Shown here one piece after another: positions 1 through 64,000 of a stretch of DNA of 64,000 bases. The notes beneath the pieces are model-generated. The model was not told the DNA's origin and made no database searches. It saw nothing but the letters and a program-made list of their open reading frames with translations. The stretch spans positions 746 to 64,745 of the forward strand of contig MGHM01000016.1 of the NCBI GenBank assembly GCA_001793235.1, in the 5' to 3' direction. Source of the DNA: Candidatus Woesebacteria bacterium RIFCSPLOWO2_01_FULL_44_24b. GTDB lineage: Bacteria; Patescibacteriota; Microgenomatia; UBA8517. Made by a program: the position numbers and the translations under genes. How positions within the stretch are numbered: position 1 is the first letter of the stretch; every line of letters starts with the position of its first letter.

Positions 1-1080
1 TTTGCCGCAACTACATCGGAGCTTATCTTCGATAATTGGGGCTATTTAGTTGCTATTTTGCCTTTTTTTGCAATGCTTATTTTTTGGCTCAGGCAAGGGC
101 GAGATATTCGCTATGTGGGGGATAATGTTTATTTTACGCCGGACGATAAAGCCACAGAGACAACACCGGTTTTTAATAAACGGGAATTTCTGCCTATGGT
201 TTATAGCCCGATTGCAGGGCTTACCCCTTCGGAAGTTGGCACCTTGGTGGATGAGAAAGTGGACATTCATGATGTGGTGGCTGAGATTATGGAGCTTGGG
301 AGACTCGGGTTTTTGAAGATTGAGAAGCTCGATAAAAAATGGGCTAAAGATGATTATTTGATTAAGAAGCTTAAGGGAGACACGTCAAAGCTTCGCGAAT
401 ATCAAAAATATCTTTACGATTCGTTGTTTTCTTTTGGCGAGGTCAAGGATTTGGTTAAGCTGTCGGAACTGAAGAAAAAATTTTACACCAAGCTCGAGAA
501 GTTCCGCGATAAACTTTATGTTCATACTAAGGATGCGGGCTATTTTGGCGCAAGACCGGACCATATCCGGGCTCTTTGGCTCGTAGTCGTAGGGGTTGCC
601 GAGGGCTTGGCTTTCTTTTTACTCATTCAGTACTTTGAAAGTACCGGCACTTTCTGGCCGTTTGTGATTTTTGCGGCTAGCGCGATTCCTTCTTTTATCC
701 TGGCTTACCAAATGCCACGGCGCACTCCTAAAGGCTATGCGCTTTTCAGGCAAACCAAAGGTTTGGCATTTTATCTAAGTAAGGGCAAGTGGCGCGAAGA
801 AATCAAAGAAAAGCATTTGTTTTTGGATGAGATTTTGCCGCTTGCGATTTCTTTGGGCGTGGTTCGGGAGTTGGCGCGGGATATGCAAGAGTTGGGAGTT
901 AAACCACCTTCTTATTTTGATGCTCATGGTGCGGTTTGGGCGGCATCAATTGGGAATTTCAGCTCAAGCGCATCTTCCAGTTTTGGTGCAGGCACTTCGG
1001 GAAGTTCATGGTCCGGCGGTTCGGGATTTTCAGGCGGCGGCGGCGGGGGCTTCGGCGGCGGCGGCGGTGGAAGCTGGTGA
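1..1080 (+). CDS. DUF2207-like predicted membrane protein, C-terminal part (5' partial; frame open to window edge)
   Basis: Frame 1 has no stop from nt 1. TM helices are followed by an MPRRTPKG motif and a glycine-rich C-terminal tail (SGGSGFSGGGGGGFGGGGGGSW) typical of DUF2207 proteins. Confidence 0.5.
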   Translation, partial: FAATTSELIFDNWGYLVAILPFFAMLIFWLRQGRDIRYVGDNVYFTPDDKATETTPVFNKREFLPMVYSPIAGLTPSEVGTLVDEKVDIHDVVAEIMELGRLGFLKIEKLDKKWAKDDYLIKKLKGDTSKLREYQKYLYDSLFSFGEVKDLVKLSELKKKFYTKLEKFRDKLYVHTKDAGYFGARPDHIRALWLVVVGVAEGLAFFLLIQYFESTGTFWPFVIFAASAIPSFILAYQMPRRTPKGYALFRQTKGLAFYLSKGKWREEIKEKHLFLDEILPLAISLGVVRELARDMQELGVKPPSYFDAHGAVWAASIGNFSSSASSSFGAGTSGSSWSGGSGFSGGGGGGFGGGGGGSW

Positions 1081-1092
1081 TATAATATACAT

Positions 1093-1389
1093 ATGAGAAT
1101 CAAAGGACTTTATCAGGCTCTGGGAGTTACCGCATATATCTCGTTGATTGGTTTTTTTATGATCAATGGAGAAAAAATATTTGGGAATGCCCCAAATTAT
1201 ATTGGCCCGGTAGTGGGACTTCTTCTTTTCAGCGTCTCGGTACTAATTTGCGGACTGATTGTTTTTTATCAGCCTTATAACTTATTTTTTATTGCGAACA
1301 AGAAAAAGGAAGCAATTGACTTGGTAGTTCAGACCACAGCCTGGCTCTTTGGGTTTTTCATAGTCGCCCTTCTTTTGGCTGCATTATGA
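1093..1389 (+). CDS. small integral membrane protein (3 predicted TM)
   Basis: 98-aa ORF with hydrophobic helices, tightly packed between neighbouring genes. Confidence 0.4.
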   Translation: MRIKGLYQALGVTAYISLIGFFMINGEKIFGNAPNYIGPVVGLLLFSVSVLICGLIVFYQPYNLFFIANKKKEAIDLVVQTTAWLFGFFIVALLLAAL

Positions 1390-1850
1390 AAGTGAAAGTA
1401 AGGCGAGCTAATGAGAGTGAGCTACATATAATTCAAGAATTAAATCATGAGCTTTTTGAATCTGATGGCAAGCGCGATAAATATTTAAACCACAACTGGC
1501 CATATGAAGATGGAGAAAAATACTTTGTTAAAAGAATTTCCAAACCGGATTGCATTTGCTTGGTTGCGGAAGTAGATAATCAAGTTGTCGGCTATTTGGC
1601 CGGAGCCCTTATGGAAACAGATAACTGGCGACCAGTGAAACGAACTGAGCTTGAGAACATGTTTGTGAAGGAAAAATTTAGAGGTAAAGGAGTGGGAAAG
1701 AAATTGGTTGAGGAGTTTTTGAAATGGAGTGAAGGCAAGAAAGTAAAAAAGGTTATGGTTTCGGCTTATACCACGAACGAAAAAGCGATAAAGTTTTATA
1801 AACGCGAAGGGTTAATACCTCAGTCTTTGAGTTTGGAAATAGAATTTTAA
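1386..1850 (+). CDS. GNAT family N-acetyltransferase
   Basis: Acetyl-CoA binding motif (VVGYLAG ... RGKGVGKKLVEEFLKW) and a 154-aa size typical of GNAT proteins. Confidence 0.75.
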   Translation: MKVKVRRANESELHIIQELNHELFESDGKRDKYLNHNWPYEDGEKYFVKRISKPDCICLVAEVDNQVVGYLAGALMETDNWRPVKRTELENMFVKEKFRGKGVGKKLVEEFLKWSEGKKVKKVMVSAYTTNEKAIKFYKREGLIPQSLSLEIEF

Positions 1851-1870
1851 TTTCTGCTAAAATATTACAA

Positions 1871-2517
1871 ATGCCCTCTTTGAAAACTTATGCCTTTATT
1901 GATGCCTCTAACTTGTTTTATGGCGGGCAGAAAAGTTTGGGGTGGAGTATTGATTACCAAAAATTAGCTAAATATTTGAAGCGAAAATATCAAGTTTCAA
2001 AAATATTTTATTTTGGAGGTATTGATTTATACGGGTATAAATATGATTATTTGAAGAACCATAGTATCCACTTGATGATGTGGTTAGTCATATTAATAGA
2101 TATTTGAGCGAGAGGAAGCTCAAAAGATCCGAGAGTGAAGTTTTAAAGAAGTATTTGGCGAGAATTAGTTTTTATAAAAAGATTGAAAGTTTTGGCTACG
2201 AACTTTTTCTCAAGCCAGTAAAGATTTACAGACAACACGGTTCGGTTCAAAAGAAAGCTAATTGTGACGTAGAAATGGCGTTCTACTTAATGAGGGAAAT
2301 TAGAGAATACAAGAATGTGGTCGTGCTTTCTGGAGATGGTGATTTCTTGCCTGTTTTGAAGTACCTTCGTGAAAAAAACAAGAAAGTAATAATTTTAGCT
2401 CGTGGCCCAAGGACTGCGAGGGAAATAAGGCTTTTCGCGGGAGCAGATTTTCGTGACTTTGAATATCTTAAATATCAAATCGGGATGGGGACAAAAAAAA
2501 GAAGCGGACTCATATAG
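1871..2517 (+). pseudogene. NYN/LabA-like domain protein split by a frameshift into two ORFs (1871..2107 and 2080..2517)
   Basis: ORF1 carries the N-terminal NYN motif (YAFIDASNLFYGG). ORF2 carries the central and C-terminal motifs (ANCDVEMAF, VVLSGDGDFLPVLKYLREKNKKVIILA). The two frames overlap at 2065..2107, consistent with a single-base frameshift. Confidence 0.5.
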
Positions 2518-2608
2518 AATCCGCTTCATGTTTAGTAGCCCTATTTTAACAGGCGTTTGTTAAAAAATCAATAGGGTGTAAAAGGCGGTAAGCCTGATAC
2601 CTTGAGTA

Positions 2609-3073
2609 TTATTCAGGATACAAATTTACGATTATCTCTTGAAAGTCTTCAAGCGTTTGCGTCTTAAGTTCGTATCTAAACTCAATATGCTGGAATCCAA
2701 GGATCTCGATAAACGGTTGTTCCCGAGGCTCAATAATGTTAATTGATGGTCGATCTGCTTCTTTCACTGGCTGGACTTTTCGATTTAGGGTATATTTTAT
2801 TTTATCTTCCGGAGTTTGGTCGTACTGACTCATTTCAGGATAAAACTTTATTTTGTAAATCTCTTTTAATTCCTCCCATGCCGGTTTGCTAAAAAATGCC
2901 CGGTAGCCCCAGAAAATAAACCGCGGTCCATCCTTAAAATACCAACCGGTTATGAGAACGTTTGGCTCGTCGCGCTGAAGGCGCTTAACATCTTCCTTTG
3001 TTATTTGTTGGCCGTGGTTAACTCCAAAGTTTACCCCGTGCAGTTGTAAGTTATGCTCGGCTGTCATGCGCAA
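2609..3073 (-). CDS. hypothetical protein (weak Mth938-like resemblance at the N-terminus)
   Basis: 154-aa ORF with good coding periodicity, convergent with the NYN gene. No confident family assignment. Confidence 0.4.
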   Translation of the reverse strand: MRMTAEHNLQLHGVNFGVNHGQQITKEDVKRLQRDEPNVLITGWYFKDGPRFIFWGYRAFFSKPAWEELKEIYKIKFYPEMSQYDQTPEDKIKYTLNRKVQPVKEADRPSINIIEPREQPFIEILGFQHIEFRYELKTQTLEDFQEIIVNLYPE

Positions 3074-3155
3074 GAATTATAGCAGAGTTGTTGCGGAAGT
3101 TAAGAGAGGCCAATGGCACATTTGTTACTATAGGGTGAAATTGGTATAATACCTG

Positions 3156-3854
3156 ATGTCTGAGAGCGAACCAAAACGGGTGTTTGGGAAAATTGTCCGC
3201 GGTGTTTCAGTGGGTGCAATGGCTGCCTCTTTAGCTTTCGGGCAAGGAGAAGTTTTACGTGCCCAGGATAACCGCCTTTCTGAAGACCAAATTAACACGC
3301 TCGCAAGATATGGGAAGATTAGAATATTTAATGGACCAAATTCTGAAGGCTATTCTGTGGTAGGGTATGGAGGCTTTATTTGGGACGACTCTAATGGAAC
3401 CTATAAATTCTGCTCTATAAGCCATATAACGAGATTTGATGGCCCAATGCAGGGCATGTTTGAAGATAGCGGGGTTGGGAGAGACCCGGCAACTTGTCAT
3501 GTAACTCACCCGACCGAGCTGGGCCGTGAGAATGCTGCTGGCGCGCCGATCATGTCCACGGAAGGTGTTCAGGAAGGTGAAACCATGTTCATAACTGACC
3601 GTGAAGGTGGAGTGGGGTACTTCACCGTTTCAGAGGCGACTGAAAATATGGCCAAGCTTGAAGCGTTAAACCCGGGAAGCGATGGCCTTCCGGAAAATGG
3701 AGACTCAGGTACATTAGTATATAAGCAAAATGCATCGGGGGATATTCTGGCGGTTGGTGCATATAGTGGCCGGGATATTCTTCCCAATCAGGAAGACCCG
3801 GACCATCCATTAGTGTTTTACAATGTAGCCCTATTTAGTGAGAGTGAAAGTTAA
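3156..3854 (+). CDS. putative atypical trypsin-like (S1) serine peptidase
   Basis: His (ATCHVTH), Asp (ITDREGG) and GDSG (ENGDSGTLVY) appear in chymotrypsin-fold order. Weakly hydrophobic N-terminus. Call is tentative. Confidence 0.35.
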   Translation: MSESEPKRVFGKIVRGVSVGAMAASLAFGQGEVLRAQDNRLSEDQINTLARYGKIRIFNGPNSEGYSVVGYGGFIWDDSNGTYKFCSISHITRFDGPMQGMFEDSGVGRDPATCHVTHPTELGRENAAGAPIMSTEGVQEGETMFITDREGGVGYFTVSEATENMAKLEALNPGSDGLPENGDSGTLVYKQNASGDILAVGAYSGRDILPNQEDPDHPLVFYNVALFSESES

Positions 3855-4240
3855 GGCTTCAGTACTTCGGGAATTTTTTGCCCCTTGGGAATAAATTTTA
3901 TAGATAAAGAGTTTACACAATGGCGAGTGTCTTTTTCAGTCATCTTTTCGCCTTCAAAAACATGGCCTAAATGTGCTCCACAGTTGGCACACTGAATTTC
4001 AGTCCTTTGGCCATCCACATCAGGAAGCCATTTAACGGCGCCCTTAAAGTGCGCATCAAAAGCCGGCCAGCCACAAGCCGCGTCAAATTTTGCCTTACTT
4101 TCAAACAGGGGATTGTTACACCGGCGGCAAATATAAATTCCTTCTTTGTAAAAATCATCATACTCACCGGTATACGGGCGCTCGGTGCCTTTGTTCTCAA
4201 TGACGTGTTTTTCCTCGGAAGTTAGCTTGTTGAAGGCCAT
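3851..4240 (-). CDS. msrB: peptide-methionine (R)-S-oxide reductase MsrB
   Basis: CGWPAF motif, two CxxC zinc knuckles, and the catalytic RTEIQCANCGAHLGHVF signature. Confidence 0.9.
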   Translation of the reverse strand: MAFNKLTSEEKHVIENKGTERPYTGEYDDFYKEGIYICRRCNNPLFESKAKFDAACGWPAFDAHFKGAVKWLPDVDGQRTEIQCANCGAHLGHVFEGEKMTEKDTRHCVNSLSIKFIPKGQKIPEVLKP

Positions 4241-4246
4241 GGATTA

Positions 4247-4471
4247 TTGTACTACAATACAGACATGAAAAAGCTTTACAGAAGCAAAAGCGATAAAAAA
4301 CTAACAGGCCTTTTGGGCGGAGTCGGGGAGTATATGAAAGTGGACCCGACGGTCTTGAGGCTTTTGTTTTTAGTTCTGGCCGTCTTCACCGGCTTTTTCC
4401 CGGGAGTGTTTTTCTACATCCTTGGAGCCCTGGTCGTCCCCGAAGAACCAAAGAGTGCCAAGAAGTCTTAA
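4247..4471 (+). CDS. PspC domain-containing membrane protein
   Basis: LYRSKSDKKLTGLLGGVGEYMKVDPTVLRLLFLVL matches the PspC domain consensus. Single TM. Confidence 0.75.
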   Translation: MYYNTDMKKLYRSKSDKKLTGLLGGVGEYMKVDPTVLRLLFLVLAVFTGFFPGVFFYILGALVVPEEPKSAKKS

Positions 4472-4478
4472 CATAGAG

Positions 4479-4748
4479 ATGAGACTCGAAAATGAAGCAG
4501 ATATTGCCTTTTCCCAAGTGTTTTCGGGATTATGGCGAGCCGCGACCGGCGAGCAAGCAAGATCTTGCGTTGACAGCAGGTTTTACGAGACATATATGAA
4601 GGGTCTAAAGGCCGATACTGATGAGCAAATACGCAAGGGAAAGATAAACTCAGCAAGTCTGGAACTAAGAAATCAAATTTATATGGGTTTGCGTGAATTC
4701 CCCAATTTCCCACATGAGCCGTCCCCAGAGGTGGTTAAAAAAAATTAG
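4479..4748 (+). CDS. hypothetical protein
   Basis: ORF downstream of the PspC gene. The internal Met at 4479 avoids the overlap. No recognisable motifs. Confidence 0.3.
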   Translation: MRLENEADIAFSQVFSGLWRAATGEQARSCVDSRFYETYMKGLKADTDEQIRKGKINSASLELRNQIYMGLREFPNFPHEPSPEVVKKN

Positions 4749-4809
4749 AGTAGATTTTATTCAAAAGTGAAGATTGAAACAATTTCTTTCAGGAGTAATT
4801 TCTTGTCTA

Positions 4810-4838
4810 TTGACAGGTAACTTCTGATGTTTTATTCT
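4810..4838 (+). promoter_or_regulatory. sigma70-like promoter (TTGACA, 17-nt spacer, TATTCT) driving the S-box leader
   Basis: TTGACA at about 4810-4815 and TATTCT at about 4833-4838 with a 17-nt spacer, directly upstream of the riboswitch. Confidence 0.4.
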
Positions 4839-4845
4839 GTCTTTA

Positions 4846-4987
4846 CAGTTTATAAATCAAGAGAGACGGGTACAGAACTCGCTGGTTGATCCGTCCGGCA
4901 ACCCCGCGCTTATTTGCGGAAGTAGTCAAAAGTGACGAAGGGTGCCAAAACGAGCCCAAAAGGGGATGATTGGCCACAAATTAGTAT
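4846..4987 (+). promoter_or_regulatory. SAM-I (S-box) riboswitch aptamer
   Basis: Hallmark S-box elements AUCAAGAGAG (P1/P2 kink-turn side), GGCAACC (P3 5' arm), GGUGCC (P3 3' arm / pseudoknot partner) and GAUGA (P1 3' side). P3 is extended by inserted hairpins. Lies upstream of metK. Confidence 0.65.
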
Positions 4988-5013
4988 GCTCTCCTTTTTA
5001 GGAGAGTTTTTTT
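4988..5013 (+). terminator. intrinsic terminator / riboswitch expression platform
   Basis: GCUCUCC-UUUUU-GGAGAG stem-loop followed by a run of 7 U. The 3' arm GGAGAG is identical to the aptamer 5' AAGAGAG segment, allowing an antiterminator alternative. Confidence 0.7.
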
Positions 5014-5042
5014 GTGACCATGGTATCCGGAGTGAGATAACC

Positions 5043-5240
5043 ATGAGTCGGAACTTTTTCGATGCAGGGCATAACTGCCCGAAAACGGGGTATTTTGTAG
5101 AATTTCGGATTTGGATAGGAAATCCGATAGTCTGTCCTAAGTGCGGGAACGCTTTGGAGGTTGTGCCTTTAAGGTATGAAGGCGAGCAAACAGTTGAGCG
5201 CGACCAAAAAGTTATTAACTTAGGCAAAGAAAGAAAATAG
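5043..5240 (+). CDS. small zinc-ribbon protein (66 aa)
   Basis: RBS ggagtgag is followed by ATG. H-x-C ... CPKCG metal-binding pattern. The longer 4932 start from the ORF track would run through the riboswitch and is rejected. Confidence 0.5.
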   Translation: MSRNFFDAGHNCPKTGYFVEFRIWIGNPIVCPKCGNALEVVPLRYEGEQTVERDQKVINLGKERK

Positions 5241-5242
5241 AA

Positions 5243-6349
5243 ATGAAGACGTATTTTACATCTGAATCAGTAGCCGCCGGGCACCCGGATAAGCTTTGCG
5301 ACCAGATTTCTGACAGCATAGTCGATGCGGCACTTGCGGCTTATGCTGGCTCAAGGGTGGCTGTGGAAACCCTGGTTACCGAAAATAGAATTGTTTTGGC
5401 AGGGGAGGTAAGCTGCCCCAAAAGTCTTCCTTATGCCAAAATAGCTCGCCAAAAGATAAAAGCGTTAGGATACACCGGCGAGCTTTATAATTTTTCCTAT
5501 AAATCCCCCGTCTCCGTATATATCCACCAGCAATCTCCTGATATCGCCGTCGGAGTTGATAACGGCGGCGCGGGGGACCAGGGGATGATGTTTGGCTATG
5601 CATCCAACGAAACCCCGGAGTTAATGCCGCTTCCTATCGCTTTGGCTCATAAGCTGGTTGCAAAAATGGACGAAGTACGAGACAAAAAGATCTTACCTTT
5701 TTTGCGCCCTGATGGCAAAAGCGAGGTGAAAGTGAGATATAAAAACGGCAAACCGGAAAGCGTGGAAATGATTATTCTGGCTGTTCCTCATGACCCCAAA
5801 GTCAGCCCCAAAGAAGTCAAAGCCAAACTTATTGCCAAAGTTATTAAACCGGTACTGGCCGGCTACAAGCTGCATATTCCCGAAGCCAAAAATATTGTTA
5901 TTAACGGCACCGGCAAATGGGAGATTGGCGGGCCGGCAAGTGACACTGGAGTGACCGGCAGGAAAATTATTGTTGATACATATGGCGGGATGGCGCGCCA
6001 CGGAGGTGGCTGCTTTTCCGGTAAAGATCCGTCCAAAGTTGACCGAAGTGGCGCTTATGCGTGCCGATTTTTAGCCAAGAATATTGTCGCGGCCAAGCTG
6101 GCCGAGCGCTGTGAGATGCGAATTGCCTATGTGATTGGCAAAAGAGAACCAGTGGATATCGGTATTGAGTGTTTTGGCACCCAGAAAAAATCGCTACCTT
6201 TTATCCGTAATTTTGCGAAGACATTATTAGACTTGTCTGTAGCCGGTATTATAGATGGTCTCAAACTTAGGCAACCAATCTATGCCAGGACTGCGGTGTA
6301 CGGGCATTTTGGTAGAGAAGAATTTCCCTGGGAAAAGGTGGTTGTATAA
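5243..6349 (+). CDS. metK: S-adenosylmethionine synthetase (methionine adenosyltransferase)
   Basis: FTSESVAAGHPDKLCDQISD, GGGCFSGKDPSKVDRSGAYACRFLAKN and YGHFGR signatures of bacterial MetK. Confidence 0.95.
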   Translation: MKTYFTSESVAAGHPDKLCDQISDSIVDAALAAYAGSRVAVETLVTENRIVLAGEVSCPKSLPYAKIARQKIKALGYTGELYNFSYKSPVSVYIHQQSPDIAVGVDNGGAGDQGMMFGYASNETPELMPLPIALAHKLVAKMDEVRDKKILPFLRPDGKSEVKVRYKNGKPESVEMIILAVPHDPKVSPKEVKAKLIAKVIKPVLAGYKLHIPEAKNIVINGTGKWEIGGPASDTGVTGRKIIVDTYGGMARHGGGCFSGKDPSKVDRSGAYACRFLAKNIVAAKLAERCEMRIAYVIGKREPVDIGIECFGTQKKSLPFIRNFAKTLLDLSVAGIIDGLKLRQPIYARTAVYGHFGREEFPWEKVVV

Positions 6350-6366
6350 TTTATTGAGCAAAACTA

Positions 6367-6627
6367 ATGCCAAAGGTAAAAATAATTGATGTCTATTGCA
6401 AAAACGGCCATCTTCTGTTTGGCAGATACATTAAAGAAAAGCCGGGATTCCTCATGAAGTGCTATATAGACATGATTGGCAAGGACAAGGTGGGAGTCGC
6501 GGGACTCCCAAATGAAACAGATGTTTTCTGCCCTGAATGCAAAATAAGAATCGGCCGCATAGGCATAGTCCACGGCAGGCCTTCAGTGATTATTAATCAT
6601 GGGGGAGTGAAGAGGGTGAGGACATAA
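6367..6627 (+). CDS. small zinc-ribbon-like protein
   Basis: CKNGH ... CPEC pattern. Sits 18 nt downstream of metK, probably in the same operon. Confidence 0.45.
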   Translation: MPKVKIIDVYCKNGHLLFGRYIKEKPGFLMKCYIDMIGKDKVGVAGLPNETDVFCPECKIRIGRIGIVHGRPSVIINHGGVKRVRT

Positions 6628-6875
6628 TATGCTAACATGATTTATTGTGGAAATAAGTCTATCGCCAATATTTGCAAAGTTACTTCTCAGAATTAACCCT
6701 TTTGTACGCTTCAGAGTCATGTGTCAGGGCTACAGCGAGGATTATGAAAATTTTACAGAACTTGTTTGGGAAGACGATAAAAACTTAGATTTTTCTGCCA
6801 CCACATTGATTTGTTCCTTCTGATCTCTCTTAATTCCTTTTGACTTGTCTTAACCTTTTATGATATAAAGTCGCT

Positions 6876-7337
6876 ATGTCTGAATGGCTTACAGAAGAAG
6901 GAGGTCAGGGAGTACCAAGTGAACAACCAGAGTTGGTAATCAGCCAATTTGATAAAGATAAAGCCCTTGAAATCTTAAAGAAAGGTGGAGAAGAAGCACA
7001 AAGGGAGCTTCGTAGCTGGAAGTACGACGATTTATCAGATGATGACCACATTGAGGCGATGGCGGAGTTACTACGATTTGAGTTGGCTGAGATAAGGGGC
7101 GAGGCTATAGATGATATTAGGCCGTATGATTTGCAATCATATAAGCAGACGATGTGGGTTAATCCTGTTCATCAGGCTCTATGGGAGGCAACACGTAATC
7201 GGCTTTATCCAGAGGACGATAGGATGAGTTTCCGTGTAAGGTTTGCGGAATGGACTAACTGGTTCCTCCGTGAGGGACACAAAATTTATTCTTATCCCGA
7301 GTTCGAGGAAAGGACGAAGGAGTTTGGGCTTCTTTAG
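6876..7337 (+). CDS. acidic hypothetical protein, possible partner of the EVE-nuclease gene
   Basis: 153 aa, rich in D/E. Starts after a 250-bp non-coding region and is co-oriented with, and 63 nt upstream of, 7401..8525. Confidence 0.45.
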   Translation: MSEWLTEEGGQGVPSEQPELVISQFDKDKALEILKKGGEEAQRELRSWKYDDLSDDDHIEAMAELLRFELAEIRGEAIDDIRPYDLQSYKQTMWVNPVHQALWEATRNRLYPEDDRMSFRVRFAEWTNWFLREGHKIYSYPEFEERTKEFGLL

Positions 7338-7400
7338 TAAAGCATATTAAAATCTCAATTCTCCTGGAATGATTGGGCTTTTTGAGGTAGAATATGATTA

Positions 7401-8525
7401 ATGTTCACAAAAAGGAAAGTATTTTTAGTAGTTGCCGGAGGCGGTCAAGCCGCTGAGCAACACTTTGAAGATACCATAAGAAGAAAGCGTACCCTCGGCG
7501 AAGTTAGAAACTATTTGCCCTCAGAAGAGATCAAAAAATTAGAAGACATTTATCATAGCGCGGAATTTATTGTCTGGGGAGCAGTTCCTGGACCCCAGAA
7601 TGAGGGTAGATGGGAAAAAATGGATGCTGGGGACATAGTTCTTATTTACAACAAAGGGTATATTAAGTTCATAGGCGAGGTGGCTGCTAAGGTTAGGAAT
7701 CAGGAACTTTCAAGATATTTTTGGCGAGAAAATGAAACAGGAAGCACCTGGGAGCTGATGTATTTTATTGTCAACGAAGAAGAAGTGAATGTGCCAATCG
7801 AGAAATTAAATCCATTCTTGGGCTATCAACTTCATTTTAGACCTCAAGGTTTTCTGATGGTTAATCAGAAAGCTGTTGACAATTTCTCTCGTAGTTATGG
7901 TGATGTTTTAGGAGTACTTAAAACTTTAGAGAAAGGCGAAGAACTGATGCGTGTTCCTTCCAGAGCCGAGCTTTTTAGTTCGGAAATCGACGAACAGCTT
8001 GAAAAAAGACCAACTGAACATGATGAAATACAATGGAGGCTCATAAGGCTAGGGCAATTGGCAAAATGTGACATTTGGATTCCCAGGAATGATCAATCAA
8101 AACAATTTGAGGGAATTAGATTCCGAGATCATGTTTTGTCTCAGATTCACGAAACTTTGGATGTGCCGCCATCGATAAAAAACATAGACGTAGTATGGAA
8201 GTTCGGACCATATTCTATCAAGTCAGCTTTCGAAATTGAAAATAGTACATCGGTTTATTCCGGTATATTGAGGCTTTCGGACCTGCGTGCCGAAAATCCC
8301 AATTCTAACTACCCGCTTTTTATTATTGCTGCCGAGGAAAGAAGGAGAAAAGTTTTTAATGAATTGAAGCGGCCAACTTTTTCAGGTGCTTGCTTGAGGC
8401 TTAATGAGGTTATCAACTTTATTGGATATAAAAAAATCAGAGATATAGACGAGTCATATAAAAACTCCAAGGATTTCGACCCGCAAGTTCTTTTTGCGGC
8501 GGGAGAAAGACCTGAAAACCAGTGA
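7401..8525 (+). CDS. EVE/PUA-like domain + restriction-endonuclease-like domain protein (candidate modification-dependent type IV restriction enzyme)
   Basis: The N-terminus (VFLVVAGG ... FIVWGAVPGP ... RWEKMDAGDIVLIYNKGYIKFIGEVAAKV) matches the EVE/PUA-like beta-barrel pattern. The C-terminal half has the helix + IWIPRND + IDVVWKF + EIE arrangement reminiscent of PD-(D/E)xK-like nucleases. Confidence 0.5.
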   Translation: MFTKRKVFLVVAGGGQAAEQHFEDTIRRKRTLGEVRNYLPSEEIKKLEDIYHSAEFIVWGAVPGPQNEGRWEKMDAGDIVLIYNKGYIKFIGEVAAKVRNQELSRYFWRENETGSTWELMYFIVNEEEVNVPIEKLNPFLGYQLHFRPQGFLMVNQKAVDNFSRSYGDVLGVLKTLEKGEELMRVPSRAELFSSEIDEQLEKRPTEHDEIQWRLIRLGQLAKCDIWIPRNDQSKQFEGIRFRDHVLSQIHETLDVPPSIKNIDVVWKFGPYSIKSAFEIENSTSVYSGILRLSDLRAENPNSNYPLFIIAAEERRRKVFNELKRPTFSGACLRLNEVINFIGYKKIRDIDESYKNSKDFDPQVLFAAGERPENQ

Positions 8526-8629
8526 CCCAGATGAAAAATATATTAATGATAATTCTGGTTTTAGTTGTTTTAGGCGGTGCGATTTTTGCATTCTATTTGC
8601 TTGGCGACTAGAAGCCGGCAAGCCGGCCA

Positions 8630-8992
8630 TTGCTTACAGCTACACCTACTTCTTCTTCAGTTTCTTCTGCAACTCCTGTACCCGCAGCCAGCGAAGAGGA
8701 AGCATTGATAGCTCAGACACAAGAGCAGCTGGTAGCTGAGCATGGGCCGAGTGCTAAAAGCCTTGATGTAACCGTTTCTACAATTTCAGGCAACTTCGCT
8801 CAAGGTGCGGCCAGCGAGGTGGGCTTTGGCGGAGGCATGTGGTTTGCAGCTAAAGTAGACGGCAAGTGGGAATTGGTTTGGGACGGCAACGGAATGATTA
8901 CATGCAATGATTTGATTAACTATCCCGATTTCCCACCAAGCATGATCCCGGCTTGCTATGACATGGGAAGTGAAGAAATGAAGGACCGGTAA
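8630..8992 (+). CDS. hypothetical Ser/Thr-rich secreted protein (body; signal peptide possibly in another frame at 8530..8610)
   Basis: A short ORF MKNILMIILVLVVLGGAIFAFYLLGD stops at about 8610 in a different frame immediately upstream. The body is S/T-rich and then globular. Confidence 0.35.
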   Translation: MLTATPTSSSVSSATPVPAASEEEALIAQTQEQLVAEHGPSAKSLDVTVSTISGNFAQGAASEVGFGGGMWFAAKVDGKWELVWDGNGMITCNDLINYPDFPPSMIPACYDMGSEEMKDR

Positions 8993-9445
8993 TTACAACT
9001 CCAGTTCCCCACAGGAAACATAAACGCTTGCCAGCGTTGTGGACTTGTGAACATTAATAAGAAGTGGCTGCTGTGCCTTCAGCTCGTCAAAGCCTACGGG
9101 TAAGGTCGTTACTGCTTGGCCGTCCGTTGGAAACTCGAGCGGGTAGACCACCGCGCCGGTATTGGCGCAATCACCGGTATGAATGTGCGAAGGCTGGACA
9201 ACTCCTGCAGGAGCGCCCAGCATGTCTACAGTTACTTCGACTTTGCCGTCTTTCTCTACTAAAGTGGCTGTGCCTGATTCACCGGAGTCGTTCAATTCAT
9301 TTAAAACAACTACCACCGAATTTTCTTCAACAGTTGCCTGTGGAGCCTGATTATAGTCTGCGGGCATGCCGCTTTGGGAGAAAAGCAGCAATCCTATCAC
9401 CGCCACCAAGATAACTGCAAGGACAATGAGCAGATTTTTATTCAC
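8993..9445 (-). CDS. secreted/membrane-anchored CHRD domain protein
   Basis: N-terminal TM or signal peptide. PSHIHTGDCANTGAVVYPL and LINVHKSTTLASVYVSCGEL match the two CHRD motifs. Confidence 0.55.
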   Translation of the reverse strand: MNKNLLIVLAVILVAVIGLLLFSQSGMPADYNQAPQATVEENSVVVVLNELNDSGESGTATLVEKDGKVEVTVDMLGAPAGVVQPSHIHTGDCANTGAVVYPLEFPTDGQAVTTLPVGFDELKAQQPLLINVHKSTTLASVYVSCGELEL

Positions 9446-9504
9446 TTTTATATTAGACTAAAAGTTGCCGCGCATTGTCAAGTGGGAGTATACTATAGGG
9501 GTAT

Positions 9505-9711
9505 ATGATAGAATCACTTTGTCTGGATTGCCCATATTTTAGGTCGCTTCCTCTAAAAATACAAGAAGTTGAAACGATTTCTGGGGAAGCAACAGAATCT
9601 GAGCCAACGGTACTCTCCGAGCTTCCCGAGATGTGTGAACGTTGTAAAGCTATACGGGCAATCGATAAAGCGCTGGAGCGCAAGATAAATGACATTATTT
9701 TTAGAAAGTGA
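9505..9711 (+). CDS. hypothetical small Cys-containing protein
   Basis: 68 aa with CLDC ... CERC pairs. Overlaps the next gene start by 4 nt. Confidence 0.3.
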   Translation: MIESLCLDCPYFRSLPLKIQEVETISGEATESEPTVLSELPEMCERCKAIRAIDKALERKINDIIFRK

Positions 9712-10415
9712 CTTCAATTAACCAAATCAAAAGAGAGCTTAGACAAAAGGGGGACCCCGTGCGCGCGGAGCACTCCAGGCGTTTTTTCAAAACCGGCAAA
9801 GGGCAATATGGCGAAGGAGACGTGTTTTTAGGATTATCAGTTCCTGAGATGCGCGAGATTGCCAAAAAATATAAAGACCTGGAACTTAGTGAAATTGAGA
9901 AACTGCTCCGGTCCAAAATTCACGAGGAACGCTTTACTGCAATTGAGATTTTGAATTTTAAGTATAAAGATGCATTGGCACCAGCAAGAAGCAAGATTGT
10001 AAATTTTTATTTAAAGTATAAAGAGTTTGTTAACAACTGGGATTTGGTTGACGATTCGGCTCCGTATATTTTGGGAAACTGGCTTTTAGATAAGGATACT
10101 AAGATTTTGCATAAGCTGGCTGGTTCAAAAAGCCTATGGGACAGGCGCATTGCGATAGTTGCGACTTTCGCTTTTATCAAAAACGATCGTTTTAAAGATA
10201 CCCTTGAGATTTCGGAGAAGCTTCTAGACGACGATGAGGATTTAATTCACAAGGCAGTCGGCTGGATGCTCAGAGAAGTCGGCAAAAAGGATATAAAACT
10301 TCTCGAGAAGTTTCTTGCCAAGCATGCGAGCCACATGCCCAGAACCGCGCTTCGCCACGCCATCGAGCGTTTCCCCGAAAGTAAGCGGGAAAAGTACCTT
10401 AAGATTTCCGGCTAA
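9708..10415 (+). CDS. DNA alkylation repair protein (AlkD/AlkC-like HEAT-repeat glycosylase family)
   Basis: RAEHSRRFFKTG, WDLVDDSAPYILGNWL and WDRRIAIVATF motifs of pfam08713-type proteins. Confidence 0.75.
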   Translation: MTSINQIKRELRQKGDPVRAEHSRRFFKTGKGQYGEGDVFLGLSVPEMREIAKKYKDLELSEIEKLLRSKIHEERFTAIEILNFKYKDALAPARSKIVNFYLKYKEFVNNWDLVDDSAPYILGNWLLDKDTKILHKLAGSKSLWDRRIAIVATFAFIKNDRFKDTLEISEKLLDDDEDLIHKAVGWMLREVGKKDIKLLEKFLAKHASHMPRTALRHAIERFPESKREKYLKISG

Positions 10416-10433
10416 TGATGCTACACTGGATGA

Positions 10434-11678
10434 ATGGCACAGGGTGGCAAAATAAAGAAAAACTGGAAAGCGAAAATTGGTGAGCAAAAAGATGTTGCCA
10501 AGGATACAAAAGAAATTACTTTTGAGATCCACGAGCCGGGTTTTGCTTTTAAGGCTGGTCAGTATGTTTGGATTATAGTTCCCGAACTTCATTATGAGGA
10601 CCCCAGGGGAAATAGAAGGGCGTTTTCAATTTGTTCATCGCCTTCGGAGGATGGCAGGATTTCGGTAGTCTTCAGGAATTACCCGAGCGGCTTTAAAAAG
10701 ACTCTGACCGAGCTTCCGGCGGGTTCCGAGGTATCTGTAGTGGGTCCGTTCGGCTATCTTGATTTTCCCGATAATCCCGAAGCTTCCGTGGTGTTTATTG
10801 CCGGAGGTGTGGGTGTAGCGCCTTTTATGAGCATGGTTAGGAGCGCCGCCGCGAATAAAGACGCAAGAAAAATTACTCTTCTGTATGCCAATTCCACTGA
10901 GACGAAGGCGGTCTATGCCGACGAGCTCTCAAAAATTGCTTCCGAAAATAAAAATATAATTATCAAAGAAAAGAAGGGCACTGTTGACTGGGACTGGATT
11001 TCGGAGTCTGTTTCCGCGCCGGCCAGTGTAATTTGGTATGTAATAGGACCAAAAGATATGGTAAGCGAAGTAGCAAGGCTTTTGTATGACAATGGAGTAG
11101 AAGAAAAGAGTATCAGGTTTGAGGAATTTTATGTCAGCCGCGACTCGCTTAATGTGTCACTTGAAAAAATATGGGACACTGCCGAGGTTTTTAAACTTGC
11201 CGTTGAAAGTTCGTTTAATCATATAATTTTAACCGATATCAACGCAAACATAGTTTTTGCTAATAAAGGTGCCGAGATAATTACCGGTTTTACCAACAAG
11301 GAGATGGTTGGCCAGACGCCAAGGCTTTGGGGCGGGCTCATGGCTAAGGCCTTTTATGAAAAAATGTGGCAAACCATTAAAAATGAGAAAAGACCTTTTG
11401 AAGCTGAAATCAAAAATAGAAGAAAAAGCGGCGAAATTTACCAGACAATTACCCGAATCTCGCCCATTTTTGACAAGACAAATGGTCTTATCGGTTTTAT
11501 GGGGACCGAGGAAGATATAAGCCGCAGGTTAATGCTGGAAGAAGATTTAAAAAATAAAATTGCTGAACTTGAAAAGATAAATAAATTTATGATTGGCCGC
11601 GAGGTTGAAATGCGGGACCTTAAGGAGCGTATCGCGAAACTTCAGCTTGAAATTAAAAAACAAAAAGGGGGTGGTTAA
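10434..11678 (+). CDS. FNR-like FAD/NAD(P)-binding oxidoreductase domain fused to PAS domain and C-terminal coiled coil (output-less sensor)
   Basis: RAFSICSSP (RxYS FAD motif) and GGVGVAPFMSM (NAD-binding motif). A PAS domain (TDINANIVFANKGAEIITGFTNKEMVGQTPR) ends in DIS. C-terminal AELEKINKFMIGREVEMRDLKERIAKLQ. Confidence 0.75.
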   Translation: MAQGGKIKKNWKAKIGEQKDVAKDTKEITFEIHEPGFAFKAGQYVWIIVPELHYEDPRGNRRAFSICSSPSEDGRISVVFRNYPSGFKKTLTELPAGSEVSVVGPFGYLDFPDNPEASVVFIAGGVGVAPFMSMVRSAAANKDARKITLLYANSTETKAVYADELSKIASENKNIIIKEKKGTVDWDWISESVSAPASVIWYVIGPKDMVSEVARLLYDNGVEEKSIRFEEFYVSRDSLNVSLEKIWDTAEVFKLAVESSFNHIILTDINANIVFANKGAEIITGFTNKEMVGQTPRLWGGLMAKAFYEKMWQTIKNEKRPFEAEIKNRRKSGEIYQTITRISPIFDKTNGLIGFMGTEEDISRRLMLEEDLKNKIAELEKINKFMIGREVEMRDLKERIAKLQLEIKKQKGGG

Positions 11679-11679
11679 C

Positions 11680-12252
11680 ATGACTAACAACACCAATGCA
11701 GATGAAATATGGGGAGTTGCCTGGACGTACATCAGAACCGTGGTTGACACACTGCGGGAGCCGTTCTTGGTTCTCAATGGAAAACTGCAAGTTGTCTCTG
11801 CGAACAAAACTTTCTACTCCGTTTTTCAGGTTACACCTGAAGATACGGAAGGGCACCTGGTTTATGAGCTGGGAAACGGTCAATGGAATATTCCAAAGCT
11901 TAAAATCCTTCTGGAAGACATTTTGCCCAAAAATACCTATCTTGAAGATTTTCGAGTTGAACATGATTTTCCCAAAATCGGGCACAAAGTTATGATGCTT
12001 AACGCCCGCGAGGTTCATGGCGTGGAGACCCAAGGTTCTATCATCCTTCTGGCAATGGAGGACATTACAAAACAGATGCAGCTTGAGGATCAATTGCGCG
12101 ATTATGTCAAAAAACTCAACCTTGAGGTGGCTAAAAAAACTGCGGAGCTGGAACTGCGAGTAAAGGAGCTTGAGCGATTGAATGAAATTATGATGGGCAG
12201 GGAAGTGAAAATGTCTCAGTTGAAAGAAGAGATCGGGAAGCTTAAACGGTGA
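11680..12252 (+). CDS. PAS domain protein with C-terminal coiled coil (output-less)
   Basis: Strong RBS aaggggg before the ATG at 11680. PAS fold ending in EDIT. C-terminal ELERLNEIMMGREVKMSQLKEEIGKLK. Confidence 0.7.
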   Translation: MTNNTNADEIWGVAWTYIRTVVDTLREPFLVLNGKLQVVSANKTFYSVFQVTPEDTEGHLVYELGNGQWNIPKLKILLEDILPKNTYLEDFRVEHDFPKIGHKVMMLNAREVHGVETQGSIILLAMEDITKQMQLEDQLRDYVKKLNLEVAKKTAELELRVKELERLNEIMMGREVKMSQLKEEIGKLKR

Positions 12253-12264
12253 CAAGGAAAAGCC

Positions 12265-13800
12265 ATGAATCCGAACCTGTCCAAAACAAAATTATTAAGT
12301 CAAGCAACCGGAACGGGAGTAATCTCGGTTGTTCTTCTGGCTATTGGCCTGTTTGTTACCTTTCTTGCCTGGCGCTACACTCAAAATAGTGTTACACAAA
12401 GCGCACAGGACCAATTTAGTGCTGAAGTTAATCAGATTGAACATACGGTGGCAAGAAGGATTGAAACTTATAATCGTGTGCTTTATTCACTTCAAGGTCT
12501 ATTTGCAGCCTCCGATTCCGTTGATAGAGATGAGTGGAGCCCGTTTACTAAAACTGCAAAAATCTCTGATTACCCCGATATTGAATATATCAGCTATCTT
12601 GAGATAGTAAGGGCTGGCGAGAAAGAAGCATTTGTAGAGAATTTTAGGAGCGATAAAAGTACAAGTCCTGTTGGCTATCCGGGACTTAATATTTACCCTG
12701 AAGCCACAAAGGATGAGTATGCTGTCGTAAAATATATTGAGCCTGAAAATGAAGTTTCTATCAAAGCTTTAGGCTTTGATTTGTATTCAAGTCCTCCCAG
12801 AAAAGCTGCTTTAGACAAGGCGCGCGATACCAACCAACCTGTAGCTAGCGAGATTGTAAAGTTTGTTACGGACGGCTCTTTGGGCTTTTTTATTTCGGTA
12901 CCAGTCTACCAAAATGGCGTGCCGGTGAACACTGTCGATGAAAGAAGAGCGGCATTGGTGGGCTTTGTAAATCTGGCTATCAAAAACACTCACTTGTTTG
13001 TTGACGCTTTTTCACCCGGTAGCCGTACGGGCGTGCAATTTACGATTTCTGATGGGGTGCAAGTAATTTATACAAGTGGAGAAGTTGTGAATACTCCTGG
13101 CACATACTCTCAAACAAGAGTACTTGAAATGGGCGGGCGGACGTGGACTCTGAAGGTTATTAGCGACCCTTTGTTTAGCCAATCATTCTCACAAAAGACC
13201 CTTCCTTTGGTAGTAGCCATAGGCGGAACTTTACTAAGCTTACTTTTGTTTTGGATAATTTATTATTCAGGAAGGTCTGCCAACCGGCTCATCAGGCTTC
13301 AAGGCACGGCTCTCGAAGCCGCTGCCAATAGCATTGTTATTACAGACATCAATGGGATTATTCAGTGGGTGAATCCGGCTTTTACCAAACTTACTGGATA
13401 CCCGGCCGCTGAGGCAGTGGGGCAATCAACACGTATTCTTAACTCGGGCAAACAACGTAAAGAATTTTATGAGAACCTTTGGAAAACTATTTTGGCAGGG
13501 AAAACATGGAAGGGCGAGATGATCAATAAACGCAAGGACGGGACGCTCTATTATGAGGAGCAGACTATCGCCCCGGTCAAGGACAAAAGTGGAAGGCTAA
13601 TAAACTTTATAGCAATTAAGCAAGACGTTACAGCCCGAAATGAGTTTGAGCGCACGCTTGAGGAGACAAAAAATAATCTAGGCCAAAAAGTGGCGGAGCT
13701 GGAAAAACTGAACAGATTCATGGTTGGGCGGGAACTTAAAATGCGCGAGTTGAAACAGCACATCGTCGAGCTTGAGGCAAAGAAGGGAGACAATGGATAG
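12265..13800 (+). CDS. membrane sensor: TM-periplasmic CHASE-like domain-TM-PAS-coiled coil (output-less)
   Basis: Two TM segments flank an extracytoplasmic domain of about 270 aa. Cytoplasmic PAS (ITDINGIIQWVNPAFTKLTGY ... ) ends in IKQDVT. C-terminal AELEKLNRFMVGRELKMRELKQHIVELE. Confidence 0.7.
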   Translation: MNPNLSKTKLLSQATGTGVISVVLLAIGLFVTFLAWRYTQNSVTQSAQDQFSAEVNQIEHTVARRIETYNRVLYSLQGLFAASDSVDRDEWSPFTKTAKISDYPDIEYISYLEIVRAGEKEAFVENFRSDKSTSPVGYPGLNIYPEATKDEYAVVKYIEPENEVSIKALGFDLYSSPPRKAALDKARDTNQPVASEIVKFVTDGSLGFFISVPVYQNGVPVNTVDERRAALVGFVNLAIKNTHLFVDAFSPGSRTGVQFTISDGVQVIYTSGEVVNTPGTYSQTRVLEMGGRTWTLKVISDPLFSQSFSQKTLPLVVAIGGTLLSLLLFWIIYYSGRSANRLIRLQGTALEAAANSIVITDINGIIQWVNPAFTKLTGYPAAEAVGQSTRILNSGKQRKEFYENLWKTILAGKTWKGEMINKRKDGTLYYEEQTIAPVKDKSGRLINFIAIKQDVTARNEFERTLEETKNNLGQKVAELEKLNRFMVGRELKMRELKQHIVELEAKKGDNG

Positions 13801-15412
13801 TTTAGTATCTGAACAGGAAAACTCAATACTGAATTTGCTGCCGGTCGGGGTGGGGATTTCGGATATGCAGGGGAATCTCTTGTTTTATAACACCGCGATG
13901 CTTGCCTCAGGCGGCTATTCGCGGGAGGAGATGCAAAAGATCGACAATGTTGCGGCTTTGTATTATGACCCCGAAGCACGAACTAAAGTTCTGTCTCTTG
14001 CGAAAAGCCAAGGGTATGTGAACGGTTGTGAGGTGGAATTTAAACGCCGGGATGGCTCACCCTATTCTACGTTGCTCTCCCTAAGAATGATTCGTTATAA
14101 AGAGGCTCCCGCGTGGCTGGCGATAGTGGAGGATATTACAAAGAAAAAATCTCTCGAAGTGTCGGAAGAAAAACGCACTGGTGACCTTGAAAACACCAAA
14201 CTTGCCATGATAAACCTTTTGGAGGATCTTGACGCAGAGAAAGCTGTGTTGGAGCAAGAAAGGAAAAAGGACGATGCCCTTTTGGTCAGTATTGGCGATG
14301 GCGTAGTGGTGACGGATGAGCTGGGCCATATAACTTTCGTCAATAAAGCTTTTGAAGATTTAACCGGATGGAGTCTTCTGGAAGTTGCCGGGAAGTTAAT
14401 GGTGGACATATTGCCTAAGTATGATGAAAAAGATGGGTTGATTGAGCACGCCGAGCGTTCAGTAACCAAAGTATTGGAAGGAAAAGTTGCAAGGGGCAGC
14501 ATGAGTACTCTAAATCGTTCGCATTATTACAAAAAAAAGGACGGCTCGAAAATGCCCATTGTCGGTGTTGTTACTCCAATTGTGGTTAATGACGCAATTG
14601 CGGGTGCCGTTCAGGTGTTTAGGGATGTTACCCTCGAAAAGGAAATTGACACAATGAAGGACGAGTTCGTGTCCATTGCGAGTCATGAGCTTCGAACCCC
14701 GTTGACAGCCATTGACGGCTTGGTTTCCATGATCCTTGACGGCGAATATGGGCATGTCGGCGAAAACCTTAGTCAGCCGCTCAAGGACATCAGCACTTCC
14801 AGCGAGAGGCTTATAAGGCTCGTAAATGACCTTCTCAATCTGTCAAGACTCCGAGCAGGAAGACTTCAGTATAATCTTACCGATTTTTCTATTTCGGCTA
14901 TTGTGCATAAAGTTGTAGAGTTGTTAGCTCAAATGTTTGAAGAAAAAGGGTTTTATTTAAAGATTGCGAGCGATCTTGAAGTAAATGTTTTTGCGGACAG
15001 CGATAAGGTAGAGCAGATTCTTAATAATCTGATTGGTAACTCGCTTAAGTTTACGGACAAAGGTGGGGCCGTTGTTAATGTAGAAGAACTTCCGGACTTA
15101 ATTAAAGTTAGTATTGTAGATACTGGAATCGGCATAGAAAAGGACGCTCAAGGACAACTTTTTGGCAGGTTCCAGCAGATCGGTACGTCTGGTAACAGAC
15201 CGCAGGGAACGGGCTTGGGGCTTCATATCAGCCGCGAGATGGTGAGAAGAATGGGCGGGGACCTGGTGCTTGAAAATTCCGAGCCGGGAAAGGGGAGTAC
15301 ATTTACTTTTACTTTACCTAAAGTTGGAGGCCCGCTGGCTGAAAAAATTAGAGAAGAAATCATCCTTGAAGCAAGGATGCATCCCGACCAAAAATCGGAT
15401 ATAATGGGTTGA
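13793..15412 (+). CDS. PAS-PAS sensor histidine kinase (HisKA + HATPase_c)
   Basis: The ATG overlaps the upstream stop (ATGGATAG) and is preceded by an aagggag RBS. H-box FVSIASHELRTPLTAI. N, G1 and G2 boxes (NLIGNSLKFT, DTGIGI, GTGLGLHISREMV). Confidence 0.85.
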   Translation: MDSLVSEQENSILNLLPVGVGISDMQGNLLFYNTAMLASGGYSREEMQKIDNVAALYYDPEARTKVLSLAKSQGYVNGCEVEFKRRDGSPYSTLLSLRMIRYKEAPAWLAIVEDITKKKSLEVSEEKRTGDLENTKLAMINLLEDLDAEKAVLEQERKKDDALLVSIGDGVVVTDELGHITFVNKAFEDLTGWSLLEVAGKLMVDILPKYDEKDGLIEHAERSVTKVLEGKVARGSMSTLNRSHYYKKKDGSKMPIVGVVTPIVVNDAIAGAVQVFRDVTLEKEIDTMKDEFVSIASHELRTPLTAIDGLVSMILDGEYGHVGENLSQPLKDISTSSERLIRLVNDLLNLSRLRAGRLQYNLTDFSISAIVHKVVELLAQMFEEKGFYLKIASDLEVNVFADSDKVEQILNNLIGNSLKFTDKGGAVVNVEELPDLIKVSIVDTGIGIEKDAQGQLFGRFQQIGTSGNRPQGTGLGLHISREMVRRMGGDLVLENSEPGKGSTFTFTLPKVGGPLAEKIREEIILEARMHPDQKSDIMG

Positions 15413-15415
15413 ACT

Positions 15416-15823
15416 ATGGCAGAGCCTAAAAAGATATTAATAGTTGAGGATGACACTGTCTTGGCCGGCATGTATAAAAAGCTTCTCGAAAACCACGGCT
15501 TTCATGTAGTAACCGCAGAAGATGGAGAAGCGGGGCTTTTAACTGCGGTTTCAGAAAAACCAGATTTGGTACTCCTCGATATCCGAATGCCTAAAATGGA
15601 CGGCTTGACCATGATGGACAACTTACGAAAAAATGAGTGGGGCAAAACGGTTCCGATAATAATTTTTACAAATCTGGATACAAACGAGGAAATGCTAGTG
15701 CAGATTGTGAAAGGCATGCCAACTTTTTATTTGGTTAAAAGTAACACTCGTCCGGAAACAGTACTTGAAAAGGTGGACGAGGTATTAAATCCTTTAGGAA
15801 ATGGCAAAGATACTATTAGTTGA
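15416..15823 (+). CDS. single-domain response regulator (receiver only)
   Basis: ILIVEDD ... DLVLLDIRMPKMDG ... YLVKS. CheY-like, no output domain. Confidence 0.85.
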   Translation: MAEPKKILIVEDDTVLAGMYKKLLENHGFHVVTAEDGEAGLLTAVSEKPDLVLLDIRMPKMDGLTMMDNLRKNEWGKTVPIIIFTNLDTNEEMLVQIVKGMPTFYLVKSNTRPETVLEKVDEVLNPLGNGKDTIS

Positions 15824-16202
15824 TGACGATGCGCTTCTGGTAAGAATGTACCAGAAGAAAATGGAGAACGATGGTTTTGTTGTTGAAACCGCCGCTGACG
15901 GTGTTGAAGGCTTAAAAAAAGTCCTCGAGTTTAAGCCCGATTTGATTCTCCTGGATGTGATGATGCCCAAGCTCAACGGCTTTGAGATGCTGGAGCGGCT
16001 CAAGGCTCAGGAGGCAACAAGTAAAATTCCAGTTATAATTTTGAGTAACGTTGGTGCCTCCGAGGAGGACATTGAAAAAGGATTTAGCTTGGGCGCGGTT
16101 TCGTATTTGGTTAAGTCCGGCAACCGCCCCAATATGGTTGTGGCCAAGGTTAAGGAAGTCTTGTTTGGTTATGTGCGCGAAGTCCCCAAAGTAGCAGCCT
16201 AG
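15801..16202 (+). CDS. single-domain response regulator (receiver only)
   Basis: ILLVDDD ... DLILLDVMMPKLNG ... YLVKS. Paralogue of the gene at 15416. Confidence 0.85.
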   Translation: MAKILLVDDDALLVRMYQKKMENDGFVVETAADGVEGLKKVLEFKPDLILLDVMMPKLNGFEMLERLKAQEATSKIPVIILSNVGASEEDIEKGFSLGAVSYLVKSGNRPNMVVAKVKEVLFGYVREVPKVAA

Positions 16203-17755
16203 ACCTCCAGATGCTTTTTGAGAAATCTGGATAAGAAGAAAACCGGAATAACGGATAGGGTTATTAAAATTATGCTTCCAAGAAATGTTAAGTTGATTGA
16301 CGCCTGAGCCGCATCGGTAAGAGTATTTTCGGGCTTTGCTACCGAAATCATCCCGATTGTCTCGCCACCGAACGATGTAAGAGGCGCATAGGCAACGTAG
16401 TATGGCCGGTTATAAATCTGCGATGTACCGATGAAAGTTTCGCCGTTTTCCAATACTTTTTTGATTATTGCCTGATTTGCCTCTTTGGTCCCCACAAATC
16501 TTGACTTGCCATCTTCGGAAACTAAAGTTGTGGCGGCGCGTTTGTCCCGGCCGAAGATGGTGGTGTCAAGGCCGGTTGCGTTTTTTACTCCGTCCACAAA
16601 CGAATTATCAATTCTAACACCAGCCAGAACCATTCCCACAATAGCCGAGTCACTTCCCTTAACAGGCGCTGCAGCTTTTATAAAGGTTTCCGGAGCAATT
16701 ACACCTTCAAGAGATGAGAGTGTTGAGACGCTCTCGCCCTTCAGGGCTGCTTCAAATAATGCGTCCCCTTTTAACGACTCGTTTGTGGCATCGCGGTTTT
16801 CGGCACGGACTACCACGCGCCCCGAGGAGTCAATCAGCGCAAGCGTTGTCAGGCCTTGGGTTGTGAGGTGAGCGCTTGTTAGAGCATATAAAGCATCACT
16901 GTCTCCGGCGGTAAAGGCCTGCAGAACCGAGTTGTCTGCCGCCACCGCTTGAGCGTGGGCAAGTGCTTCGGACTTAAGAGACTCGAGTGAGTACTGCATT
17001 ACGTTAGTATCGGTTTTAAGGTGTGCCAAAGCGTCATTTTGCAAGTTGTTAAGTAGGAGGTACGTAAAAAATAGTGTTGTAGACAAGAAGATAAAAACAG
17101 AAAGCGCAATAGTTATTACAAAAAGCTGAATTTGCAGCCTGAAGCGGATAAAACCCCAAATCCATACTCCAAGTATGACTATTCCTATCCCCATGAAAGC
17201 GCTTTCGATGTTTGCAATCAGACCGAATTTGGCAAGTAACCTTGACCAATGAACTATTGAGGTATCAGACCACGCGAAGCTCACCGAAATTATTTTGGCA
17301 ATGCCCAGAAAAAGGAAAGCCAAAGCTGCAGGTTTGAGCTGCTTTTCATAGCCTTCGGTTGATTTTCGGTAGTAAACCAGAGCAATGAGAAAGTACAGTA
17401 CGGCAGACAGTGGAGTGAGTGCAAATCCTAAGGCCGGGATAAATGCAGCAGCCTTCCTGGTTTTTGGCGGGGAGAGTACCGGTTCGCCGATAAGGCTTGC
17501 GAGAATTAAGATAAGCCCGAAAACTTCGGTAATTTCGAGTACCACCATCAAGGCACTTGAGGCAGGCGAAGCCGCACGAGCTGCCTGTACGGCGGCGAGC
17601 ACAAGAAAACCCATGCTTCTGGTAAATACCGTCTTGCTTTTGATGTTTACCACCCAGGAATCAAAATATAAAAGTGCGGCCGAGAAAAATACAAAGGCAC
17701 TAAGAACAGCCAGCGTAAAGTGGGCGGTGTTGGCGAATAAAAGATACAAGAGCAT
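16199..17755 (-). CDS. polytopic membrane protein with extracytoplasmic Cache-like sensor domain and C-terminal TM (no output domain)
   Basis: About 7 N-terminal TM helices, a 250-aa Ser/Ala/Gly-rich alpha/beta region, and a final TM (LTFLGSIILITLSVIPVFFL). Confidence 0.5.
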   Translation of the reverse strand: MLLYLLFANTAHFTLAVLSAFVFFSAALLYFDSWVVNIKSKTVFTRSMGFLVLAAVQAARAASPASSALMVVLEITEVFGLILILASLIGEPVLSPPKTRKAAAFIPALGFALTPLSAVLYFLIALVYYRKSTEGYEKQLKPAALAFLFLGIAKIISVSFAWSDTSIVHWSRLLAKFGLIANIESAFMGIGIVILGVWIWGFIRFRLQIQLFVITIALSVFIFLSTTLFFTYLLLNNLQNDALAHLKTDTNVMQYSLESLKSEALAHAQAVAADNSVLQAFTAGDSDALYALTSAHLTTQGLTTLALIDSSGRVVVRAENRDATNESLKGDALFEAALKGESVSTLSSLEGVIAPETFIKAAAPVKGSDSAIVGMVLAGVRIDNSFVDGVKNATGLDTTIFGRDKRAATTLVSEDGKSRFVGTKEANQAIIKKVLENGETFIGTSQIYNRPYYVAYAPLTSFGGETIGMISVAKPENTLTDAAQASINLTFLGSIILITLSVIPVFFLSRFLKKHLEV

Positions 17756-17761
17756 ATTTAA

Positions 17762-19963
17762 TTATTGCATATTATTAAGACTATCCACTATTTCGTCTTT
17801 TGTCATAACGCCGAGCTTGACATCAATAATCTTGCCTGCGGTGTTAATAAAGAAACTCTTTGGTAAATAATTGACGTTAAAGCCGGAAGCACTTGTGCCT
17901 ATGCTGTCGTAAACAACCGGGAATTGATATGCCCCCCTCTGCATCAAAACCCGCGTTGAGGCTTCGCTTTGCTGCAGGGAGACCGCAAGAATATTTGAGT
18001 TTTCCGGTAGTTCATCACTCGCGTCGGAGAGTATGGCTGCCTGCTCGAGCGCTTGCGGAAACAAGGGAGAGAAGAAGGTAAGAAGAAGATTTTTACCTCG
18101 CAAATTGGCAAGAGAGATATTTACCCCGCTTGGGTCCGGCAGGCTGAGATCCGGAACCGGCTGACCAAGTAAGCTGTCGGTTTGAGCTTGAACGTCGGAC
18201 TCAAATTCCACATTTACACTCTCCGGGGGAGCAAATAGCTCGGGGATGGTCAGTATGATTTTCCCGATAATGGGCAGGGTAAGAATTAATGTAGGTTTTG
18301 AGCGGAGGGCAAGATCAGCATTAATCGCCGTCGTTTTTGTTAGCGTAAATATCTGGCTTTGAGTTTTGCGATAGCCCTCTGCCTCCGCCTCAATATAATA
18401 CTTTCCCGGGGGAGCCATGAAACTGTAAGTGCCGGTTTCACTTATTTTTTGAGGGTTCTTTTGACCATAGGACCCGGCATCCCAAAGGACCCACGAGCTT
18501 GAGATGGTGTCGAAAAAGAAGAGTTTAACTTCGGCCCCGGCGACTGATGAGCCCTTTTCCTTATCCGTAATTTGCCCCGGTTTTTGAATGAAAAGTGTAC
18601 CAAAAGCGCGCTCGGTGGTATTGTTCGCGCCGTCCGTAGCCGTGATAGTCAGTTGTTTTTCGCCCTCATCATTGAAACCGATTTTTCCGCTCCAAATATC
18701 CGTGCCCGCTTGTTGCTTTAATTCAAATTCAGTGTTGCCGGCAATAATTTTTGCGCTTGTCACGCCGCCTTTCATGCCGACGGCGACGGTAATGTCTGCT
18801 CCGCTTATTGCAGTAATTATGTTATTTTCGGGAATGAGTACCGAAGGCCCGAGGGTTAGTGTGCCCCCGCCGATGACCGGCGCGAAAGTGTCGATTACTA
18901 AGGTTAGAGTTTTCGATATTCCGACATTGCCCGACTCGTCAAAGGCCCGTGCGGCTATTTCGTAGTTTCCGTCTTCCAGGGCCTGCGGTGTGAATGAAAA
19001 TTGCCCTCTGGAATAGGCAGCGTCCAACCAGCTTTTGCCTCCGTCCAAGCTGACGTCGACCGAGGCTACGGAGGAAAACGCGCTTGATGCAGTGCCTGTT
19101 ATGGTCGGCGTCGTATTGCCGGTGGGGTTTTGGGCAAAGTCATTAAGCGTGACTGCCGGTGGAGTTACCGAGAAGCTGACCGATGCGTAGTTTTGGGCTT
19201 GGGTATAAACCTGAGCCAGTGACTTTGCCCGGGCCAGCACTGTGAAGTTCCCGGTAATGAAGGAAATGTTCGGGGTAAAGGTGAAATCTTCTTCCTCTTC
19301 GTCAAATTTGCCGTCACTTGGCGTTGCTCCATTCCAGCTCCCGCCGTTGTCTAAACTATATTCAGCAGTCTCAATTACCCCGTTTTCAATTGAGGAAGTA
19401 CCTTTAAATTCAAGTCCATCTCTTGCGAGAGTTAGTGAAGGATAATAGATAGGCCCTGATGTAGCCGAAGGTGCGCTTGTTGCCCCGGATGTACTAGTTG
19501 GCGCAGGGCTGGCTGTTGCTCCGGGTGACGGAAATGAAGTAGGAGTCGGTGTTGGAGTTGGTGTGGGCGCTGAAACGGTAATGGCATTAGTCATAGTATA
19601 GGTGTTGCTTGCGCCACCACCGCAGGCATTATTTCCCCAGGCAACGAAACTAATACTATATGTCCCCGGCGAGCTGGGGGCAGTCACTGAAATGCTTTCG
19701 TTGAAGGTCCCATTAGAAGTGTAGTTGGTGTGGTCCACACAGTTGGCCCCGCTTATATCCCAAGTTGAGCTCTGCCAGTTGCTTCCGGATGACGTAGTTA
19801 CGTTTATTGCCGCCGTAATGGTTGCCGAAGGGGCGACAGTTACGGTACTGGCGCCATTAAGGGTTACCGAGTTAATAGTGGTTGCTGCCAGTGCAGATGC
19901 CGGGAAAAGCATTAAAAGCACCAGAGCCAACAACAATCCCTGAACAAATTTGGGCAGAGGCAT
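17762..19963 (-). CDS. large secreted cell-surface protein: Ig-like/CARDB-like domains, PT linker, carboxypeptidase-regulatory-like domain, C-terminal redox-inactive TlpA/thioredoxin-like domain
   Basis: Signal peptide MPLPKFVQGLLLALVLLMLFPASALA. (PT)5 linker. C-terminal LRGKNLLLTFFSPLFPQA aligns to the TlpA WCxPC site with both cysteines replaced. Confidence 0.55.
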   Translation of the reverse strand: MPLPKFVQGLLLALVLLMLFPASALAATTINSVTLNGASTVTVAPSATITAAINVTTSSGSNWQSSTWDISGANCVDHTNYTSNGTFNESISVTAPSSPGTYSISFVAWGNNACGGGASNTYTMTNAITVSAPTPTPTPTPTSFPSPGATASPAPTSTSGATSAPSATSGPIYYPSLTLARDGLEFKGTSSIENGVIETAEYSLDNGGSWNGATPSDGKFDEEEEDFTFTPNISFITGNFTVLARAKSLAQVYTQAQNYASVSFSVTPPAVTLNDFAQNPTGNTTPTITGTASSAFSSVASVDVSLDGGKSWLDAAYSRGQFSFTPQALEDGNYEIAARAFDESGNVGISKTLTLVIDTFAPVIGGGTLTLGPSVLIPENNIITAISGADITVAVGMKGGVTSAKIIAGNTEFELKQQAGTDIWSGKIGFNDEGEKQLTITATDGANNTTERAFGTLFIQKPGQITDKEKGSSVAGAEVKLFFFDTISSSWVLWDAGSYGQKNPQKISETGTYSFMAPPGKYYIEAEAEGYRKTQSQIFTLTKTTAINADLALRSKPTLILTLPIIGKIILTIPELFAPPESVNVEFESDVQAQTDSLLGQPVPDLSLPDPSGVNISLANLRGKNLLLTFFSPLFPQALEQAAILSDASDELPENSNILAVSLQQSEASTRVLMQRGAYQFPVVYDSIGTSASGFNVNYLPKSFFINTAGKIIDVKLGVMTKDEIVDSLNNMQ

Positions 19964-19998
19964 AAATTCATGATAAATTATAATTAAGGATCACACAA

Positions 19999-20202
19999 AT
20001 GGATGTAAATAAATATACTTTGCCGGAGGAACCGAAAGTGGATAGCGAAGTCTCTTTTGGGCTTCAGGAATTTGAGGAGAGGGAGAAGTCGGGTTTTTTT
20101 AAAGGCAAAAGAGGAAAACTATGGGCGGGGTGTATAGTACTGCTGTTGCTTTTTGGTCTACTCGGTTCAATTTTTGTCTACATGAGCGTGGCAGGCACTT
20201 GA
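19999..20202 (+). CDS. small membrane protein
   Basis: 67 aa with a single C-terminal TM. Overlaps the 3' end of the convergent antiporter gene. Confidence 0.3.
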   Translation: MDVNKYTLPEEPKVDSEVSFGLQEFEEREKSGFFKGKRGKLWAGCIVLLLLFGLLGSIFVYMSVAGT

Positions 20203-21872
20203 GCCTTAGATAAATGTTTTATATGCCTTTCCCGTTCTTCTGAAAAGCTCTTTGAGTCCAGCCCGTGTTTCCCCACCATGTGCGCCGCGTATTGCGCGCC
20301 AAGGTAAACCGGCATAAAGACATAACTGGCACCCAGTTTATAAAGCTCCAAAGTGTCTGTGATGTGCTCCGAGAGAACCAAACTTATTGCCTTGGGACTT
20401 ACTCTGTGAAGCCTTTCAATCAAGAGCTTGTTTGTCTCAAGCGAGGGGATGGTCGAGATGATTAATTTGGCCTTATCTATGCCTAATTCTTCCAAAAATT
20501 CAATGTCGTCTGCATCACCATAAGCATAAGGCAACCCCTGCTTTTTAAGGCGCCCAATTGCCTCCGGGTTGTAGTCAGCTATGACGTAGCTTTTTTTAAG
20601 TTTTTCGATTGCCTTTACGAAATCCGCACCTGCCCGGTCGTAGCCAAAAAGAATAATTTCGGCAGGCTCATGGGGCGAGAAAGCTTTCTCTCTCGACACC
20701 GTTCTTAGTTCAAGCAATTTTATGAGCTTTTCCAGCCGTTTATAGATGAAGTCGGCGTGAAGAAATGTGTAGCTGGAGCCACCGATGGTAAATAGGCCCA
20801 CAAGTGTAACAAGCGGCAGGACCGAGTCAGATATATGGCCGACGAAGGCTCCAAGGCCCACCAAAATCAGAGAGAACTCGCTGATTTGGGCAACCGTGAG
20901 GCCCACCATAAAACCCGTTTTTCGCTTGTAGCCCAAAAGATTCATAAGAATTATCACAACAATCGGTTTTCCCACGATCACAAAGAGGGAGAGAATAATG
21001 GTAGGTAATAGTAGCTGGGGGAAAGTATCCAATGTAATTTGGGAGCCCAGGAGAATAAAGAAGAGTAGAATAAAAAAGTCGCGCAGAGGTTTCATGCGCG
21101 AGCCGATTTCGGCGGCAAAAGGCGAGGTGGACAGTACCACCCCCGCAGCAAGAGCTCCAATTTCAATAGAGAACCCGAGACCATGAAAGACAGTTGCAAG
21201 TATCATGCCCCAGGCAATGGAAAACAAAAATAAAAGTTCCTGAGTTCCCGCGATGTATTCTAAAATTTTAGGCAAGATTAGTTTACTCAGGAGCACAAGA
21301 ATGACTGACAGCGCAACACTTTTTAGAACCAAAAGCCCCAGAACCGAGGCCAAATCTCCATGGGCAGTCGCAATAGTAGGAACAAGGATGAGAATAATTG
21401 TGGCAACTAAGTCTTGCACAAGTAAAATCCCTATTGATATTTTCCCGTAGAGTGAATCCAAGTCACCTTTGTCGGTAAGAAGTTTATGAATAATAATGGT
21501 GCTACTGAAAGCCAGCGCGATGGCGATATAAACAGCTTCCAAACTGGGGATGCCCAAGAGGCGGCAGATCAGGTACCCAAAAAAAGCAGTAAAAACCACT
21601 TGGCTCAACCCAGCCAGTAATGAGATTTTGCCTACCTCCCGCAAGACCTTCGGGTTTAGCCCAAGGCCAACTATAAAAAGAAGAATTATAATCCCAATTT
21701 TGGATAAAAATTCAATGTTTTCCTTTGACTGCAGAAGGTTAAATGCATAAGGGCCAACCAGTATGCCGGTCAGAATATAGCCCACGACAAAAGGGAGCTT
21801 CAAGAGCTTCATTACCAGGGACACCCCGGTAACCAGAAGAATAACAATGCTTATCTCGCCGAAGATTTCCAT
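20178..21872 (-). CDS. monovalent cation:proton antiporter (CPA2, KefB-like) with C-terminal RCK/TrkA-N domain
   Basis: About 12 TM helices followed by IILFGYDRAGADFVKAIEKL ... a Rossmann NAD-binding-like TrkA-N domain. Confidence 0.8.
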   Translation of the reverse strand: MEIFGEISIVILLVTGVSLVMKLLKLPFVVGYILTGILVGPYAFNLLQSKENIEFLSKIGIIILLFIVGLGLNPKVLREVGKISLLAGLSQVVFTAFFGYLICRLLGIPSLEAVYIAIALAFSSTIIIHKLLTDKGDLDSLYGKISIGILLVQDLVATIILILVPTIATAHGDLASVLGLLVLKSVALSVILVLLSKLILPKILEYIAGTQELLFLFSIAWGMILATVFHGLGFSIEIGALAAGVVLSTSPFAAEIGSRMKPLRDFFILLFFILLGSQITLDTFPQLLLPTIILSLFVIVGKPIVVIILMNLLGYKRKTGFMVGLTVAQISEFSLILVGLGAFVGHISDSVLPLVTLVGLFTIGGSSYTFLHADFIYKRLEKLIKLLELRTVSREKAFSPHEPAEIILFGYDRAGADFVKAIEKLKKSYVIADYNPEAIGRLKKQGLPYAYGDADDIEFLEELGIDKAKLIISTIPSLETNKLLIERLHRVSPKAISLVLSEHITDTLELYKLGASYVFMPVYLGAQYAAHMVGKHGLDSKSFSEERERHIKHLSKAQVPATLM

Positions 21873-21885
21873 ATGATTTTAATAA

Positions 21886-22851
21886 TTGTATACTGATATA
21901 ATGAATGAGCTGACCTTTGACCTTGCAATTTATATTACTTCATTTTTTGTTATCTGGGCAGGGTCAGGTTTAATTGTTTCGGCGGTAAGTAAACTTTCTC
22001 AAAGGCTTCATGTTCCTGCATTTTTGGTTTCATTTGTAGTTCTTGGGATTCTTACTTCGACACCCGAAATGGCGGTCGGCTTGTCGGCGGTTTCCTCGGG
22101 AACGCCCAGCATTTTTGTGGGCAACCTTTTGGGCGGAATACCAGTTATCTTTTTGCTAATAATACCGTTATTGGCAATTCTGGGCCGGGGAATTAAGCTC
22201 AATCATGGCCTTGGCCAAAACAGTATTCTTCTGGCTTTAGCCATAGCCGTAGCCCCCTTTGTTGCGGTTCTCGATCATGAAGTAAATAACCAGGAAGGAG
22301 TAATTCTCATAGGCGCATATTTCGTGGTTGTTTTGTTGCTTCATAGAAATAACGTTGTGACCAAACACAATGTTAATCTGCTTAAGCTTAAAAGCTATAC
22401 CTTTATCGATATCCTTAAAGTGCTGGCCGGTACGGGAATTGTCCTTTTTTCAAGCAACATCATAGTCAGTAAAACTCTTTATTTTTCGGGAGTCTTAAAC
22501 ATTGCACCCTTTTATATCAGCTTAATTGTCTTGTCCTTGGGAACGAATTTGCCCGAGCTCACCATCGCCATTAGAGCCATTATTACGGGCAGGAAAGACA
22601 TAGCCTTTGGAGATTACCTGGGCTCGGCCGCCGCGAATACCGTTTTGTTTGGTGTTTTTACTCTGATGACCAAAGACGCGGTGATTGAGGTGGACAGTTT
22701 CTTGGTCATGTTTGTTTTGGTGGTAACGGGTCTCGCGCTTTTCTATCACTTTTCAAAAACCAAGCACACCATTTCGCCGAAGGAAGGGCTTGGCCTCCTT
22801 GCAATATATATTATTTTTGTCTTACTTGAGCTTTTTGGTAGCACTTCATAG
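21886..22851 (+). CDS. Ca2+/cation antiporter (CaCA, YrbG-like)
   Basis: Two alpha-repeat motifs (GNLLGGIPVIF and GTNLPELTIAIRAIITG ... GSAAANTVLFG). 321 aa. Confidence 0.75.
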   Translation: MYTDIMNELTFDLAIYITSFFVIWAGSGLIVSAVSKLSQRLHVPAFLVSFVVLGILTSTPEMAVGLSAVSSGTPSIFVGNLLGGIPVIFLLIIPLLAILGRGIKLNHGLGQNSILLALAIAVAPFVAVLDHEVNNQEGVILIGAYFVVVLLLHRNNVVTKHNVNLLKLKSYTFIDILKVLAGTGIVLFSSNIIVSKTLYFSGVLNIAPFYISLIVLSLGTNLPELTIAIRAIITGRKDIAFGDYLGSAAANTVLFGVFTLMTKDAVIEVDSFLVMFVLVVTGLALFYHFSKTKHTISPKEGLGLLAIYIIFVLLELFGSTS

Positions 22852-22883
22852 GATGCCCTTTTTTTGCTAATATAGTGGTGAAG

Positions 22884-23246
22884 ATGAAAAAAATTTTAGT
22901 TGTTGAGGATGACAAGTTTTTAGCCAACGCCTACATGGTAAAACTTGCAAAAGAGAACTTTGAAGTTAAGTTGGCACGGAACGGAGAAGAAGCACTTGCG
23001 GTGTTCACTGAGTTTAAGCCGGACTTAATGCTTTTGGACTTGGTTATGCCTAAAAAAGACGGTTTTGAAGTTTTGGAGCAATTGAAAGGCAAAACTCGCG
23101 TACCTATATTAATCGCGAGTAACTTGGGCCAAAAGGAAGACATCGATAGGGGCATGAGTTTGGGCGCGGCCGATTTTGTGGTTAAGAGCGAAATGCCGAT
23201 CAGTAACGTCGTCGAAAAAATCAAAAAATTACTTCACGTCTCATGA
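22884..23246 (+). CDS. single-domain response regulator (receiver only), immediately upstream of pilB
   Basis: ILVVEDD ... DLMLLDLVMPKKDG ... FVVKS. Paralogue of the receivers at 15416 and 15801. Confidence 0.8.
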   Translation: MKKILVVEDDKFLANAYMVKLAKENFEVKLARNGEEALAVFTEFKPDLMLLDLVMPKKDGFEVLEQLKGKTRVPILIASNLGQKEDIDRGMSLGAADFVVKSEMPISNVVEKIKKLLHVS

Positions 23247-24940
23247 GTAAGTTAAAAGTATATAACAGTATTACTGACGAGGGGCTGGAGCGCCTACTGA
23301 CTGAAAATAAGTTTTTGAGTCCTGAGGAGCTTGCCCAAGCAAAAGAGCTTAAAAAGGCTCAAAACATTAGTTTGTATGAAGCAGTAATAAAAAGAGATTT
23401 GCTCTCTGATGAGAATCTGGGTAAGCTCGTGTCTGAGGAGCTTGCGATTCCATTCGTTAATTTGTCCAAGGTGTCGGTGGAACCCCAGATATTAAAAATA
23501 ATTCCGGAGATTGTTGCGTCAAAGCACAAGATCATTGCTTTTGATAAGTCGGAAGAGGGCCTTAAAGTAGCAACTTCAAGACCGGAGCAAAAAGAAATTC
23601 TGAGCTTTATTTCTAAAAAAACCGGGGAGAGAGTAAAAATTTATTTTGCGACTGAAGCCGATATAGCAGAAACCTTAAGATTGTACAAAAAGGACCTGCA
23701 GCAAAGCTTTGACGACCTTCTTAAAGAGCAGATAGTGGTTGCTTCCAAGTCAAAAAATATTGACGCGCCGATACTTAAAATTGTCGATACTCTGATTGAG
23801 TATGCCTATGACAACAAGGCTTCAGACATACACATTGAGCCGGACGAGCATAGTTCAGTAATTCGCTTTCGCATAGACGGAGTTTTGCATGATGTTTTAA
23901 CTCTGCCCAAGGAGGTTCACCCCCAGGTAGTTACAAGAATAAAAGTTTTATCTAAACTCAGGATTGACGAGCACGCCTCTGCGCAGGATGGCAAAATGCA
24001 GGCAACCTTGCCGTCGGAAGAGGTTGATATAAGAGTATCCATTGTGCCAATAGTAAATGGTGAAAAGGCGGTCCTCCGGCTCCTGTCTTCGCGCTCAAGG
24101 CAGTTTTCGCTGGCCGACTTAGGCATGCTTGATAATGAACTTAAAATTATCGAGGAGGGTTTCAAACATCCATATGGCATGGTTCTTTCAACCGGCCCAA
24201 CAGGTTCAGGCAAAACTACAACTATTTATGCGATTTTGAAAATTCTAAATGTCAGGGAGAAAAATATCGCCACAATTGAGGATCCGGTTGAATATGAAAT
24301 TGAAGGCATTAATCAGATACAGGTAAACCCGAAAACAAACTTGACGTTTGCGGAAGGGCTGAAGTCGATTCTTCGGCAGGACCCGAATATTATTTTCGTT
24401 GGCGAAATCCGGGACAACGAGACGGCATCAATTGCCATTAATTCCGCACTCACGGGCCATTTGGTACTCTCGACCTTGCATACCAATCACGCTGCCGCGT
24501 CCCTGCCCCGGCTTGTGGACATGGGAGTGGAGCCATTCCTTATTGCCTCCACCATAAATGTTGTTGTTGCCCAACGATTGGTCAGGAAAATTTGCGAGAA
24601 ATGTAAAGTTTCATACACCGAAAGCGCCAAAAATCTTTCTGACAAAATCTCACCGCCTCTTGTTAAAAAACATTTGGGCAAGTCGGCCAGCGTCCGCATG
24701 TATAAAGGCAAAGGCTGCGCCGTGTGCCATTCAACCGGTTATACTGGAAGAGTTGGACTGTTTGAAGTGCTTCAAGTGAGCTCCGCAATTCAGGAGCTCA
24801 TTACCCAAAAAGGGGACGCCGAGATGATTAAGAAAAAAGCTATACAGGAGGGCATGACCACGATACTCGAAGATGGGCTAGCCAAAGTACAGTCAGGTGT
24901 GACAACCTTAGAAGAAGTTTTAAGAGTTACTGTCGCATGA
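23243..24940 (+). CDS. pilB: type IV pilus assembly ATPase PilB / GspE family
   Basis: T2SSE_N domain. Walker A GPTGSGKTTT. Asp and His boxes. Tetracysteine motif CEKC ... CAVC. Confidence 0.85.
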   Translation: MSKLKVYNSITDEGLERLLTENKFLSPEELAQAKELKKAQNISLYEAVIKRDLLSDENLGKLVSEELAIPFVNLSKVSVEPQILKIIPEIVASKHKIIAFDKSEEGLKVATSRPEQKEILSFISKKTGERVKIYFATEADIAETLRLYKKDLQQSFDDLLKEQIVVASKSKNIDAPILKIVDTLIEYAYDNKASDIHIEPDEHSSVIRFRIDGVLHDVLTLPKEVHPQVVTRIKVLSKLRIDEHASAQDGKMQATLPSEEVDIRVSIVPIVNGEKAVLRLLSSRSRQFSLADLGMLDNELKIIEEGFKHPYGMVLSTGPTGSGKTTTIYAILKILNVREKNIATIEDPVEYEIEGINQIQVNPKTNLTFAEGLKSILRQDPNIIFVGEIRDNETASIAINSALTGHLVLSTLHTNHAAASLPRLVDMGVEPFLIASTINVVVAQRLVRKICEKCKVSYTESAKNLSDKISPPLVKKHLGKSASVRMYKGKGCAVCHSTGYTGRVGLFEVLQVSSAIQELITQKGDAEMIKKKAIQEGMTTILEDGLAKVQSGVTTLEEVLRVTVA

Positions 24941-26013
24941 AGTTAAATAGCCAAGTACAAATTTTCAAACATATTTCTTTTTTGGACAAGGCGCTTTTTA
25001 CCAAGCACCTGGCCGTAATGACCAAAAGCGGCATACCTTTGGCTGAAAGCGTAGATTCGTTGGAAGAGCAGGCTAAAAACCCCACCTTCAAAAAGATTTT
25101 GGCTAAGGTGTCTGCGGATATTCAAAACGGCCAGTCACTTTATAAAAGTATGGCGAGGCACCCGCGCGTGTTTGACACGACTTATCTGAGCTTGGTTCAA
25201 ATTGGCGAGGAGTCCGGGCAACTCGAAAAAAATTTGGAATATTTAGCGGCTAATCTTAAAAAGAGCTATGAGTTTCGCAAAAAAGTGGTCAGCGCCTCGC
25301 TTTACCCGATGATTGTTTTGGTAATGGCCGTAGTTGTGGGCTTTGGAATTAGCTATTTTGTGTTGCCGAAACTTATTGATTTATTCGAGTCTTTGGACGT
25401 TGAGCTTCCCTTGACCACAAAAATTTTGTTGTTTATTGCAAATACCATGAAAGATTATGGAATATTTATTATGGCCGGAGTCTTGTTGTCTATAATTTTA
25501 TTTCGAATTTTCGTAAATTTACCAAAGGTAAAAATCCATTGGCACAGGTTTTTATTAGGGCTTCCTACAATTGGCTCGTTTATGCAAAGTGTGCAGATGA
25601 CCAGTATGTGCAGAAACATCGGGGTGATGCTTCAAAGCGGCCTTGATATAAGCACTACCCTGGAGACTCAGAAGACCGCAACAGATAATTTAGTTTATAA
25701 AGAATATTTGGCAAGTCTTCAGAGGGGCATAGAGAAAGGCAAAAGCCTCAAGGAGCAGTTAGAAAGCTCGAAGTTTCATTTTGTTCCGTCAATTGCCACT
25801 AAGATGATTGCGGTTGGTGAGAAAACCGGGACCTTGGAAAGCGCCTTTTCATATCTCGGGGACTTTTTTGAAGACGAGGTGGATAACGCTTCTAAAAATT
25901 TGTCCAGTACTCTGGAGCCCATACTTTTGATAGGTATATCTTTGATTGTTGGTTTTGTGGCTCTGGCCGTAATTACTCCAATTTATGACTTTACCTCGTC
26001 TATTCATAAATGA
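24937..26013 (+). CDS. pilC: type IV pilus platform protein PilC / GspF family
   Basis: Two T2SSF repeats and three TM helices. 4-nt overlap with pilB. Confidence 0.8.
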   Translation: MKLNSQVQIFKHISFLDKALFTKHLAVMTKSGIPLAESVDSLEEQAKNPTFKKILAKVSADIQNGQSLYKSMARHPRVFDTTYLSLVQIGEESGQLEKNLEYLAANLKKSYEFRKKVVSASLYPMIVLVMAVVVGFGISYFVLPKLIDLFESLDVELPLTTKILLFIANTMKDYGIFIMAGVLLSIILFRIFVNLPKVKIHWHRFLLGLPTIGSFMQSVQMTSMCRNIGVMLQSGLDISTTLETQKTATDNLVYKEYLASLQRGIEKGKSLKEQLESSKFHFVPSIATKMIAVGEKTGTLESAFSYLGDFFEDEVDNASKNLSSTLEPILLIGISLIVGFVALAVITPIYDFTSSIHK

Positions 26014-26441
26014 AATCCAAAGGCTTAACTTATATAGAGCTAATACTGGTAATCGGTATCATGCTTACATTATCAATTTTGACGGCCTCCTTTTATGCAA
26101 GGTTTATAACTCAAAACGCGACCGCTAATACCACAGACCGGATTGTGGGTGCCTTCACCAAAGCCCAGATGTATGCAATGATGGGCAAAAATAACAGTAA
26201 CTGGGGAGTCAACTTCGGAAGCGCCACAGTGACTATGTATCAAGGCAATTCATTTGGAACGCGAAATAGTGCCTTGGACGAATCATTTAGCGTTAATTCC
26301 AATGTGGCCATCAGCGGCTTTAGCGATATAAATTACGCGCGAGCCACGGGCTTGCCGTCTGTGGCCGCAACAATCAGTATTCAGGGTGGAAATAATTCGG
26401 ATACGGTTACGGTTAATTCACAAGGGGTGGCCAGCAAATGA
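26010..26441 (+). CDS. prepilin-type (pseudo)pilin
   Basis: Class III signal KGLTYIELILVIGIM (G-1, E+5) followed by a hydrophobic helix. Confidence 0.65.
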   Translation: MKSKGLTYIELILVIGIMLTLSILTASFYARFITQNATANTTDRIVGAFTKAQMYAMMGKNNSNWGVNFGSATVTMYQGNSFGTRNSALDESFSVNSNVAISGFSDINYARATGLPSVAATISIQGGNNSDTVTVNSQGVASK

Positions 26442-28267
26442 ACAAGGGTTTTTCGGTGCTCGAAGTGATTTTAGCAGCTGCGGTTTTTATAATTATCGCG
26501 TCAGGTGGAGTGATTGTGGTGATACAAAGCTTTAATGCCAACCGCTTGGGCCAGGAAACCACAATCGCAACCCAATTTGCCTCCGAAGGCATTGAAGCAG
26601 TCAAATCGATTAAAAATCAGGCTTACAGTAGCTTAGTCAACACCGCCGGCACAGGTGTAATTCGAAACGGTAGCGGAGTCTGGGCTTTTGGTGGCGCCAA
26701 TAACACATTCGTACATAATGCCGGGGACAATTATATTAGGACAATTAAAGTTGAAAGCGTTAACCGTGACGGCGTGCCTCCACTGGGCAATATCGTGGCC
26801 TCTGGGGGCACGGTAGACCCTGACACGAAAAAAGTCACCTCCACAGTAGCTTGGAATTTCAATAGCGTCAGGCCCGAGTCTGTGGTGCTGACTAGCTATT
26901 TAGCAGACTGGCGAAAGCCAATATCAAGCATCGGCGAAGCTCTGGCGCTTTATGGTGACACGGCTACGCTGGCTGCTCCCAGATTTAGAACGTATAGTAA
27001 TAGCAGTAATGTATTTAGTTCCGAGTCGGCGGCGGGCACCGGCTTTACAGATACGATTGTAGGTAAATCATTTAAAGTAAAAACTTCTCCAACAAAAGTG
27101 GAGGCTGTTGCAGGGTATATAAATAACAGTGGGGACATGAGAATACTATGTTATGACGGCACTTCCTGGGCCAGCGAGTGGACCGTAACTGTTGGGGGAA
27201 ACGGCACAAACTCACAAAGATTTGGTATTGCGTATGAAACCAATTCGGGGGATGTTTTGGTGGTTTATTCCAGAAATGTAGCAGCGACAGATGAGCTGGG
27301 CTATAGGACCAAGCTTGGGACCAGTGGTTGTGGAGCTGCGAACTGGAGCGCCGAAAATTTACTGAACCCTGCGAGAACCTCAGGAGTGGTTCACTGGATA
27401 GATGCGAAAGGTGACCCTCGCTCAAGCGCCAACAACATCGCGATAATTTGGGCTGACTCAAATTCCGACTTGTCGGCTATGCAGTGGGGTGGTTCATCCT
27501 GGTCAATTGTGGAACCTTCTGCAGCTTTGGAAACGGATTTGGAGCGGGCTGCAGCCTCTCAGGATGTCAGCTCTTTTGATTTGGCTTATGAGAGCATAAG
27601 CGGCAATTTGATGGTTGTCTGGAGTCCTAACGGCACAACTTGTACCGCGGGGAGCAATTGCATAAGGTATGCCCGCTACACCACTTCATGGTCGGCTTCT
27701 GCCGCGGTCCCGACGGTTGCCGACCGGGCTACAAATATCGATATTTCAGGTAACCCCAATACTAATGAGCTGGCTTTGGCTGCTATTAGTAATTCAAGTT
27801 CGGATCTGTCCACTGCACATTGGTCGGGGAGCGCTTGGACTGGAAGGGCAAACGTTGATACTTCTGCTGCGGCTGTGGCAGCAGGCACAAAAATTGTTGC
27901 GACCGGCTGGCTCGTGAGTGGTGCGACTACTAGCTACGTCGTGGTTTATAACGATTCGGGTGCAACGAACGTCGGTTGGCGTGTTGGAAACGGTAGTGGC
28001 GCAACAGTTTTGCAAACAGATTTTGTGCCCGTGCCGGTTTTTGCAAGCCCGCAAAGGTGGTATGACATTCAGACGGATCCTAAAAACCCCGACCGGCTGA
28101 TGCTTTCGCTTTCGGACAATAATTCTGACTTTTTCGCAAAAAGGCTTGTTATGACCGCAGTACCAGGATTCACTTGGTCGAATACAGAAGGTGGTTCAGC
28201 ACTCGAGACAGGCTTGGGCCAGGCAACAACAGGGCCTTTTGGCTTTGCTTATTGGCGCAATCCATGA
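26438..28267 (+). CDS. large pilin-like protein: prepilin N-terminus fused to a repeated beta-propeller-like domain (candidate tip adhesin)
   Basis: KGFSVLEVILAAAVF prepilin signal. Several blade-like repeats (SGDVLVVYS, NIAIIWADSNSDLSAMQWGGSSWS, GNLMVVWSPNG, ELALAAISNSSSDLSTAHWSGSAW). Confidence 0.6.
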   Translation: MNKGFSVLEVILAAAVFIIIASGGVIVVIQSFNANRLGQETTIATQFASEGIEAVKSIKNQAYSSLVNTAGTGVIRNGSGVWAFGGANNTFVHNAGDNYIRTIKVESVNRDGVPPLGNIVASGGTVDPDTKKVTSTVAWNFNSVRPESVVLTSYLADWRKPISSIGEALALYGDTATLAAPRFRTYSNSSNVFSSESAAGTGFTDTIVGKSFKVKTSPTKVEAVAGYINNSGDMRILCYDGTSWASEWTVTVGGNGTNSQRFGIAYETNSGDVLVVYSRNVAATDELGYRTKLGTSGCGAANWSAENLLNPARTSGVVHWIDAKGDPRSSANNIAIIWADSNSDLSAMQWGGSSWSIVEPSAALETDLERAAASQDVSSFDLAYESISGNLMVVWSPNGTTCTAGSNCIRYARYTTSWSASAAVPTVADRATNIDISGNPNTNELALAAISNSSSDLSTAHWSGSAWTGRANVDTSAAAVAAGTKIVATGWLVSGATTSYVVVYNDSGATNVGWRVGNGSGATVLQTDFVPVPVFASPQRWYDIQTDPKNPDRLMLSLSDNNSDFFAKRLVMTAVPGFTWSNTEGGSALETGLGQATTGPFGFAYWRNP

Positions 28268-28767
28268 CAAAAAAGCAACAATCAGGATTTACATTCATTG
28301 AGATAATTTTGTATTTTGCGCTCGTCACTATTGTAATGTCCGCCATAATTCCGTTTGCCTGGAATGTGATAGGCGGCTCGGTTAAAAGCAGCATCCAGCA
28401 GGAAGTTTTTGCAAATGCACGCTATGTTTCCGAAATTATAAAATACGAAGTCAGGAATTCAACAGGTATAAATAGCGTCAGTGCAACCTCAATATCCTTG
28501 GCTAAATCAGCAGCAGAGGACAATCCCACCGTGATTAGCCTTGCAAGCGGCAAGCTGACTATAACAAAAGGCGCACAGGCAAGCGTAAATTTGAACTCCA
28601 ACGATACAAGTATCTCAGCATTGACCTTCACTAATTACACCTCGGCGGATAATAAAACAAAGAATATCCAGTTTAATTTTACTATCGGCTCGAACCTTCC
28701 ACAGATGCGCCAGGAGTATCAGCAAAGTATGGCGATTCAGGGAAGCAGTGAGCTCAGAAGTAATTAA
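28264..28767 (+). CDS. prepilin-type minor pilin
   Basis: The ATG overlaps the upstream stop (ATGA). SGFTFIEIILYFALV class III signal. Confidence 0.65.
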   Translation: MTKKQQSGFTFIEIILYFALVTIVMSAIIPFAWNVIGGSVKSSIQQEVFANARYVSEIIKYEVRNSTGINSVSATSISLAKSAAEDNPTVISLASGKLTITKGAQASVNLNSNDTSISALTFTNYTSADNKTKNIQFNFTIGSNLPQMRQEYQQSMAIQGSSELRSN

Positions 28768-29142
28768 ATGAATAAAGGCGTTGTCGCAATTTCTACAGTT
28801 TTAGTTTTAGGGGTGGTGCTCTCGTTTGTTACGCTAACCCTGACATCTTTGTCTATTGGCGAGGCTCAGTCGGCTTTTGGTCTTTTCAGAGGCGAGGACA
28901 CTCTCCAGTTTGTGGAGGGTTGCGCCGAGGATTATATGCTTAAAATCCGGACTCAGGGGTCGGGTTTTACGGCAGGCAACATCACGCGGCCAGAGGGCAC
29001 TTGCTCCATTGTAGTTAATGCCGGTGACCCGAATTGGGACATTACGGTATCAACGACAGGCAGCGCTTACAGGCGCACGGTGAACGTAATTTTCACTCGA
29101 ACCTCAAGTGGCATCAGCTTGACCAGCTGGAAGGAAATTTAG
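28768..29142 (+). CDS. pilus-associated protein (PilX-like, N-terminal TM)
   Basis: MNKGVVAISTVLVLGVVLSFVTL helix with no E+5. Located inside the pilin cluster. Confidence 0.4.
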   Translation: MNKGVVAISTVLVLGVVLSFVTLTLTSLSIGEAQSAFGLFRGEDTLQFVEGCAEDYMLKIRTQGSGFTAGNITRPEGTCSIVVNAGDPNWDITVSTTGSAYRRTVNVIFTRTSSGISLTSWKEI

Positions 29143-29180
29143 CTCTTGACAGCAGAGGAAGCATTGGAATAAGTTTAATT

Positions 29181-29681
29181 ATGAGTAGAAAAAGAGGTTT
29201 TACATTAATTGAGCTTCTGGTTGTTATAACCATTGTGGCGGCGTTGGCTGTTGTGGTATTCGTGGCCCTTAACCCCGCCAAAAGGCTCATAGATGCCAGA
29301 GATGCCAGGCGCACAACCGATGTTGACTCAGTACTGACTGCGATTCATCAGTCAATTGTGGACAATAAAGGCAGCTACCCTTCCAATATGCCGGCAGCGG
29401 GCACTGAGGCACAGCTCGGGACAGGTGCCAGCGGGTGCGCAATTGCAACGGGCGGTTGTGCTGTGACGGCAGCGGCCTGTGTAGACCTGATGACTGGGAC
29501 AAATAATTTAGCAAAGTATCTTAAAAGTCTTCCAATTGATCCCTTGGGGGGTACAGCTTATACAGCTGCCAAAACAGGCTACTCGGTAGTGGTGGACACT
29601 AATGGCATAGTTACAGTCAGGTCTTGCGGAACAGGCACCGGTACCACCGAGGGTACTGTAGATATTTCTTCATCGAGATAG
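29181..29681 (+). CDS. type IV major pilin (PilA-like)
   Basis: MSRKRGFTLIELLVVITIVAALA canonical prepilin leader and N-methylated helix, followed by a Cys-containing C-terminal region. Confidence 0.75.
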   Translation: MSRKRGFTLIELLVVITIVAALAVVVFVALNPAKRLIDARDARRTTDVDSVLTAIHQSIVDNKGSYPSNMPAAGTEAQLGTGASGCAIATGGCAVTAAACVDLMTGTNNLAKYLKSLPIDPLGGTAYTAAKTGYSVVVDTNGIVTVRSCGTGTGTTEGTVDISSSR

Positions 29682-29718
29682 TATTAAAAGCCAGCGCAGT
29701 AGTATAAAATGAAGTAGT

Positions 29719-30699
29719 ATGCGTTTAGGCAGACCCACGCTTAATATTCTTCTTTCGACCCAATCTTTAGAGGTAAAGACGGGCGAGAAAAGCCCCAAGG
29801 CGGTGCTAGCGCTACCACCAGAGGCAGTTCATAATCAGGAAGTCACGAACCCCAAATTACTCGAGAAAATTGTTGCAGAATTTATAGTAAAAAACCGGCT
29901 TAAAGGCAAGAAGGGCGACCTTATTCTGTCTGACGACGTGGTTTACCAGAAAATTGTTCCCATCGCAGACGCAAAAAGCGAAGAATATGAAACTCAAAAG
30001 TTTTTGGATGAAGTTCCGTTTGATAACCCCAACATTACACTTAAAAAAGTCAAGGAAGACACGAATGTGCATATGTATGCCACCAATAAACTACTTTTCT
30101 TTGCATTCAAAAATATCTTTGAGAAGTACGGCATCGAAATAGAAAAAGTTAGTGTATCAACCAAAAGCCCGTTGAATTTTTTGGAAGAAGATAAGGAAAC
30201 GGAGGTTGGTGAGTCTCCTGCAAAGAGTACGAAAGTAATTCTTGCTATATTTGTTTTTATACTTGTCTTGGTAACCGGAGGGCTATTTTTGTATGTCAGG
30301 TTTAAGCCCGGGGAGACCGAACCTTCACCAGAGCCCACCACAACACCGGAGGTGACAGCCGAACCGGAACCGTCTCCCGAAGCAGAGACAGAAGCGGTGG
30401 AAGAGTTGGATTTGAAAAGTTTTTCGGTTCAAATTCTTAACGGCACGGGAGTAGCCGGTACAGCCCAGACGGTTTCGGATTTATTGGTAGCGTTCGGTTT
30501 TGAGACTGTTGAAACCGGCAATGCCGCTAATTATGACTATAAAGATGTTACGGTAATGCTCAAGGACGGTGCCTCCCAGGCTTTAGTTGAAAGCATTCAG
30601 GAAGCGCTGGGCGAAGGCTATAAAGTAACTGGCTCAGAAGAGCTGGTTGACGCGGACGGTGAATTTGATGTCGTTGTTATAGTTGGCAAAAGCGAGTAA
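29719..30699 (+). CDS. membrane protein with C-terminal LytR_C (LytR/CpsA/Psr C-terminal) domain; possible pilus assembly accessory
   Basis: Central TM, PE/PT-rich linker, then VQILNGTGVAGTAQTVSDLLVAFGFETVETGNAANYDYKDVTVM matching the LytR_C consensus. Confidence 0.5.
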   Translation: MRLGRPTLNILLSTQSLEVKTGEKSPKAVLALPPEAVHNQEVTNPKLLEKIVAEFIVKNRLKGKKGDLILSDDVVYQKIVPIADAKSEEYETQKFLDEVPFDNPNITLKKVKEDTNVHMYATNKLLFFAFKNIFEKYGIEIEKVSVSTKSPLNFLEEDKETEVGESPAKSTKVILAIFVFILVLVTGGLFLYVRFKPGETEPSPEPTTTPEVTAEPEPSPEAETEAVEELDLKSFSVQILNGTGVAGTAQTVSDLLVAFGFETVETGNAANYDYKDVTVMLKDGASQALVESIQEALGEGYKVTGSEELVDADGEFDVVVIVGKSE

Positions 30700-30726
30700 T
30701 CTCCTTAATTTTGGTATAATCACCTC

Positions 30727-31698
30727 ATGTCACTTTCAGTAGGAATTGTTGGGCTCCCCAATGTGGGTAAGTCTACGCTTTTTAATGCACTTTTGAAAAA
30801 GCAACTGGCTTATGTTGCCAATTTTCCCTTTGCCACAATTGAGCCGAATGTTGGCGTGGTTCCGGTTCCGGACTCGCGGCTTCTGGAATTGTCTAAAATT
30901 TATAACTCACCAATTGTTCCGGCCACCGTGGAATTTGTTGATATTGCGGGGCTTATTGCCGGAGCTTCCAAAGGCGAAGGTTTGGGGAACAAGTTTCTTC
31001 ACCACATTCGCGAAGTGGATGCAATTTGTCATGTTGTTCGCGCCTTCGGCGATCCCGATATAGTTCGTGAAGGTTCAACTAATCCCAAGGATGACTTTGA
31101 AATTATAAAGACGGAGTTGGAGTTGGCAGATTTGGAAACGGTGGAGAAGCACCAGAAGAAGAAAAACGCTGACGTGGAAGCTCTACAGCTATTGTCAAAA
31201 AAACCGATTTTAGTTGTTTTAAACGTTGATGAAAAAGATTTGAAAGAAGCCTCAGAGTTGGAAGAGAAATATGCAAAAGAGTTTGGTGTAGAGGTCGAGC
31301 AGGCTATTGTGATTTGTGCCAAGACTGAGTCGGAGTTGGCGGGACTCTCAGAAGAAGACCAAGTAGTTTATTTACAAGAACTTGGTCAAAATAAATCCGG
31401 GCTTGAGAGGTTAATTCAAAAAGCTTTCGTGACTCTTGGACTTATGACTTTTCTCACAGCCGGCGAGAAGGAAGTACGTGCCTGGACTATTAAAAACGGC
31501 ACTCGCGCGCAAGATGCGGCGGGCGTGATTCATACTGACTTTGTTAAAAACTTTATTAAAGCTGACGTTGTTGATTTTGATGATTTTATTGAATTAAAAG
31601 GCTGGAAAGTTTGCCGTGAGAATGGTAAGGTGCGAAGCGAGGGGAGAGATTATATGGTCAGAGATGGAGATGTTATTGAGTTTAAAATAGGCCAATGA
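30727..31698 (+). CDS. ychF: ribosome-binding ATPase YchF
   Basis: GIVGLPNVGKSTLFNAL ... NFPFATIEPNVGVVPVPD and a C-terminal TGS domain. Confidence 0.85.
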   Translation: MSLSVGIVGLPNVGKSTLFNALLKKQLAYVANFPFATIEPNVGVVPVPDSRLLELSKIYNSPIVPATVEFVDIAGLIAGASKGEGLGNKFLHHIREVDAICHVVRAFGDPDIVREGSTNPKDDFEIIKTELELADLETVEKHQKKKNADVEALQLLSKKPILVVLNVDEKDLKEASELEEKYAKEFGVEVEQAIVICAKTESELAGLSEEDQVVYLQELGQNKSGLERLIQKAFVTLGLMTFLTAGEKEVRAWTIKNGTRAQDAAGVIHTDFVKNFIKADVVDFDDFIELKGWKVCRENGKVRSEGRDYMVRDGDVIEFKIGQ

Positions 31699-31719
31699 TG
31701 TGTTATACTAGCCCTTGTT

Positions 31720-32040
31720 ATGCAAAACTATGAACTGACAATTGTCCTTCCGGGAAAGGTAACTCCTGCGAAGAAAAAAGATGCCATTGCCCGTGTGGAA
31801 AAGATTGTCAAAGCTGTGGACGGAAAAATAACTTCAAGTGACGACTGGGGAGTGAAGGAGCTTGCCTATACAATTAAGAAAAACACCGCAGGTGCTTATG
31901 TTTATTTTGACTTGGAGCTCCCGACGAGCGCGGTTGCGGGGGTAAGCGAAAAAGTAAAACTTGAGGATGATATAATTAGGTACTTGCTGGTGAGGCACGA
32001 AAGTCCACGTGCGCGGGCAGACAAGAAAGTGAAAAAATAA
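31720..32040 (+). CDS. rpsF: 30S ribosomal protein S6
   Basis: MQNYELTIVLPG ... WGVKELAYTIKK. Canonical rpsF-ssb-rpsR gene order. Confidence 0.9.
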   Translation: MQNYELTIVLPGKVTPAKKKDAIARVEKIVKAVDGKITSSDDWGVKELAYTIKKNTAGAYVYFDLELPTSAVAGVSEKVKLEDDIIRYLLVRHESPRARADKKVKK

Positions 32041-32511
32041 ATGGCTAGAAGTTTAAATAAGGTTACCTTAATTGGAAATTTAACACGCGACCCCGAGCTT
32101 CGCTATACACCTTCCGGAACAGCGGTTACAACTTTTACAATTGCCACAAACAGACAGTGGAAGACCGAGTCCGGGGACTCAAAAGAAGATGCTGAGTTTC
32201 ATAGGGTTGTAGCCTGGGACAAACTAGCCGAAATCTGCGCTCAGTTTTTAAAAAAAGGCAAGCAAGCTTATGTGGAAGGTAGACTTCAGACCAGAAAATG
32301 GCAGACAAAAGAAGGCGAGGACAAATATACAACAGAGGTGGTCATTTCTGAAATGATCCTTTTGGGAAGATTTGATGATGTGCCCACCCAAAGTGTGCAG
32401 GACATTCCGGATGACTTTGATGAAGAACCCAAGGCTAAAAAGGAGCCAAAAAAGCCCGCGAAGAAAGAGACTAAGGAAAAGAATGAAGAGTCGGACGACA
32501 TACCGTTTTGA
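32041..32511 (+). CDS. ssb: single-stranded DNA-binding protein
   Basis: OB-fold core (VTLIGNLTRDPELRYTPSG ... ) and acidic C-terminal tail ending DDIPF. Confidence 0.9.
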   Translation: MARSLNKVTLIGNLTRDPELRYTPSGTAVTTFTIATNRQWKTESGDSKEDAEFHRVVAWDKLAEICAQFLKKGKQAYVEGRLQTRKWQTKEGEDKYTTEVVISEMILLGRFDDVPTQSVQDIPDDFDEEPKAKKEPKKPAKKETKEKNEESDDIPF

Positions 32512-32516
32512 TTAAT

Positions 32517-32753
32517 ATGGCCAAACCAAAACTACGAAAACCACGAGTGATACGGGAGAAAATTACCCCCGAAAAAATTAATTTTGTAATTTCGTATAAA
32601 AATTACGAGAAGCTGGCGCGGCTTATGAACGACCGGGCAAAAATCCTGGGAAGAAAGCGAACGGGAATACCCGCCAAAGCGCAGCGAAAAATTAGCCGCG
32701 AGATTAAGCGCGCCAGGCACTTGGGTCTTCTCCCGTTTAGTTCCAGGGTATAG
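32517..32753 (+). CDS. rpsR: 30S ribosomal protein S18
   Basis: YKNYEKLARLMNDRAKILGRKRTGIPAKAQRKISREIKRARHLGLLPF. Confidence 0.85.
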   Translation: MAKPKLRKPRVIREKITPEKINFVISYKNYEKLARLMNDRAKILGRKRTGIPAKAQRKISREIKRARHLGLLPFSSRV

Positions 32754-32762
32754 AATTGTCCG

Positions 32763-34067
32763 ATGGAGTCACAACAAGAGCCTCTGCCAACACCAACCCC
32801 CAAGGTAGGACTGAATAAGGTAGGACTTAACAAGGCAAGAGTAATAGTTTTAGGGCTTTTGGTGGCAGTTTTTGCCTTTGCAGTGGGCTATGCAGCTGGT
32901 GTTGACGGTTATAAAGCTACAGCTCAGGGCTTTAAGGTAAACATTTCCCGCGAGATTCCGCCCGAACAGAAGGACTTGGACTTCAATCTTTTCTGGCAAG
33001 TGTGGGATACTTTGGAAGAGTCCTATTTTGATCACTCCAAAATCAAAGACGCCAATTTGGTTTTAGGTGCCATTAAGGGGATGGTTGCCGCAGTTGGTGA
33101 CCCCTATACCGCATTTTTAACACCGGACGAGCAGCGCGTGACGCAGGAAGATTTGTCCGGCAATTTTGAAGGGATAGGAATTCAGATTGGCTTTATCGGC
33201 ACACAGTTGGCTGTTGTTGCACCTTTGCCAAATTCACCCGCCGAAGAGGCGGGAATTGTGGCTGGGGATATTATTGTGGGTATCAAAGACGAAGCAAAAG
33301 GAGTTGAGCGGGGGACAGTGGGGATTACACTTCCCGAGGCGGTCCAACTGATTCGCGGGGAAGCAGGCTCAAAGATAACGCTTTCCCTGCTTCGCGAAGG
33401 GGCCGAGGCGCCGGTGGTTGCCGATGTTGTAAGGAAAGAAATTGCAGTTCCCAGTGTGGCTCTTGAGTTTGTAGGCGAGGGCGAGCGCATTGCACACCTT
33501 CGGGTTCTTAAATTCGGGGGCGAGACCTTGGCTGAGTGGAATGAAGCGGTTTTGGAAATTCAAAAGAAGGCGGATTTGACGGGGATTATTGTGGACGTCC
33601 GCAATAACCCCGGCGGCTATTTGCTGGGCGCGGTTGACTTGGGCTCCGAGTTTCTTGAAAACGGGGACACGGTTGTGGTTGAGGAGTATGCCAATGGCGG
33701 TAAGAATGAGTTTTTTGTTGAGAGAGCCGGCAAGCTTACCCGTGACAAAGTAGTGGTTCTGATTAACGGTGGCTCGGCCTCGGCCTCTGAAATATTGGCA
33801 GGAGCCTTGAGGGATATTAAAGAAACGCCTTTGGTCGGTGAGACTTCTTTCGGGAAGGGAACAGTTCAGGATGCCAAAGAGCTTGAGGGTGGTACCGGTC
33901 TTCATATTACTGTTGCCAAGTGGTTAACGCCTTCTGGAGTCTGGGTTAATGAAGGTGCCCTGAAACCGGATTATGAAGTTGAAGACAATCCTGAAACACC
34001 AGAAGACGAGCAACTTACAAAAGCGATTGAAGTCATCAACAATTTCAGCTCGCTCTCAGGAAGATAG
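32763..34067 (+). CDS. ctp: C-terminal processing peptidase (S41, Ctp/Prc family) with PDZ domain
   Basis: N-terminal TM, PDZ (GIGIQIG ... ), catalytic NGGSASASEILAGAL Ser region, and the conserved lysine region. Confidence 0.85.
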   Translation: MESQQEPLPTPTPKVGLNKVGLNKARVIVLGLLVAVFAFAVGYAAGVDGYKATAQGFKVNISREIPPEQKDLDFNLFWQVWDTLEESYFDHSKIKDANLVLGAIKGMVAAVGDPYTAFLTPDEQRVTQEDLSGNFEGIGIQIGFIGTQLAVVAPLPNSPAEEAGIVAGDIIVGIKDEAKGVERGTVGITLPEAVQLIRGEAGSKITLSLLREGAEAPVVADVVRKEIAVPSVALEFVGEGERIAHLRVLKFGGETLAEWNEAVLEIQKKADLTGIIVDVRNNPGGYLLGAVDLGSEFLENGDTVVVEEYANGGKNEFFVERAGKLTRDKVVVLINGGSASASEILAGALRDIKETPLVGETSFGKGTVQDAKELEGGTGLHITVAKWLTPSGVWVNEGALKPDYEVEDNPETPEDEQLTKAIEVINNFSSLSGR

Positions 34068-34092
34068 TGAAAAATAAGTTCTGTCATTCCCT

Positions 34093-35241
34093 ATGAAAGA
34101 TACTGGTTTTATAAAAGGTCTTCTTATCGGTTTTGCCGCACTTGTAGTTATTTTAGTTTCAATGCTTGGCGGAGCTGTAGCCGACAGACTTTTTGTTATA
34201 AAACCACTTGATTCCTTGGTGGATAGGGTAACGCAAACGGGTATCGGCGGCAGCAGACAAATTTTGCGCGAGGAGTCAGCAGTTATTGATGTTGCCGAGC
34301 GAGTTTCTCCATCAGTGGTCACCGTAAGTATTCAAACTCCTCAAAGAAGAGTTCTGCAGTTTGATCCGTTTAACGGCTTTCAGTCGCAAATTCAAGGCGG
34401 AGTGCCTCAGGACATAGGCAGCGGATTTATAGTTAGCGACACGGGACTCATTATTACAAATAAGCATGTGGTTAGCGAAGACACCGAATATAAAATCATA
34501 ACCCAGGATGGCAAGGAGTATGAAGTCAAAGCAATTCACAGGGACCCCGCCAACGACTTGGCAATTTTGGAAACCGCGGCGACGGGTTATAAACCTTTGG
34601 TTTTGGGCAACTCCGAGGAGCTTAAGGTTGGCCAGTTTGTCATTGCCATCGGGACTGCTCTGGGTGAGTTCAGGCATACGGTCACAACCGGTGTGGTCTC
34701 CGGACTCGGGCGCGGTATTACCGCGGGTAGTGCTTACGAGGGCTTCGTTGAGCGGCTTGATAATGTGATTCAGACTGACGCAGCCATAAACCCAGGGAAC
34801 TCGGGTGGGCCACTTCTTAACGCTTCCGGCGAAGTAATAGGAGTAAATGTGGCAGTGGCCTCTGGGGCAGAAAACATTGGTTTTGCGCTTCCCGTCAACC
34901 TTGTGACAGATGGCATTGCCGAGTATCAAAAAAGCGGGACTTTTGCCAGCAAAGCCTTCCTGGGAGTGGAGCATAGTATGATAACCCGCGAGGCTGCGCT
35001 TTTGAATGAAGTTCCTCAGGGAGCTTATGTTTCGGCTGTGGTGCCGGACTCGGCCGCTGAGGTTGCCGGAGTTCAGGAGGGAGACATTATTACTAAAATC
35101 AATGGTGCGTCAGTCACGGACAGCGAGGAAGGGCTCTCGGGCTTAATCAGTGAGCACAAAGTGGGTGATAAAGTGACTCTTGAACTCTGGCGCGACGGCG
35201 AGACTCTTACCCTCGAAGCCACCCTTTCCTCAGGAACGTAG
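34093..35241 (+). CDS. htrA: HtrA/DegP-family serine endoprotease with PDZ domain
   Basis: GSGFIVSDTGLIITNKHVV (His), DLAIL (Asp), GNSGGPLLN (Ser) and a C-terminal PDZ. Confidence 0.85.
   Translation: MKDTGFIKGLLIGFAALVVILVSMLGGAVADRLFVIKPLDSLVDRVTQTGIGGSRQILREESAVIDVAERVSPSVVTVSIQTPQRRVLQFDPFNGFQSQIQGGVPQDIGSGFIVSDTGLIITNKHVVSEDTEYKIITQDGKEYEVKAIHRDPANDLAILETAATGYKPLVLGNSEELKVGQFVIAIGTALGEFRHTVTTGVVSGLGRGITAGSAYEGFVERLDNVIQTDAAINPGNSGGPLLNASGEVIGVNVAVASGAENIGFALPVNLVTDGIAEYQKSGTFASKAFLGVEHSMITREAALLNEVPQGAYVSAVVPDSAAEVAGVQEGDIITKINGASVTDSEEGLSGLISEHKVGDKVTLELWRDGETLTLEATLSSGT
35212..35241 (+). repeat. direct repeat copy 1 (3' end of htrA)
   Basis: ctcGaagccaccctttcctcaggaacGtag. 28 of 30 nt are identical to copy 2 at 35633..35662. 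Confidence 0.8.
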
Positions 35242-35265
35242 CTTTTTATTTGATATAATGAATAT

Positions 35266-35622
35266 ATGGGCGCGACAACAGTTAGCCTAACTGTTAAAAA
35301 TCCAGCGGGTGGCGAGAATGCCTATACTGGGAAATTTTTAGTGGATTCGGGAGCGACTTTTACTGTAGTTCCAGCAACTGAGCTTAAAAAGCTTGGAATA
35401 AAGCCAAAGCGCACAATCATGATTAATCTCGCGGATGGTAGGGTTTTAGAGCGTGAAGTTGGAGATGCGATTTATAAGTACGATGGAATTGAAGCGGCTT
35501 CTCCGGTAATGTTTGGCAAAAAGGGAGATAGTGAGCTACTAGGGATTGTTACTTTGGAATCCTTGGGCCTTTCTCTCGACCCTCTTAGGAGAAAGCTTTA
35601 TCAAGCAACGTTGAGAGGTTGA
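35266..35622 (+). CDS. retropepsin-like (clan AA) aspartic protease
   Basis: FLVDSGATFTVV active-site DSG motif and 118-aa size typical of bacterial single-domain retropepsin-like proteins. Extended -10 TGATATAAT 20 nt upstream. Confidence 0.7.
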   Translation: MGATTVSLTVKNPAGGENAYTGKFLVDSGATFTVVPATELKKLGIKPKRTIMINLADGRVLEREVGDAIYKYDGIEAASPVMFGKKGDSELLGIVTLESLGLSLDPLRRKLYQATLRG

Positions 35623-35632
35623 TTTTTTGTCT

Positions 35633-35662
35633 CTCAAAGCCACCCTTTCCTCAGGAACATAG
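35633..35662 (+). repeat. direct repeat copy 2
   Basis: ctcAaagccaccctttcctcaggaacAtag. Duplicates the htrA 3' end including its stop codon context. Confidence 0.8.
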
Positions 35663-35700
35663 TATTGTAAATCTTCACTGAATAGGATATAAAACAAATT

Positions 35701-36165
35701 ATGAATATTGGGCCAGGAGGAGAGAGGGATTTTGAGTTTGACGCCCCGGCTGAGTTTGAGACTCTCTTTAATGAAACTTTTGGCCCAAAATCAAAATACG
35801 CGCTCGAAGCATTATTGGAATGGTCGAAAAGAGAAAGTGGAAAGTTTGAAGGCCAAGCAGTTTTGGAAATACCCAACCAAAATCTGGATGGAATATCCGT
35901 CTTTTTTGTTATTTCTCCCGGAGAGGAAAGGTTTCAAGTAATTTCTGGAAGATTAACTGAAGACGGTGAGCTATACAGTGATTCTGCAGCGTTTCTCAAA
36001 TCTGACGACTTTAATAATTTTGCTGTCGGAAGAGAGGATGGCGTTGAACACGTAACATTTTATTCAATGGATAGGTCTAAAGCTTTGCGGATTAGGGAAA
36101 CGGGTAGCTTCCAATTTTATGACAGCCTTCCTTCAAAAATAGGTGGAAGGGGAAGAAGGGGTTAA
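35701..36165 (+). CDS. hypothetical protein
   Basis: 154-aa acidic ORF with no recognised motifs. Confidence 0.35.
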   Translation: MNIGPGGERDFEFDAPAEFETLFNETFGPKSKYALEALLEWSKRESGKFEGQAVLEIPNQNLDGISVFFVISPGEERFQVISGRLTEDGELYSDSAAFLKSDDFNNFAVGREDGVEHVTFYSMDRSKALRIRETGSFQFYDSLPSKIGGRGRRG

Positions 36166-36854
36166 TTCAGACTCTGTGTCATCTCAACCACTTTATCCAA
36201 ATTTCCATCAACAATTGCTTCTAAATTTCCAAAACTCTTTCCCAGTCTGTGGTCGGTGACCCTGTCCTGTGGGAAGTTATAAGTTCTTATTTTTTCAGCC
36301 CGCATGCCGCTTCCTATGGCGCTTCGGTAACCTGCAATTTCTTTCATTTTTTTCTGTTCTTCAAGCTCCCAGAGTTTAGCGCGCAGTAAGGCCATGGCAT
36401 TCACACGGTTTTGCTCTTGGAATCTCTCGGTCTGCGCAGTTACCACAATTCCCGTTGGTCTGTGAGTCAGCCTCACGGCTGTGCTGACTTTATTTACATT
36501 TTGGCCACCGTGCCCGCCGGAGCGGTAAAATTGAATGTCAAGATCGCTCGGGTTTACCTTGACTTCACTTTCTGAAATTTCAGGGAGGACCGCGACTGTT
36601 GCAGTTGACGTGTGAACTCGGCCGCGCTTTTCGGTTTCGGGCACGCGCTGGACACGATGCACTCCGGACTCGTATTTTAGTAAATCAAATACACCCGGCC
36701 CCTTTAATTTAAGAGTTTGCTCATCTTGCTGTGCTTTCCATCCTCGTTTAATGGCAAAGCGATAGTACATCCGCAGGAGATCAGAGGCCCAAAGCTTGGC
36801 CTCGTTGCCTCCTGCGGCACCACGGACTTCAATATAGCATGTTTGATTCTCCAT
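36162..36854 (-). CDS. prfA: peptide chain release factor 1 lacking N-terminal domain 1
   Basis: Begins at the RF domain 2 motif (EVRGAAGGNEAKLWASDLLRMY). RF1-type recognition motif region is VQRVPETEKRGRVHTSTATVAVLPE. SGGHGGQNVNKVSTAVRLTHRPTGIVV GGQ loop. C-terminal EKIRTYNFPQDRVTDHR. Only 230 aa. An in-frame TAG lies two codons upstream of the ATG, which is the rpmE stop. Confidence 0.8.
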   Translation of the reverse strand: MENQTCYIEVRGAAGGNEAKLWASDLLRMYYRFAIKRGWKAQQDEQTLKLKGPGVFDLLKYESGVHRVQRVPETEKRGRVHTSTATVAVLPEISESEVKVNPSDLDIQFYRSGGHGGQNVNKVSTAVRLTHRPTGIVVTAQTERFQEQNRVNAMALLRAKLWELEEQKKMKEIAGYRSAIGSGMRAEKIRTYNFPQDRVTDHRLGKSFGNLEAIVDGNLDKVVEMTQSLN

Positions 36855-36860
36855 GAAGAT

Positions 36861-37223
36861 CTAAGACTTTTTACCCTTTTTTGCTTTACGATTGCCGCTT
36901 TTGCGGGTCAAAGATTTTCGAAGTGCCTCCAGGGTCTCCGGTCTATCCAACTGCTCCTGGATTTTTTTCTCGCGCTTAATCTTCCTTCGCTCGACTTTGG
37001 AAAGTACGTTAGCTTTAGCAGCACCTACTCGGGCACGGAAAGCATCAACCCGCCCTGCAGTGTCGACGAATTTCAGCTGCCCAGTATAAAACGGATGGCA
37101 ATTGGAACAAACCTCAACGTTTATTTCGGCAACGGTAGCTCCAACTGTAAATGTGTTGCCACACGCGCACTTGACACGCGCCTCGTACCACTTGGGATGT
37201 ATCTGATATTGCATGAGAAGCAT
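36861..37223 (-). CDS. rpmE: 50S ribosomal protein L31 with about 50-aa lysine-rich C-terminal extension
   Basis: Zn-ribbon CACGNTF ... CSNCHPFYTG core of L31, followed by an unusual K/R-rich tail (KVERRKIKREKK ... KAKKGKKS). Confidence 0.8.
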   Translation of the reverse strand: MLLMQYQIHPKWYEARVKCACGNTFTVGATVAEINVEVCSNCHPFYTGQLKFVDTAGRVDAFRARVGAAKANVLSKVERRKIKREKKIQEQLDRPETLEALRKSLTRKSGNRKAKKGKKS

Positions 37224-37229
37224 ATTATA

Positions 37230-38135
37230 TCAATGTTTCTTTTTTTCGGCAATATAAACGCCTGTGGCGATGATTATGGCTCCCAATATAAAAGAAAGAG
37301 AAAGGCTTTCGCCGAGCCAAAAAACAGCCAGAGGTACGGAAAAAAGAGGGATGAGGTAGTTAAAAAGGACAGCCTCCGAGACCTCGATTGAGCGCTGGCC
37401 GCGCACATACATAAAATAAGCAAGGTTGCCCGAAAGAAGAGCCATATACCAAACTCCGAAGTGATACTTAAGGGGCAGAGTTAAAATGGTAGTGAGTAAG
37501 TTCTCCCAGCCATAGATGAGTATTGTCAGCGGAATTAAACACACGGCTCCCACGATAAACGCCAGGCTCGTCAAGTTTGCAGATTTTGTTTTATTTTTAA
37601 TCGCCTTTTTGGCCAATAGTACTGATCCGCTATCGGCGAGTAGATAAACCAAAAGTAGTAGGTTTCCGGTCAAGCGTATGCCTTGCCCGCCCTGAAAAAT
37701 GGGAAGAAGCGAGTTTAAGATTACCCCCAGAAGGACTATCATAATTCCCAGTTTTTCTCTTTTGGTTATGTGGTCGCGGAAAAAATGCACTGCTCCAAGG
37801 GTGACAATGATAGGGCCGGCTATGGTAATCAGCGTTGAGTCAAGTACCGTTGATTTTTCAAGCCCGAAAAATAGAAGGCTGAGAGCCAAAGGAACTGCTA
37901 AAAAGCCGTAAAGAAGGGCTAACGGAAAGTTGGCCTTCAGATTTCTAAACTTCTTGCCCTGGGCAATTTTCGCTGAAAAGAAGAAAATCGAAAAGACGGC
38001 AGATATGGCGAACCTGTAAGCCAGAAAGGGGAGGGGCTCGATACCCGCGAGGGTGAACTTGATAACTGGCCCGGCAGCTCCCCAAATGACCGCGGTTGTC
38101 AGAAGGAACAAATAAGCCTTGAAGCGGGTACTCAT
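37230..38135 (-). CDS. EamA/DMT-family transporter (10 TM)
   Basis: Two EamA repeats of about 5 TM each. 301 aa. Confidence 0.75.
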   Translation of the reverse strand: MSTRFKAYLFLLTTAVIWGAAGPVIKFTLAGIEPLPFLAYRFAISAVFSIFFFSAKIAQGKKFRNLKANFPLALLYGFLAVPLALSLLFFGLEKSTVLDSTLITIAGPIIVTLGAVHFFRDHITKREKLGIMIVLLGVILNSLLPIFQGGQGIRLTGNLLLLVYLLADSGSVLLAKKAIKNKTKSANLTSLAFIVGAVCLIPLTILIYGWENLLTTILTLPLKYHFGVWYMALLSGNLAYFMYVRGQRSIEVSEAVLFNYLIPLFSVPLAVFWLGESLSLSFILGAIIIATGVYIAEKKKH

Positions 38136-38145
38136 CAGCTTAATA

Positions 38146-39069
38146 TTACAGCAGGATAATGGTGGAGGCCACTAGCTCCTTGTCCTTGAAGGTCCCGATT
38201 ATGACAATAGCCTCTCCCGCTTCAGCTGTGGACAGGCGAGTGGATGAAAGGCCGTCGTTACCTTTAGCAAAAGTGCTAACGGTGCCTGTGGCATCCACTG
38301 AGACTTCTTCCCCCTCGGCAGGGAGGACGATAAACTCCTTTGCCGAGAGCGTATCGACTATTCCGACTACTGCCGTGACCTCGGCTTTCGCGGGCTCAGT
38401 GGTTATGAGAATTCTCCTGATTTCAAATACGCCTTCGCGGTTTTGGGTGCCAAGAGCCGCCACAAAATCCCCGATGGCAAGGTCCGTAAATTTGACCTCC
38501 TTTGTTGCCTCTTCGATTATGGAGCCATAAGTTGTTGCATCTGTAAGCGAGAGCTGAACAATGTCTCCGTCTTTTGTTCTGATTTGTAGGCTGTCTTCGG
38601 CAATATCTGTCACCGTTCCGAGGCTTGCCTGCATAGCGGCTGAGCTGTCATCAATTTTGTCAGTATGGATGAGCGTCAACTCCTCTTTCTCGGGTACTTT
38701 TCCTTTTTCAAAAGACCAGACGACGATGTTGTTGAAACCGGGAGTCAACTCAACCTCAATTGAGAACTCGCCCGTGCCGGTAGCTTCTTTTGTGTAGATT
38801 TTGTTAGCGCTTACCGCGACCGGGGAGTTAGGTCTTGTGAGCCCGGAGACTGTTATTGAGGAACTTACTGCCACCGCGTTATCTGCGGGCGCGACAATTG
38901 ACAATTTGCCGTTGGTTGGTTTAGTTTCGATTTGGTTGTTATTATCTTGAGTCTGGGGAGAAGAAGAATTTTTTTCCTCACTTGCCCGTGAGAGTCGCCA
39001 TATGCCGAAGGCCACGCCAATTCCAATGAAACTTCCCAATATTACTGCGATTACTTGTTCTTTTCGCAT
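38146..39069 (-). CDS. membrane-anchored extracytoplasmic hypothetical protein
   Basis: N-terminal TM (VIAVILGSFIGIGVAFGIW) followed by a Ser/Thr/Val-rich region predicted to be beta-rich. Confidence 0.4.
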   Translation of the reverse strand: MRKEQVIAVILGSFIGIGVAFGIWRLSRASEEKNSSSPQTQDNNNQIETKPTNGKLSIVAPADNAVAVSSSITVSGLTRPNSPVAVSANKIYTKEATGTGEFSIEVELTPGFNNIVVWSFEKGKVPEKEELTLIHTDKIDDSSAAMQASLGTVTDIAEDSLQIRTKDGDIVQLSLTDATTYGSIIEEATKEVKFTDLAIGDFVAALGTQNREGVFEIRRILITTEPAKAEVTAVVGIVDTLSAKEFIVLPAEGEEVSVDATGTVSTFAKGNDGLSSTRLSTAEAGEAIVIIGTFKDKELVASTIILL

Positions 39070-39143
39070 GGAGCGAGCCTAATAGGCACGAACAACTATA
39101 CGTCCGGTAAAGATGCTTGTCAAGGAGTCCCCCGGATGTTACG

Positions 39144-39803
39144 ATGCAATTCATGGACGTAATATTTCTTGGGCATTCAAGTTTTCATATTAAGGGAAAA
39201 GATGCCTCGATAGTTACCGATCCGTTTTCTCCGGAGACCGTGGGGATAAGGTTTCCTAAAGTATCGGCGACAATTGTAACTGTGTCGCACGATCATGATG
39301 ACCACAATGCCGCAAGTCTCGTGGAAGACGCGCGAAAGGTTATAGCCGGCCCGGGAGAGTATGAAATTGACGGCATTTCGATTCTGGGGATTTCCTCCTT
39401 TCATGATGACAAAAAAGGTGCTGAGCGAGGAAAAAATACCATATATGTTTTTGAAATTGACGGCTTTCGGGTGGCTCACTTGGGGGACCTTGGCCACCGC
39501 CTTGCCGACGAAGCCGTAGAGGATATCGGTGATGTTGATATCCTTATGATTCCGGTCGGCGGGGGCTACACTATTGGTCCGAAAGAGGCAGCAGAGGTCG
39601 CCCGTGCAATTGAGCCAAAAGTTATTATCCCCATGCATTATCAAATGCCCGGGTTAAACCCAGTGGTGTTTTCAGCCCTTGTTGACGAAAAACCATTTGT
39701 GGCAGAGGTCGGGCTTAGTGCCCGGATTGAGAAGAAATTGAGCCTCAAGGCTGGCACTCTGTCCGAAGATAGCCAGGAGATTGTAATACTGGATATTTCT
39801 TAA
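39144..39803 (+). CDS. MBL-fold metallo-hydrolase
   Basis: HxHxDH motif VSHDHDDHN and downstream His/Asp ligands (HLGDLGH, PMHY). Confidence 0.7.
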   Translation: MQFMDVIFLGHSSFHIKGKDASIVTDPFSPETVGIRFPKVSATIVTVSHDHDDHNAASLVEDARKVIAGPGEYEIDGISILGISSFHDDKKGAERGKNTIYVFEIDGFRVAHLGDLGHRLADEAVEDIGDVDILMIPVGGGYTIGPKEAAEVARAIEPKVIIPMHYQMPGLNPVVFSALVDEKPFVAEVGLSARIEKKLSLKAGTLSEDSQEIVILDIS

Positions 39804-39804
39804 A

Positions 39805-41130
39805 ATGGCGGACGCAACCACAATGACGGTGAGAATTCCGCCTCACTCAACCGATGCGGAAGTAAGTGTCCTCGGAGCGCTTCTCTTGGACCGCGACGCG
39901 ATAATTGCAGTGGCCGAGTTTTTGCGGCCCGAGCATTTTTATGATGAGCGCAACCGCATGATTTTTGAGTGCATGCTTGAGCTTTATGAGGAGCGCACGC
40001 CAATTGACGTTTTGACAGTTTCCGAGCGCCTGAAGCGAAAAAAAACCTTAAAAGAACTCGGTGGTGTGAGTATGCTTGCTGAGCTGGCTAACAAAGTCCC
40101 CACCGCGGCCCACGTTGAGCACTACGGCAAAATTGTCAAAGACCAGGCGACTAAGCGCTCGCTTATGAGTGCGGCATCAAAATTGGTTGACCTGTCGCTT
40201 GATGAGCGGCTCGGGGCAGATGAGCTTTTAGATAAAGCGGAAAGCGAGGTCTTTTCTATTACTCAGAGGCATTTGGCTAAGAGTTTCACTTCTGTTAAGT
40301 CGGCACTCGCGGACTCGTTTGACAGGTTAGACGAGCTTCATAAGGCTGATTCCGGGCTTCGCGGCGTGCCTACCGGTTTTACAGATCTTGATAATTTACT
40401 TGCCGGCATGCAGCGGTCGAACCTTCTCATTTTGGCTGCGCGGCCGGGAGTGGGGAAAACCACGCTTGCCATGAATATTGCACACAATTTGGCAGTCAGT
40501 CACAAGAAACCGGTTGGAATATTTTCGCTCGAGATGAGCCGGGAGGAGTTGGTGGACAGGCTACTTGTGGCTCAAGCGGATATTGATGCCTGGAGACTAA
40601 AAACCGGGAAATTGAGCGAGGAAGACTTTGCCGCCTTGTCAAACGCCATGGGGGTTTTGGCCGAGGCACCACTATACATTGATGACACCCCGGGAGTCTC
40701 GGTCCTTGAAATGCGGACTAAAGCACGTCGCCTGCAGGTGGAAGTTGGGGTCGAGTTTATTGTGGTTGACTATATCCAGCTGGGCCGTAGCCGGAACCTT
40801 GAAAACCGGGTACAGGAGGTGGCCGAAATTTCCCAGGGCCTAAAAAACCTGGCCCGTGAGTTGAAAATCCCGGTATTGGCGATTTCCCAGCTTTCGCGGG
40901 CGGTAGAGCAGCGGGGGTCAAAGCGACCTGTCTTGTCGGATTTAAGGGAATCAGGGTCAATCGAGCAGGATGCGGACGTGGTGATGTTTTTGTGGCGTGA
41001 AGACGATGATAACCCCGAAAAATTTTATCTGGATATCGCCAAGCACCGAAACGGCCCATTGGGTCAGGTGCAATTTCACTTCCGAGGGGATAGGATCAGG
41101 TTTTATGGGGCAGAGAGCAAGAGAGGATAG
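39805..41130 (+). CDS. dnaB: replicative DNA helicase DnaB (no intein)
   Basis: N-terminal STDAEVSVLGALLLD. Walker A ARPGVGKTT. RecA-like core. 441 aa is normal length. Confidence 0.9.
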   Translation: MADATTMTVRIPPHSTDAEVSVLGALLLDRDAIIAVAEFLRPEHFYDERNRMIFECMLELYEERTPIDVLTVSERLKRKKTLKELGGVSMLAELANKVPTAAHVEHYGKIVKDQATKRSLMSAASKLVDLSLDERLGADELLDKAESEVFSITQRHLAKSFTSVKSALADSFDRLDELHKADSGLRGVPTGFTDLDNLLAGMQRSNLLILAARPGVGKTTLAMNIAHNLAVSHKKPVGIFSLEMSREELVDRLLVAQADIDAWRLKTGKLSEEDFAALSNAMGVLAEAPLYIDDTPGVSVLEMRTKARRLQVEVGVEFIVVDYIQLGRSRNLENRVQEVAEISQGLKNLARELKIPVLAISQLSRAVEQRGSKRPVLSDLRESGSIEQDADVVMFLWREDDDNPEKFYLDIAKHRNGPLGQVQFHFRGDRIRFYGAESKRG

Positions 41131-41164
41131 GTGCAAAGTTTGATTGGCTAAAGGATTTTCTTCT

Positions 41165-41485
41165 TCATACTCTATTTTTTTTAAAATTCTTTCCCAGTAC
41201 TGTTCCCAAGAAGTAAGACAGGAAGGCAGCGGTAAAGGCGATCGAAATCATAGAAACATACGCGATATTAGAAAGGTGAAATAAGCCTGCCTCAGTTATA
41301 AATTTAGTCTTACTGAAATACATTAGTGTAAAAAGTGTGGAAACAATGCTGCCAGCAACTATGTTTTGCCTTCTTTGTGGAGCGGTAAATATATAACCTG
41401 CTATGCAAGACAAAATAAAAGAAAAAAAGGTAATTCGATCCTGAAGAATTAAAAAGGAAATAATTCCTAAAAATATCTCTCCCAT
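41165..41485 (-). CDS. small membrane protein
   Basis: 106 aa with three hydrophobic helices. Confidence 0.35.
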   Translation of the reverse strand: MGEIFLGIISFLILQDRITFFSFILSCIAGYIFTAPQRRQNIVAGSIVSTLFTLMYFSKTKFITEAGLFHLSNIAYVSMISIAFTAAFLSYFLGTVLGKNFKKNRV

Positions 41486-41631
41486 ACCTATTTTTTATAC
41501 TAACACATATCATTACTTCTGCCGTTTACACATTGGTGATTTAGAGACACCAACGACGCCCATTTTGTGCCGGGGGTGGGGGTCCCCGTAAATCCCGCTC
41601 TGCGGGACACGGGGCAGGCGAACTCACTTTG

Positions 41632-41718
41632 TGGCCAGGGGGAGACTCGAACTCCCACGAGGTTTAAGGCCTCACAGGTTTTTGAGACCTGCGTGTCTAC
41701 CGGTTCCACCACCTGGCC
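41632..41718 (-). tRNA. tRNA-Leu (anticodon CAA), class II with long variable arm
   Basis: Reverse complement reads GGCCAGG-UG-GUGGAACCGGUAGACAC-G-CAGGU CUCAAAA ACCUG-UGAGGCCUUAAACCUCG-UGGGAGUUCGAGUCUCCC-CCUGGCC-A. 7-bp acceptor stem, T-loop GTTCGAGTC, 7-nt anticodon loop CU-CAA-AA. No encoded CCA. Confidence 0.8.
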
Positions 41719-41973
41719 AAGTGTTATATTTTACCATTTTGAGTAGCAAAGATGTAGTTGCTAGATTAAATAACTTCAATAAAATGTAGTCAATGTCGTT
41801 AAAAATAATTTGCGATATCTGCAGACAACCAATCCAAAACGATTTTGTGTTAGACTAAATTTTCGCGGCAAAGATATTTATGATATGAGCGATATTTGCA
41901 AAAAATGTTGGTTGAATAAGAATAATTGGTCCAAACTTCACAAAATGCCCAAAAAGTAATATCATATCGAGGC

Positions 41974-42531
41974 ATGATAACTGCAACTGACCTGAAAAAC
42001 GGCACTACTTTTTTGGACTCCGACAAGCCATACAAAGTGGTTAAGTATAACCATATAAAAATGGGCCGTGGGGGAGCCACGGTGAGAGTTATGGCCAGGA
42101 ACCTCGAGACCGGCGACCTTGCCGAGTTGACTTATGATGCAGGAAACAAGATTAATGAAATCTCCACTTCAAAAAAGCGAATGCAATATCTTTATAAAGA
42201 TGGAGATAACGCCTGTTTTATGGACCCTGCCACTTATGAACAAACCGAGATTGATTTGGATGTTTTGGGCGAGCTCATAGCTTTTATTAAGGAAGGGAGC
42301 GAGGTTGATGTGCTTTTTTGGGACGGGGAAGCACTTTCAGTGGACATTGCGCCTAAGGTTGTGCTTGAAGTAGCTGAAACAGACCCCGGCGTTAAGGGCA
42401 ACTCTGCAACGAACATTTATAAACCCGCGAAGCTTGAAAACGGGCTGACCGTAAAAGTTCCTTTGTTTATTAAAGTTGGAGACAAAATTAGAGTAGATAC
42501 TCGAACTTCTGAATATATTGAGCGTGCCTGA
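41974..42531 (+). CDS. efp: elongation factor P
   Basis: KOW-like N-domain with the modification loop NHIKMGRGGATVRV (Arg at the position of E. coli Lys34). Two OB domains. C-terminal VKVPLFIKVGDKIRVDTRTSEYIERA. Confidence 0.85.
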   Translation: MITATDLKNGTTFLDSDKPYKVVKYNHIKMGRGGATVRVMARNLETGDLAELTYDAGNKINEISTSKKRMQYLYKDGDNACFMDPATYEQTEIDLDVLGELIAFIKEGSEVDVLFWDGEALSVDIAPKVVLEVAETDPGVKGNSATNIYKPAKLENGLTVKVPLFIKVGDKIRVDTRTSEYIERA

Positions 42532-42544
42532 CTGCGTAGGCAGG

Positions 42545-43045
42545 CTAGCTAGCTATCCACCAAAAAACCGCGACAACTGTAACAATTTGTGTCGCAAGAC
42601 CGGGAACCATTGTTGTATCCACCTGAATTGACTTCTGAAACATTAACCACTTTTTGACGAACTCATTCTTCCAACTTAAGAAAAAGTATGGCCCCTCTAC
42701 AACATCGGGCAAGACTCCCGCGAATGCCCCCAAAAAGATTGTATTCATGTGTGTTGGGTCTGTCGAGAAATTTAAGGCTATGAAGGAACCCAATGCTAAC
42801 GAAATTAGCACATCCGCCGCAACGATTATTGTTGATCTTTTAGTAACATGGCCGTATTTTTGAAGCTCGGTGTTTAAGTGTGGGTTCCAATGCGGAACCA
42901 TGTCAAGCACAAAATGGCTCGCGAATGCGAGCGGAAGGGATATCAGTGGATTTGGAATTTTCGTGACGATGGCGGCACCTACGAGGGCATGTGGCGTTTC
43001 TAACACGGTAGAGCTATGATATACTGACGAGCCCAAATATGTCAA
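42545..43045 (-). CDS. membrane-bound metal-dependent hydrolase-like protein (DUF457/YdjM-like)
   Basis: THALVGAAI and SHFVLDMVPH motifs. Four TM. Confidence 0.5.
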   Translation of the reverse strand: MTYLGSSVYHSSTVLETPHALVGAAIVTKIPNPLISLPLAFASHFVLDMVPHWNPHLNTELQKYGHVTKRSTIIVAADVLISLALGSFIALNFSTDPTHMNTIFLGAFAGVLPDVVEGPYFFLSWKNEFVKKWLMFQKSIQVDTTMVPGLATQIVTVVAVFWWIAS

Positions 43046-43650
43046 TTTTGACGGCTGTTTTGTCGGGAGTTATCGGAGGAAGCTTGTTTTTGTTTGTATT
43101 CTGGAAGCGCCTGCGGGAGGATTACTCATCTTCTTTGATATTTAGCTCAGGAGCCTATTTTATATTTATGGCCTCAATCTTTTCTTGGCTTTCACAGCTC
43201 CTTTCCCGCTTTGCCGTTGAAAATTCAATTCTTGAGCCGGCCGGCCTTTGGTTTTGGGGCAGTATTTTAGGCTTTATTGTGGCGTTTGCGTTAAGCGTTA
43301 AAAAACTGCGTCTCCGCTGGGTCGAAACTCTTGAAGCGGCTATCTTGGGAGGAGCCTTTTGGCTTCTCGTTGTTTATGGCGCAAATCTTGCGCTCAGCGG
43401 CTTTGCCGTAGTTGCGCTACTTTTGATACTTTTTTATTTCCTTGAGAAAAATTATAAACGCTTCAGCTGGTACAAATCGGGGAGGGTGGGTTTTTCCGGC
43501 CTTCTTGCAGCTAGCGTGTTTTTTACCATTCGGGCGATTGCCTCATTTGTGACAACTGAGTTTTCAACTATTGGCAGGATTGAACTGGTGCCTTCGGCGG
43601 TTGTCGCTTTTTTATTGTTGTTTTCGTTGTATAATTTGTCTGAAGGGTAA
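43039..43650 (+). CDS. polytopic membrane protein
   Basis: 203 aa with about 6 TM helices. No family assigned. Confidence 0.4.
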   Translation: MSILTAVLSGVIGGSLFLFVFWKRLREDYSSSLIFSSGAYFIFMASIFSWLSQLLSRFAVENSILEPAGLWFWGSILGFIVAFALSVKKLRLRWVETLEAAILGGAFWLLVVYGANLALSGFAVVALLLILFYFLEKNYKRFSWYKSGRVGFSGLLAASVFFTIRAIASFVTTEFSTIGRIELVPSAVVAFLLLFSLYNLSEG

Positions 43651-43651
43651 A

Positions 43652-44038
43652 ATGGCAGACAAAAAGCATCCACAAGTGGTTTTTCCGGCAAGTTTAGTGG
43701 CTCCGGTGGCGGGTTTTCTAAAGGGCCAGCTTAAGGAGCTTCGGAGGCGACGAAAAGATATAAGTGGGGAGGACCCCTTTAAAAATCCGGACCGGGTTAT
43801 GGACAATGCTGCACCGGATGCGGATGCTGAGGAGCAGTTCGGGCATGTGCGCACTTCAGCTATTAAGGATGAAATGGATCGCAAAATTATTCAAACGAGG
43901 AAGGCCTTGACGCGCATTAAAATTGGAAAGTATGGAATATGCACTAATTGCGGGCGGATGATTGATACAGACCGCTTAATGATATACCCCGAAGCTACAC
44001 TTTGTGTGAAATGCGAAGCGAAAAAGGAGAAGAAATAA
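43652..44038 (+). CDS. DksA/TraR-family C4-type zinc-finger protein
   Basis: C-terminal CTNCGRMIDTDRLMIYPEATLCVKC four-Cys finger preceded by a coiled-coil region. Confidence 0.75.
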   Translation: MADKKHPQVVFPASLVAPVAGFLKGQLKELRRRRKDISGEDPFKNPDRVMDNAAPDADAEEQFGHVRTSAIKDEMDRKIIQTRKALTRIKIGKYGICTNCGRMIDTDRLMIYPEATLCVKCEAKKEKK

Positions 44039-44742
44039 CCCCCAGGGTGATCCATCAGGACGAAGAGCTTCTCGTCCTTGATAAGCCGTCGGGATGGATA
44101 GTTAACGACTCGTCAACGGCTAAAGAACAGCAAACTATACAAGCATGGATTGCCGCGAATTTCAAATTTAAAATTTCAAATTTAAAATTATATCGGAATG
44201 GAATCGTTCATAGGCTGGACAAAGAAACGAGCGGGATATTGTTGATTGCCAAAAATAAAAGTAGTTTTGAGTTTCTTCAAAGCCAGTTTAAGCAGCGCTT
44301 GGTTAAAAAAAGCTACGTTGCTCTTCTTCATGGCAAGGTTGAGCCGGATGAAGGGACAATAGAAGCCGAAGTTGGCAGGCTCCCTTGGAATAGAAGACGC
44401 TTCGGAGTCTTGCCCGGTGGACGAAGCTCAAAGACCTTATACAAGCTTAGAGAGGTTTATAAGAGTGATAACGAGAAGTTTAGTTTAGTGGATTTTTACC
44501 CGGAAACAGGCCGGACACATCAGATAAGAATCCACGCAAAGCACGTAGAGCACCCGGTTGTTGGGGATACGTTTTATGCCGGCAGAAAGACCTCAAGGAA
44601 AGACAGGCTTTGGTGCCCCAGACTTTTTTTGCATGCAGCCGAAATAAGTTTCACTCATCCGTCTACTAGAGGCGAGGTGAAGTACCAGAGTGATTTGCCA
44701 CCTGAGTTAGAAAGTGCGCTTAATCTCCTTGAAAAGCAGTAG
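44011..44742 (+). CDS. RluA-family pseudouridine synthase (no S4 domain)
   Basis: Catalytic motif HRLDKETSGILLIAKN. 5' overlap with the DksA-like gene. Confidence 0.8.
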   Translation: MRSEKGEEITPRVIHQDEELLVLDKPSGWIVNDSSTAKEQQTIQAWIAANFKFKISNLKLYRNGIVHRLDKETSGILLIAKNKSSFEFLQSQFKQRLVKKSYVALLHGKVEPDEGTIEAEVGRLPWNRRRFGVLPGGRSSKTLYKLREVYKSDNEKFSLVDFYPETGRTHQIRIHAKHVEHPVVGDTFYAGRKTSRKDRLWCPRLFLHAAEISFTHPSTRGEVKYQSDLPPELESALNLLEKQ

Positions 44743-44767
44743 GCTACAAAGTAATCTTTATATACCA

Positions 44768-45589
44768 GTGAAGAGAAGAGTAGTATTTGTATTGGGGGCG
44801 ATGACGGCAGTTCTCCTCGTGTCCCTAATCTTTATTCTTTTCGCGAAAGTACCCCAAGCCTTTTCGGTGGTAGTTCCTACCGAGTCTGAGGATTTGGAGC
44901 TTATTTTTTTTGAATTGAATGAAGGAAAAGTGGTCGTAATTACTATTCCCAAAGATACTCAAATGAATTTAGCTATGAACCGGGGAACCCTTCGGGTCAA
45001 AAGCGTGCGAAGACTTATTGATTCGGAAAAGCTCCCCGGCAGGCTACTATCTGACACGGTAATGAAGACGTTATATTTACCGGTGGACTATTGGGCGGGC
45101 AGGCAGCATTATGGGACTTTCTGGGGCGGGGATATGCCTCTGCCGGTCCGGCTGACCATATTTTTACAAAACATCAGGGGGCTCAAAGAGGAGAGGGTTG
45201 ATTTGGCTGATACTACAGTCCTGACCAAGGAGCGCCTGAAAGACGGTGAAGATGGCTATGTGGTAAGCGGCAGATTACCACTTACTCTAATAAGTTTGTT
45301 TGCCGAGCCGGCAATATCGAGCAGCCAGACTGCAGTAAGGCTTGTTAATGGCACCGGAGAGCCTGAGTATGTACTTACCGATGTTGCTTCAATTCTTGAG
45401 GTATTGGGAGCAAAACCTGTGCCGCCTTTAACTGTGGATGCGGTCGATGTTGACTGCCTTGTCCGCGCCAACGATGAGTATAGCCGAGAGCGCATTGCGA
45501 GCGTTTTTGATTGTTCCGTTTCAAAAGAAACGCCCGAAGCCTTTGATATAGAGCTTTTAGTAGGAAGCCGGTTTGTAGAGAGATTTTGA
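44768..45589 (+). CDS. LytR-CpsA-Psr (LCP)-like protein with LytR_C-like C-terminal domain
   Basis: N-terminal TM. VVITIPKDTQMNL resembles the LCP SIPRD motif. C-terminal VRLVNGTGEPEYVLTDVASILEVLG resembles LytR_C. Start codon is uncertain (GTG 44768). Confidence 0.5.
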   Translation: MKRRVVFVLGAMTAVLLVSLIFILFAKVPQAFSVVVPTESEDLELIFFELNEGKVVVITIPKDTQMNLAMNRGTLRVKSVRRLIDSEKLPGRLLSDTVMKTLYLPVDYWAGRQHYGTFWGGDMPLPVRLTIFLQNIRGLKEERVDLADTTVLTKERLKDGEDGYVVSGRLPLTLISLFAEPAISSSQTAVRLVNGTGEPEYVLTDVASILEVLGAKPVPPLTVDAVDVDCLVRANDEYSRERIASVFDCSVSKETPEAFDIELLVGSRFVERF

Positions 45590-45590
45590 T

Positions 45591-46205
45591 TTATCTTCTG
45601 GTGGGGAATGAAGGAATGTCGTCCAGAGTTTCCGCTCTTTTTGTTTCTTTAATAAAAACCTTGACCTCTGATTCTGCAATTGACTTGATGTATGTTTCAT
45701 ACTCATTGCCGTTTTTAATAAAATAAATAACCCTTGTGGCTAAGTCGTCCGGAAGCCTACCGATATATAACTCGTCATAAGTGGTCACGGCGACCTTTCT
45801 TACTTTGGGGACAAGCTGAACATTGTCACCCGCGTCAAGTCTGGCAAGAATAACGGACTCGCAAATGTTGACCAGGGACACAATTTTGGTCTTGCCGGGT
45901 ATTTCGAGAAATGCATCCGTGGTTTGTGTATTTTTACCTAAAAACACACCGTCCGTGTGGAGCAGGCTACACCTGGCAAGGCACTTGTCCGCTATTGAAT
46001 TTAAGGGATCTTTGGATAAAACTCTTTTTGAAAAAAGAACTGCGTTTTCAAAGTCGCCAAGTTGCAGATATGCGCGAGCGGTGCGGTTTAAGGCATCAAC
46101 ATCCTCGGGGTCCTCAGAAAGAATTGTAAGGTTAACTTGGAGGGCATTTTGCCAGTCCTGAGACAGGGCAGCAAGAATAGCACGGCGGGCAAGGGTATCG
46201 TACAT
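45591..46205 (-). CDS. TPR-repeat hypothetical protein
   Basis: N-terminal TPR-like helices (ALQVNLTILSEDPEDVDALNRTARAYLQLGDFENAVLFSKRVLSKDP) and a beta-rich C-terminus. Confidence 0.4.
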   Translation of the reverse strand: MYDTLARRAILAALSQDWQNALQVNLTILSEDPEDVDALNRTARAYLQLGDFENAVLFSKRVLSKDPLNSIADKCLARCSLLHTDGVFLGKNTQTTDAFLEIPGKTKIVSLVNICESVILARLDAGDNVQLVPKVRKVAVTTYDELYIGRLPDDLATRVIYFIKNGNEYETYIKSIAESEVKVFIKETKRAETLDDIPSFPTRR

Positions 46206-46268
46206 CTGAACTTTATCATTATGAGTATAGAGGTGTGAGTGTCGATGTCAAGTGGTATACTTGGCCTA

Positions 46269-46979
46269 ATGAGTGGGCATTCCAAGTGGTCAACAATTAA
46301 GCGGGCAAAGGCAGTAAACGACAATGCCCGGGGAAAAGTTTTTTCCAAGCTTGTTCGCGGGATTACAATGGCCGTAAAAACCGGTGGGCCCGATCCGGTC
46401 TCAAATTACCGCCTGCGTGTTGCGATTGAGGCGGCGAGGGCCGAAAACATGCCCAAGGAAACAATCGAGCGGGCTATTAGCCGCAGTGAAGAAGGCAGTG
46501 CCCTCGAGGAGATAGTTTATGAAGGTTTCGGGCCAAATGGAGTGGGACTCTTGGTTTATATTACTACGGACAATAGGAATAGAACCGCACAGGAGATTAA
46601 AAACGCTTTCGAGAAGGGTGGCGGCAGTCTAGGTAGCCCCGGCTCGGTTTCCTTTAACTTCGAGTCAAAGGGCTATCTTTTAGTTGAAAAATCGGTAGAT
46701 ATTAGCACCCAAATGCTTTCTCTCATCGACCTTGGAGTAGAAGATATGGAGGAGGCAGGTGAGGGGATAGAGGCGTATACCAATAGCCATGAGCTTTTCA
46801 GTGTTAAAGAGAAAGTGGAGAAAGCGGGCTTCAAAGTGCTTGCTGCTGAGCTTATTCAAAAACCCAAAAGCCAAGTGCCTGTTGATAAAAAAGTTGAAGA
46901 TAAACTCTTGGAGTTGATTTCGTCTCTTGAGTCCCATGATGATGTCCAGAAGGTGTTTGATAATGCTGCCATAAGCTAA
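46269..46979 (+). CDS. YebC/PmpR-family DNA-binding regulatory protein
   Basis: MSGHSKWSTIKRAKAVNDNARGKVFSKL N-terminal signature. Confidence 0.85.
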   Translation: MSGHSKWSTIKRAKAVNDNARGKVFSKLVRGITMAVKTGGPDPVSNYRLRVAIEAARAENMPKETIERAISRSEEGSALEEIVYEGFGPNGVGLLVYITTDNRNRTAQEIKNAFEKGGGSLGSPGSVSFNFESKGYLLVEKSVDISTQMLSLIDLGVEDMEEAGEGIEAYTNSHELFSVKEKVEKAGFKVLAAELIQKPKSQVPVDKKVEDKLLELISSLESHDDVQKVFDNAAIS

Positions 46980-46981
46980 TT

Positions 46982-47752
46982 ATGTCTAAGCGCCACAAGT
47001 TTTTAATTACGTCATTAGTTTTGTCGTTAGGTTTTTTTGGAATTACTTTTTTGGAAAACGAGGACAGGTTAGTGGGGATTGCTGCTTTGTCTTTGGGAAG
47101 TATTATAATGTTTTTCTGGACGTTAAGGGAGGGGATAAAGCGCGATGCCACACTTTTGTGTTTAATTTTGCCACCCCTTTTTACCCTTGGAGTTGGGCTT
47201 TTTTGGTTTTTGTTGCCGTCAACTTTCTATGCAAGACTGCCCATTATTGTCTTATATGGAATAGGGGTATATTCAATAGCGCTTACGGCAAATGTCTTAA
47301 CGGTTTCGGTCCTTAAAAAAATTGCGTTGGCCAGAGCGGCCAAGGGCGTTTCGTTCGTATTGACCCTATTTACGCTGTTTTTATTGTACGACGCAGTGCT
47401 TTCGTTAAAAGCCAGCATTTTTATTGCTTCCTCAGCGGTACTGGTGGCTTCGTTCCCGTTGTTTCTGCAGGGGTTATGGGTAAGCCGAATTACTAAAGAA
47501 GTCGGAAGTGAAATTTTAATATATTCGGGGGTTTTTTCTTATGTGGTCGGTGGAGTGGCGGTACTGATGTATTTTTGGCCTGTGTCGGTGGTTGTGGGGT
47601 CTTTGTTTTTGACTGTTGTGGTATATATTCTTTTGGGGTTGGGACAAGCAAAGATTGAGGCCAGGCTTTTTAGGCAGACGGTAAACGAGTATCTCACAAT
47701 AGGCACAATTGTTTTTTTAATTATGCTTCTGTCGACAAATTGGCACGGATAA
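46982..47752 (+). CDS. polytopic membrane protein
   Basis: 256 aa with about 8 TM helices. Confidence 0.4.
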   Translation: MSKRHKFLITSLVLSLGFFGITFLENEDRLVGIAALSLGSIIMFFWTLREGIKRDATLLCLILPPLFTLGVGLFWFLLPSTFYARLPIIVLYGIGVYSIALTANVLTVSVLKKIALARAAKGVSFVLTLFTLFLLYDAVLSLKASIFIASSAVLVASFPLFLQGLWVSRITKEVGSEILIYSGVFSYVVGGVAVLMYFWPVSVVVGSLFLTVVVYILLGLGQAKIEARLFRQTVNEYLTIGTIVFLIMLLSTNWHG

Positions 47753-48407
47753 CCTCCAAGGGCCTGCCTGCGCAGACAGGGGAGAGGGGTGGCCCGATTA
47801 GCAATATTATAGGCAGGTATTTTCACGCGGGGAGAGGGAGTGTTTTCACGATTCGTTGATAATATTTGATATAGTTGTTAGGTTAACAAAACACACTTGA
47901 AGCGCCCTCCAGAGGAGTAAGGCAGCAGGTTGTTTACTTGCAGCCAGCCTTGCCCGCAATGCTTCGCATAGCGATGCAGGCGGGTCGCTGCGGCTGCTGA
48001 CAGCTTTTTGAGCAGTCATACATAATGTCGTACAATAATACTTTTGCGACGTATATTAATTCAGTGAGGGAAGGGCATTATTTTTTCTTATTATCTGTAT
48101 GCGGCCCACACAGACACCATAAAATCTATTTCTACAGCTAAGACTTCTCTTAATTATGGATCCAGCTACTAAATATCTGTTCCAAATATATAGCGAACAA
48201 ACGAGTTCAAATTTTAAGGATGAAGATACCCGTCTTCGTCGTGAGACAGGCCTTAGAATCGATTTGGTGAAGCCACTTATTAAGTAAATTTTCAGTTTTC
48301 AATTTACAATTATCAATCAATTTCGATGATGAGTAAGCATCGAGTGTGTATAAAAATTGATATATTGATCATTCAATGAAAATTGTTAATTGAGAAATGT
48401 AAATTAT

Positions 48408-48471
48408 ATCAGCCATTGGCTGATGTTTATGTCGCACAATATTGACAAGCTTTATGTCAATAATTAAACTG
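48408..48471 (+). promoter_or_regulatory. palindromic operator-like sites overlapping a putative promoter of the recombinase gene
   Basis: Perfect 18-bp palindrome ATCAGCCAATTGGCTGAT (about 48408-48424). Inverted repeat AATATTGACA-N7-TGTCAATAATT whose left arm contains a TTGACA -35-like hexamer. The ATG at 48477 has no SD, so a leaderless or very short-leader transcript is possible. Confidence 0.3.
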
Positions 48472-48476
48472 ATTTT

Positions 48477-50648
48477 ATGACTACCCCACTTCCTAAACTT
48501 GTGGAGGAATTTTTGGATTACTTGCGTGTTGAGCGAGGCTCCTCTCCCCTAACCCTTAGGAACTACCTCCATTATTTAACCAGGTTCATTGAGTGGCTTG
48601 GTGAGCACAAAATTTCGCAAAATTTAGCCTCAATTTCAGCTGAAAATGTAAGGAAGTACCGCTTGTATTTAAGTAAGCTTGCCTTGTCTCAAAAGACCCA
48701 GGGCTATCATGTAATTGCTCTTCGGTCGTTTTTAAAATGGCTCAATAAAAACGGCTATAAGGCGCTGCCTGCCGAGAACTTGGAACTTCCAAAGATAAAA
48801 GATAGACAAGTATCTTTTTTAAACGGTGAGCAGGTTGACAGGTTGCTTTCGGCTCCTTCTATGAGCTCAATTGTAGGTAAGCGGGACAAGGCGATCTTGG
48901 AAGTTTTGTTTTCAACGGGGCTTAGGGTTTCGGAGTTAACTAAGCTCAACCGCGACAAAATTGACTTGGAACGGCGCGAGTTTGGAGTAGTTGGGAAAGG
49001 GGGGAGAGCAAGGGTAGTATTTCTCTCCTCACGCGCGGCGGAATGGGTGAGCCTTTACTTGGCCGCCCGGCGGGACCACTATTCCCCGCTATTTATTCGC
49101 CACAAGGGCAAAATTGATCCAACAGTGGAGGATGAGAAGATGCGGCTCACTCCTCGCTCGGTCCAGCGGCTTGTAAAAAAATATACAAGAAAAGTAAAAC
49201 TTCCGGTGGATGCTACCCCGCACACGATAAGGCACTGTATTGGTCCAAATACTAGAATTTTCTTAAGTAACTCTATTGACATAGCAAGAGACCTGTATTT
49301 TAGGCAAAACGATATTGAAGCTCGCAGTCTAGGCTTAAATAATTTTTTAGTAAGTAAGAGTAAAGTAATCGGCAAAGAATACCACATAGGCAAAGCGTAT
49401 AGTCTCTGGGCAGATGGGTATGAGCTGGTGTGTTCTAAAAAACACAGAGTTTTTACATTAGCTTTAGAGGATGTTGACGCGGTACAGGTAAATGACTTGA
49501 AAGTTGGGCAATATATTTTGGGCGTGAACAAGGTCTCGTTTAGAGGTACAGCGTTTGTGAAGCCTAAACTGGCACGGCTAATGGGTTATATTTTAGGAGA
49601 CGGCGTTGTCAGTAAGAGCAGGCGCGGAGTTATAATTCATGACAAGGATTTGAGTTTTTTAGAGTTATATCAGAGAATTGTTACAGATGAGTTAAAAACT
49701 CTCTCAAAAATAGAAAAGGCAAAAGGTTCCAACTCATGGATCCTAACTTTTTATTCGGATCAATTTGTTAATTTTCTCCAAAGCGTCGGTATTTTAGGCC
49801 ACGCCAATATAAGGCGTATCCCTGAAAAGCTTATGAATGCTACTGAAGAAGAAATCATAGAGCTACTTGCCGGAATATATGACGCAGAAGGAAATTCCCG
49901 AGGCGACCCAAGATATTTCTCCGCCTCAAAAGAGTTTTTGAAGGATATCCAAATACTTCTTTTGCGATTTGGCATAGATGCTCATTTGCTAGAGCGAAAC
50001 AGAAATGTAAAACTTCCCCAAGGACTTGTTTTTAATCACGACATGTTTACACTTCAAGTTTTGTCCACAAAAGACCAAAAGAACTTTATTAAACTGATTC
50101 CCACTCTAAAGAAAGATGTCCAGGCAAGTGAAGGGTATGGGGAAAAGTTGCCGGTGCAACCACTTCTCCACTCTATTTTTAGGGAAATGCAAAATAAGGA
50201 AAAAGGTCTGGTCCATGCTTTGGAAGTTGAGCTTAATATCAAGTCACTTCGCAATCTAGCGGAAATTGTTCCTGAGAGGAAAACTGTGGGTAAGTTTATT
50301 ACTTTTTTCAAAAATCATGGTTACAAGGGTAAAAAACTGGATTTTCTTAAGAAAATCCATAAAGATAAAAACATAAAGTGGCTTAAGGTCAGAAAAATAA
50401 CCCCAGTTTCCACTTCTGGCCGGTACAGTCTTTTCGACTTTACTCTTTCACCTCATCAGAATTTTATTACAGATGGAATCATAAGCCACAACTCTTACGC
50501 AACGGATTTATTAATAGCAGGGGCGGATTTACGCTCAGTTCAGGAAATGCTTGGCCATAAAAACGTAGCCACTACACAGATTTATACCCATGTCACAAAT
50601 AAACAACTGAAGGCTGTTCATGAACAGTTTCACGGAAGAGGAAAATAG
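48477..50648 (+). CDS. XerC/XerD-family tyrosine recombinase interrupted by a 419-aa intein
   Basis: Exteins: N-terminal core-binding domain ([24 protein letters not shown]), catalytic domain ([15 protein letters not shown], box II PHTIRH | [34 protein letters not shown] with catalytic Tyr). The spliced product is about 304 aa. Confidence 0.85.
49236..50492 (+). mobile_element. intein with LAGLIDADG homing-endonuclease domain
   Basis: Begins with Cys (CIGPNTRIF, block A). Block [12 protein letters not shown]. Two LAGLIDADG motifs ([11 protein letters not shown] and [11 protein letters not shown]). Blocks [27 protein letters not shown] ending in His-Asn. The +1 residue is Ser. Locally AT-rich. 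Confidence 0.85.
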
Positions 50649-50649
50649 T

Positions 50650-53250
50650 TTACTCTTCACTTTTCTCAAGCGCAGTAACTGCTGCCACTTCGTCTCCTCG
50701 GTCGGCAAAGCGCATAAGAATTACGCCCTGGGTGGCCCGGGCCAGCTCCGGAATGTTTCTTATTGGGAGCTTAATGATTTGCCCGTATTTGCTGGTAATT
50801 ACTGCTTGATCCATTCGTTGATTGACCAGAAGCCCGACTTGTAAATCTCCGGTTTTTCCGGTCAAAACCGCGGCTTTGACCCCTTTGCCCGCCCGCTTTT
50901 GGATGGGAAAGCGCTCAATCTGGGTTCTTTTACCTATGCCTTTTTCCGAAATGATAAGAATATCCCGGAATATTTTTTTGCGGCGGTCTGAGGACGCCTC
51001 AATTTTTTTGGAAAAAGTCTCGATGGCGATAACTGTATCATCTTTGGCAACCTTAATGCCGCGGACCCCGGTCGTGGCTCTTCCCATGGCACGCACATCG
51101 CCTTCCGAAAACTTAATGGCCTTGCCCTTTCTGGTGAGCAAGAAAACATGGTCGTCGCCGGAAGTTTTACGGGCTCCAACTAATTTATCGTCCCCGGCGA
51201 GCTTCATCGCAATGAGCCCATTGGAGCGCAAGTTGATAAATTCTTTATATTGGGTCTTTTTAACCACACCGTTTTCGGTTGCGAGAATCAGGTTCGTCGC
51301 TCCGCTTTCGTTGACCGGCACAATCGAGCGCACTTCTTCGCCGGCTTCCAGATTGACAATATTGACTAGCGCCGTCCCTTTGGCCTGCCTTGAACTCTCG
51401 GCCACCTCCCATACTTTGGTTCCAAAAACCCGGCCGTGATTTGTAAAAAACAACAAAGTATCGTGAGTAGAGGCAGTTATCAAGTGCTCAATTTCATCCT
51501 CCTCTTTAGTTGTCATGCCCAAGACCCCCTTCCCTCCTCTTCTTTGGGATTTATAAATGCTATAAGGAACCCTTTTGATGTAGCCGGTTTTTGTAACTGT
51601 AATTATAGTATTGGTTTTCGCTACCAAATCGGCCTCGGAAAACTCCCCGACATTTTGTTTAAATATTTTTGTTTTGCGCTCGTCTCCGTAAATCTCTTTA
51701 AGGTGAGCAAGCTCACTTGCGATAATTTCAAGTACCTTTTTGGGGTTGCGAAGTATGAGGATTAATTTGTCAATCTGCTTTTTAATTTCTTCATACTCTT
51801 TTTCAATTTTCTCGCGCTCGAGTGCCGCCAACCGCCTGAGTTGCATATCAAGAATTGCTGTTGCCTGAATATCTGAGAAACCGAAGCGCTTAATGAGGTT
51901 TGCCTTTGCCACTTCCTGAGTTGCGCTTTTTCTGATGGTGCTAATTACTTCATCCAGGTTATCGAGGGCAATTTTGAGCCCTTCCAAAATGTGGGCACGT
52001 TTCTTGGCGTTTGTAAGCTCATAGAGACTGCGCCTAATGACCACTTTTTGCCTGTGCTTAACGTATTCAGTCAAAATCTGCTTCAGGTTGACTGTATACG
52101 GAGTGCCGTTTACCAATGCGACAAAATTGGCAGGAAAGCTTATCTGAAGTTTTGTGTGCTTATAGAGGTTATTAAGGACCGACTTTGGCCGGCCATCCCG
52201 CTTGAGCTCAATTACAATGCTCATTCCTGCTTTGTCCGACTCGTCCCTCAGGGCTGAAATTCCGTTTAGCTTTTTGTCTCGCACCAGGTCTGCGATGTCG
52301 GTAACCAATTTACTTTTGTTAACTTGATACGGAATTTCTGTGATTTCAATGACCGATTTCCCTTTCTTAGCATCCTTGATTTCGGCAACACCCCGGACGG
52401 TAATCTTGCCACGGCCGGTGGAATATATTTCTTCCATACCTGTTGCGCCGTAAATGGTTCCTGCGGTTGGAAAGTCCGGTCCAGGAATAAGCTCAACCAG
52501 CTCCGAAATTGTGATATCGCTTTCAAAACCGGACTTGATTTGCCCGAGCTCCGTTTCGGTTAACTCTTTTTCGGTTCCTGCTGCAATTAGGTCAATCTTT
52601 TTGATGAAATTTTCCATTTCGGCCTCGAGCACTTGTTGCTCCACCACTGCCCTACCCTTATTGATGGTTGCGACTACACCGTCTACGACTTCGGATAAAT
52701 TGTGCGGAGGGATTTTGGTAGCCATGCCGACAGCGATGCCCTCCGAGCCCATGAGGAGCAGGTTCGGGAGAAGTGCCGGCAGATACACAGGCTCCTTGAG
52801 GGTACTGTCAAAATTATCTAGAAACTCCACCGTGTCTTTATCTATGTCGGCAAGAATGAAGTCGGCAATTTTTGCCAGTTTGACCTCGGTGTAGCGCATG
52901 GCGGCCGCAGGGTCACCGTCAACTGAGCCGAAATTTCCCTGTCCCTTGATGAGTGGGTAGCGCATAGTAAAGTCCTGCGCGAGCCGCACGATTGCGTCAT
53001 AAACCGCAGTATCCGAGTGGGGATGGTACTTACCTAGTACTTCTCCCACAACTTTTGCACTTTTCGAGAACTTGGTGGAGCTTGTGAGCCCCATTATGTG
53101 CATGGCATAAAGGATGCGCCTGTGGACCGGTTTTAGGCCGTCGCGCACGTCCGGAAGGGCTCTCGCCACAATCACGCTCATGGCGTAATCTAAATAACTT
53201 TTTGAAAGCTCAGACGTAATTTCTGTAGGAAGTACCTTACCTAGTTGCAT
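50650..53250 (-). CDS. gyrA: DNA gyrase subunit A (no intein)
   Basis: N-terminal [29 protein letters not shown] with catalytic Tyr region. 866 aa. C-terminal beta-pinwheel repeats. Confidence 0.95.
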
Positions 53251-53305
53251 AAAGGGAGTTGTTTAGACATGTAATTTTATCCTTTTGAGGCAGAAATTAC
53301 AAGGC

Positions 53306-53539
53306 TTAGTGCATATTCTTGTAGATCTCAAATATCACCAGAAAGAATACGGCAAAGGCCAGGGCGCTTGTGAAAGGCAGATAAAGCACGAAGGTGTCAT
53401 TATCTATTAACACGTCTCCTGGGAATGTACGAAATTTAAACCGGCCAAAGAAAGTAACCAGCAACAAGAAGGCTATCAAATAAAGGCCTCCAAACTTCAT
53501 TCCATAACTAGAAATAAATTTCTTTACGTTTATGTTCAT
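53306..53539 (-). CDS. small membrane protein
   Basis: 77 aa with two TM helices. Upstream of gyrA, same strand. Confidence 0.35.
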   Translation of the reverse strand: MNINVKKFISSYGMKFGGLYLIAFLLLVTFFGRFKFRTFPGDVLIDNDTFVLYLPFTSALAFAVFFLVIFEIYKNMH

Positions 53540-53542
53540 TAC

Positions 53543-53725
53543 TCACTTTTCAACTACGTATGGTGTAGGCTCGGGTGTTGGGACTGCTGCAGCTTGACTC
53601 TCTGTTGCCCTGTTTCCATTATTTGCGAGTGAGAACAAGGGAATCATCATGGCAAAAAGGGCAAGTATAGCTAAAGACATAACCGGAGTTAATTTTAAAT
53701 TGTTAGATTTTCTTGCCAAGATCAA
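53543..53725 (-). CDS. small membrane protein
   Basis: 60 aa with one TM and a Pro/Thr-rich tail. Confidence 0.3.
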   Translation of the reverse strand: MILARKSNNLKLTPVMSLAILALFAMMIPLFSLANNGNRATESQAAAVPTPEPTPYVVEK

Positions 53726-53795
53726 TCACCCCCTCCACTTTTTAGTGTATAAATCCATTATATACACACTGCTAGTAAAATGTACAAGTAGTTTT

Positions 53796-54164
53796 TCATT
53801 TGGGGTCTAAAACTGAAGGTACTCTTTTTGCGTCCATTTTGACTATGATTGGTCTAACAAGGTTGGTTCCAATGTTTGCTATTCTTGCCCCGACTGAAAC
53901 TATAAAGCCCATCAAAAATAGATGTGCCAGTGTGTTGGAGGTTGAGTTTAAGACTTCAGCTGGGAAAATTTCAACATCTGGCGCATTAACGGCCGCAAAC
54001 TCTGGGCCTAAAAGAGTGCTAATGGGGATTGATACACCGTCGAAGTTAAAAAGGGCAAATGGCTTTACGGTCCCTGTAAAAACCGAATAAACACTAAAAG
54101 CCGCCAACAAAGTTATCACAAGTCCAGCTATGATAAGGGCATACCCGGTCACTTTTTCACTCAT
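53796..54164 (-). CDS. small membrane protein
   Basis: 122 aa with three TM helices. Confidence 0.35.
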   Translation of the reverse strand: MSEKVTGYALIIAGLVITLLAAFSVYSVFTGTVKPFALFNFDGVSIPISTLLGPEFAAVNAPDVEIFPAEVLNSTSNTLAHLFLMGFIVSVGARIANIGTNLVRPIIVKMDAKRVPSVLDPK

Positions 54165-54194
54165 TCATTTATGATATACCAGTTTTTAGAAAAA

Positions 54195-54223
54195 TTGAAA
54201 TAAGCTAAATTGTATTGTAATAT
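54195..54223 (+). promoter_or_regulatory. putative promoter (TTGAAA, 17-nt spacer, TAATAT) for a structured leader/sRNA
   Basis: Hexamers with ideal spacing in the divergent intergenic region. Confidence 0.3.
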
Positions 54224-54266
54224 CTAAGTATGTTGAGAACCCGAAAAGAGTTTTTCTTTTTCTTTA

Positions 54267-54283
54267 CCTCCTAAACTAGGAGG
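54267..54283 (+). promoter_or_regulatory. SD-like/anti-SD hairpin 1 (CCUCCUA-AAC-UAGGAGG)
   Basis: Perfect 7-bp stem in which an AGGAGG sequence is paired to its complement. Confidence 0.5.
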
Positions 54284-54319
54284 CGGGTTATTGTTGTAAA
54301 AGAACAATTTTTAATTACC

Positions 54320-54346
54320 AACCTCCTAGAGATAGGAGGTTTTTTA
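54320..54346 (+). terminator. SD-like/anti-SD hairpin 2 with U-tract (AACCUCCUA-GAGA-UAGGAGGUU-UUUUU)
   Basis: 9-bp perfect stem, GAGA loop and a 3' run of U, 10-20 nt upstream of the RBS (aaagggggtg) of the gene at 54367. Confidence 0.5.
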
Positions 54347-54366
54347 TTGGAAAGGGGGTGATAAAT

Positions 54367-54669
54367 ATGACTGAATATAGCAAAGATGAACTAAGGCATC
54401 CGGTAGATCTGGAGAAAAAAGCTAAAGTAGATGAAGCTCTCGCTCGTGTGACCAGGAACTTACTAAGCCAAGCCGGAATAGGAAGTCTGTGGGTTAACGA
54501 GAACGCTCAACTCTGTGGCTCTATGAATAGTCAAGCAGGTTATCCTCACACTTTGTACTTGTACGACATTAGATTGAATATAGTTAAGGATGAAAAAAGT
54601 GGTAAGGAGGCAATAGTAATAAACTCAGGTGAGACGCATGTTGTGTACGATGACGGGAAAGTAATCTAA
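54367..54669 (+). CDS. hypothetical protein
   Basis: 100-aa ORF with a strong RBS. No recognised motifs. Confidence 0.4.
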   Translation: MTEYSKDELRHPVDLEKKAKVDEALARVTRNLLSQAGIGSLWVNENAQLCGSMNSQAGYPHTLYLYDIRLNIVKDEKSGKEAIVINSGETHVVYDDGKVI

Positions 54670-54749
54670 GAGCGGTTGTGAGCCATAAAGATGTAGTTGA
54701 CAGGGCTGTTTACCTTATAGTTAAGTAAATAAGGATAGATATAGTTTTT

Positions 54750-55748
54750 ATGAGAGTCAAACTACTTCCAATATTAGTATTATCTACGTTTATATTATCT
54801 GTCTCAGCTCTCTCTAAGATGGCCGATAAAGTCTACTCCGCTCCGGCAACTGATTTAGTTATTTCAGAGGTACAAATAGGGCAAAGCGGCACCGGTAACG
54901 CCGGCAATGATTTTATCGAGCTTTATAATCCGAAGGATACTTCAGTTGACTTAAACGGCTACAGGTTGGTAAAGCGTACCGCAGGAGACATAACGGACGA
55001 CTCTATAAAAGCTTGGGATTCTGAAGCTATGATCCCAGCCCATGGATATTATTTGTGGGCAAATAGTGGGTGGACACCACCGGTTACCCCTGACGCCACA
55101 ACGGCGGCAACTATTGCTGCTGATAACGGGGTAGCTTTGAGACAAGGACCCGCAGACATTGGTACTATTGTCGATAGTGTAGGGTGGGATCAAGCTGCCA
55201 ATGTATTTGTTGAAGGTACAGCTTTCCCTCAAGATCCACCAAATGATAACAGCATTGAGCGTAAGGCTTGTGTCGGCTCGACCACCGGTAATTCCGAAGA
55301 TACCAACAATAATGCAGACGACTTCGTTTTGAAGACTACGCCAGAGCCGCAAAACGCAAGTTCCGGGGCTGAAGTGCCAACTTGCACGTCCGCAACACCC
55401 TCTCCAACACCAACTGTGACTCCCACCGAGGAGCCAACTGATACGCCATCGCCCACACCAACAGCTACCCCAACTGATGAGCCTACAGATACACCGACGC
55501 CTACGGCGACTCCAACCGATGAGCCAACAGAGACAGCCTCTCCGACTCCTGAACCAACGGAAAGCCCAACACCTGAACCGACGGAAACTCCCGAGCCAAC
55601 GGTTGAGCCCACCGATACACCAGTCCCAACCGGCACGCCCTCCTCGGTTTTGGGTTTCAGGCTTGATTGTAGAATAGAGTTTAGAGAGTTTAGAGGCCGC
55701 TTCTTCAGGCTATCTTTTCCTCACTTAGTTTGCAGTATTGTCCGCTAG
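54750..55748 (+). CDS. secreted lamin-tail-domain (LTD) protein with Pro/Thr-rich repeat region and aberrant C-terminus
   Basis: Signal peptide. LVISEVQ ... NDFIELYNP ... [11 protein letters not shown] signature. PT/PE repeats. The last 35 aa ([31 protein letters not shown]) look non-native and overlap the convergent gene. Confidence 0.6.
55383..55645 (+). repeat. imperfect tandem repeats of about 30 bp encoding (T/A)PTDEPTDTP units
   Basis: Repeated actccaaccgatgagccaacaga-like units. The antisense ORF 55229..55636 (GVSVGS repeats) is an artefact of this repeat. Confidence 0.7.
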
Positions 55749-56569
55749 ATAATATAAATATCCTGATTGTATGAGCTTGTACCTACCAGCTCTCCTTTTC
55801 CCTTTACGACTTCTTCGAGCGGCGTGCAGTAGCGGCAGCCTCCGTCGGCACATTTAAAATGGCTGATTTGCCTGGCTAACTTCATTCGCTTGGCCACAGC
55901 CATTACTCGCTCTTGGGACTCTTCGAGGCTCGGTAAACTTACTTCTTTTGGTGCATCGCTTGTTAAGAGGTACCAGTAGCTTGCTTTACTTAAGCGTTTT
56001 GACTGGGTATTTGTGACAAGGAGCTGATAAACCGGTAGCTGAAGTGAGTCCTCCTTTTCCTCCCGTTTGCCGGTCTTGAAATCTATGATGTGCACCGAAT
56101 CAGTCTCGGGCAGGTACTCCAACCAGTCAATTTTTCCGCAAAGGATTATATTTTCGTCTTCACTGAGCCAATAATAGGGTAACTCTTCTTTGATTTTGAT
56201 TGCCTTTTGGGTAATTGGTCCGGGATTCTCCATTACTCGCATAAGCATCTCTCTGCCGCGGTTTTTATATTCTTCTTCCTGAGCGTGGTCTGCAAAGCCG
56301 CCTTTTTTGCCGGTTACTTTCTCCCACTCAGCATCAAATTTTTTGATAAGGGAAATTTTGAGTCTGTCTTCTGCGGGTAGCGTTGATAAACTTTCAACAA
56401 CATCATGTACAACTTGACCCAATGCCAGTGGCGGCTCCATCCGCGTGATTTTGTGCCCCGTTAATGGGTCTTTGTAGACATTTCTAAGGTAATAGAGTCT
56501 CGGGCAGCGCAAAAAATCAGCCATAGAGCTATGAGAAACCCATACAGCGGAATATTTATCAGCAGTCAT
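55745..56569 (-). CDS. PD-(D/E)xK nuclease, Cas4/RecB-like with Fe-S cysteine cluster (orphan, no CRISPR nearby)
   Basis: N-terminal Cys (LRCPRLYY). IDWLEY ... HIIDFKTGK (D/ExK). QLPVYQLL (QxxxY). C-terminal CADGGCRYC (three Cys). Confidence 0.65.
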
Positions 56570-56639
56570 TGGGATAAGTATATACTAAAGGCGAAAAAAG
56601 CACCGCCCACTACGGCGAGTAGAAGAAGTATTAACGCAG

Positions 56640-58694
56640 CTAGAATTCTAAGCTTGATGTTTCCTCCCAAGTCAGTTCGTTAAGTACGACAATTTTGCTG
56701 TCCCCGACAACATACAAGAAGTCATTAATGTAAAGTGCGCGGCGGGCCGATATGCCAGTTACTACTCGCTCCAGGGTTAACCCATTGGTCCAGCTCAGGA
56801 TGTAGCCATTAGCACCGGCGGGCATGAAAAACACGCCGTGGTCGGGGTCTGCCAGAAACGCGTGATGGTTATTTTGGACCTCTGAGTAATATTCATTGAG
56901 CATGTATTTGTCTACTTCCACAGGATTATCCGGGTTTGAGACATCAAAAACGGAAAGCTTAGACTGGCTTCCTGCCTGCGCAGGCAGGCCCTCCTGGCCC
57001 ACGCCCAGGATTCTGTTTTCAGAAAGCGGATGCAGGTAACTTGAAAAGCCCGGGATTTTGAGCTCTCCGGCAACTCTTGGGCTTGAGGGATTCGATAAAT
57101 CAATTACAAAAAATGGATCAATTTGCTTAAATGTAACGAGGTACGCTTTATCTTCTATAAACCTCGCGGAATATATCCGCTCCCCCAAGGCAAGCCCTTG
57201 AATTTGGCCAATTACACGTAGATTAGCATCAAGAACGTAAAGATCGTTGGCGCTTTCTCCCTGGCCAAACATGGTGGAGGCTGAAAGCGTGGTTGTGACT
57301 CTTAAGTTTCCGCTCCATTCATCCAATGAAAACTGGTTTAAGGGGCTCCCGGGAACTTCGCCCGTAGCTGAAACATCAAGTGAGTTTTTATCAATTTTCA
57401 CGAGCGAAGTTACTTGCAGCTCTCGGCCGTGGGACTTTATGTAATCGCTCATTTTGTTGGTAAATTCGGACTCTACCCGAGCCCGCTCATCATTGGTGAG
57501 ACCGGACAAATGCTTTTGAATAATTATGCCGAGCTCATTAATTTTTGATTCATTACTTATGTCAATTGCGCGGAGATTTTCAACTTTGTTTGCGACCTCG
57601 TCGCTAAATAGATCGCGGTTTTCGGCTAGGAAATTTGCCAAAAACTCAAGCGGCGACGGGTAGCTTACAAAACTTGCATAAATTGCATTGGGGCTCATGT
57701 AAATAACACTACCACCGGCGTCCCCGAGGAATGTGACCGAGTCCTCAACGCTCCCGCTTTTGGGATCCAGTTTTACAACAGAATAAACAGTATTGGACGA
57801 GATGGGTCGCATTGGTCTGTAAATGTCCGTACAGGGAATGGTCATTGCGTTTACTCCTTTTAGCAAGGGAACCGGGCACGGCAGTGAATAGTCAGCGTAA
57901 CGGCTTGTTACCAAGTAAACTTTCCCGCCCGTGAGCCTGGCCGTGGCATAGCTGAAGTTTTCATCAAATTCGTGGCTCCAGATTTCTTTAGGGCTTGCGG
58001 GGTTTGCGACGTCAAACGCCGTCACTTTATTGTATGTCATAACCATGAGAACATTTTCAGACAGGAGCAAGTCTCCCGTTGTGTCAATTTTAGACGAGAG
58101 TGCAATACTTTCCGGTGGAAAGGCATTAATTACTTTGGTTGTCGACAAATTTTGCGGAGGATAAATGTCGGGTGCAATTCGCGCACTTGAGTCCTCCATT
58201 ATGAATGGCTCCACAGGCATTGGTCTTCCAACTCCACCGCCGGCCAAATAATAATTTTCAGAGGAAAAGAAAATATTTTTCCCGTCGGTTTTGACAATAT
58301 CCGGCTCATCCAAGCCTATGACTTGTACGTTGGTTTCAGACACCCGTTTAACATTATTTGCCCCCGTGCTTTCAAGAGAACTGAAAGCACTTGGTGCCGA
58401 TAGCGGCATTCCTACCATGTCACGAGAAAGCCCCGCTGAGAAACCTCCGAGTGAAGTGAGACCCGCGCTTTGTGCCTCTGTGAGGTAGTCGCGCAATTGA
58501 CTTTCTGAACTGAATTTTTCAAAACCTGCAGTTGAGGGACTGGTGAATAAATTAGCTCCCTGTTTATTCAAAAATAAGACGCCAAAAACACCAAGAATAA
58601 TAAAAACAACTGCAGAGATCGCCGTAAAAATCAAGGGTGCTTTTATTGGATGCAATTTAGGGCTTGTTGGCACTTGGGGTGCTGCATCGTCCAT
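56640..58694 (-). CDS. membrane-anchored beta-propeller domain protein (Beta_propel/PF09826-like)
   Basis: N-terminal TM. Repeated blade motifs including LSVFDVSNPDNPVEV and VIDLSNPSSPRVAG. 684 aa. Confidence 0.45.
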   Translation of the reverse strand: MDDAAPQVPTSPKLHPIKAPLIFTAISAVVFIILGVFGVLFLNKQGANLFTSPSTAGFEKFSSESQLRDYLTEAQSAGLTSLGGFSAGLSRDMVGMPLSAPSAFSSLESTGANNVKRVSETNVQVIGLDEPDIVKTDGKNIFFSSENYYLAGGGVGRPMPVEPFIMEDSSARIAPDIYPPQNLSTTKVINAFPPESIALSSKIDTTGDLLLSENVLMVMTYNKVTAFDVANPASPKEIWSHEFDENFSYATARLTGGKVYLVTSRYADYSLPCPVPLLKGVNAMTIPCTDIYRPMRPISSNTVYSVVKLDPKSGSVEDSVTFLGDAGGSVIYMSPNAIYASFVSYPSPLEFLANFLAENRDLFSDEVANKVENLRAIDISNESKINELGIIIQKHLSGLTNDERARVESEFTNKMSDYIKSHGRELQVTSLVKIDKNSLDVSATGEVPGSPLNQFSLDEWSGNLRVTTTLSASTMFGQGESANDLYVLDANLRVIGQIQGLALGERIYSARFIEDKAYLVTFKQIDPFFVIDLSNPSSPRVAGELKIPGFSSYLHPLSENRILGVGQEGLPAQAGSQSKLSVFDVSNPDNPVEVDKYMLNEYYSEVQNNHHAFLADPDHGVFFMPAGANGYILSWTNGLTLERVVTGISARRALYINDFLYVVGDSKIVVLNELTWEETSSLEF

Positions 58695-58706
58695 ACTTAA
58701 GTTATA

Positions 58707-60038
58707 CTAAATTTCGACCGTTTCTTCAAGATGCGGTAGAAAGACTTCACCCCTGCTGAATTTTTTAATTTCCCGTCTGAGAGCCTCGCGTGACGTGTTC
58801 TCCCCGTGGACCAGAAATATTTTATTGACTCCTTCAATTTCTTTGAGCCACCTGAGGAGAAGCTTTTTGTCCGCGTGTGCACTCATTGAGTGAATCATGA
58901 TAACTTGAGAGTTGACGGCAACTTCCTGGCCGTAAATTGCGACGCTTTTTGCGCCTTCCTCTATTTGGCGCCCGATGGTGTTTTCTGCCTGGAAGCCCAC
59001 AATAAGAAGGCTTGTGGTTGAAAGTGGCAAATAGTGAATTGCATGCTCGAGAATCCTTCCTCCGGTCATCATCCCGCTTCCGGCAATTATGACTTTGGCG
59101 CCTGCCTCGGTGTGAATTTTCTGACTTTCTTTATAATTGGCAACAATTCTAAGATCGGGAAATGAAAAAGGATCATGGCTTTTTGAGTCAGAAAAGAGCT
59201 CGGCATTGTATAAGCTTGGGAATTTTTTGTAGATTTCGGTGACTGCTTCGCCCATTGGACTGTCTAGGTAAACCGGTATCTCATGACTAATTTTTCCATC
59301 AGCTTTGAAGTGCGCAATTTTGTGAAGCAAGGCCTGTGTGCGCTCCACAGAAAACGAGGGAATCAAAAGCGCGCCTCCTGTGCCCTCAATTTTTTTTATT
59401 TCACCAATTATAACTTCGTTCGGGTCTTCGTCTGGATGATTCCGGTCGCCATAAGTGGACTCCATAATAACCGTGTCAGCCAGTTTGATATATTCGGTTG
59501 GTTTTACCAGCTCCTCCGGAGAGTTTCCTAAGTCTCCACTAAAAGCGAGTGTGTGCTCCCCTAAGTGTATTTCAATACTGGCTGAGCCTAAAATATGCCC
59601 GGCATCTCGGAATAATGCCGTGAACCCCCCCAGATTAATTTCCTCGCCATATGAAACTATTTTGGTGTGGGCGAGGAGACTAAACACGTCCTCCTCAGTG
59701 TATAAAATCGGTTTTTCATGCTCGGTTTGCATTATTTTAGCTGCGTCGAGAAGCGCTACTTCGGCAATTTCGCGAGTGGCGGCAGTCATGTAAACACTTC
59801 CGGCAAAGCCGTGCTTCATAAGGATAGGCATCCGGCCTACATGATCAAGGTGTGCATGAGTTAAAAATACTGTATTAATTTCGTTAGCTGCAAAAGTCAA
59901 TGGCTTCTGGTTTAGCTCTTCCAGCTCCCGGCTCCCCTGAAACATGCCCATGTCAATTAAAATTTTTTGATTATTGTTGGTAAGGAGAAACGAAGAACCG
60001 GTGACTGTCCCAGCTGCACCTAGAAATTGTATTTGCAT
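58707..60038 (-). CDS. beta-CASP family MBL-fold ribonuclease
   Basis: MQIQFLGAAGTVTGS start. HxHxDH (THAHLDHVGRMP). beta-CASP motifs. C-terminal RNA-metabolising MBL domain (HSMSAHAD). Confidence 0.8.
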   Translation of the reverse strand: MQIQFLGAAGTVTGSSFLLTNNNQKILIDMGMFQGSRELEELNQKPLTFAANEINTVFLTHAHLDHVGRMPILMKHGFAGSVYMTAATREIAEVALLDAAKIMQTEHEKPILYTEEDVFSLLAHTKIVSYGEEINLGGFTALFRDAGHILGSASIEIHLGEHTLAFSGDLGNSPEELVKPTEYIKLADTVIMESTYGDRNHPDEDPNEVIIGEIKKIEGTGGALLIPSFSVERTQALLHKIAHFKADGKISHEIPVYLDSPMGEAVTEIYKKFPSLYNAELFSDSKSHDPFSFPDLRIVANYKESQKIHTEAGAKVIIAGSGMMTGGRILEHAIHYLPLSTTSLLIVGFQAENTIGRQIEEGAKSVAIYGQEVAVNSQVIMIHSMSAHADKKLLLRWLKEIEGVNKIFLVHGENTSREALRREIKKFSRGEVFLPHLEETVEI

Positions 60039-60089
60039 AAACTATGCCAGTGTAGCATAGGCATAGCTTGTGACAAACGTTGTTTATCA

Positions 60090-61169
60090 TTAAATTCCAC
60101 TTTGAAAAACCCGCTCGTGGGCCCGTTCCATTTGATACATGGCCACGATAAATAAACTTTCGCTCCAGCCTAAAGGCGTGTTTTCGTTGTATTTTGGTGA
60201 GTTTGAAAAATAAAGCTCGGGAAGCCCGTCCGGCGTGTCTACCCCAATTAAATCTTCGATAAGTTCGTGTGCTTTATTGTGATTGCCAAGCTCTTTATAA
60301 ATAATGGCCAGCCATGCTAGGCCGAAAGTCCACTCGGCTTCCTCGGAGACGCCGTCCGGATTTTTGTTGTAGTAATGATCCCCCTTGTAGCGAATGACTC
60401 CACGGTCTCGTTTCAGGTGATACTCAACGTTGCCCAAAATTTCGTCTCTTTGCTCCTCATTGACTACTGCATATGGCCATATTAAAGAAAGAAGTGAGAG
60501 GTCGACAAATTTGTGCTCGCTCTCGCGGGGCAAAAGCGCATTGAGACTTCTCTGTCCCCGGCGAACGAGCTGATATGGCACTTCCACCCAAGGCAGACGC
60601 ATAACCGAGCGAAGCCCGGCAACACATGCTCCAACTGAGCTGGCGTGGAGTTCCTCGTCTTCCTCCCACATACCGGAGTCCGGGTCATGCCAATATTCAA
60701 TTGACTCCAAATATTTAACAAGTTTGTTAATAATGCGTTCGTGCTCATGTGTCTTGATTATGGCTCGTTTATGGCGAATTTCCAGCTCGCCCAAACGAAA
60801 GAGTATACATCCCACTGCGTCATTTTGCTTGTTGCCCCACTCTTCCCAAAACTCACCAAAAGTATCTGGGTGGAAGCGCGCGTGAATGTATTCATAGCTG
60901 TGGGTGGGTTTGTGTTTTATGGCTGTGTCAATCTTTGCCTCGTGTTTTAAAAAGATGGCTAAAATTGATCTGTAGGTGCGCTCCACGGTGTCCCAGTCGC
61001 CTATTACTTCAAATGCTAGGGTTTCATAAAAATTATCTCTGAGCCAGCTTTTGTCATAACCCGTGGAGACATCTGCTTTTGAGGCTAAGAACAGGCCCCT
61101 TTCAGTCTGAAGGGATTTGAGAATTTGCAAGTGTTTGGCAATGAGCTCCTCGTAAAAAACTCTGGGCAT
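60090..61169 (-). CDS. glycoside hydrolase family 15-like (alpha/alpha)6-barrel protein
   Basis: KSWLRDN, GMWEE and EWTFGLAW motifs shared with glucoamylase/GH15-like proteins. Shorter than canonical enzymes. Confidence 0.45.
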   Translation of the reverse strand: MPRVFYEELIAKHLQILKSLQTERGLFLASKADVSTGYDKSWLRDNFYETLAFEVIGDWDTVERTYRSILAIFLKHEAKIDTAIKHKPTHSYEYIHARFHPDTFGEFWEEWGNKQNDAVGCILFRLGELEIRHKRAIIKTHEHERIINKLVKYLESIEYWHDPDSGMWEEDEELHASSVGACVAGLRSVMRLPWVEVPYQLVRRGQRSLNALLPRESEHKFVDLSLLSLIWPYAVVNEEQRDEILGNVEYHLKRDRGVIRYKGDHYYNKNPDGVSEEAEWTFGLAWLAIIYKELGNHNKAHELIEDLIGVDTPDGLPELYFSNSPKYNENTPLGWSESLFIVAMYQMERAHERVFQSGI

Positions 61170-61191
61170 TACTTTAGATTAGCACGAAAAA

Positions 61192-61866
61192 CTAGTTTAG
61201 TGCCAAGCTGGCAAAAGCTTTCTGGGAGCAGACCGGCCAGGCTCCATAACCATCCCGACCCATTTTAAAGGCCGCTGTTTTTATGGCCTCTTCGAGGTTA
61301 TACATCAAAGCCGGGTCATCGTCCAAGCCCATTTCCCGCCTGTTTGATTGCCAGGTGGAAGTTACGAACTGATATATGCCCTTATAAGCACCCGACGGGC
61401 TTGTGGCGTTGGCCTGAAAGCCGCTTTCACAACGCGCAATTGCAATCATGACGTTGGCATTGGCACCGTACTCGGCCGCATATTTTTGGATTAAACCAAC
61501 AACATCCTGGCTGGCTTGAGCAGATTTTACCTCAACTACCGGTGGGAGGGTGTTATTGATTGTGTCTATAAATATTTCTTCCTTTTTGACCTCAGTTTGG
61601 CTTGCCACTCTTGGCTTTCTAGCCTCAACAGCTGAGGCAAGCTTTACAGGCTCACTGGACTTAGCTTGGGTTTGGTATGAAAAAAGCTCTTTTGAGCTCG
61701 GGTCGGTAACTCTAGTGGAAATCTGAACTTGATTTGACCCGCCCGCCGGCGAGGCAGGGGCTAAACCGAGCTCGGTTTTTTGCACAAGAAGTGAGGCTGT
61801 TGAAACTAATAAAACAGCCAAAAGAACCGGGACTGTGATGAACTTTTGTAACATATTTTCCCGCAA
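61192..61866 (-). CDS. secreted Rpf-like transglycosylase domain protein
   Basis: Signal peptide. C-terminal IARCESGFQANATSPSGAYKGIYQFVTSTWQS matches the transglycosylase-like (Rpf) catalytic motif with Glu. Confidence 0.65.
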   Translation of the reverse strand: MRENMLQKFITVPVLLAVLLVSTASLLVQKTELGLAPASPAGGSNQVQISTRVTDPSSKELFSYQTQAKSSEPVKLASAVEARKPRVASQTEVKKEEIFIDTINNTLPPVVEVKSAQASQDVVGLIQKYAAEYGANANVMIAIARCESGFQANATSPSGAYKGIYQFVTSTWQSNRREMGLDDDPALMYNLEEAIKTAAFKMGRDGYGAWPVCSQKAFASLALN

Positions 61867-61904
61867 ATGCGGGATAATTAAGTTATCGGAAGTAGTATAC
61901 TAAG

Positions 61905-62687
61905 TTATTGGGAAATTGCAAGTTTTTCGCCTCTTAGAAACTCCAATATGCCCTCTGAAATTGCCCGGGCCGGGATCTCGGGAGTGTTTATCAAAAGCTT
62001 TTGATCGCCTCTGTTTGTGAGAAAGCCCGTTTCGGCGATAACCGACGTGGTCATGGGGTGAACAGAGTGCTCGTATCGCCACCACGAGAATGCATAGTAG
62101 CCGCGCATATTGCGGCTGATGTTTTCGTCTTTAGCGAGCCCCGTCGCCTCTTCATAGTGCTTTTCCAATATTGAAACTAAATCTGCTGATTTTTTGGAAT
62201 AATCCCGCCAGGGTCCCGCGAATTTATAACCTGATTTCCCGCGGTCTTCGCTGCCATCGGCGTGGATTGATATAAACACATCTGCCCAATATTTCGGTGG
62301 TATGGTCGTGGGTAACATATCAACTATGATATTCTCCTCTCTTAGTTTTTGCGCGATTGCCGTGGCAATCGCGAAGTTAACCTCCCACTCCCACTTTCCT
62401 CCACCCTCGGCACCGGAGTTGTTTTTGAGGCGTTCAAGTTCCTCAGGGACTTCGTCGTTTTTGTAGTGACCAATTTGAATGCCGACACTGGCCGGGCCAT
62501 CAGGCCGTGTCCAGTTATTAATAATTGAAAAAGGGTCTGTGGCAGGGACTTCCGATTCACCTTCCCCATAAGGGGGAGCTCCACTGGTTCCGTTTATATT
62601 GCCGTTATTGGTGCTTTTTAGACTGAAGATTAGAGCGCTAAAAATAATTAAAGTAACCAGGGCAAGTTTTTTCAACACAACACTCAA
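61905..62687 (-). CDS. N-acetylmuramoyl-L-alanine amidase (Amidase_3 family)
   Basis: N-terminal TM/signal. Zn-ligand motifs ISIHADGS and ETGFLTN. Confidence 0.75.
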   Translation of the reverse strand: MSVVLKKLALVTLIIFSALIFSLKSTNNGNINGTSGAPPYGEGESEVPATDPFSIINNWTRPDGPASVGIQIGHYKNDEVPEELERLKNNSGAEGGGKWEWEVNFAIATAIAQKLREENIIVDMLPTTIPPKYWADVFISIHADGSEDRGKSGYKFAGPWRDYSKKSADLVSILEKHYEEATGLAKDENISRNMRGYYAFSWWRYEHSVHPMTTSVIAETGFLTNRGDQKLLINTPEIPARAISEGILEFLRGEKLAISQ

Positions 62688-62694
62688 TTATACA

Positions 62695-63345
62695 TTAGCA
62701 GCCAAGGGCTTGGCGGCATTGAGTGGAGGCGTCGCCGGGAAGGCTATCGCAGGCCCCGCATTGAATGGCTCTTGTGTCTGAATCCCCCTCAGTTGTGTCA
62801 CCTTCGATCACATTCCCTGCTCCCTGCACCATCGCTCCAAAGTCATTAAATTCTATATTAGGCAAATCAAATACGGAATTATCCACTGCCCATGGGCTGC
62901 ATTCAAAGTCCATTGATTGATCAAGGTCTACGGACTTTTGTCCGTCTTCTCCAAAATCAGTGAACTTTTCTATATCTGCCAGGGAAACTTTAAATCCGTC
63001 TGGCGCTTCGTCAAACCACATGTAAATATTTGCACTATCCGAAACCATGTGTGTACCGGTTTCTATTTCCGATACACTGGTAAAGTCGCCTCTCATTTTG
63101 CCGCCACCTACGTAAATTGTACCAGAGCTATCGTCTTCATCAGAAAAAGTACACATCTGGTTCGCGGTCACTTGCATGAGTTCTCGCAAAGAAGCGGGAG
63201 TATTCTCTTGGGTAAGCTCATCTATCATAGCCCCGGACGGGCTTGGAGGACTTGAGGTTTCCGGCCTATTCATCAGTGCGTAGCCGACCGCTGCCAAAGC
63301 AACTATAATAACTGCAGCCAGCCCGAGAAGAACTCCTTTGTTCAT
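62695..63345 (-). CDS. secreted hypothetical protein with Cys-rich C-terminus
   Basis: Signal/TM MNKGVLLGLAAVIIVALAAV. C-terminal CGACDSLPGDASTQCRQALGC. Start chosen at the internal Met to avoid overlap with the divergent gene. Confidence 0.35.
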   Translation of the reverse strand: MNKGVLLGLAAVIIVALAAVGYALMNRPETSSPPSPSGAMIDELTQENTPASLRELMQVTANQMCTFSDEDDSSGTIYVGGGKMRGDFTSVSEIETGTHMVSDSANIYMWFDEAPDGFKVSLADIEKFTDFGEDGQKSVDLDQSMDFECSPWAVDNSVFDLPNIEFNDFGAMVQGAGNVIEGDTTEGDSDTRAIQCGACDSLPGDASTQCRQALGC

Positions 63346-63373
63346 GGGTTTTATGCTACCATGAAGGAGCCCC

Positions 63374-64000
63374 ATGGACAAGAGCAAAAAAAAGATAAAT
63401 CTGCCTTCGTACAAAATACCTAAAAAACCACTCACGATTGACGAGATTCATGCTGAGAGTTGCAAGCTCCCCGAGCCCGACGGGCGGCTTAACAGAATTA
63501 ATGAGGAGTTTCGCCGTGGCTTGGCATTTGTGAAACAGTATCCCCGCTCGGTCACTTTTTACGGCTCGGCTAGATTTCCCGAGGACCACCCGCTTTATAA
63601 AAAGGCCAGAGAGTTGGCCTATAGGATCTCAAAGGAGCTCGGGTATGCAATAATCACCGGCGGCGGCCCGGGTATTATGGAGGCGGCGAATCGCGGGGCG
63701 TTCGAGGCGGAAGGAGTATCCTTGGGGCTTAATATTGAGCTTCCGAGTGAGCAGAGGACAAACCCGTATGTTAAAGACTCTGTGGAATTTTATTATTTCT
63801 TTTCAAGAAAAGTAGCGTTGAGTTTTTCGGCTAACGCATATGTTTTCTTCCCCGGAGGTTACGGGACAATAGATGAGTTCTCGGAAATTTTAGAATTGGT
63901 TCAAACCAAAAAAATACCGGAAGTACCGATTATGTTGGTTGGTTCTGAGTTTTGGAGGCCACTTGATATGTATTATAAAAATACTCTTTATCAGGAATAT
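63374..64000 (+). CDS. LOG-family (TIGR00730) Rossmann-fold protein, 3' partial at window edge
   Basis: VTFYGSARF ... ITGGGPGIMEAANRGA ... FFPGGYGTIDEFSEILELVQT ... signature. The ORF is open to the end of the window. Confidence 0.75.
   Translation, partial: MDKSKKKINLPSYKIPKKPLTIDEIHAESCKLPEPDGRLNRINEEFRRGLAFVKQYPRSVTFYGSARFPEDHPLYKKARELAYRISKELGYAIITGGGPGIMEAANRGAFEAEGVSLGLNIELPSEQRTNPYVKDSVEFYYFFSRKVALSFSANAYVFFPGGYGTIDEFSEILELVQTKKIPEVPIMLVGSEFWRPLDMYYKNTLYQEY

What the first reader, a model, noticed from the sequence alone, without database searches (positions are those of the whole stretch)
6876..8525. EVE/PUA-like reader domain fused to a nuclease-like domain, with an acidic upstream partner: candidate type IV (modification-dependent) restriction module
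The 374-aa protein has an N-terminal segment matching the EVE/PUA-like pattern (FIVWGAVPGP ... RWEKMDAGDIVLIYNKGYIKFIGEVAAKV), which in known families binds modified bases. Its C-terminal half has spaced acidic/lysine residues (IWIPRND ... IDVVWKF ... EIE) in a predicted alpha/beta fold reminiscent of PD-(D/E)xK restriction nucleases. EVE-nuclease fusions are predicted modification-dependent restriction enzymes. The 153-aa highly acidic upstream ORF could be a DNA mimic or regulator. The pair sits after a 250-bp non-coding gap, in an otherwise housekeeping neighbourhood.
Basis: inference. Interest (0 to 1): 0.55.

Follow-up and report, generated by a model that had tools for sequence, protein, structure and literature searches.

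The report
Modified-base reader fused to restriction nuclease
This gene encodes a single protein that joins a pocket domain for reading chemically modified DNA bases to a restriction-type DNA-cutting domain, so it is most likely an untested member of the known class of enzymes that cut only modified (typically phage) DNA; the small acidic gene in front of it is an unrelated orphan.

Summary
Both ORFs exist as described: 153 aa at 6876-7337 and 374 aa at 7401-8525, on the + strand.

- **N-terminal half of the 374-aa protein.** This is a PUA-superfamily reader. Its closest relative is the YTH-like N-domain of Thermococcus gammatolerans McrB, which prefers N6-methyladenine DNA. The profile match has E=1.2e-5. 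A pLDDT-93 model gives Foldseek E=1.8e-8 and TM 0.71. EVE and YTH structures follow in the hit list.
- **C-terminal half.** This is an NmeDI_C (PF27126) restriction-nuclease domain with a PD-(D/E)xK-like layout and a conserved D263...E278-x-E280 triad.
- **Domain partners elsewhere.** The nuclease is also found fused to EVE.
- **Methyltransferases.** The 64-kb window has no methyltransferase-motif ORF. Only 4 of 61 homolog loci have one within 3 kb.
- **Upstream ORF.** The acidic 153-aa ORF is a species-specific orphan. It is absent from all 93 homolog loci, so it is not a partner.

The best reading is a solitary modification-dependent (type IV) restriction endonuclease whose target base is unresolved. 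The architecture class has already been predicted in the literature, so this is a new member of a known kind.

Two unusual points: the family is under strong purifying selection across phyla, and in six other lineages a DCTPP1-like pyrophosphatase gene sits directly upstream.

The parts
7401..8525 (+). 374-aa gene: reader-nuclease fusion, a predicted solitary type IV restriction endonuclease
   Evidence: ORF. 836 homologs, the best 120 all 70-76% identical over the full length. The gene as called in public assemblies carries PF27126 NmeDI_C. AlphaFold2 model with mean pLDDT 93.4.
7401..7955 (+). N-terminal reader domain (aa 1-185), PUA superfamily, YTH/EVE-like, of the T. gammatolerans McrB N-domain type
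   Evidence: Profile A2 against PDB: 6p0f E=1.2e-5 and 6ut5 E=4.5e-4, covering nearly the whole domain. Foldseek: 6p0f E=1.8e-8, TM 0.71; then VcaM4I, THYN1-EVE, YTHDC2 and 2eve. The domain is separable and is fused elsewhere to NucS_C, HNH, AAA_5, ParB_N and Mrr_cat.
7575..7751 (+). Span holding the three conserved tryptophans W59 (7575-7577), W108 (7722-7724) and W117 (7749-7751): candidate aromatic cage for a flipped modified base
   Evidence: W59 and W108 are invariant and W117 nearly invariant in 19 domains about 30% identical. W108 is 97% and W117 84% conserved in A3. They align to W, W and F of TgMcrB. Their position in the pocket is inferred; the model coordinates were not inspectable.
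7956..8000 (+). Flexible linker (aa about 186-200)
   Evidence: The only low-confidence stretch of the model (pLDDT block 56); pTM 0.58 despite pLDDT 93. It is also the domain boundary in the representative hits.
8001..8525 (+). C-terminal NmeDI_C restriction-nuclease domain (aa 201-374) with PD-(D/E)xK-like alpha-beta-beta-beta-alpha-beta order
   Evidence: PADLOC REase_II E=1.3e-8; 16 of 16 diverse relatives hit the same model, best 3.3e-19. PF27126 on the gene product. Secondary-structure order H206-220, E224-226, E264-268, E272-279, H286-298, E306-310. Weak Foldseek hits to BsaWI, EcoT38I and EcoO109I, region of the model not checked.
8187..8240 (+). Candidate catalytic triad D263 (8187-8189), E278 (8232-8234), E280 (8238-8240). 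D231 (8091-8093), H207, R291 and D294 are also conserved.
   Evidence: 89-92% conserved across about 83 divergent C-domains; 3 sequences have K at position 280. D263 lies just before beta2, and E278/E280 lie at the end of beta3.
6876..7337 (+). 153-aa acidic ORF: species-specific orphan; no evidence that it belongs to the system
   Evidence: Only match is itself, P0271 from Candidatus Woesebacteria. No Pfam or PADLOC hit and only a non-significant NCBIfam match (E=0.21). No relative in 93 homolog loci or among 154 upstream ORFs. Not MazG-like.
6840..6869 (+). Promoter-like element: TTGACT (6840-6845), TG (6861-6862), TATAAA (6864-6869), ending 6 nt before the ATG of ORF153. It may drive transcription of ORF153 and the 374-aa gene.
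   Evidence: Read directly from the sequence. The consensus scan did not report it. Function is inferred.

Best explanation
The 374-aa protein is a solitary, single-chain, modification-dependent (type IV) restriction endonuclease.

- **Reader (inferred).** The N-terminal YTH/EVE-like domain scans DNA and flips a modified base into a pocket lined by W59, W108 and W117.
- **Nuclease (inferred).** This tethers the C-terminal NmeDI-type domain, with active site D263/E278/E280 plus metal, which cuts nearby DNA. It probably needs two protomers for a double-strand break.
- **Self-protection (inferred).** Host DNA is spared because it lacks the modification, so no methyltransferase or partner protein is needed.
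- **Target base (unresolved).** N6-methyladenine is suggested by the closest solved relative. A 5-substituted cytosine is suggested by the DCTPP1-like partner gene in other lineages.
- **Shown here.** The identity of both domains, the conserved residues, the modular shuffling of both domains, the solitary context, and the orphan status of ORF153.
For: - **Reader identity.** Profile match to TgMcrB-N (6p0f E=1.2e-5; 6ut5 E=4.5e-4). Foldseek on a pLDDT-93 model gives 6p0f E=1.8e-8 and TM 0.71, followed by the EVE-HNH enzyme VcaM4I, THYN1-EVE with 5mC DNA, and YTHDC2. TgMcrB-N binds N6mA DNA better than unmodified or 5mC DNA and has little affinity for RNA (PMC7544203 section 16; PMC7680126 discussion).
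- **Reader partners.** The same reader is fused to NucS-like PD-(D/E)xK, HNH, McrB-type AAA_5 and ParB_N domains and to Mrr_cat.
- **Nuclease identity.** PADLOC REase_II, PF27126 NmeDI_C, conserved D...ExE on beta2/beta3. The same nuclease domain is fused to a Pfam EVE domain in P0264.
- **No cognate methyltransferase.** No MTase-motif ORF in the 64-kb window. Only 4 of 61 homolog loci have one within 3 kb, and in L044 that MTase has its own HpaII-type REase.
- **Variable contexts.** Some neighbourhoods are mobile or defence-like: IS110, RT/Prim-Pol/NACHT, HepT/MNT.
- **Wide distribution.** The family is scattered across very different phyla.
- **Literature.** PUA-nuclease fusions are experimentally validated modification-dependent enzymes (PMC6765204, PMC7897488). 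YTH-like domains fused to PD-(D/E)XK nucleases were already detected in silico (PMC7641849).
Against: - No biochemical or phage data exist for any member of this family.
- The family evolves slowly: dN is 0.15-0.28 with saturated dS, and identity is 70-76% between Woesebacteria and Acidobacteriota. PMC7641849 links defence-associated EVE domains to fast evolution.
- The window neighbourhood is housekeeping, with no flanking repeats or tRNA genes.
- Neighbours in other loci (Vsr, DCTPP1-like, LexA) and AlkD-like in this window have a DNA-hygiene flavour.
- The fold match of the C-domain to solved restriction enzymes is weak (E 0.1-1.1), no solved structure matches by sequence, and the usual Lys is a Glu.
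- Pocket geometry was not inspected.
Confidence: 0.6

Rival explanations
1. A genome-maintenance nuclease rather than a defence gene. The reader would recognise a damaged or aberrantly modified base in the cell's own DNA, such as an alkylated or mis-incorporated methylated base, and the nuclease would nick there to start repair. In some lineages it would work with a dNTP-pool sanitiser.
For: - Strong purifying selection in both domains across phyla.
- Presence in many reduced CPR genomes.
- Housekeeping context, with an AlkD-like DNA_alkylation gene 1.2 kb downstream.
- A DCTPP1-like pyrophosphatase sits directly upstream or overlapping in six lineages.
- Vsr is adjacent in four loci and LexA-like genes lie near three.
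Against: - The distribution is scattered across distant phyla and the neighbourhoods vary.
- The nuclease family is named after a restriction enzyme and matches a defence-system model.
- The Vsr neighbours come with C5-MTases, which sufficiently explains their presence.
- A MutT-type sanitiser next to the type IV enzyme SauUSI is a precedent within defence (PMC7641849 section 11).
Confidence: 0.15
2. A classical type II restriction endonuclease like R.NmeDI. It would cut an unmethylated sequence and be kept in check by a methyltransferase encoded elsewhere in the genome, with the N-domain serving as a sequence-recognition or effector domain.
For: - The C-domain family is named for R.NmeDI, a type II enzyme with a cognate MTase (PMC2095814).
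- PADLOC and RefSeq label relatives 'type II restriction endonuclease'.
- In L034 a C5-MTase ends 45 bp upstream of the homolog on the same strand, with Vsr.
Against: - No MTase-motif ORF in the 64-kb window, and 57 of 61 loci have none within 3 kb.
- In L044 the nearby MTase has its own HpaII-type enzyme.
- The match to the 351-position REase_II model covers only model positions 167-308, so the N-domain is not that of NmeDI-type enzymes.
- The N-domain is homologous to a modified-base reader.
- Only 64 kb of the genome was seen, so a distant MTase cannot be excluded.
Confidence: 0.08
3. An RNA-directed enzyme. The YTH-like domain would read m6A or another modified base in RNA (rRNA, tRNA, tmRNA or viral RNA) and the nuclease would cleave RNA, as proposed for YTH-containing CoCoNuT systems.
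For: - Eukaryotic YTH domains read m6A in RNA, and YTH-like domains occur in systems predicted to target RNA (PMC10542128).
- One NmeDI_C relative is fused to a HEPN domain.
Against: - The closest solved relative has little affinity for RNA (PMC7544203 section 16).
- The C-domain belongs to a DNA restriction-nuclease family.
- No RNA-related neighbours recur.
Confidence: 0.04
4. One reading: the acidic 153-aa protein is a DNA mimic or regulator that controls the nuclease.
For: - Same strand, 63 bp apart, behind one promoter-like element.
- Acidic, with pI 4.64.
- The pair is kept in all recovered copies of this species' locus.
Against: - An orphan among 5.8 billion clusters.
- Absent from all 93 homolog loci and 154 upstream ORFs.
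- An early pairwise hit to an Acidobacterial upstream ORF (E=6e-4) was not reproduced (E=1.3).
- No significant family hit and no recognisable ribosome-binding site. It may not be translated at all.
Confidence: 0.06

Closest known systems
Thermococcus gammatolerans McrB (YTH-like N-domain + GTPase; PDB 6p0f, 6p0g, 6ut5)
   Same: The reader domain is homologous over its whole length. Two of the three conserved aromatic positions are Trp in both proteins. It is used as the specificity module of a restriction system.
   Different: Identity is about 20%.
VcaM4I / TspA15I group (EVE-HNH modification-dependent endonucleases; PDB 6yex)
   Same: One-chain architecture of a PUA-superfamily reader plus a nuclease. 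Solitary type IV logic. Third-best structural match (E=6.3e-4).
   Different: The nuclease is HNH, not PD-(D/E)xK-like. There is no sequence similarity.
R.NmeDI of Neisseria meningitidis (type II, RCCGGY, cuts on both sides; Pfam NmeDI_C)
   Same: The C-terminal nuclease domain family.
   Different: NmeDI has a cognate, overlapping methyltransferase and cuts unmethylated sites (PMC2095814). Only positions 167-308 of the 351-position REase_II model match here, so the N-terminal half differs.
Mrr and MspJI-type enzymes (reader + PD-(D/E)xK type IV enzymes); Halorubrum ezzemoulense WP_129452657
   Same: The same logic of a reader fused to a PD-(D/E)xK nuclease. The Halorubrum protein has this very reader domain (hhalign 99.8%) fused to Mrr_cat.
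   Different: NmeDI_C is not detectably similar to Mrr_cat. MspJI uses an SRA-like reader for 5mC (own knowledge).

Membership tests
PUA superfamily, YTH/EVE-like reader (TgMcrB-N type) | Significant sequence-profile similarity to a solved member over the whole domain | tested here: met
   Profile A2 against PDB: 6p0f E=1.2e-5 (profile positions 2-148 to chain residues 3-158) and 6ut5 E=4.5e-4. The shallow family profile alone gave only E=0.22.
PUA superfamily, YTH/EVE-like reader (TgMcrB-N type) | Fold match to solved YTH/EVE structures | tested here: met
   Foldseek on the pLDDT-93.4 model: 6p0f E=1.8e-8, prob 1.00, TM (target) 0.71. Further hits: 6yex, 5j3e, 9h35, 3eop, 2eve.
PUA superfamily, YTH/EVE-like reader (TgMcrB-N type) | Aromatic cage for the flipped modified base | tested here: inconclusive
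   W59, W108 and W117 are invariant or nearly so and align to W/W/F of TgMcrB.
Pfam EVE (PF01878) | Score above the Pfam gathering threshold | tested here: not met
   No Pfam hit for the protein at E<=1. Only 3 of 19 diverse N-domains gave weak EVE hits, best E=0.01.
NmeDI_C (PF27126) restriction-nuclease domain | Match to the family model | tested here: met
   Precomputed PF27126 on the identical gene product in L094-L098 and on all 120 listed homologs. PADLOC REase_II E=1.3e-8, with 16 of 16 relatives matching. The local Pfam copy lacks this model.
PD-(D/E)xK nuclease superfamily | alpha-beta-beta-beta-alpha-beta core with an acidic residue at the start of beta2 and (D/E)xK on beta3 | tested here: inconclusive
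Type IV (modification-dependent) restriction enzyme | No cognate methyltransferase | tested here: met
   No MTase-motif ORF in the 64-kb window. 57 of 61 homolog loci have none within 3 kb. The motif screen is crude and the rest of the genome was not seen.
Type IV (modification-dependent) restriction enzyme | Cleavage requires a modified base; restricts modified phage or plasmid DNA | not testable with these tools
   Needs biochemistry and phage assays.
Type II restriction-modification system (NmeDI-like) | Adjacent cognate methyltransferase | tested here: not met
   The exception is L034, where an MTase ends 45 bp upstream.
McrBC system | McrB AAA+ GTPase and McrC partner | tested here: not met
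   No AAA_5 domain in the protein and no McrB or McrC gene among the neighbours. Relatives P0227, P0231 and P0258 do have AAA_5.
Two-gene module with a DNA-mimic or regulator partner (ORF153) | Partner gene co-occurs with the nuclease across genomes | tested here: not met

The most novel reading that the evidence does not exclude
The family may not be an arms-race defence gene. It could be a slowly evolving 'modified-base surveillance' nuclease spread across CPR bacteria, Acidobacteriota and other phyla. In several lineages it would form a two-gene operon with a DCTPP1-like sanitiser of modified dNTPs. The sanitiser would keep one universal modified base out of host DNA, and the nuclease would destroy any DNA that carries it. 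If the base is N6-methyladenine read without sequence context, it would also be the first one-chain, context-independent 6mA-dependent restriction enzyme of the YTH class.
Probability: 0.15. Interest if true: 0.6.

Novelty: new member of a known kind. Interest (0 to 1): 0.38.

Why it matters
- **The kind is established.** PUA-reader/nuclease fusions are validated modification-dependent restriction enzymes and useful epigenetic tools (PMC6765204, PMC7897488).
- **The YTH branch is untested.** In 2024, YTH-NTPase and YTH-HNH fusions were still listed as future work (PMC11037411).
- **This family is large and public databases call its members 'hypothetical protein'.** It has 836 close homologs and 2807 representative hits.
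- **It is a good expression candidate.** It is a single chain with a confident structure model and clear residues to mutate.
- **Possible practical use.** A 6mA-dependent or 5hmC-dependent cutter could be useful for methylome mapping.
- **Biology.** It would add to the sparse picture of defence in CPR bacteria. The link to a DCTPP1-like pyrophosphatase suggests how hosts avoid self-restriction.

Tried and rejected
- **First structure prediction.** Prediction with 34 close homologs failed (pLDDT 40). A 101-sequence alignment of divergent domain relatives fixed this (pLDDT 93.4).
- **Direct Pfam and NCBIfam scans of the 374-aa protein.** Nothing found, because the local Pfam copy lacks PF27126.
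- **Single-sequence PDB search.** Nothing found.
- **C-domain profile against PDB.** Only chance hits such as kallikrein.
- **NmeDI_C against Mrr_cat by hhalign.** No similarity.
- **ORF153 as a partner.** Rejected.
- **ORF153 as a diverged MazG-like protein.** Rejected.
- **ORF153 similarity to the Acidobacterial 226-aa upstream ORF.** The first hit (E=6e-4) was not reproduced (E=1.3).
- **The '6 loci with a C5 methyltransferase' cluster.** This was a single-linkage artefact joining MTases and LexA-like proteins through a LexA-MTase fusion. The true count is 4 loci.
- **Phage origin.** No full-length relative in viral contigs or phage records.
- **Mobile-element insertion in the window.** No tRNA, flanking repeats or RNA family found.
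Full report
**Observation.** The two ORFs are real and lie where stated: 6876..7337 (+, 153 aa) and 7401..8525 (+, 374 aa). The 153-aa ORF is acidic, with pI 4.64 and a net charge of about -14, and it follows a 248-bp gap. The neighbourhood is housekeeping-like: MsrB, PspC-like, MetK, an AlkD-like DNA_alkylation protein, and PAS and sensor-kinase genes. The only database match of the 153-aa ORF comes from a Candidatus Woesebacteria genome (CPR), so that is taken as the source organism.

**The 374-aa protein belongs to a large, strongly conserved family.** It has 836 homologs at E<=1e-3, and the best 120 are all 70-76% identical over the full length. A profile search of 1.84 billion representatives found 2807 hits and showed that the two halves are separable modules, at about aa 8-185 and about aa 200-355. 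Full-length members occur in Acidobacteriota, many Patescibacteria lineages, Omnitrophota, Verrucomicrobiota, Planctomycetia, Actinomycetota, Smithella and a Lokiarchaeal MAG. Public sources name them 'hypothetical protein'.

**N-terminal domain.**
- Direct Pfam and NCBIfam scans found nothing.
- A profile of 19 divergent N-domains, about 30% identical to each other, matched the N-terminal domain of Thermococcus gammatolerans McrB over almost its whole length. The matches were 6p0f at E=1.2e-5 and full-length 6ut5 at E=4.5e-4.
- The first AlphaFold2 run, with close homologs only, failed (pLDDT 40). A 101-sequence alignment of divergent relatives gave mean pLDDT 93.4.
- Foldseek against the PDB ranked 6p0f and 6p0g first (E=1.8e-8, probability 1.00, target TM 0.71). 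Next came the EVE-HNH endonuclease VcaM4I (6.3e-4), THYN1-EVE bound to 5mC DNA, YTHDC2 and the EVE structures 3eop and 2eve.
- The TgMcrB N-domain is YTH-like. It binds N6mA DNA better than unmodified or 5mC DNA and has little affinity for RNA (PMC7544203 section 16; PMC7680126).
- Three tryptophans (W59, W108, W117) are invariant or nearly so. They align with W, W and F of TgMcrB, which fits the two- to three-residue aromatic cage of such readers. I could not inspect the model coordinates, so their place in the pocket is inferred.
- The domain does not reach the Pfam EVE threshold. This agrees with the published remark that such prokaryotic YTH-like domains cannot be told apart clearly from EVE (PMC7641849).

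**C-terminal domain.**
- It matches PADLOC's 'Type II restriction enzyme' model (E=1.3e-8, aa 193-328). All 16 divergent relatives tested match the same model, with a best E of 3.3e-19.
- Public pre-computed annotation places the identical gene product in PF27126, NmeDI_C.
- The model shows the element order alpha(206-220), beta(224-226), beta(264-268), beta(272-279), alpha(286-298), beta(306-310).
- Across about 83 divergent domains, the most conserved polar residues are H207, D231, D263, E278, E280, R291 and D294.
- D263 precedes beta2, and E278-x-E280 ends beta3. These are the canonical PD-(D/E)xK positions, with Glu in place of Lys. From my own knowledge this matches the BamHI variant. Three relatives have Lys at position 280.
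- Fold matches to solved restriction enzymes (BsaWI, EcoT38I, EcoO109I) are weak, with E between 0.095 and 1.1, and I did not check which part of the model they align to.

**Domain shuffling.**
- It is also fused to Mrr_cat in a Halorubrum megaplasmid protein, with hhalign probability 99.8%.
- An Archaeoglobus provirus carries it in an AAA ATPase.
- The nuclease is fused elsewhere to a Pfam EVE domain (P0264), HEPN and TPR arrays.
- This mix-and-match of reader and effector is the signature of modification-dependent restriction enzymes (PMC6765204, PMC7641849).

**Context.**
- Neighbourhoods of homologs differ from genome to genome. Examples are IS110 transposases, an RT/Prim-Pol/NACHT island, ABC transporters and HepT/MNT.
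- The window has no methyltransferase-motif ORF in 64 kb.
- Only 4 of 61 full-length loci have such an ORF within 3 kb, and none of 19 loci with C-domain-only relatives does.
- In those four loci (L034, L044, L046, L051) a C5-methyltransferase comes with Vsr. In L044 it also comes with its own HpaII-type endonuclease. These look like neighbouring R-M systems, not cognate partners. L034 remains ambiguous, because the MTase ends 45 bp upstream on the same strand.
- No full-length relative was found in viral contigs or phage records.
- No tRNA, flanking repeat or RNA gene marks the window locus as an insertion.

**The upstream 153-aa ORF is not a partner.**
- Its only match among 5.8 billion clusters is itself.
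- It has no significant family hit.
- It has no relative in any of 93 loci carrying homologs or among 154 same-strand ORFs upstream of homologs.
- An early pairwise hit (E=6e-4) was not reproduced (E=1.3).
- A promoter-like element (TTGACT, TG, TATAAA) ends 6 nt before its ATG, and no ribosome-binding site is visible. The ORF may be translated from a leaderless transcript or not at all.

**What recurs instead.**
- In six distinct lineages, whose homologs are 48-76% identical to ours, a roughly 115-aa MazG-like gene lies 0-31 bp upstream or overlaps the start codon.
- Its profile matches dCTP pyrophosphatase 1 (RS21-C6) at E=1.2e-25.
- From my own knowledge, DCTPP1 prefers 5-modified dCTP. A pool sanitiser would protect a host that carries a modification-dependent nuclease. 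A MutT-type gene beside SauUSI homologs is a published parallel (PMC7641849 section 11).
- This points to a modified cytosine as the target, whereas the nearest solved reader points to N6mA. The presence of C5-methyltransferases next to some members argues against plain 5mC. The target base is unresolved.

**Selection.** Against homologs from other phyla, dN is 0.15-0.28 while synonymous sites are saturated, and both domains are similarly conserved. This is old divergence under strong purifying selection, not recent transfer, and it is atypical for arms-race genes. It keeps alive a genome-hygiene reading, given the Vsr, LexA-like, DCTPP1-like and AlkD-like neighbours. The restriction-type fusion partners and the scattered distribution favour defence.

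**Verdict.** YTH-like domains fused to PD-(D/E)XK nucleases were already noted in silico (PMC7641849), and PUA-nuclease fusions are validated enzymes (PMC6765204, PMC7897488). This is therefore a new, uncharacterised member of a known kind. It has a confident model, clear residues to mutate and a simple set of decisive experiments.

Noticed in passing
window 4851-4975 (+): Sub-threshold match to the SAM riboswitch (RF00162, 30.4 bits against gathering 44.4, E=8e-4, full model length), about 270 bp upstream of the MetK gene (5243-6349). The position is plausible for a real, divergent CPR SAM riboswitch.
   Followed up: no
It is a likely operon partner that is absent from this window.
   Followed up: partly
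L046:7399-8958 (-): A 519-aa protein fuses a LexA DNA-binding domain and an S24 peptidase to a C5 cytosine DNA methyltransferase. This is an unusual architecture, on a contig binned to a Lokiarchaeal MAG.
   Followed up: no
L034:3446-4956, L044:6134-8542, L051:6199-7711, L046:6172-6561: Vsr mismatch endonuclease genes and C5 methyltransferases lie next to one sub-clade of the family. In L044 there is a complete HpaII-type R-M system. In L051 the neighbour is a 613-aa protein with an MrfA Zn-binding domain.
   Followed up: partly
window 7401-8525 compared with L005, L015, L017, L023, L026, L027, L030: Synonymous sites are saturated while dN is only 0.15-0.28, and identity is 70-76% between CPR and Acidobacteriota proteins. 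This is unusually slow evolution for a predicted defence gene.
   Followed up: partly
window 6840-6876: An extended -10 promoter-like element (TTGACT, 18-nt spacer with TG, TATAAA) ends 6 nt before the ATG of the orphan ORF153, which has no visible ribosome-binding site. The transcript may be leaderless, or the ORF may be an untranslated leader of the nuclease gene.
   Followed up: no
An Archaeoglobus provirus AAA ATPase carries the same domain.
   Followed up: no
window 8993-9445 (-) and L033:4667-5104: The 150-aa ORF with a sub-threshold CHRD-domain match (E=1.4e-4, 23.1 bits against a 24.1 cut-off), just downstream of the nuclease gene, has a 48%-identical relative about 1.5 kb downstream of the homolog in an Andersenbacteria contig. 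It was the only window neighbour with any match in homolog loci.
   Followed up: no
L074-L093, L099:3458-4723, L101:1434-2693: Relatives of about 415-435 aa with only the C-domain carry N-terminal regions of 190-250 aa with no Pfam match. They are also solitary. These regions may be further unrecognised sensor domains.
   Followed up: partly

What the first reader, a model, noticed from the sequence alone, without database searches (positions are those of the whole stretch)
10434..16202. Signalling island: three output-less PAS proteins sharing a conserved C-terminal coiled-coil motif, then a PAS-PAS histidine kinase and two receiver-only regulators
Three consecutive genes encode different sensory inputs (FNR-like flavin/NAD oxidoreductase module + PAS; PAS alone; TM-CHASE-like-TM + PAS). 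None has an enzymatic or DNA-binding output. All three end in the same roughly 30-aa motif: AELEK(I/L)N(K/R)FM(I/V)GRE(V/L)(E/K)M(R/S)(D/E/Q)LK(E/Q)xIxxL. They are followed, with start/stop overlap, by a PAS-PAS-HisKA-HATPase kinase whose inter-PAS linker (DLENTKLAMINLLEDLDAEK) is a related coiled coil, and then by two CheY-like receivers without output domains. The shared terminal helix suggests the three sensors act as trans-acting modulators that dock by coiled-coil heteromerisation onto the kinase, or onto each other. That would be a split, combinatorial-input two-component architecture, which is not a standard described arrangement.
Basis: partly seen in the sequence, partly recalled or inferred. 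Interest (0 to 1): 0.65.

Follow-up and report, generated by a model that had tools for sequence, protein, structure and literature searches.

The report
Helix-tailed sensors paired with a kinase
Three sensor proteins with no output domain all end in the same conserved helix, and across thousands of bacteria such helix-tailed sensors sit directly upstream of histidine kinases that carry a second conserved helix, which suggests an undescribed way of plugging separate sensors into one kinase.

Summary
Genes A (FNR-like + PAS), B (PAS) and C (TM-CHASE-TM-PAS) each end in the helix motif ELExxNxxM(V/I)GRExxMxxLK ("GRE tail"). They are followed by a PAS-PAS-HisKA-HATPase kinase and two receiver-only regulators, all tightly packed. 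The contig is from Candidatus Woesebacteria (CPR).

The tail is not a local oddity. A 41-position profile finds 11,716 protein clusters, and the motif lies almost always at the extreme C-terminus of PAS, HAMP, Cache or CHASE sensors that lack an output domain. No Pfam, NCBIfam or PDB entry covers it, and I found no paper on it.

In 78 genome loci a kinase gene follows the last GRE gene at +1 or +2 in 47 cases. Of 46 such kinases outside the window, 45 carry the helix seen in this kinase's inter-PAS linker (KAMLN(I/L)LED, "NILED"). Only 2 of 24 other kinases do. Searching from the NILED side recovers upstream GRE genes. Some partner kinases consist only of NILED repeats plus the catalytic core.

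Best reading: GRE-tailed sensors feed the kinase in trans through GRE-NILED helix association. The genetic coupling is shown. The physical docking is inferred.

The parts
10434..11678 (+). Gene A, 414 aa: FNR-like FAD/NAD(P)H module + PAS + GRE tail
   Evidence: Pfam FAD_binding_6, NAD_binding_1 and PAS_9. Annotated as a hypothetical protein, OGM31158.
11535..11660 (+). GRE tail of A (aa 368-409): ...AELEKINKFMIGREVEMRDLKERIAKL...
11680..12252 (+). Gene B, 190 aa: small PAS protein + GRE tail. It belongs to a very conserved ~195-aa family.
   Evidence: AF2 pLDDT 81, PAS core plus helix 130-189. Foldseek hits BvgS, FixL and short-LOV PAS structures. 2,244 homologues, the top 120 at 67-84% identity.
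12133..12249 (+). GRE tail of B (aa 152-190): ...KELERLNEIMMGREVKMSQLKEEIGKLKR
12265..13800 (+). Gene C, 511 aa: TM-CHASE-TM-PAS (NifL-like) + GRE tail
   Evidence: Pfam CHASE 3e-38, PAS 8e-20. AF2 of aa 335-511: pLDDT 96.6, one uninterrupted 54-residue C-terminal helix.
13657..13785 (+). GRE tail of C (aa 465-507): ...AELEKLNRFMVGRELKMRELKQHIVEL...
   Evidence: C itself scores E=1.6e-13 against the motif profile (P0102).
13793..15412 (+). Histidine kinase, 539 aa: PAS - NILED helix - PAS - HisKA (H-box SHELRTP at 14681-14701) - HATPase_c. It overlaps the stop of gene C by 8 nt.
14165..14284 (+). NILED helix of the kinase (aa 125-164): EEKRTGDLENTKLAMINLLEDLDAEKAVLEQERKKDDALL
   Evidence: The same helix is present in 45 of 46 kinases downstream of GRE genes and in the kinases next to B-type homologues.
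15416..15823 (+). RR1, 135 aa, receiver domain only (DD, D55, T, K present on reading the sequence)
   Evidence: Pfam Response_reg 1.8e-22.
15801..16202 (+). RR2, 133 aa, receiver domain only
   Evidence: Pfam Response_reg 5.4e-25.

Best explanation
The island is a two-component system in which sensing and kinase activity lie on separate polypeptides.

A, B and C are each a sensor module: a flavin/NAD(P)H module plus PAS, a PAS alone, and an extracytoplasmic CHASE plus PAS. In each, the last PAS runs into one long C-terminal helix that carries the GRE motif. This helix is their only output element.

The kinase carries a matching 'socket', the NILED helix, just upstream of its last PAS-DHp-CA transmitter. 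I propose that sensor dimers dock their GRE helices onto the NILED coiled coil of the kinase dimer. Both helices have a widened hydrophobic patch at the same level, which suggests a four-helix bundle. The invariant Arg-Glu of GRE faces the invariant Glu-Asp of NILED. Signal-dependent helix movements in the sensors would then be passed to the kinase and modulate autophosphorylation, and with it phosphotransfer to the two single-domain regulators.

B-kinase-RR is the ancestral, widely conserved core. A and C are additional inputs recruited to the same socket.

Shown: the domains, the motif, its C-terminal position, its wide distribution, and the gene-level coupling of GRE tails with NILED kinases. 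Inferred: direct helix-helix binding, the geometry, the sign of regulation, and whether the inputs add or compete.
For: Motif and position:
- The motif is a real, widespread, terminal module: 11,716 clusters at E<=1e-3. Its median distance to the C-terminus is 16 aa in the top 148 hits. 95% of 113 occurrences in genome loci end within 30 aa of the C-terminus.
- Its carriers are sensors without outputs. Of 148: PAS 61, HAMP 36, dCache 13, CHASE 7, PocR 4, GAF 4, and at most one with a kinase domain.
- Proteins with an internal motif are tandem fusions of two sensor-plus-GRE units. GRE is never followed by a kinase domain.

Linkage to kinases:
- A kinase lies at +1 in 35 of 75 loci and at +2 in 12 of 71. 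Background at other offsets is 0-7%. Receiver-only genes lie at +2 to +4. Gene gaps are mostly -4 to +7 nt.
- The NILED helix is in 33 of 46 (strict regex) or 45 of 46 (relaxed regex) downstream kinases, against 0 of 24 or 2 of 24 other kinases. Fisher p = 2e-9 and 7e-15.
- The reciprocal scan from NILED finds a GRE gene at -1 or -2 in about 16 of about 21 informative loci.
- The pairing holds in distant lineages and with different kinase cores: hybrid HAMP-NILED-HisKA-CA-REC-Hpt (L111, L120), an N-terminal NILED helix at aa 25 (L121), REC-NILED-PAS-HK (L121), and a MEDS-linked example (L122).
- Sensor-less kinases consisting of 4-5 NILED repeats plus HisKA plus HATPase_c lie directly after multi-PAS GRE proteins.
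- B-type proteins in other CPR contigs are followed, after 12-16 nt, by an orthologous PAS-NILED-PAS kinase and a receiver.

Other support:
- GRE and NILED subtypes co-vary across 65 pairs.
- Net charge over the core 20 positions is +1.6 for GRE and -2.9 for NILED.
- The GRE region is predicted as one continuous helix leaving the PAS core.
Against: - No physical or structural evidence of binding was obtained. Multimer prediction was not possible with these tools.
- The loci were retrieved with motif-derived patterns, and many come from related CPR lineages, so the counts are not phylogenetically independent. The Fisher p-values overstate the evidence.
- About a quarter to a third of GRE genes have no kinase within two genes. 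One sits in a mobile-element context (L118).
- In L113 the downstream kinase has only a degenerate NILED-like stretch.
- The window has three GRE sensors but only one NILED unit per kinase chain, so simultaneous docking of all three is not obviously possible.
- Gene calling was crude (greedy ORFs) and the helices were detected with regular expressions.
Confidence: 0.6

Rival explanations
1. The GRE helix is only a homodimerisation or capping coiled coil, like the J-alpha helix of short LOV proteins. The sensors act through something other than the adjacent kinase, or merely bind ligands. The operon linkage would then reflect general clustering of signalling genes.
For: B's model resembles full-length short LOV proteins, which have a PAS core with N- and C-terminal helices and no effector. 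The heptad pattern is that of a coiled coil, and PDB hits are only to designed coiled coils. Some GRE genes have no nearby kinase.
Against: Generic clustering does not explain why the neighbouring kinases, and almost only those, carry the NILED helix. It does not explain the reciprocal recovery, nor the existence of kinases whose only non-catalytic part is NILED repeats. The near-invariant G/R/E/N/K positions exceed what a plain dimerisation zipper needs.
Confidence: 0.15
2. The GRE tail is the docking site for the phosphorylated single-domain response regulators, as CheY-P binds short helical peptides. The sensors would then be targets or feedback points of the pathway rather than inputs.
For: One to three receiver-only genes follow the kinase in most loci (35%, 33% and 16% at +2, +3 and +4). 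The island encodes no other output.
Against: Receiver genes follow most kinases anyway. The feature that specifically co-varies with GRE is in the kinase. Operons with hybrid kinases (L111, L120) keep the GRE-NILED pairing. Proteins built only of sensory domains make poor output targets.
Confidence: 0.1
3. A, B and C are leftovers of gene fission or decay of a multi-sensor kinase. Alternatively, C and the kinase are joined by frameshifting across their 8-nt overlap, so that no trans-acting mechanism exists.
For: C and the kinase overlap. The two helices start alike (ELE...M). The modular PAS-helix units resemble the N-terminal parts of long kinases.
Against: The ORFs are intact in 24 contigs. 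The B family keeps 67-84% identity over its full length in more than 100 clusters and always stops 8-34 aa after the motif. Gaps to the kinase range from -47 to +234 nt in different frames. At most 1 of 148 motif proteins continues into a kinase domain.
Confidence: 0.05
4. GRE and NILED helices do not bind each other. Both bind a shared third component, such as a scaffold, the membrane or a small protein, which brings sensors and kinase together.
For: Co-occurrence alone cannot distinguish direct from indirect association. Small extra proteins (V4R, MEDS) lie between GRE genes and NILED kinases in some operons.
Against: No third gene is consistently present. The minimal CPR operon is B-kinase-RR. 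Direct pairing is the simpler reading of the charge complementarity and the matching hydrophobic patches.
Confidence: 0.1

Closest known systems
Stand-alone sensors co-cistronic with sensor-less kinases: H-NOX/HqsK and NosP/VpsS (PMC6769237)
   Same: A separate sensor protein is encoded next to a histidine kinase and controls its autophosphorylation in trans. Some partner kinases have no sensor domain of their own, as in loci L101, L102 and L109 here.
   Different: Those sensors are haem proteins of the H-NOX or NosP type, with no shared docking motif described. Here any sensor type (PAS, HAMP, Cache, CHASE, PocR, GAF, FNR-like) carries one common terminal helix, and the kinases carry a common partner helix. 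Several sensors can be linked to one kinase.
Short LOV / short PAS proteins (PpSB1-LOV, PpSB2-LOV, SBW25-LOV and others)
   Same: PAS core flanked by an N-terminal helix and a long C-terminal helix, with no effector domain. B's model matches these structures.
   Different: The PAS domains here have no LOV cysteine motif (read from the sequences). Short LOV proteins have no reported conserved GRE-type tail or dedicated kinase partner (from my own knowledge).
Signalling helix (S-helix) and PAS/HAMP-to-DHp coiled-coil linkers of sensor kinases (Anantharaman, Balaji and Aravind 2006, recalled from memory; Moglich review PMC6798134)
   Same: A coiled-coil helix leaves a sensor domain and carries the signal. 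The NILED helix sits exactly where such linkers sit. In L111 and L120 it lies about 20 aa before the H-box.
   Different: The S-helix is defined as an intramolecular linker between two domains, with an ERT-type signature. The GRE helix ends the protein and has a different signature. The proposal here is an intermolecular version.
Split histidine kinases (CheA3/CheA4 type; PMC3591291)
   Same: A kinase function is distributed over two polypeptides that must associate.
   Different: There the split is between the ATP-binding and phosphotransfer parts (abstract of PMC3591291). Here DHp and CA are in one chain, and the split is between sensor and transmitter.

Membership tests
Canonical two-component system (HisKA-type kinase + receiver) | DHp domain with phospho-acceptor His (H-box) and a HATPase_c catalytic domain in the kinase | tested here: met
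   HisKA 1.3e-17, HATPase_c 3.2e-25. H-box SHELRTP at aa 297-303. PDB kinase cores match at E=9e-35.
Canonical two-component system (HisKA-type kinase + receiver) | Receiver domain with the acidic pocket and phospho-acceptor Asp | tested here: met
   Response_reg 1.8e-22 and 5.4e-25. DD, D55/D52, T/S and K residues seen on reading the sequences.
Canonical two-component system (HisKA-type kinase + receiver) | Response regulator with an output (DNA-binding or enzymatic) domain | tested here: not met
   Both regulators are 133-135 aa and receiver-only. No output domain is encoded in the island.
Signalling helix (S-helix) family | Coiled-coil segment lying between an N-terminal sensory domain and a C-terminal output domain of the same protein | tested here: not met
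   The GRE helix ends the protein. Median distance to the C-terminus is 16 aa (top 148 hits); in the 113 genome-locus occurrences the motif match ends a median 4 aa from it. The NILED helix of the kinase does meet this positional criterion.
Signalling helix (S-helix) family | Central conserved ERT-type signature (definition recalled from memory, not checked against the paper) | tested here: not met
   The consensus is LNxxMvGRExxMxELK. No Pfam or NCBIfam model matches the tail.
Short LOV photoreceptors | PAS core with flanking A'alpha and J-alpha helices and no effector domain | tested here: met
   AF2 models. Foldseek hits to PpSB1, PpSB2, SBW25 and PF5 short LOV proteins at E of about 1e-6.
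Short LOV photoreceptors | Flavin-binding LOV motif with the photoactive cysteine (GxNCRFLQ) | tested here: not met
   The corresponding stretches read GQSTRILNS (C) and GQTPRLWGG (A), with no equivalent in B (sequences). The YtvA and LOV-HK NCBIfam hits are far below their cut-offs.
H-NOX / NosP accessory sensor-kinase pairs | Stand-alone sensor gene co-cistronic with the kinase it regulates | tested here: met
   Gaps of +1, +12 and -8 nt in the window. A kinase lies at +1 or +2 in 47 loci. Regulation itself was not tested.
H-NOX / NosP accessory sensor-kinase pairs | H-NOX or NosP (FIST-type) haem domain as the sensor | tested here: not met
   Pfam finds only FNR-like, PAS and CHASE domains.
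Split histidine kinases (Amin et al. 2013) | ATP-binding and phosphotransfer activities on two different proteins | tested here: not met
   HisKA and HATPase_c are in one chain. Definition from the abstract of PMC3591291.
Proposed GRE-tail / NILED-helix sensor-kinase pairs (defined in this report) | Sensor protein ending in the GRE helix, with no output domain | tested here: met
   A, B and C.
Proposed GRE-tail / NILED-helix sensor-kinase pairs (defined in this report) | Adjacent downstream kinase carrying a NILED helix upstream of DHp | tested here: met
   Kinase aa 125-164.
Proposed GRE-tail / NILED-helix sensor-kinase pairs (defined in this report) | Physical association of the two helices and sensor-dependent kinase regulation | not testable with these tools
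   No multimer prediction or experiment was available.

The most novel reading that the evidence does not exclude
GRE tails and NILED helices form a general plug-and-socket system. Any sensor module ending in a GRE helix could be attached non-covalently to any kinase carrying one or more NILED units. Gene-level shuffling of small sensor genes would then rewire kinase inputs. Several sensors (three here) could be integrated or compete at one kinase. Kinases with tandem NILED repeats would offer several sockets. This would be a new modular principle of bacterial signal integration. It is widespread (more than 10,000 protein clusters) and dominant in the reduced genomes of CPR bacteria.
Probability: 0.4. 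Interest if true: 0.85.

Novelty: new variant of a known kind. Interest (0 to 1): 0.72.

Why it matters
Sensor proteins with 'no output domain' are a long-standing loose end in censuses of bacterial signalling. Here a large class of them gets a testable output, a roughly 40-residue terminal helix, and a testable partner, a specific helix in the neighbouring kinase.

If the docking is real, it explains how one kinase can collect several unrelated inputs without domain fusion (redox/NAD(P)H, a cytoplasmic PAS ligand and an extracytoplasmic CHASE ligand in this window). It would also give a rule for predicting sensor-kinase wiring from sequence. And it would offer synthetic biology a compact natural connector pair for attaching new sensors to kinases.

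It also supplies functional annotation for thousands of 'hypothetical' or 'PAS domain-containing' proteins. These include a highly conserved ~195-aa protein family of Patescibacteria that some pipelines currently label CheR.

Tried and rejected
- A motif-only profile in the word-indexed protein search found nothing, because the query was too short. The exhaustive representative search worked instead.
- The 8-sequence motif alignment was too variable for the locus finder. A closer 5-sequence set worked.
- Homology between the GRE and NILED helices: hhalign puts the N-terminal halves in the same register, but at probability 3.7%, so I do not claim homology.
- PDB sequence search with the motif gave only designed coiled-coil peptides at E>0.1.
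- Pfam at E<=10 and NCBIfam gave no model for either helix.
- The promoter/terminator scan of 9600-16600 found no more sites than in shuffles, so it is not informative.
- Literature searches by motif strings and by concept found no description.
- An apparent protein with both helices (L106 gene 7) was a false NILED regex hit, FALINLVGD. No protein with both a genuine GRE and a genuine NILED helix was seen.
- I considered a linker-fusion trick for complex prediction and dropped it. The tool returns no contacts or PAE and refuses foreign sequences.
- I considered and rejected programmed frameshifting and pseudogene readings (see rival explanations).
Full report
**1. What is in the window**

ORF listing and Pfam scans confirm six tightly packed genes on the + strand.
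- A, 10434-11678: FAD_binding_6 + NAD_binding_1 + PAS.
- B, 11680-12252: a 190-aa PAS protein.
- C, 12265-13800: CHASE between hydrophobic segments, then PAS.
- Kinase, 13793-15412: PAS-PAS-HisKA-HATPase_c, with H-box SHELRTP.
- Two receiver-only proteins, 15416-15823 and 15801-16202.

Gene spacing is +1, +12, -8, +3 and -23 nt. Exact-sequence look-up shows the same arrangement on 24 contigs from several groundwater samples. It assigns the genes to Candidatus Woesebacteria bacterium RIFCSPHIGHO2_01_FULL_44_21, where they are annotated as hypothetical, 'PAS domain-containing' or 'histidine kinase'.

B is only weakly recognised as PAS by Pfam. An AlphaFold2 model built on 53 homologues (pLDDT 81) shows a PAS core with an N-terminal helix and a 60-residue C-terminal helix. 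Foldseek matches BvgS, FixL, DosP and full-length short-LOV PAS structures. The PAS-tail part of C models at pLDDT 96.6, with one uninterrupted 54-residue helix leaving the PAS core.

**2. The shared tail is real and specific**

The regex GRE..[MLIVF]..[LIVMF][KR] occurs three times in the six-frame translation of the whole 64-kb window. Each hit lies in the last 30 residues of A, B or C. The three tails share 13 invariant positions.

**3. The tail is a widespread, unnamed, terminal module**

A 41-position profile searched against 1.84 billion representative proteins found 11,716 proteins at E<=1e-3 and 74 at E<=1e-10. In the best 148, the motif ends a median of 16 residues before the C-terminus.

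Pfam on these 148 finds only sensory or transducer domains: PAS 61, HAMP 36, dCache_1 13, CHASE 7, PocR 4, GAF 4, CHASE4 3. At most one protein has a kinase domain.

The few proteins with an internal copy are tandem fusions of two 'sensor + tail' units, for example dCache-HAMP-PAS-GRE-PocR-PAS-GRE. The tail is never followed by a kinase, cyclase or DNA-binding domain.

No Pfam or NCBIfam model covers the tail. No solved structure does either. Literature searches by motif strings and by concept found nothing.

**4. Linkage to kinases**

A scan of one genome per species returned 250 relatives, and I kept 79 loci. Most are Patescibacteria/CPR. Others are labelled Gammaproteobacteria, Nitrospirae, Delta- and Zetaproteobacteria, Omnitrophota and Kapabacteria. 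I analysed them with my own greedy ORF calls and HMMs.
- 113 tail-bearing genes lie in 78 loci. 32 loci have two or three of them, adjacent and co-directional.
- 95% of tails end within 30 residues of the C-terminus.
- A kinase core gene follows the last tail gene at +1 in 35 of 75 loci and at +2 in 12 of 71. At other offsets the rate is 0-7%.
- Receiver-only genes follow at +2 (35%), +3 (33%) and +4 (16%).
- Gaps to the kinase are mostly -4 to +7 nt.

**5. The kinase-side helix**

The window kinase's inter-PAS linker (DLENTKLAMINLLEDLDAEK) is an instance of a conserved helix, consensus LExxKxAMLN(I/L)LEDxExxK. I call it NILED.

A strict regex finds it in 33 of 46 kinases downstream of tail genes, in 0 of 24 other kinases in the same loci, and in 3 of 1,227 non-kinase ORFs. 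Two of those three ORFs lie directly after a tail gene. Reading the 13 regex-negative kinases shows obvious variants in nearly all. A relaxed regex gives 45 of 46 against 2 of 24. Fisher p-values are 2e-9 and 7e-15, although the loci are not phylogenetically independent.

**6. Reciprocal test**

I scanned metagenome contigs from the NILED side only, which gave 24 loci. Of about 21 with visible upstream DNA, about 16 have a tail gene at -1 or -2. One contig has two such pairs.

**7. Generality across lineages and kinase types**

Context look-ups for distant tail proteins give the same picture. This subfamily carries an extra G-x-P-x-Y extension.
- L111 and L120: two tail sensors, a V4R protein, then a hybrid kinase (HAMP-NILED-HisKA-HATPase-REC-REC-Hpt). 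Its NILED helix lies about 20 residues before the H-box.
- L121: two pairs. One kinase starts with NILED at residue 25. The other is REC-NILED-PAS-HK, preceded by a REC-PAS-tail protein.
- L122: sensor, MEDS protein, then a NILED protein.
- L113: only a degenerate NILED-like stretch.
- L118: no kinase, in a mobile-element context.

In L101, L102 and L109 the kinase consists of four or five tandem ~21-residue NILED repeats followed by HisKA and HATPase_c. Pfam detects no sensory domain in these kinases. Each is preceded, with an overlapping or near-abutting stop/start (-4 to +2 nt), by a multi-PAS tail protein. Fourteen NILED carriers have the helix within their first 15-54 residues. In these kinases the helix cannot be a cis linker from an upstream sensor.

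**8. The core of the window's system**

B belongs to a strikingly conserved family. There are 2,244 hits, and the best 120 are all 188-244 aa (mostly 190-210) at 67-84% identity. All carry the tail or a (N/D/S/A)RE variant 8-34 residues from the end.

Two B homologues on long CPR contigs are each followed, after 12-16 nt, by a 524-525-aa soluble PAS-NILED(KAMLNVMEDLE)-PAS-HisKA-HATPase kinase that aligns with the window's kinase. A receiver-only gene comes next. B-kinase-RR is therefore the conserved triad. A and C look like additional inputs acquired in this lineage.

**9. How the helices compare**

Aligned on their shared ELE...M start, both helices show a heptad core plus a widened hydrophobic patch at the same level (positions 10-19). 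Over that level the invariant residues are G-R-E in the tail and N-x-L-E-D in the kinase helix. Net charge over the central 20 positions is +1.6 for the tail and -2.9 for the kinase helix.

Subtypes co-vary across 65 pairs. FQKLTVGRE tails go with tandem NILEDF repeats, and ...MEEL(R/K) tails go with AMLYMLEDLxES. This may partly reflect phylogeny. Profile-profile comparison does not support homology of the two helices.

**10. Interpretation**

The data show a conserved genetic module: one or more output-less sensors ending in the GRE helix, then a kinase carrying the NILED helix, then single-domain regulators.

The most economical mechanism is non-covalent docking of the sensor's terminal helix onto the kinase's NILED coiled coil. 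This would be an intermolecular version of the PAS/HAMP-to-DHp signalling helix, letting separate sensors drive one transmitter. The step is inferred, not shown. Rival readings are listed separately with lower confidence. They are: a pure dimerisation cap, a docking site for the receivers, fission debris or frameshift fusion, and a shared third partner.

The closest known systems are stand-alone H-NOX and NosP sensors, which are co-cistronic with sensor-less kinases (PMC6769237). 'Split kinases' in the literature are a different split, between the ATP-binding and phosphotransfer parts (PMC3591291).

**11. Limits**

- Loci were retrieved with motif-derived patterns.
- ORF calling was crude, and the helices were detected with regular expressions.
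- CPR lineages are strongly over-represented.
- Only the best 150 of the 11,716 hits were inspected.
- No complex prediction or experiment was possible.
- What the two receiver-only regulators control remains unknown.

Noticed in passing
window 16199-17755 (-): A 518-aa multi-TM protein with dCache_3/Cache_3-Cache_2 domains. It has no cytoplasmic output domain and no GRE tail. It is convergent with RR2 and overlaps it by 4 nt. This is another output-less sensor next to the island.
   Followed up: partly
L101 3267-4346, L102 912-2090, L109 489-1583: Kinases whose whole N-terminal region is 4-5 tandem repeats of a ~21-residue unit (TQRAVLNILEDFDAEKxxLE), followed directly by HisKA and HATPase_c. 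Pfam detects no sensory domain.
   Followed up: yes
P0098, P0105, P0109, P0118, P0214, P0217 and others (tails listed): Outside CPR the GRE helix is followed, after about 8 residues, by a second short motif, G-x-P-x-(Y/F). Examples are LGEPVRYAS, GQPPAYPP and GREPPYPE. The three window proteins lack it. Its role is unexplained.
   Followed up: no
L111 11012-11539, L120 6451-6978, L122 2682-3338: Small stand-alone V4R (175 aa) or MEDS (218 aa) proteins lie between GRE sensors and the NILED kinase in distant operons. They may be further accessory inputs, and they have no GRE tail.
   Followed up: partly
window 11680-12252 and homologues P0262-P0380: The B family (~195 aa) is unusually conserved, with 61% mean column identity over 53 sequences. 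Invariant residues include W11, W15, Y17, R26/E27, QW and the LLEDILPKN stretch. Several members are labelled 'chemotaxis protein methyltransferase CheR' by JGI. No part of these ~195-aa, PAS-plus-helix proteins looks like a methyltransferase domain, so the label looks like a mis-annotation.
   Followed up: partly
window 13772 / 13793: The kinase start is ambiguous. A TTG at 13772 gives 546 aa and a 29-nt overlap with C. The ATG at 13793 gives 539 aa and an 8-nt overlap. Public annotations use both.
   Followed up: partly
L050, L054, L075, L079, L080, L098, L121 (10712-12019): Some GRE-tailed proteins begin with a receiver domain (REC-PAS-GRE) and precede a NILED kinase. This suggests phosphorelay cascades in which one system's output is a GRE helix feeding the next kinase.
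   Followed up: partly
L118 291-2793: One distant GRE protein (P0105) lies next to a Y1 transposase and a conjugative-transfer gene cluster (TrbI, CagX, VirB8, TrbL), with no kinase nearby.
   Followed up: no
window 17762-19963 (-): A 733-aa secreted-looking protein that combines Big_13 repeats with a C-terminal AhpC-TSA/Redoxin domain, an unusual fusion.
   Followed up: no

Follow-up and report, generated by a model that had tools for sequence, protein, structure and literature searches.

Integrase-encoding elements that insert at the 3' ends of genes, such as phage 21 and e14 at icd, integrative elements (ICE and IME) at rplL, rpsI, and guaA, and the islands at tRNA genes, are bounded by repeats of the 3' end of their target; the target remains functional, the two tails may differ at synonymous positions, and further elements can accrete in tandem. 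The minimal mobile elements (MMEs) of Neisseria are hot spots between two conserved genes whose contents are exchanged by homologous recombination. In rhs, CDI, and T6SS loci, incoming DNA is anchored in a conserved part of the resident gene (Jackson 2009; Kirchberger 2017, PMC5361080); the old 3' end is moved downstream, and the resulting ordered arrays, formed without a recombinase, spread by ordinary homologous recombination (PMC5361080). For T6SS effector–immunity arrays and rhs loci, sequential displacement through illegitimate recombination that homology facilitates was put forward (PMC5361080).

An arrangement related to these systems is found at the 3' end of htrA in the 64,000-nt stretch of DNA analyzed here (the window), where a gene encoding a retropepsin-like protein (RP) lies between two copies of the htrA tail (Table 1). 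Like rhs, CDI, and T6SS loci, RP loci show displaced 3' ends in ordered series and no recombinase, and anchoring by homology is likely for them; at three RP loci of other lineages (L189, L151, and L108), earlier 3' ends of the anchor are lined up one after another, and the window has one such end. However, what is displaced in rhs, CDI, and T6SS loci are different toxin tips and immunity genes belonging to a single polymorphic system. At RP loci, a housekeeping gene or 5S rRNA serves as the anchor, a copy of its tail (30–150 nt) without function is displaced, and unrelated small genes with promoters of their own (RP or toxin–antitoxin (TA) modules) form the cargo. By analogy, the locus is best read as a variant of the known displacement that would here be anchored in housekeeping genes.

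The other described systems also differ. Integrase elements carry, or are accompanied by, an integrase and are kilobases long, whereas the RP insert is 391 bp in length, encodes a single protease, and has no recombinase nearby. The gap between htrA and prfB resembles an MME in that the same conserved flanks enclose differing whole-gene cassettes, mobility genes are lacking, and the flanking htrA contains a mosaic tract; a duplicated tail of the flank, however, is no part of the MME concept, and tail copies of the RP type would permit insertion even if donor and recipient differ in their downstream flanks. RP arrays share with integron cassettes and CALINs the small size, the mostly single-ORF content, the abundance of TA modules, and the entry at one end, but they lack an attC-like imperfect palindrome (57–141 nt in integron cassettes), their repeats correspond to the tail of a neighboring gene, and they bring their own promoters; as for intI/attI, only a XerD-like recombinase was found in the window.

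A second htrA tail behind a retropepsin-like gene

The preliminary description of the window reported that the last 30 nt of htrA recur, with two mismatches, behind the RP gene, and 28 of 30 nt are indeed identical between the two copies (U and D), which are spaced by 421 nt. Their exact core of 22 nt (AAGCCACCCTTTCCTCAGGAAC) has exactly two occurrences in the 64 kb, even if three mismatches are allowed, and none is expected by chance (100 shuffles of the window), which rules out a chance or low-complexity repeat. At the protein level, the similarity extends over 36 nt (LTLEATLSSGT-stop at positions 35206–35241 vs. LSLKATLSSGT-stop at positions 35627–35662). The codon differences between U and D, one synonymous and one non-synonymous in 30 nt, are too few to judge the origin of the copies. 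Both copies share a derived C that is absent from relatives, as expected under an in-situ duplication or with a very close donor and recipient.

A widespread terminator-like motif, which the preliminary description had considered as an alternative, does not account for the repeat: a terminator scan listed no terminator, the fold is not significant (z = −0.17, positions 35595–35705), and an Rfam search gave no match, which also disposes of a regulatory RNA. The region from position 34093 to 36165 is 100% identical in 16 contigs (NCBI, ENA, JGI, and Logan assemblies), and an assembly artifact is therefore rejected; neither an RP-less allele nor a recombination intermediate of this strain was present among these contigs.

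The segment between the repeats was correctly described as carrying the protease gene and an extended −10 promoter of its own, but its length is 391 nt, not 390 bp. It contains no further ORF, and RP is the cargo of the cassette. The extended −10 was not listed by a simple sigma-70 scan, which requires a −35 box; of 29 low-GC RP genes, 22 have the motif TGnTAnnnT 5–10 nt upstream of their start codon, and the RP transcript would be of the leaderless type. The target gene, htrA, is still full length like its relatives. The remainder of the variable gap is occupied by orf154, which was probably the neighbor of htrA before the insertion and lies outside the RP cassette.

Table 1. Features of the htrA–prfB region (positions in the window).
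Feature	Position	Strand	Remarks
htrA, 382 aa, target gene, full length	34093–35241	+	Trypsin_2 + PDZ
3' part of htrA, high-identity mosaic tract shared with L178/L179	34998–35241	+	
Repeat copy U, functional htrA tail including stop TAG	35212–35241	+	CTCGAAGCCACCCTTTCCTCAGGAACGTAG
Inserted cassette, 391 nt (promoter + RP gene)	35242–35632	+	Absent from L177, L180, and the loci of 80 species
Extended −10 promoter TGATATAAT	35251–35259	+	6 nt before RP ATG
RP, 118 aa, single-domain retropepsin-like (clan AA) aspartic protease	35266–35622	+	D27-S28-G29-A30
Repeat copy D, putatively displaced non-coding htrA pseudo-tail, stop retained	35633–35662	+	CTCAAAGCCACCCTTTCCTCAGGAACATAG
orf154, lineage-specific ORFan in the rest of the variable htrA–prfB gap	35701–36165	+	
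prfB, 230 aa, conserved right flank of the variable site	36162–36854	−	

The htrA–prfB site in related genomes

The synteny S6–SSB–S18–ctpA–htrA, followed by the convergent prfB–L31–eamA, is kept in 80 species, and the gap between htrA and prfB measures only 0–70 bp in about 25 of them. None of the htrA–prfB loci of these 80 species contains RP, orf154, or a second htrA tail. In the closest relatives, L177 (HtrA identity, 87%) and L180 (81%), a PIN/vapBC cassette is located at the position of RP. Among close relatives, the gap is filled with RP and orf154, with vapBC, with vapC and orf206, or with nothing; mobility genes are absent. In 82 htrA loci that lack RP, among them those of L177 and L180 with their vapBC genes, a search at both the nucleotide and the protein level detected no htrA pseudo-tails. 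Pseudo-tails of htrA are restricted to RP-bearing htrA loci, three of which (L183/184, L187, and L190) lack them. Because orf154 (found in this lineage only and unrelated to orf206 of L177) is an ORFan, an exact empty allele, with htrA directly followed by orf154, is not retrievable.

The preliminary description had interpreted the repeats as a footprint left when DNA was inserted behind htrA and proposed a comparison of the locus among relatives; this comparison yielded RP-less loci without a second tail, and the interpretation is further borne out by the recurrence of the footprint at other genes (see below). The 391-bp segment is thus an insertion at the htrA 3' end.

A comparison with L178/L179 (L178 type, GCA_964513265.1 lineage) points to a recent exchange. 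The genome background is about 75% identical to the window at the nucleotide level, but identity increases to ~95% from about position 35000 and to 100% from position 35230 through at least 35481, with the contigs of L178/L179 ending inside RP. Mismatches are dense up to position 34995, number 11 in the interval 35025–35229, and are lacking from 35230 to 35481; the last mismatch (position 35229) lies inside U. The 3' part of htrA (34998–35241) is a recombination tract that leads into the cassette, and the complete identity of the cassette at a genome identity of about 75% indicates a recent inter-species transfer. A residual possibility is a chimeric join in L178/L179, whose contigs stop within RP, before D. 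The notion of a tiny mobile cassette holds insofar as the segment passes between genomes, but it does so only as passive cargo. Contig L007 begins at position 34998.

Recurrence at other genes and serial insertions

RP homologs bracketed by a copy of the htrA tail occur in two further lineages (L181/182, with an HtrA identity of 64%, and L189), and other homologs are bracketed by tail copies of clpB (L151), rplA (L100), an AhpC/TSA redoxin (peroxiredoxin) gene (L131), or 5S rRNA (L119 and L108). Flanking direct repeats were detected at 8 of 71 RP genes vs. 7 of 374 controls matched for size (Fisher p = 7e-4), so that the majority of RP loci are without them. The repeats measure 25, 30, 44, 62, about 90, about 117, and about 145 nt at the different loci. 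Repeats next to the RP genes of L125 and L111 were not counted, since they are dispersed palindromes of the REP-like kind, and a RAYT-like gene was recognized by eye in their vicinity.

In several lineages, cassettes and tail copies alternate. The order in L189 is htrA, vapBC, pseudo-tail 1 (positions 2177–2321, ending in LSEFEE-stop and followed by the RP promoter), RP, and pseudo-tail 2 (2706–2750). In L151, the clpB tail is followed by brnTA, a tail copy, RP, a full pseudo-tail, vapBC, and another copy, and in L108, the 5S rRNA gene precedes three cassettes, each of them behind a copy of the 5S 3' end plus terminator. The nested pseudo-tails in L189 and L151 record serial insertions. A recombination breakpoint between L189 and L183 was not locatable, with about 76% identity throughout.

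A like footprint surrounds cargo other than RP. In L057, orf175 lies between two copies of the murB tail, and all differences between the tails are synonymous; a second cassette in the same lineage has identical 25-nt stretches of non-coding DNA on its two sides. RP cassettes with 80–96.5% nucleotide identity are also found in unrelated flanks without direct repeats, where their sharp boundaries coincide with the −35 box and the stop codon. Such sharp ends in repeat-free surroundings give the cassettes the look of a defined element, for which homology anchoring alone would be insufficient.

Displaced tails and a proposed route of insertion

The displaced tails are all in frame, and six of the seven keep a stop codon. 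In four of six aligned tail pairs, the stop codon has changed yet is still a stop, a pattern that would be unusual if the tails had been duplicated in situ and had then decayed neutrally (p about 0.02). Switches between codon families of Ser and Leu occur in L181, L151, and pseudo-tail 1 of L189, the latter matching the functional allele type of L183. The tails often resemble different functional alleles more than a fresh duplication, which would fit homology-anchored recombination better than a site-specific process; an origin from other functional alleles is favored in L181, L151, L189, and L057 but not in L131. Over all pairs (the L189 tail0/pseudo-tail 1 pair left out), the codon changes comprise 36 synonymous vs. 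21 non-synonymous ones, which is compatible also with duplication followed by divergence; the tail differences in L131 are 0 synonymous and 5 non-synonymous.

What is observed comprises the insertion and the tail duplication, the RP-less relatives, the recent transfer, and the recurrence of the architecture with different target genes and different cargo. We consider it moderately probable that these observations reflect a recombinase-less, self-expressed cassette that was inserted by homology-anchored recombination in the tail of htrA; the route and the role of D as a homology arm are deduced from the sequences. The insertion point would be the last 30–36 nt of htrA. Incoming DNA consisting of the 3' part of htrA, its tail, and the cargo would pair with the resident htrA through host homologous recombination, and its far end would be joined upstream of the resident stop codon, either illegitimately or via a short copy of the tail. 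The resident tail would be displaced, not replaced: U would complete the htrA frame, and D would be left behind the cargo as a non-coding pseudo-tail, probably followed directly by the old downstream DNA (orf154 and prfB). Repeated events would stack pseudo-tails in series. Because the 3' end of htrA and D flank the cargo as two pieces of one conserved gene, they are possible homology arms that might support spread into any genome with htrA, whatever lies downstream. With only 30–36 nt, however, D is short for RecA-type pairing, which counts against tail displacement.

If the pseudo-tail acts as a homology arm, the cassettes would be portable, with a host range that depends on how well the anchor (5S rRNA, htrA, clpB, or rplA) is conserved, and pseudo-tails would be fossils in which successive gene acquisitions could be searched for. 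In bacteria of the candidate phyla radiation and several other phyla, single genes can enter and spread without a mobility gene by riding on the spare tail of a conserved gene. For genome annotation, short duplicated gene ends behind small ORFs would have to be regarded as insertion scars, not as regulatory motifs.

Mobility genes and alternative explanations

No recombinase was found in or beside the cassettes at about 10 tail-duplication loci, and no recombinase family is common to at least two of the RP neighbor genes (Pfam, immediate neighbors only). Searches with approximate XerD and Hin queries (tblastn, limited sensitivity) gave no match in any tail-duplication locus, and a low-sensitivity test revealed no integrase-bearing element within ±5 kb of 86 htrA and 80 RP loci. 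The window encodes an intein-bearing, XerD-like tyrosine recombinase at positions 48477–50648, 13 kb away. The preliminary description had offered site-specific recombination or duplication-mediated capture as the source of the footprint; the insertion stands, but there is no evidence of dedicated site-specific recombination and no adjoining recombinase.

Several established element classes were rejected. The cassette in the window has neither inverted repeats at its ends nor a transposase, which, together with the variable length of the duplications (25 to about 145 nt), speaks against an IS element, transposon, or MITE. An integron gene cassette was dismissed because an attC-like palindrome is missing and the repeat duplicates the tail of htrA, and a dif/Xer site because visual inspection of the repeat showed no inverted arms. 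In the case of an integrase-bearing prophage, genomic island, or IME, the repeats of the 3' end and the intact target would fit, but RP is the sole ORF.

The repeats could also represent attL and attR sites, in which case the cassette would be a CIME- or satellite-like integrative element, not autonomous, that a tyrosine or serine recombinase encoded elsewhere inserts into the 3' end of conserved genes via small circles with a tail-like attP. Direct repeats of a gene's 3' end next to an intact target are the classic integrase footprint, and the tandem arrays parted by tail copies (L151, L108, and L189) resemble accretion at a single att site; moreover, the 100% tract shared with L179 begins inside U, the cassette ends are sharp, and the genome encodes the Xer-like tyrosine recombinase mentioned above. 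Nevertheless, such an element appears rather unlikely, given that tail-duplication loci and RP neighborhoods lack a (shared) recombinase, that the repeat has no dif-like or palindromic arms, and that the tract shared with L178 reaches about 240 nt upstream of the repeat, as in homologous recombination. The variable repeat lengths and the unrelated targets (htrA, clpB, rplA, redoxin, 5S, and murB) would require many integrase specificities. An entirely different explanation, in which RP is an old neighbor of htrA in a ctpA–htrA–RP protease cluster, the second tail is a local scar or a product of gene conversion, and the absences are losses, could draw on the location of RP next to or near htrA in the Woesebacteria lineages L181, L183, L187, L189, and L190 and on the similar identities of RP and HtrA (64–65%). 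This scenario is already disfavored and merits very little credence: RP is 100% identical between genomes that are only about 75% identical, the nearest relatives have other cassettes in its place, and the footprint recurs at five other targets and in nested form in L189. Moreover, RPs located at rplA and pth are 69–75% like the htrA-linked RPs, which are no more alike among themselves, and a neutral relic of 30–62 nt could not follow each lineage's tail across 35% protein divergence.

Discrete cassettes with conserved ends in many unrelated contexts, in which RP is the sole gene always present, might also be explained by a dedicated, transposon-like insertion that creates long target-site duplications by staggered cuts or a replicative route, possibly via RP or a factor acting in trans. 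The perfect 25-nt non-coding repeat in L057, the derived base shared by U and D, and the enrichment of repeats around RP point in the same direction. However, RP has a canonical retropepsin fold with a DSGA motif and no nuclease or DNA-binding features, and TA modules and other ORFs show a like footprint without RP; the lengths of the duplications are not fixed, most RP loci lack a flanking repeat, and the older pairs resemble different functional alleles. Insertion by such a mechanism is highly improbable. That the RP cassettes constitute a minimal mobile family of about 420 bp, actively inserted with long target duplications at the 3' ends of genes or 5S rRNA by RP or a system acting in trans, is quite doubtful; if true, it would amount to a novel chemistry of transposition or integration, or to a new class of recombinase-free, "homology-armed" selfish elements.

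The retropepsin-like cargo

RP scores above the cutoffs of the profiles PF13975 (32.9 bits; cutoff, 28.2) and PF13650 (31.5 bits; cutoff, 24.3). Its score for TIGR03698 (clan_AA_DTGF) is 44.9 bits and below the cutoff of 57.35, which makes it related to this family but not a member. Residues D27, S28, G29, and A30 are invariant across 34 sequences. The best matches of the AF2 model (pLDDT 90.7, pTM 0.81) in a Foldseek search of the PDB are the proteases of HIV-1, FIV, RSV, and XMRV and the APRc of Rickettsia, with TM values (normalized to target length) of ≤0.74 among the best matches (E ≤ 1e-3). By fold and motif, RP is predicted to be a cytoplasmic, homodimeric aspartic protease. Like other single-domain retropepsins (TIGR03698; Rickettsia APRc, PDB 5c9b/5c9d/5c9f; RimB), it has a length of ~120 aa, a D-S/T-G-A motif, and a predicted HIV-protease-like fold; unlike APRc, it has no membrane anchor, and a rimK context is lacking.

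The RP family comprises about 4,900 clusters at 50% identity. An origin as phage or plasmid cargo was rejected, as there are no RP homologs in INPHARED, PLSDB, and IMG/VR, and membership in a defense system was rejected because PADLOC gave no RP match. RP does not form a type II TA module, as it is solitary between the repeats and only co-resides with TA cassettes in arrays. The family would represent a large set of solitary, self-promoted proteins that behave as accessory cargo of the TA type. A literature search for retropepsin-like proteins linked with toxin–antitoxin systems, or for PF13975 and PF13650 in bacteria, found nothing relevant; the sole lead was a small retropepsin-domain protein encoded near type III CRISPR loci of Sulfolobales.

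An insertion behind htrA

The preliminary description had placed a retropepsin-like gene between two copies of the last 30 nt of htrA that differ by two mismatches. This repeat was borne out: a search of the 64 kb that tolerated up to 3 mismatches still found its 22-nt exact core only twice (expected number, 0), and positions 34093-36165 are identical in 16 contigs from independent assemblies, so the structure formed by the repeat and the protease gene (RP) is real. The segment between the functional tail (U) and its displaced copy (D) carries an extended -10 and RP as described but measures 391 nt, not 390 nt. A terminator scan, fold statistics, and Rfam led us to reject D as a terminator or structured RNA; the repeat is therefore not a common terminator-like motif. 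A weak hairpin (TTGAGAG-N13-CTCTCAA, 35612-35638) with non-significant folding statistics pairs the final RP codons with the start of D. The DNA of the window matches Candidatus Woesebacteria RIFCSPHIGHO2_01_FULL_44_21 (GCA_001792455.1, MGGP01000029.1), a groundwater member of the Microgenomates (candidate phyla radiation).

Features in the window and tail copies at compared loci (L-numbers)
Locus	Feature	Position	Description
Window	htrA	34093-35241	Trypsin_2 and PDZ; 3' end CTCGAAGCCACCCTTTCCTCAGGAACGTAG
Window	Functional tail U	35212-35241	
Window	Cassette	35242-35632	Segment between U and D
Window	Extended -10	35251-35259	TGATATAAT; 6 nt 5' of RP ATG
Window	RP	35266-35622	118-aa ORF, clan AA; ends 10 nt short of D
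Window	Displaced tail D	35633-35662	Second copy of final 30 nt of htrA; two G-to-A differences
Window	prfB (-)	36162-36854	PCRF and RF-1 matches
Window	Xer-like ORF (+)	48477-50648	723 aa; Phage_integrase and SAM-like N-terminal domain
L181/182	Anchor htrA		Woesebacterium (HtrA 64%, RP 65%); 62-nt tail copy beginning at RP stop
L151	Anchor clpB		Tail copy of 31 codons, stop included
L100	Anchor rplA		RP bracketed by copy of rplA 3' end
L131	Anchor AhpC/TSA redoxin gene		91-nt copy across stop
L119	Anchor 5S rRNA		Entire second 5S copy, 59 vs 110 bits
L108	Anchor 5S rRNA		Three cassettes, each preceded by copy of 5S 3' end plus terminator
L189	Pseudo-tail 1	2177-2321	Ends LSEFEE*; RP start 19 nt on, promoter TGTTATAAT
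L189	Pseudo-tail 2		KTKKVSATLGEF*E*; 3' of RP
L057	murB tail	7013-7056	Copied at 7665-7708

The gene order S6-SSB-S18-ctpA-htrA, with convergent prfB-L31-eamA next to htrA, is kept in 80 species of Microgenomates, about 25 of which have htrA abutting prfB (gap 0-70 bp). Neither RP, nor orf154 (located between D and prfB; an ORFan confined to the lineage of the window), nor a second htrA tail was found in these 80 species at the nucleotide or protein level, which supports the proposed insertion. In the closest relatives, the site is occupied by vapC(PIN) and orf206, which is unrelated to orf154, in L177 (HtrA 87%), and by vapC-vapB in L180 (HtrA 81%). The RP cassette is thus an insertion at a variable site 3' of htrA, which behaves like a minimal mobile element of the Neisseria type.

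The adjacent prfB, with the L31 gene directly upstream, encodes only about 230 aa; it is similarly short in relatives (228-245 aa), and all appear to lack the usual N-terminal domain of RF2. Elsewhere in the window, an in-frame intein that carries a LAGLIDADG homing-endonuclease domain interrupts an ORF for a Xer-like tyrosine recombinase.

Recent transfer between species

A relative represented by contigs L178/L179 (HtrA 88%) also carries RP. Up to 34995 it shows dense mismatches to the window, followed by only 11 in 35025-35229 and none from 35230 to the contig ends (35442 and 35481); the last difference falls within U. Because this identity exists despite a genome background of about 75% nucleotide identity, the cassette and, with it, a mosaic tract from the 3' end of htrA have recently crossed between species. 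Contig L007 (ERZ28563591 scaffold_3831), obtained independently from the same strain as the window, begins at 34998, near the start of the PDZ-coding part and exactly where the high-identity tract that the window shares with L178/L179 begins. This coincidence points to a shared breakpoint of recombination, or else to a third recombinant strain in the sample concerned.

Tail copies at other conserved genes

The RP loci surveyed, 80 from metagenomes plus 8 other contexts, revealed the same footprint at unrelated anchor genes. Direct repeats flank 8 of 71 RP genes vs 7 of 374 size-matched genes (p = 7e-4), and among htrA loci, pseudo-tails occur only at those bearing RP. RP is not the only cargo with this footprint, which vapBC and brnTA toxin-antitoxin cassettes in the same arrays also show. 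At L057 (Microgenomates), the copied murB tail lies behind the 175-aa orf175 and differs only synonymously, and a second cassette, with a 152-aa membrane-like ORF, has a perfect 25-nt direct repeat on each side (7637/8252); the region with both non-RP cassettes spans 7013-8276.

The repeats at L125 (5810-6331; repeats 3849/4408/5149) and L111 are REP-like and were not counted as tail copies. At these high-GC RP loci in REP-rich DNA, the cassettes between repeats carry HicB-like, RP, and Phd-Doc genes, and a RAYT-like gene (IS200/IS605-type Y1 transposase) was recognized nearby by eye.

Origin of the displaced tails

The displaced tails are in frame and keep their stop in 6 of 7 cases; in four of six aligned pairs, the two tails end in different stop codons (p about 0.02 for duplication in situ and subsequent neutral decay). 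Because there are also switches between Ser and Leu codon families (L181, L151, L189) and 36 synonymous vs 21 non-synonymous codon changes in total, the sequences favour the view that the tails diverged mostly as parts of functional genes, and would represent donor and recipient alleles. Not all loci give this signal: L131 (5 non-synonymous, 0 synonymous) is an exception, and the pair in the window (one change of each kind in 30 nt, a derived C common to both) is uninformative.

Serial displacement is documented by L189, where htrA (tail0) is followed by vapB-vapC, pseudo-tail 1, RP, and pseudo-tail 2. Tail0 uses the codons CTT TCT GAA vs TTA AGT GAG in pseudo-tail 1, the set of the functional L183 allele; evidently, pseudo-tail 1 was the working tail beside RP until the vapBC module brought a new one. 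Such stacking occurs also in L151 and L108. Pseudo-tail 1 contains a GC-rich insert of roughly 30 nt (CACCGGCCCGGAGCCTCTGGCCAGGAGGGC, about 2241-2270) in a genome of 40% GC.

Route of insertion

Homology-anchored recombination is the best-supported route. An incoming gene 3' end with its tail and cargo would pair with the resident gene, whose own tail would then be displaced downstream. We infer that the gene 3' end and the pseudo-tail would then provide two arms from one conserved gene, which would make the cassette portable whatever its downstream context. Homology-facilitated illegitimate recombination was likewise proposed for C-terminal displacement in rhs genes and for T6SS effector-immunity arrays (PMC5361080).

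Alternatively, an integrase might act in trans, or a dedicated transposition might generate long duplications. No recombinase, inverted repeats, or attC were found in or beside the tail-copy cassettes; the repeats are between 25 and about 145 nt long, and their target genes are unrelated in sequence. Homology-anchored recombination leaves unexplained, however, that RP cassettes with 80-96.5% nucleotide identity are present in unrelated flanks (L135 vs L148; L127/L128/L146/L113; L111/L125/L174/L115/L176). The similarity has a sharp start at about -50 to -60, at the -35 hexamer, and ends at or just past the stop; in some cases (e.g., L135 and L148), no flanking repeat is present. A complete lack of mobility would be a third explanation, but the transfer involving L178/L179 and the recurring footprint support the mobile cassette that the preliminary description had envisaged. 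Its insertion of a small cassette at the end of htrA holds.

The insertion of RP cassettes resembles sequential (C-terminal) displacement as well as insertion into the 3' ends of genes, as by phage 21 and e14 at icd. RP cassettes do not qualify as integrase-bearing islands, as integron cassettes, or as IS or MITE elements by the tests that define these. They are minimal, recombinase-less, self-promoted cassettes with retropepsin-like cargo that are anchored on housekeeping-gene tails.

The retropepsin-like cargo

RP exceeds the Pfam thresholds for PF13975 and PF13650; the nearest NCBIfam family is TIGR03698, whose cutoff it does not reach. The motif D27-S28-G29-A30 is invariant across 34 homologues, and the confident AlphaFold model (pLDDT 90.7) best matches the proteases of HIV-1, FIV, RSV, and XMRV and APRc of Rickettsia in the PDB. 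At 50% identity, the family forms 4,944 clusters, whose members are in nearly all cases solitary proteins with lengths of 115-130 aa, and its hosts have 33-72% GC; none was found in phage, plasmid, or viral-contig collections. Almost all RP genes have their own promoter. At 22 of 29 low-GC loci, TGnTAnnnT is located 5-10 nt 5' of the ATG, and many high-GC loci, judged by eye, have TTGAC...TACACT. A small retropepsin-domain protein (about 100 aa) is listed with type III-D CRISPR loci of Sulfolobales (PMC3973734), an association that may hint at a place for solitary retropepsins in defence or accessory neighbourhoods. RP lies directly 3' of prfB in two unrelated lineages with 43% and 65% GC (L161, 493-1886; L145, 4-975), in L161 between prfB and the L31 gene.
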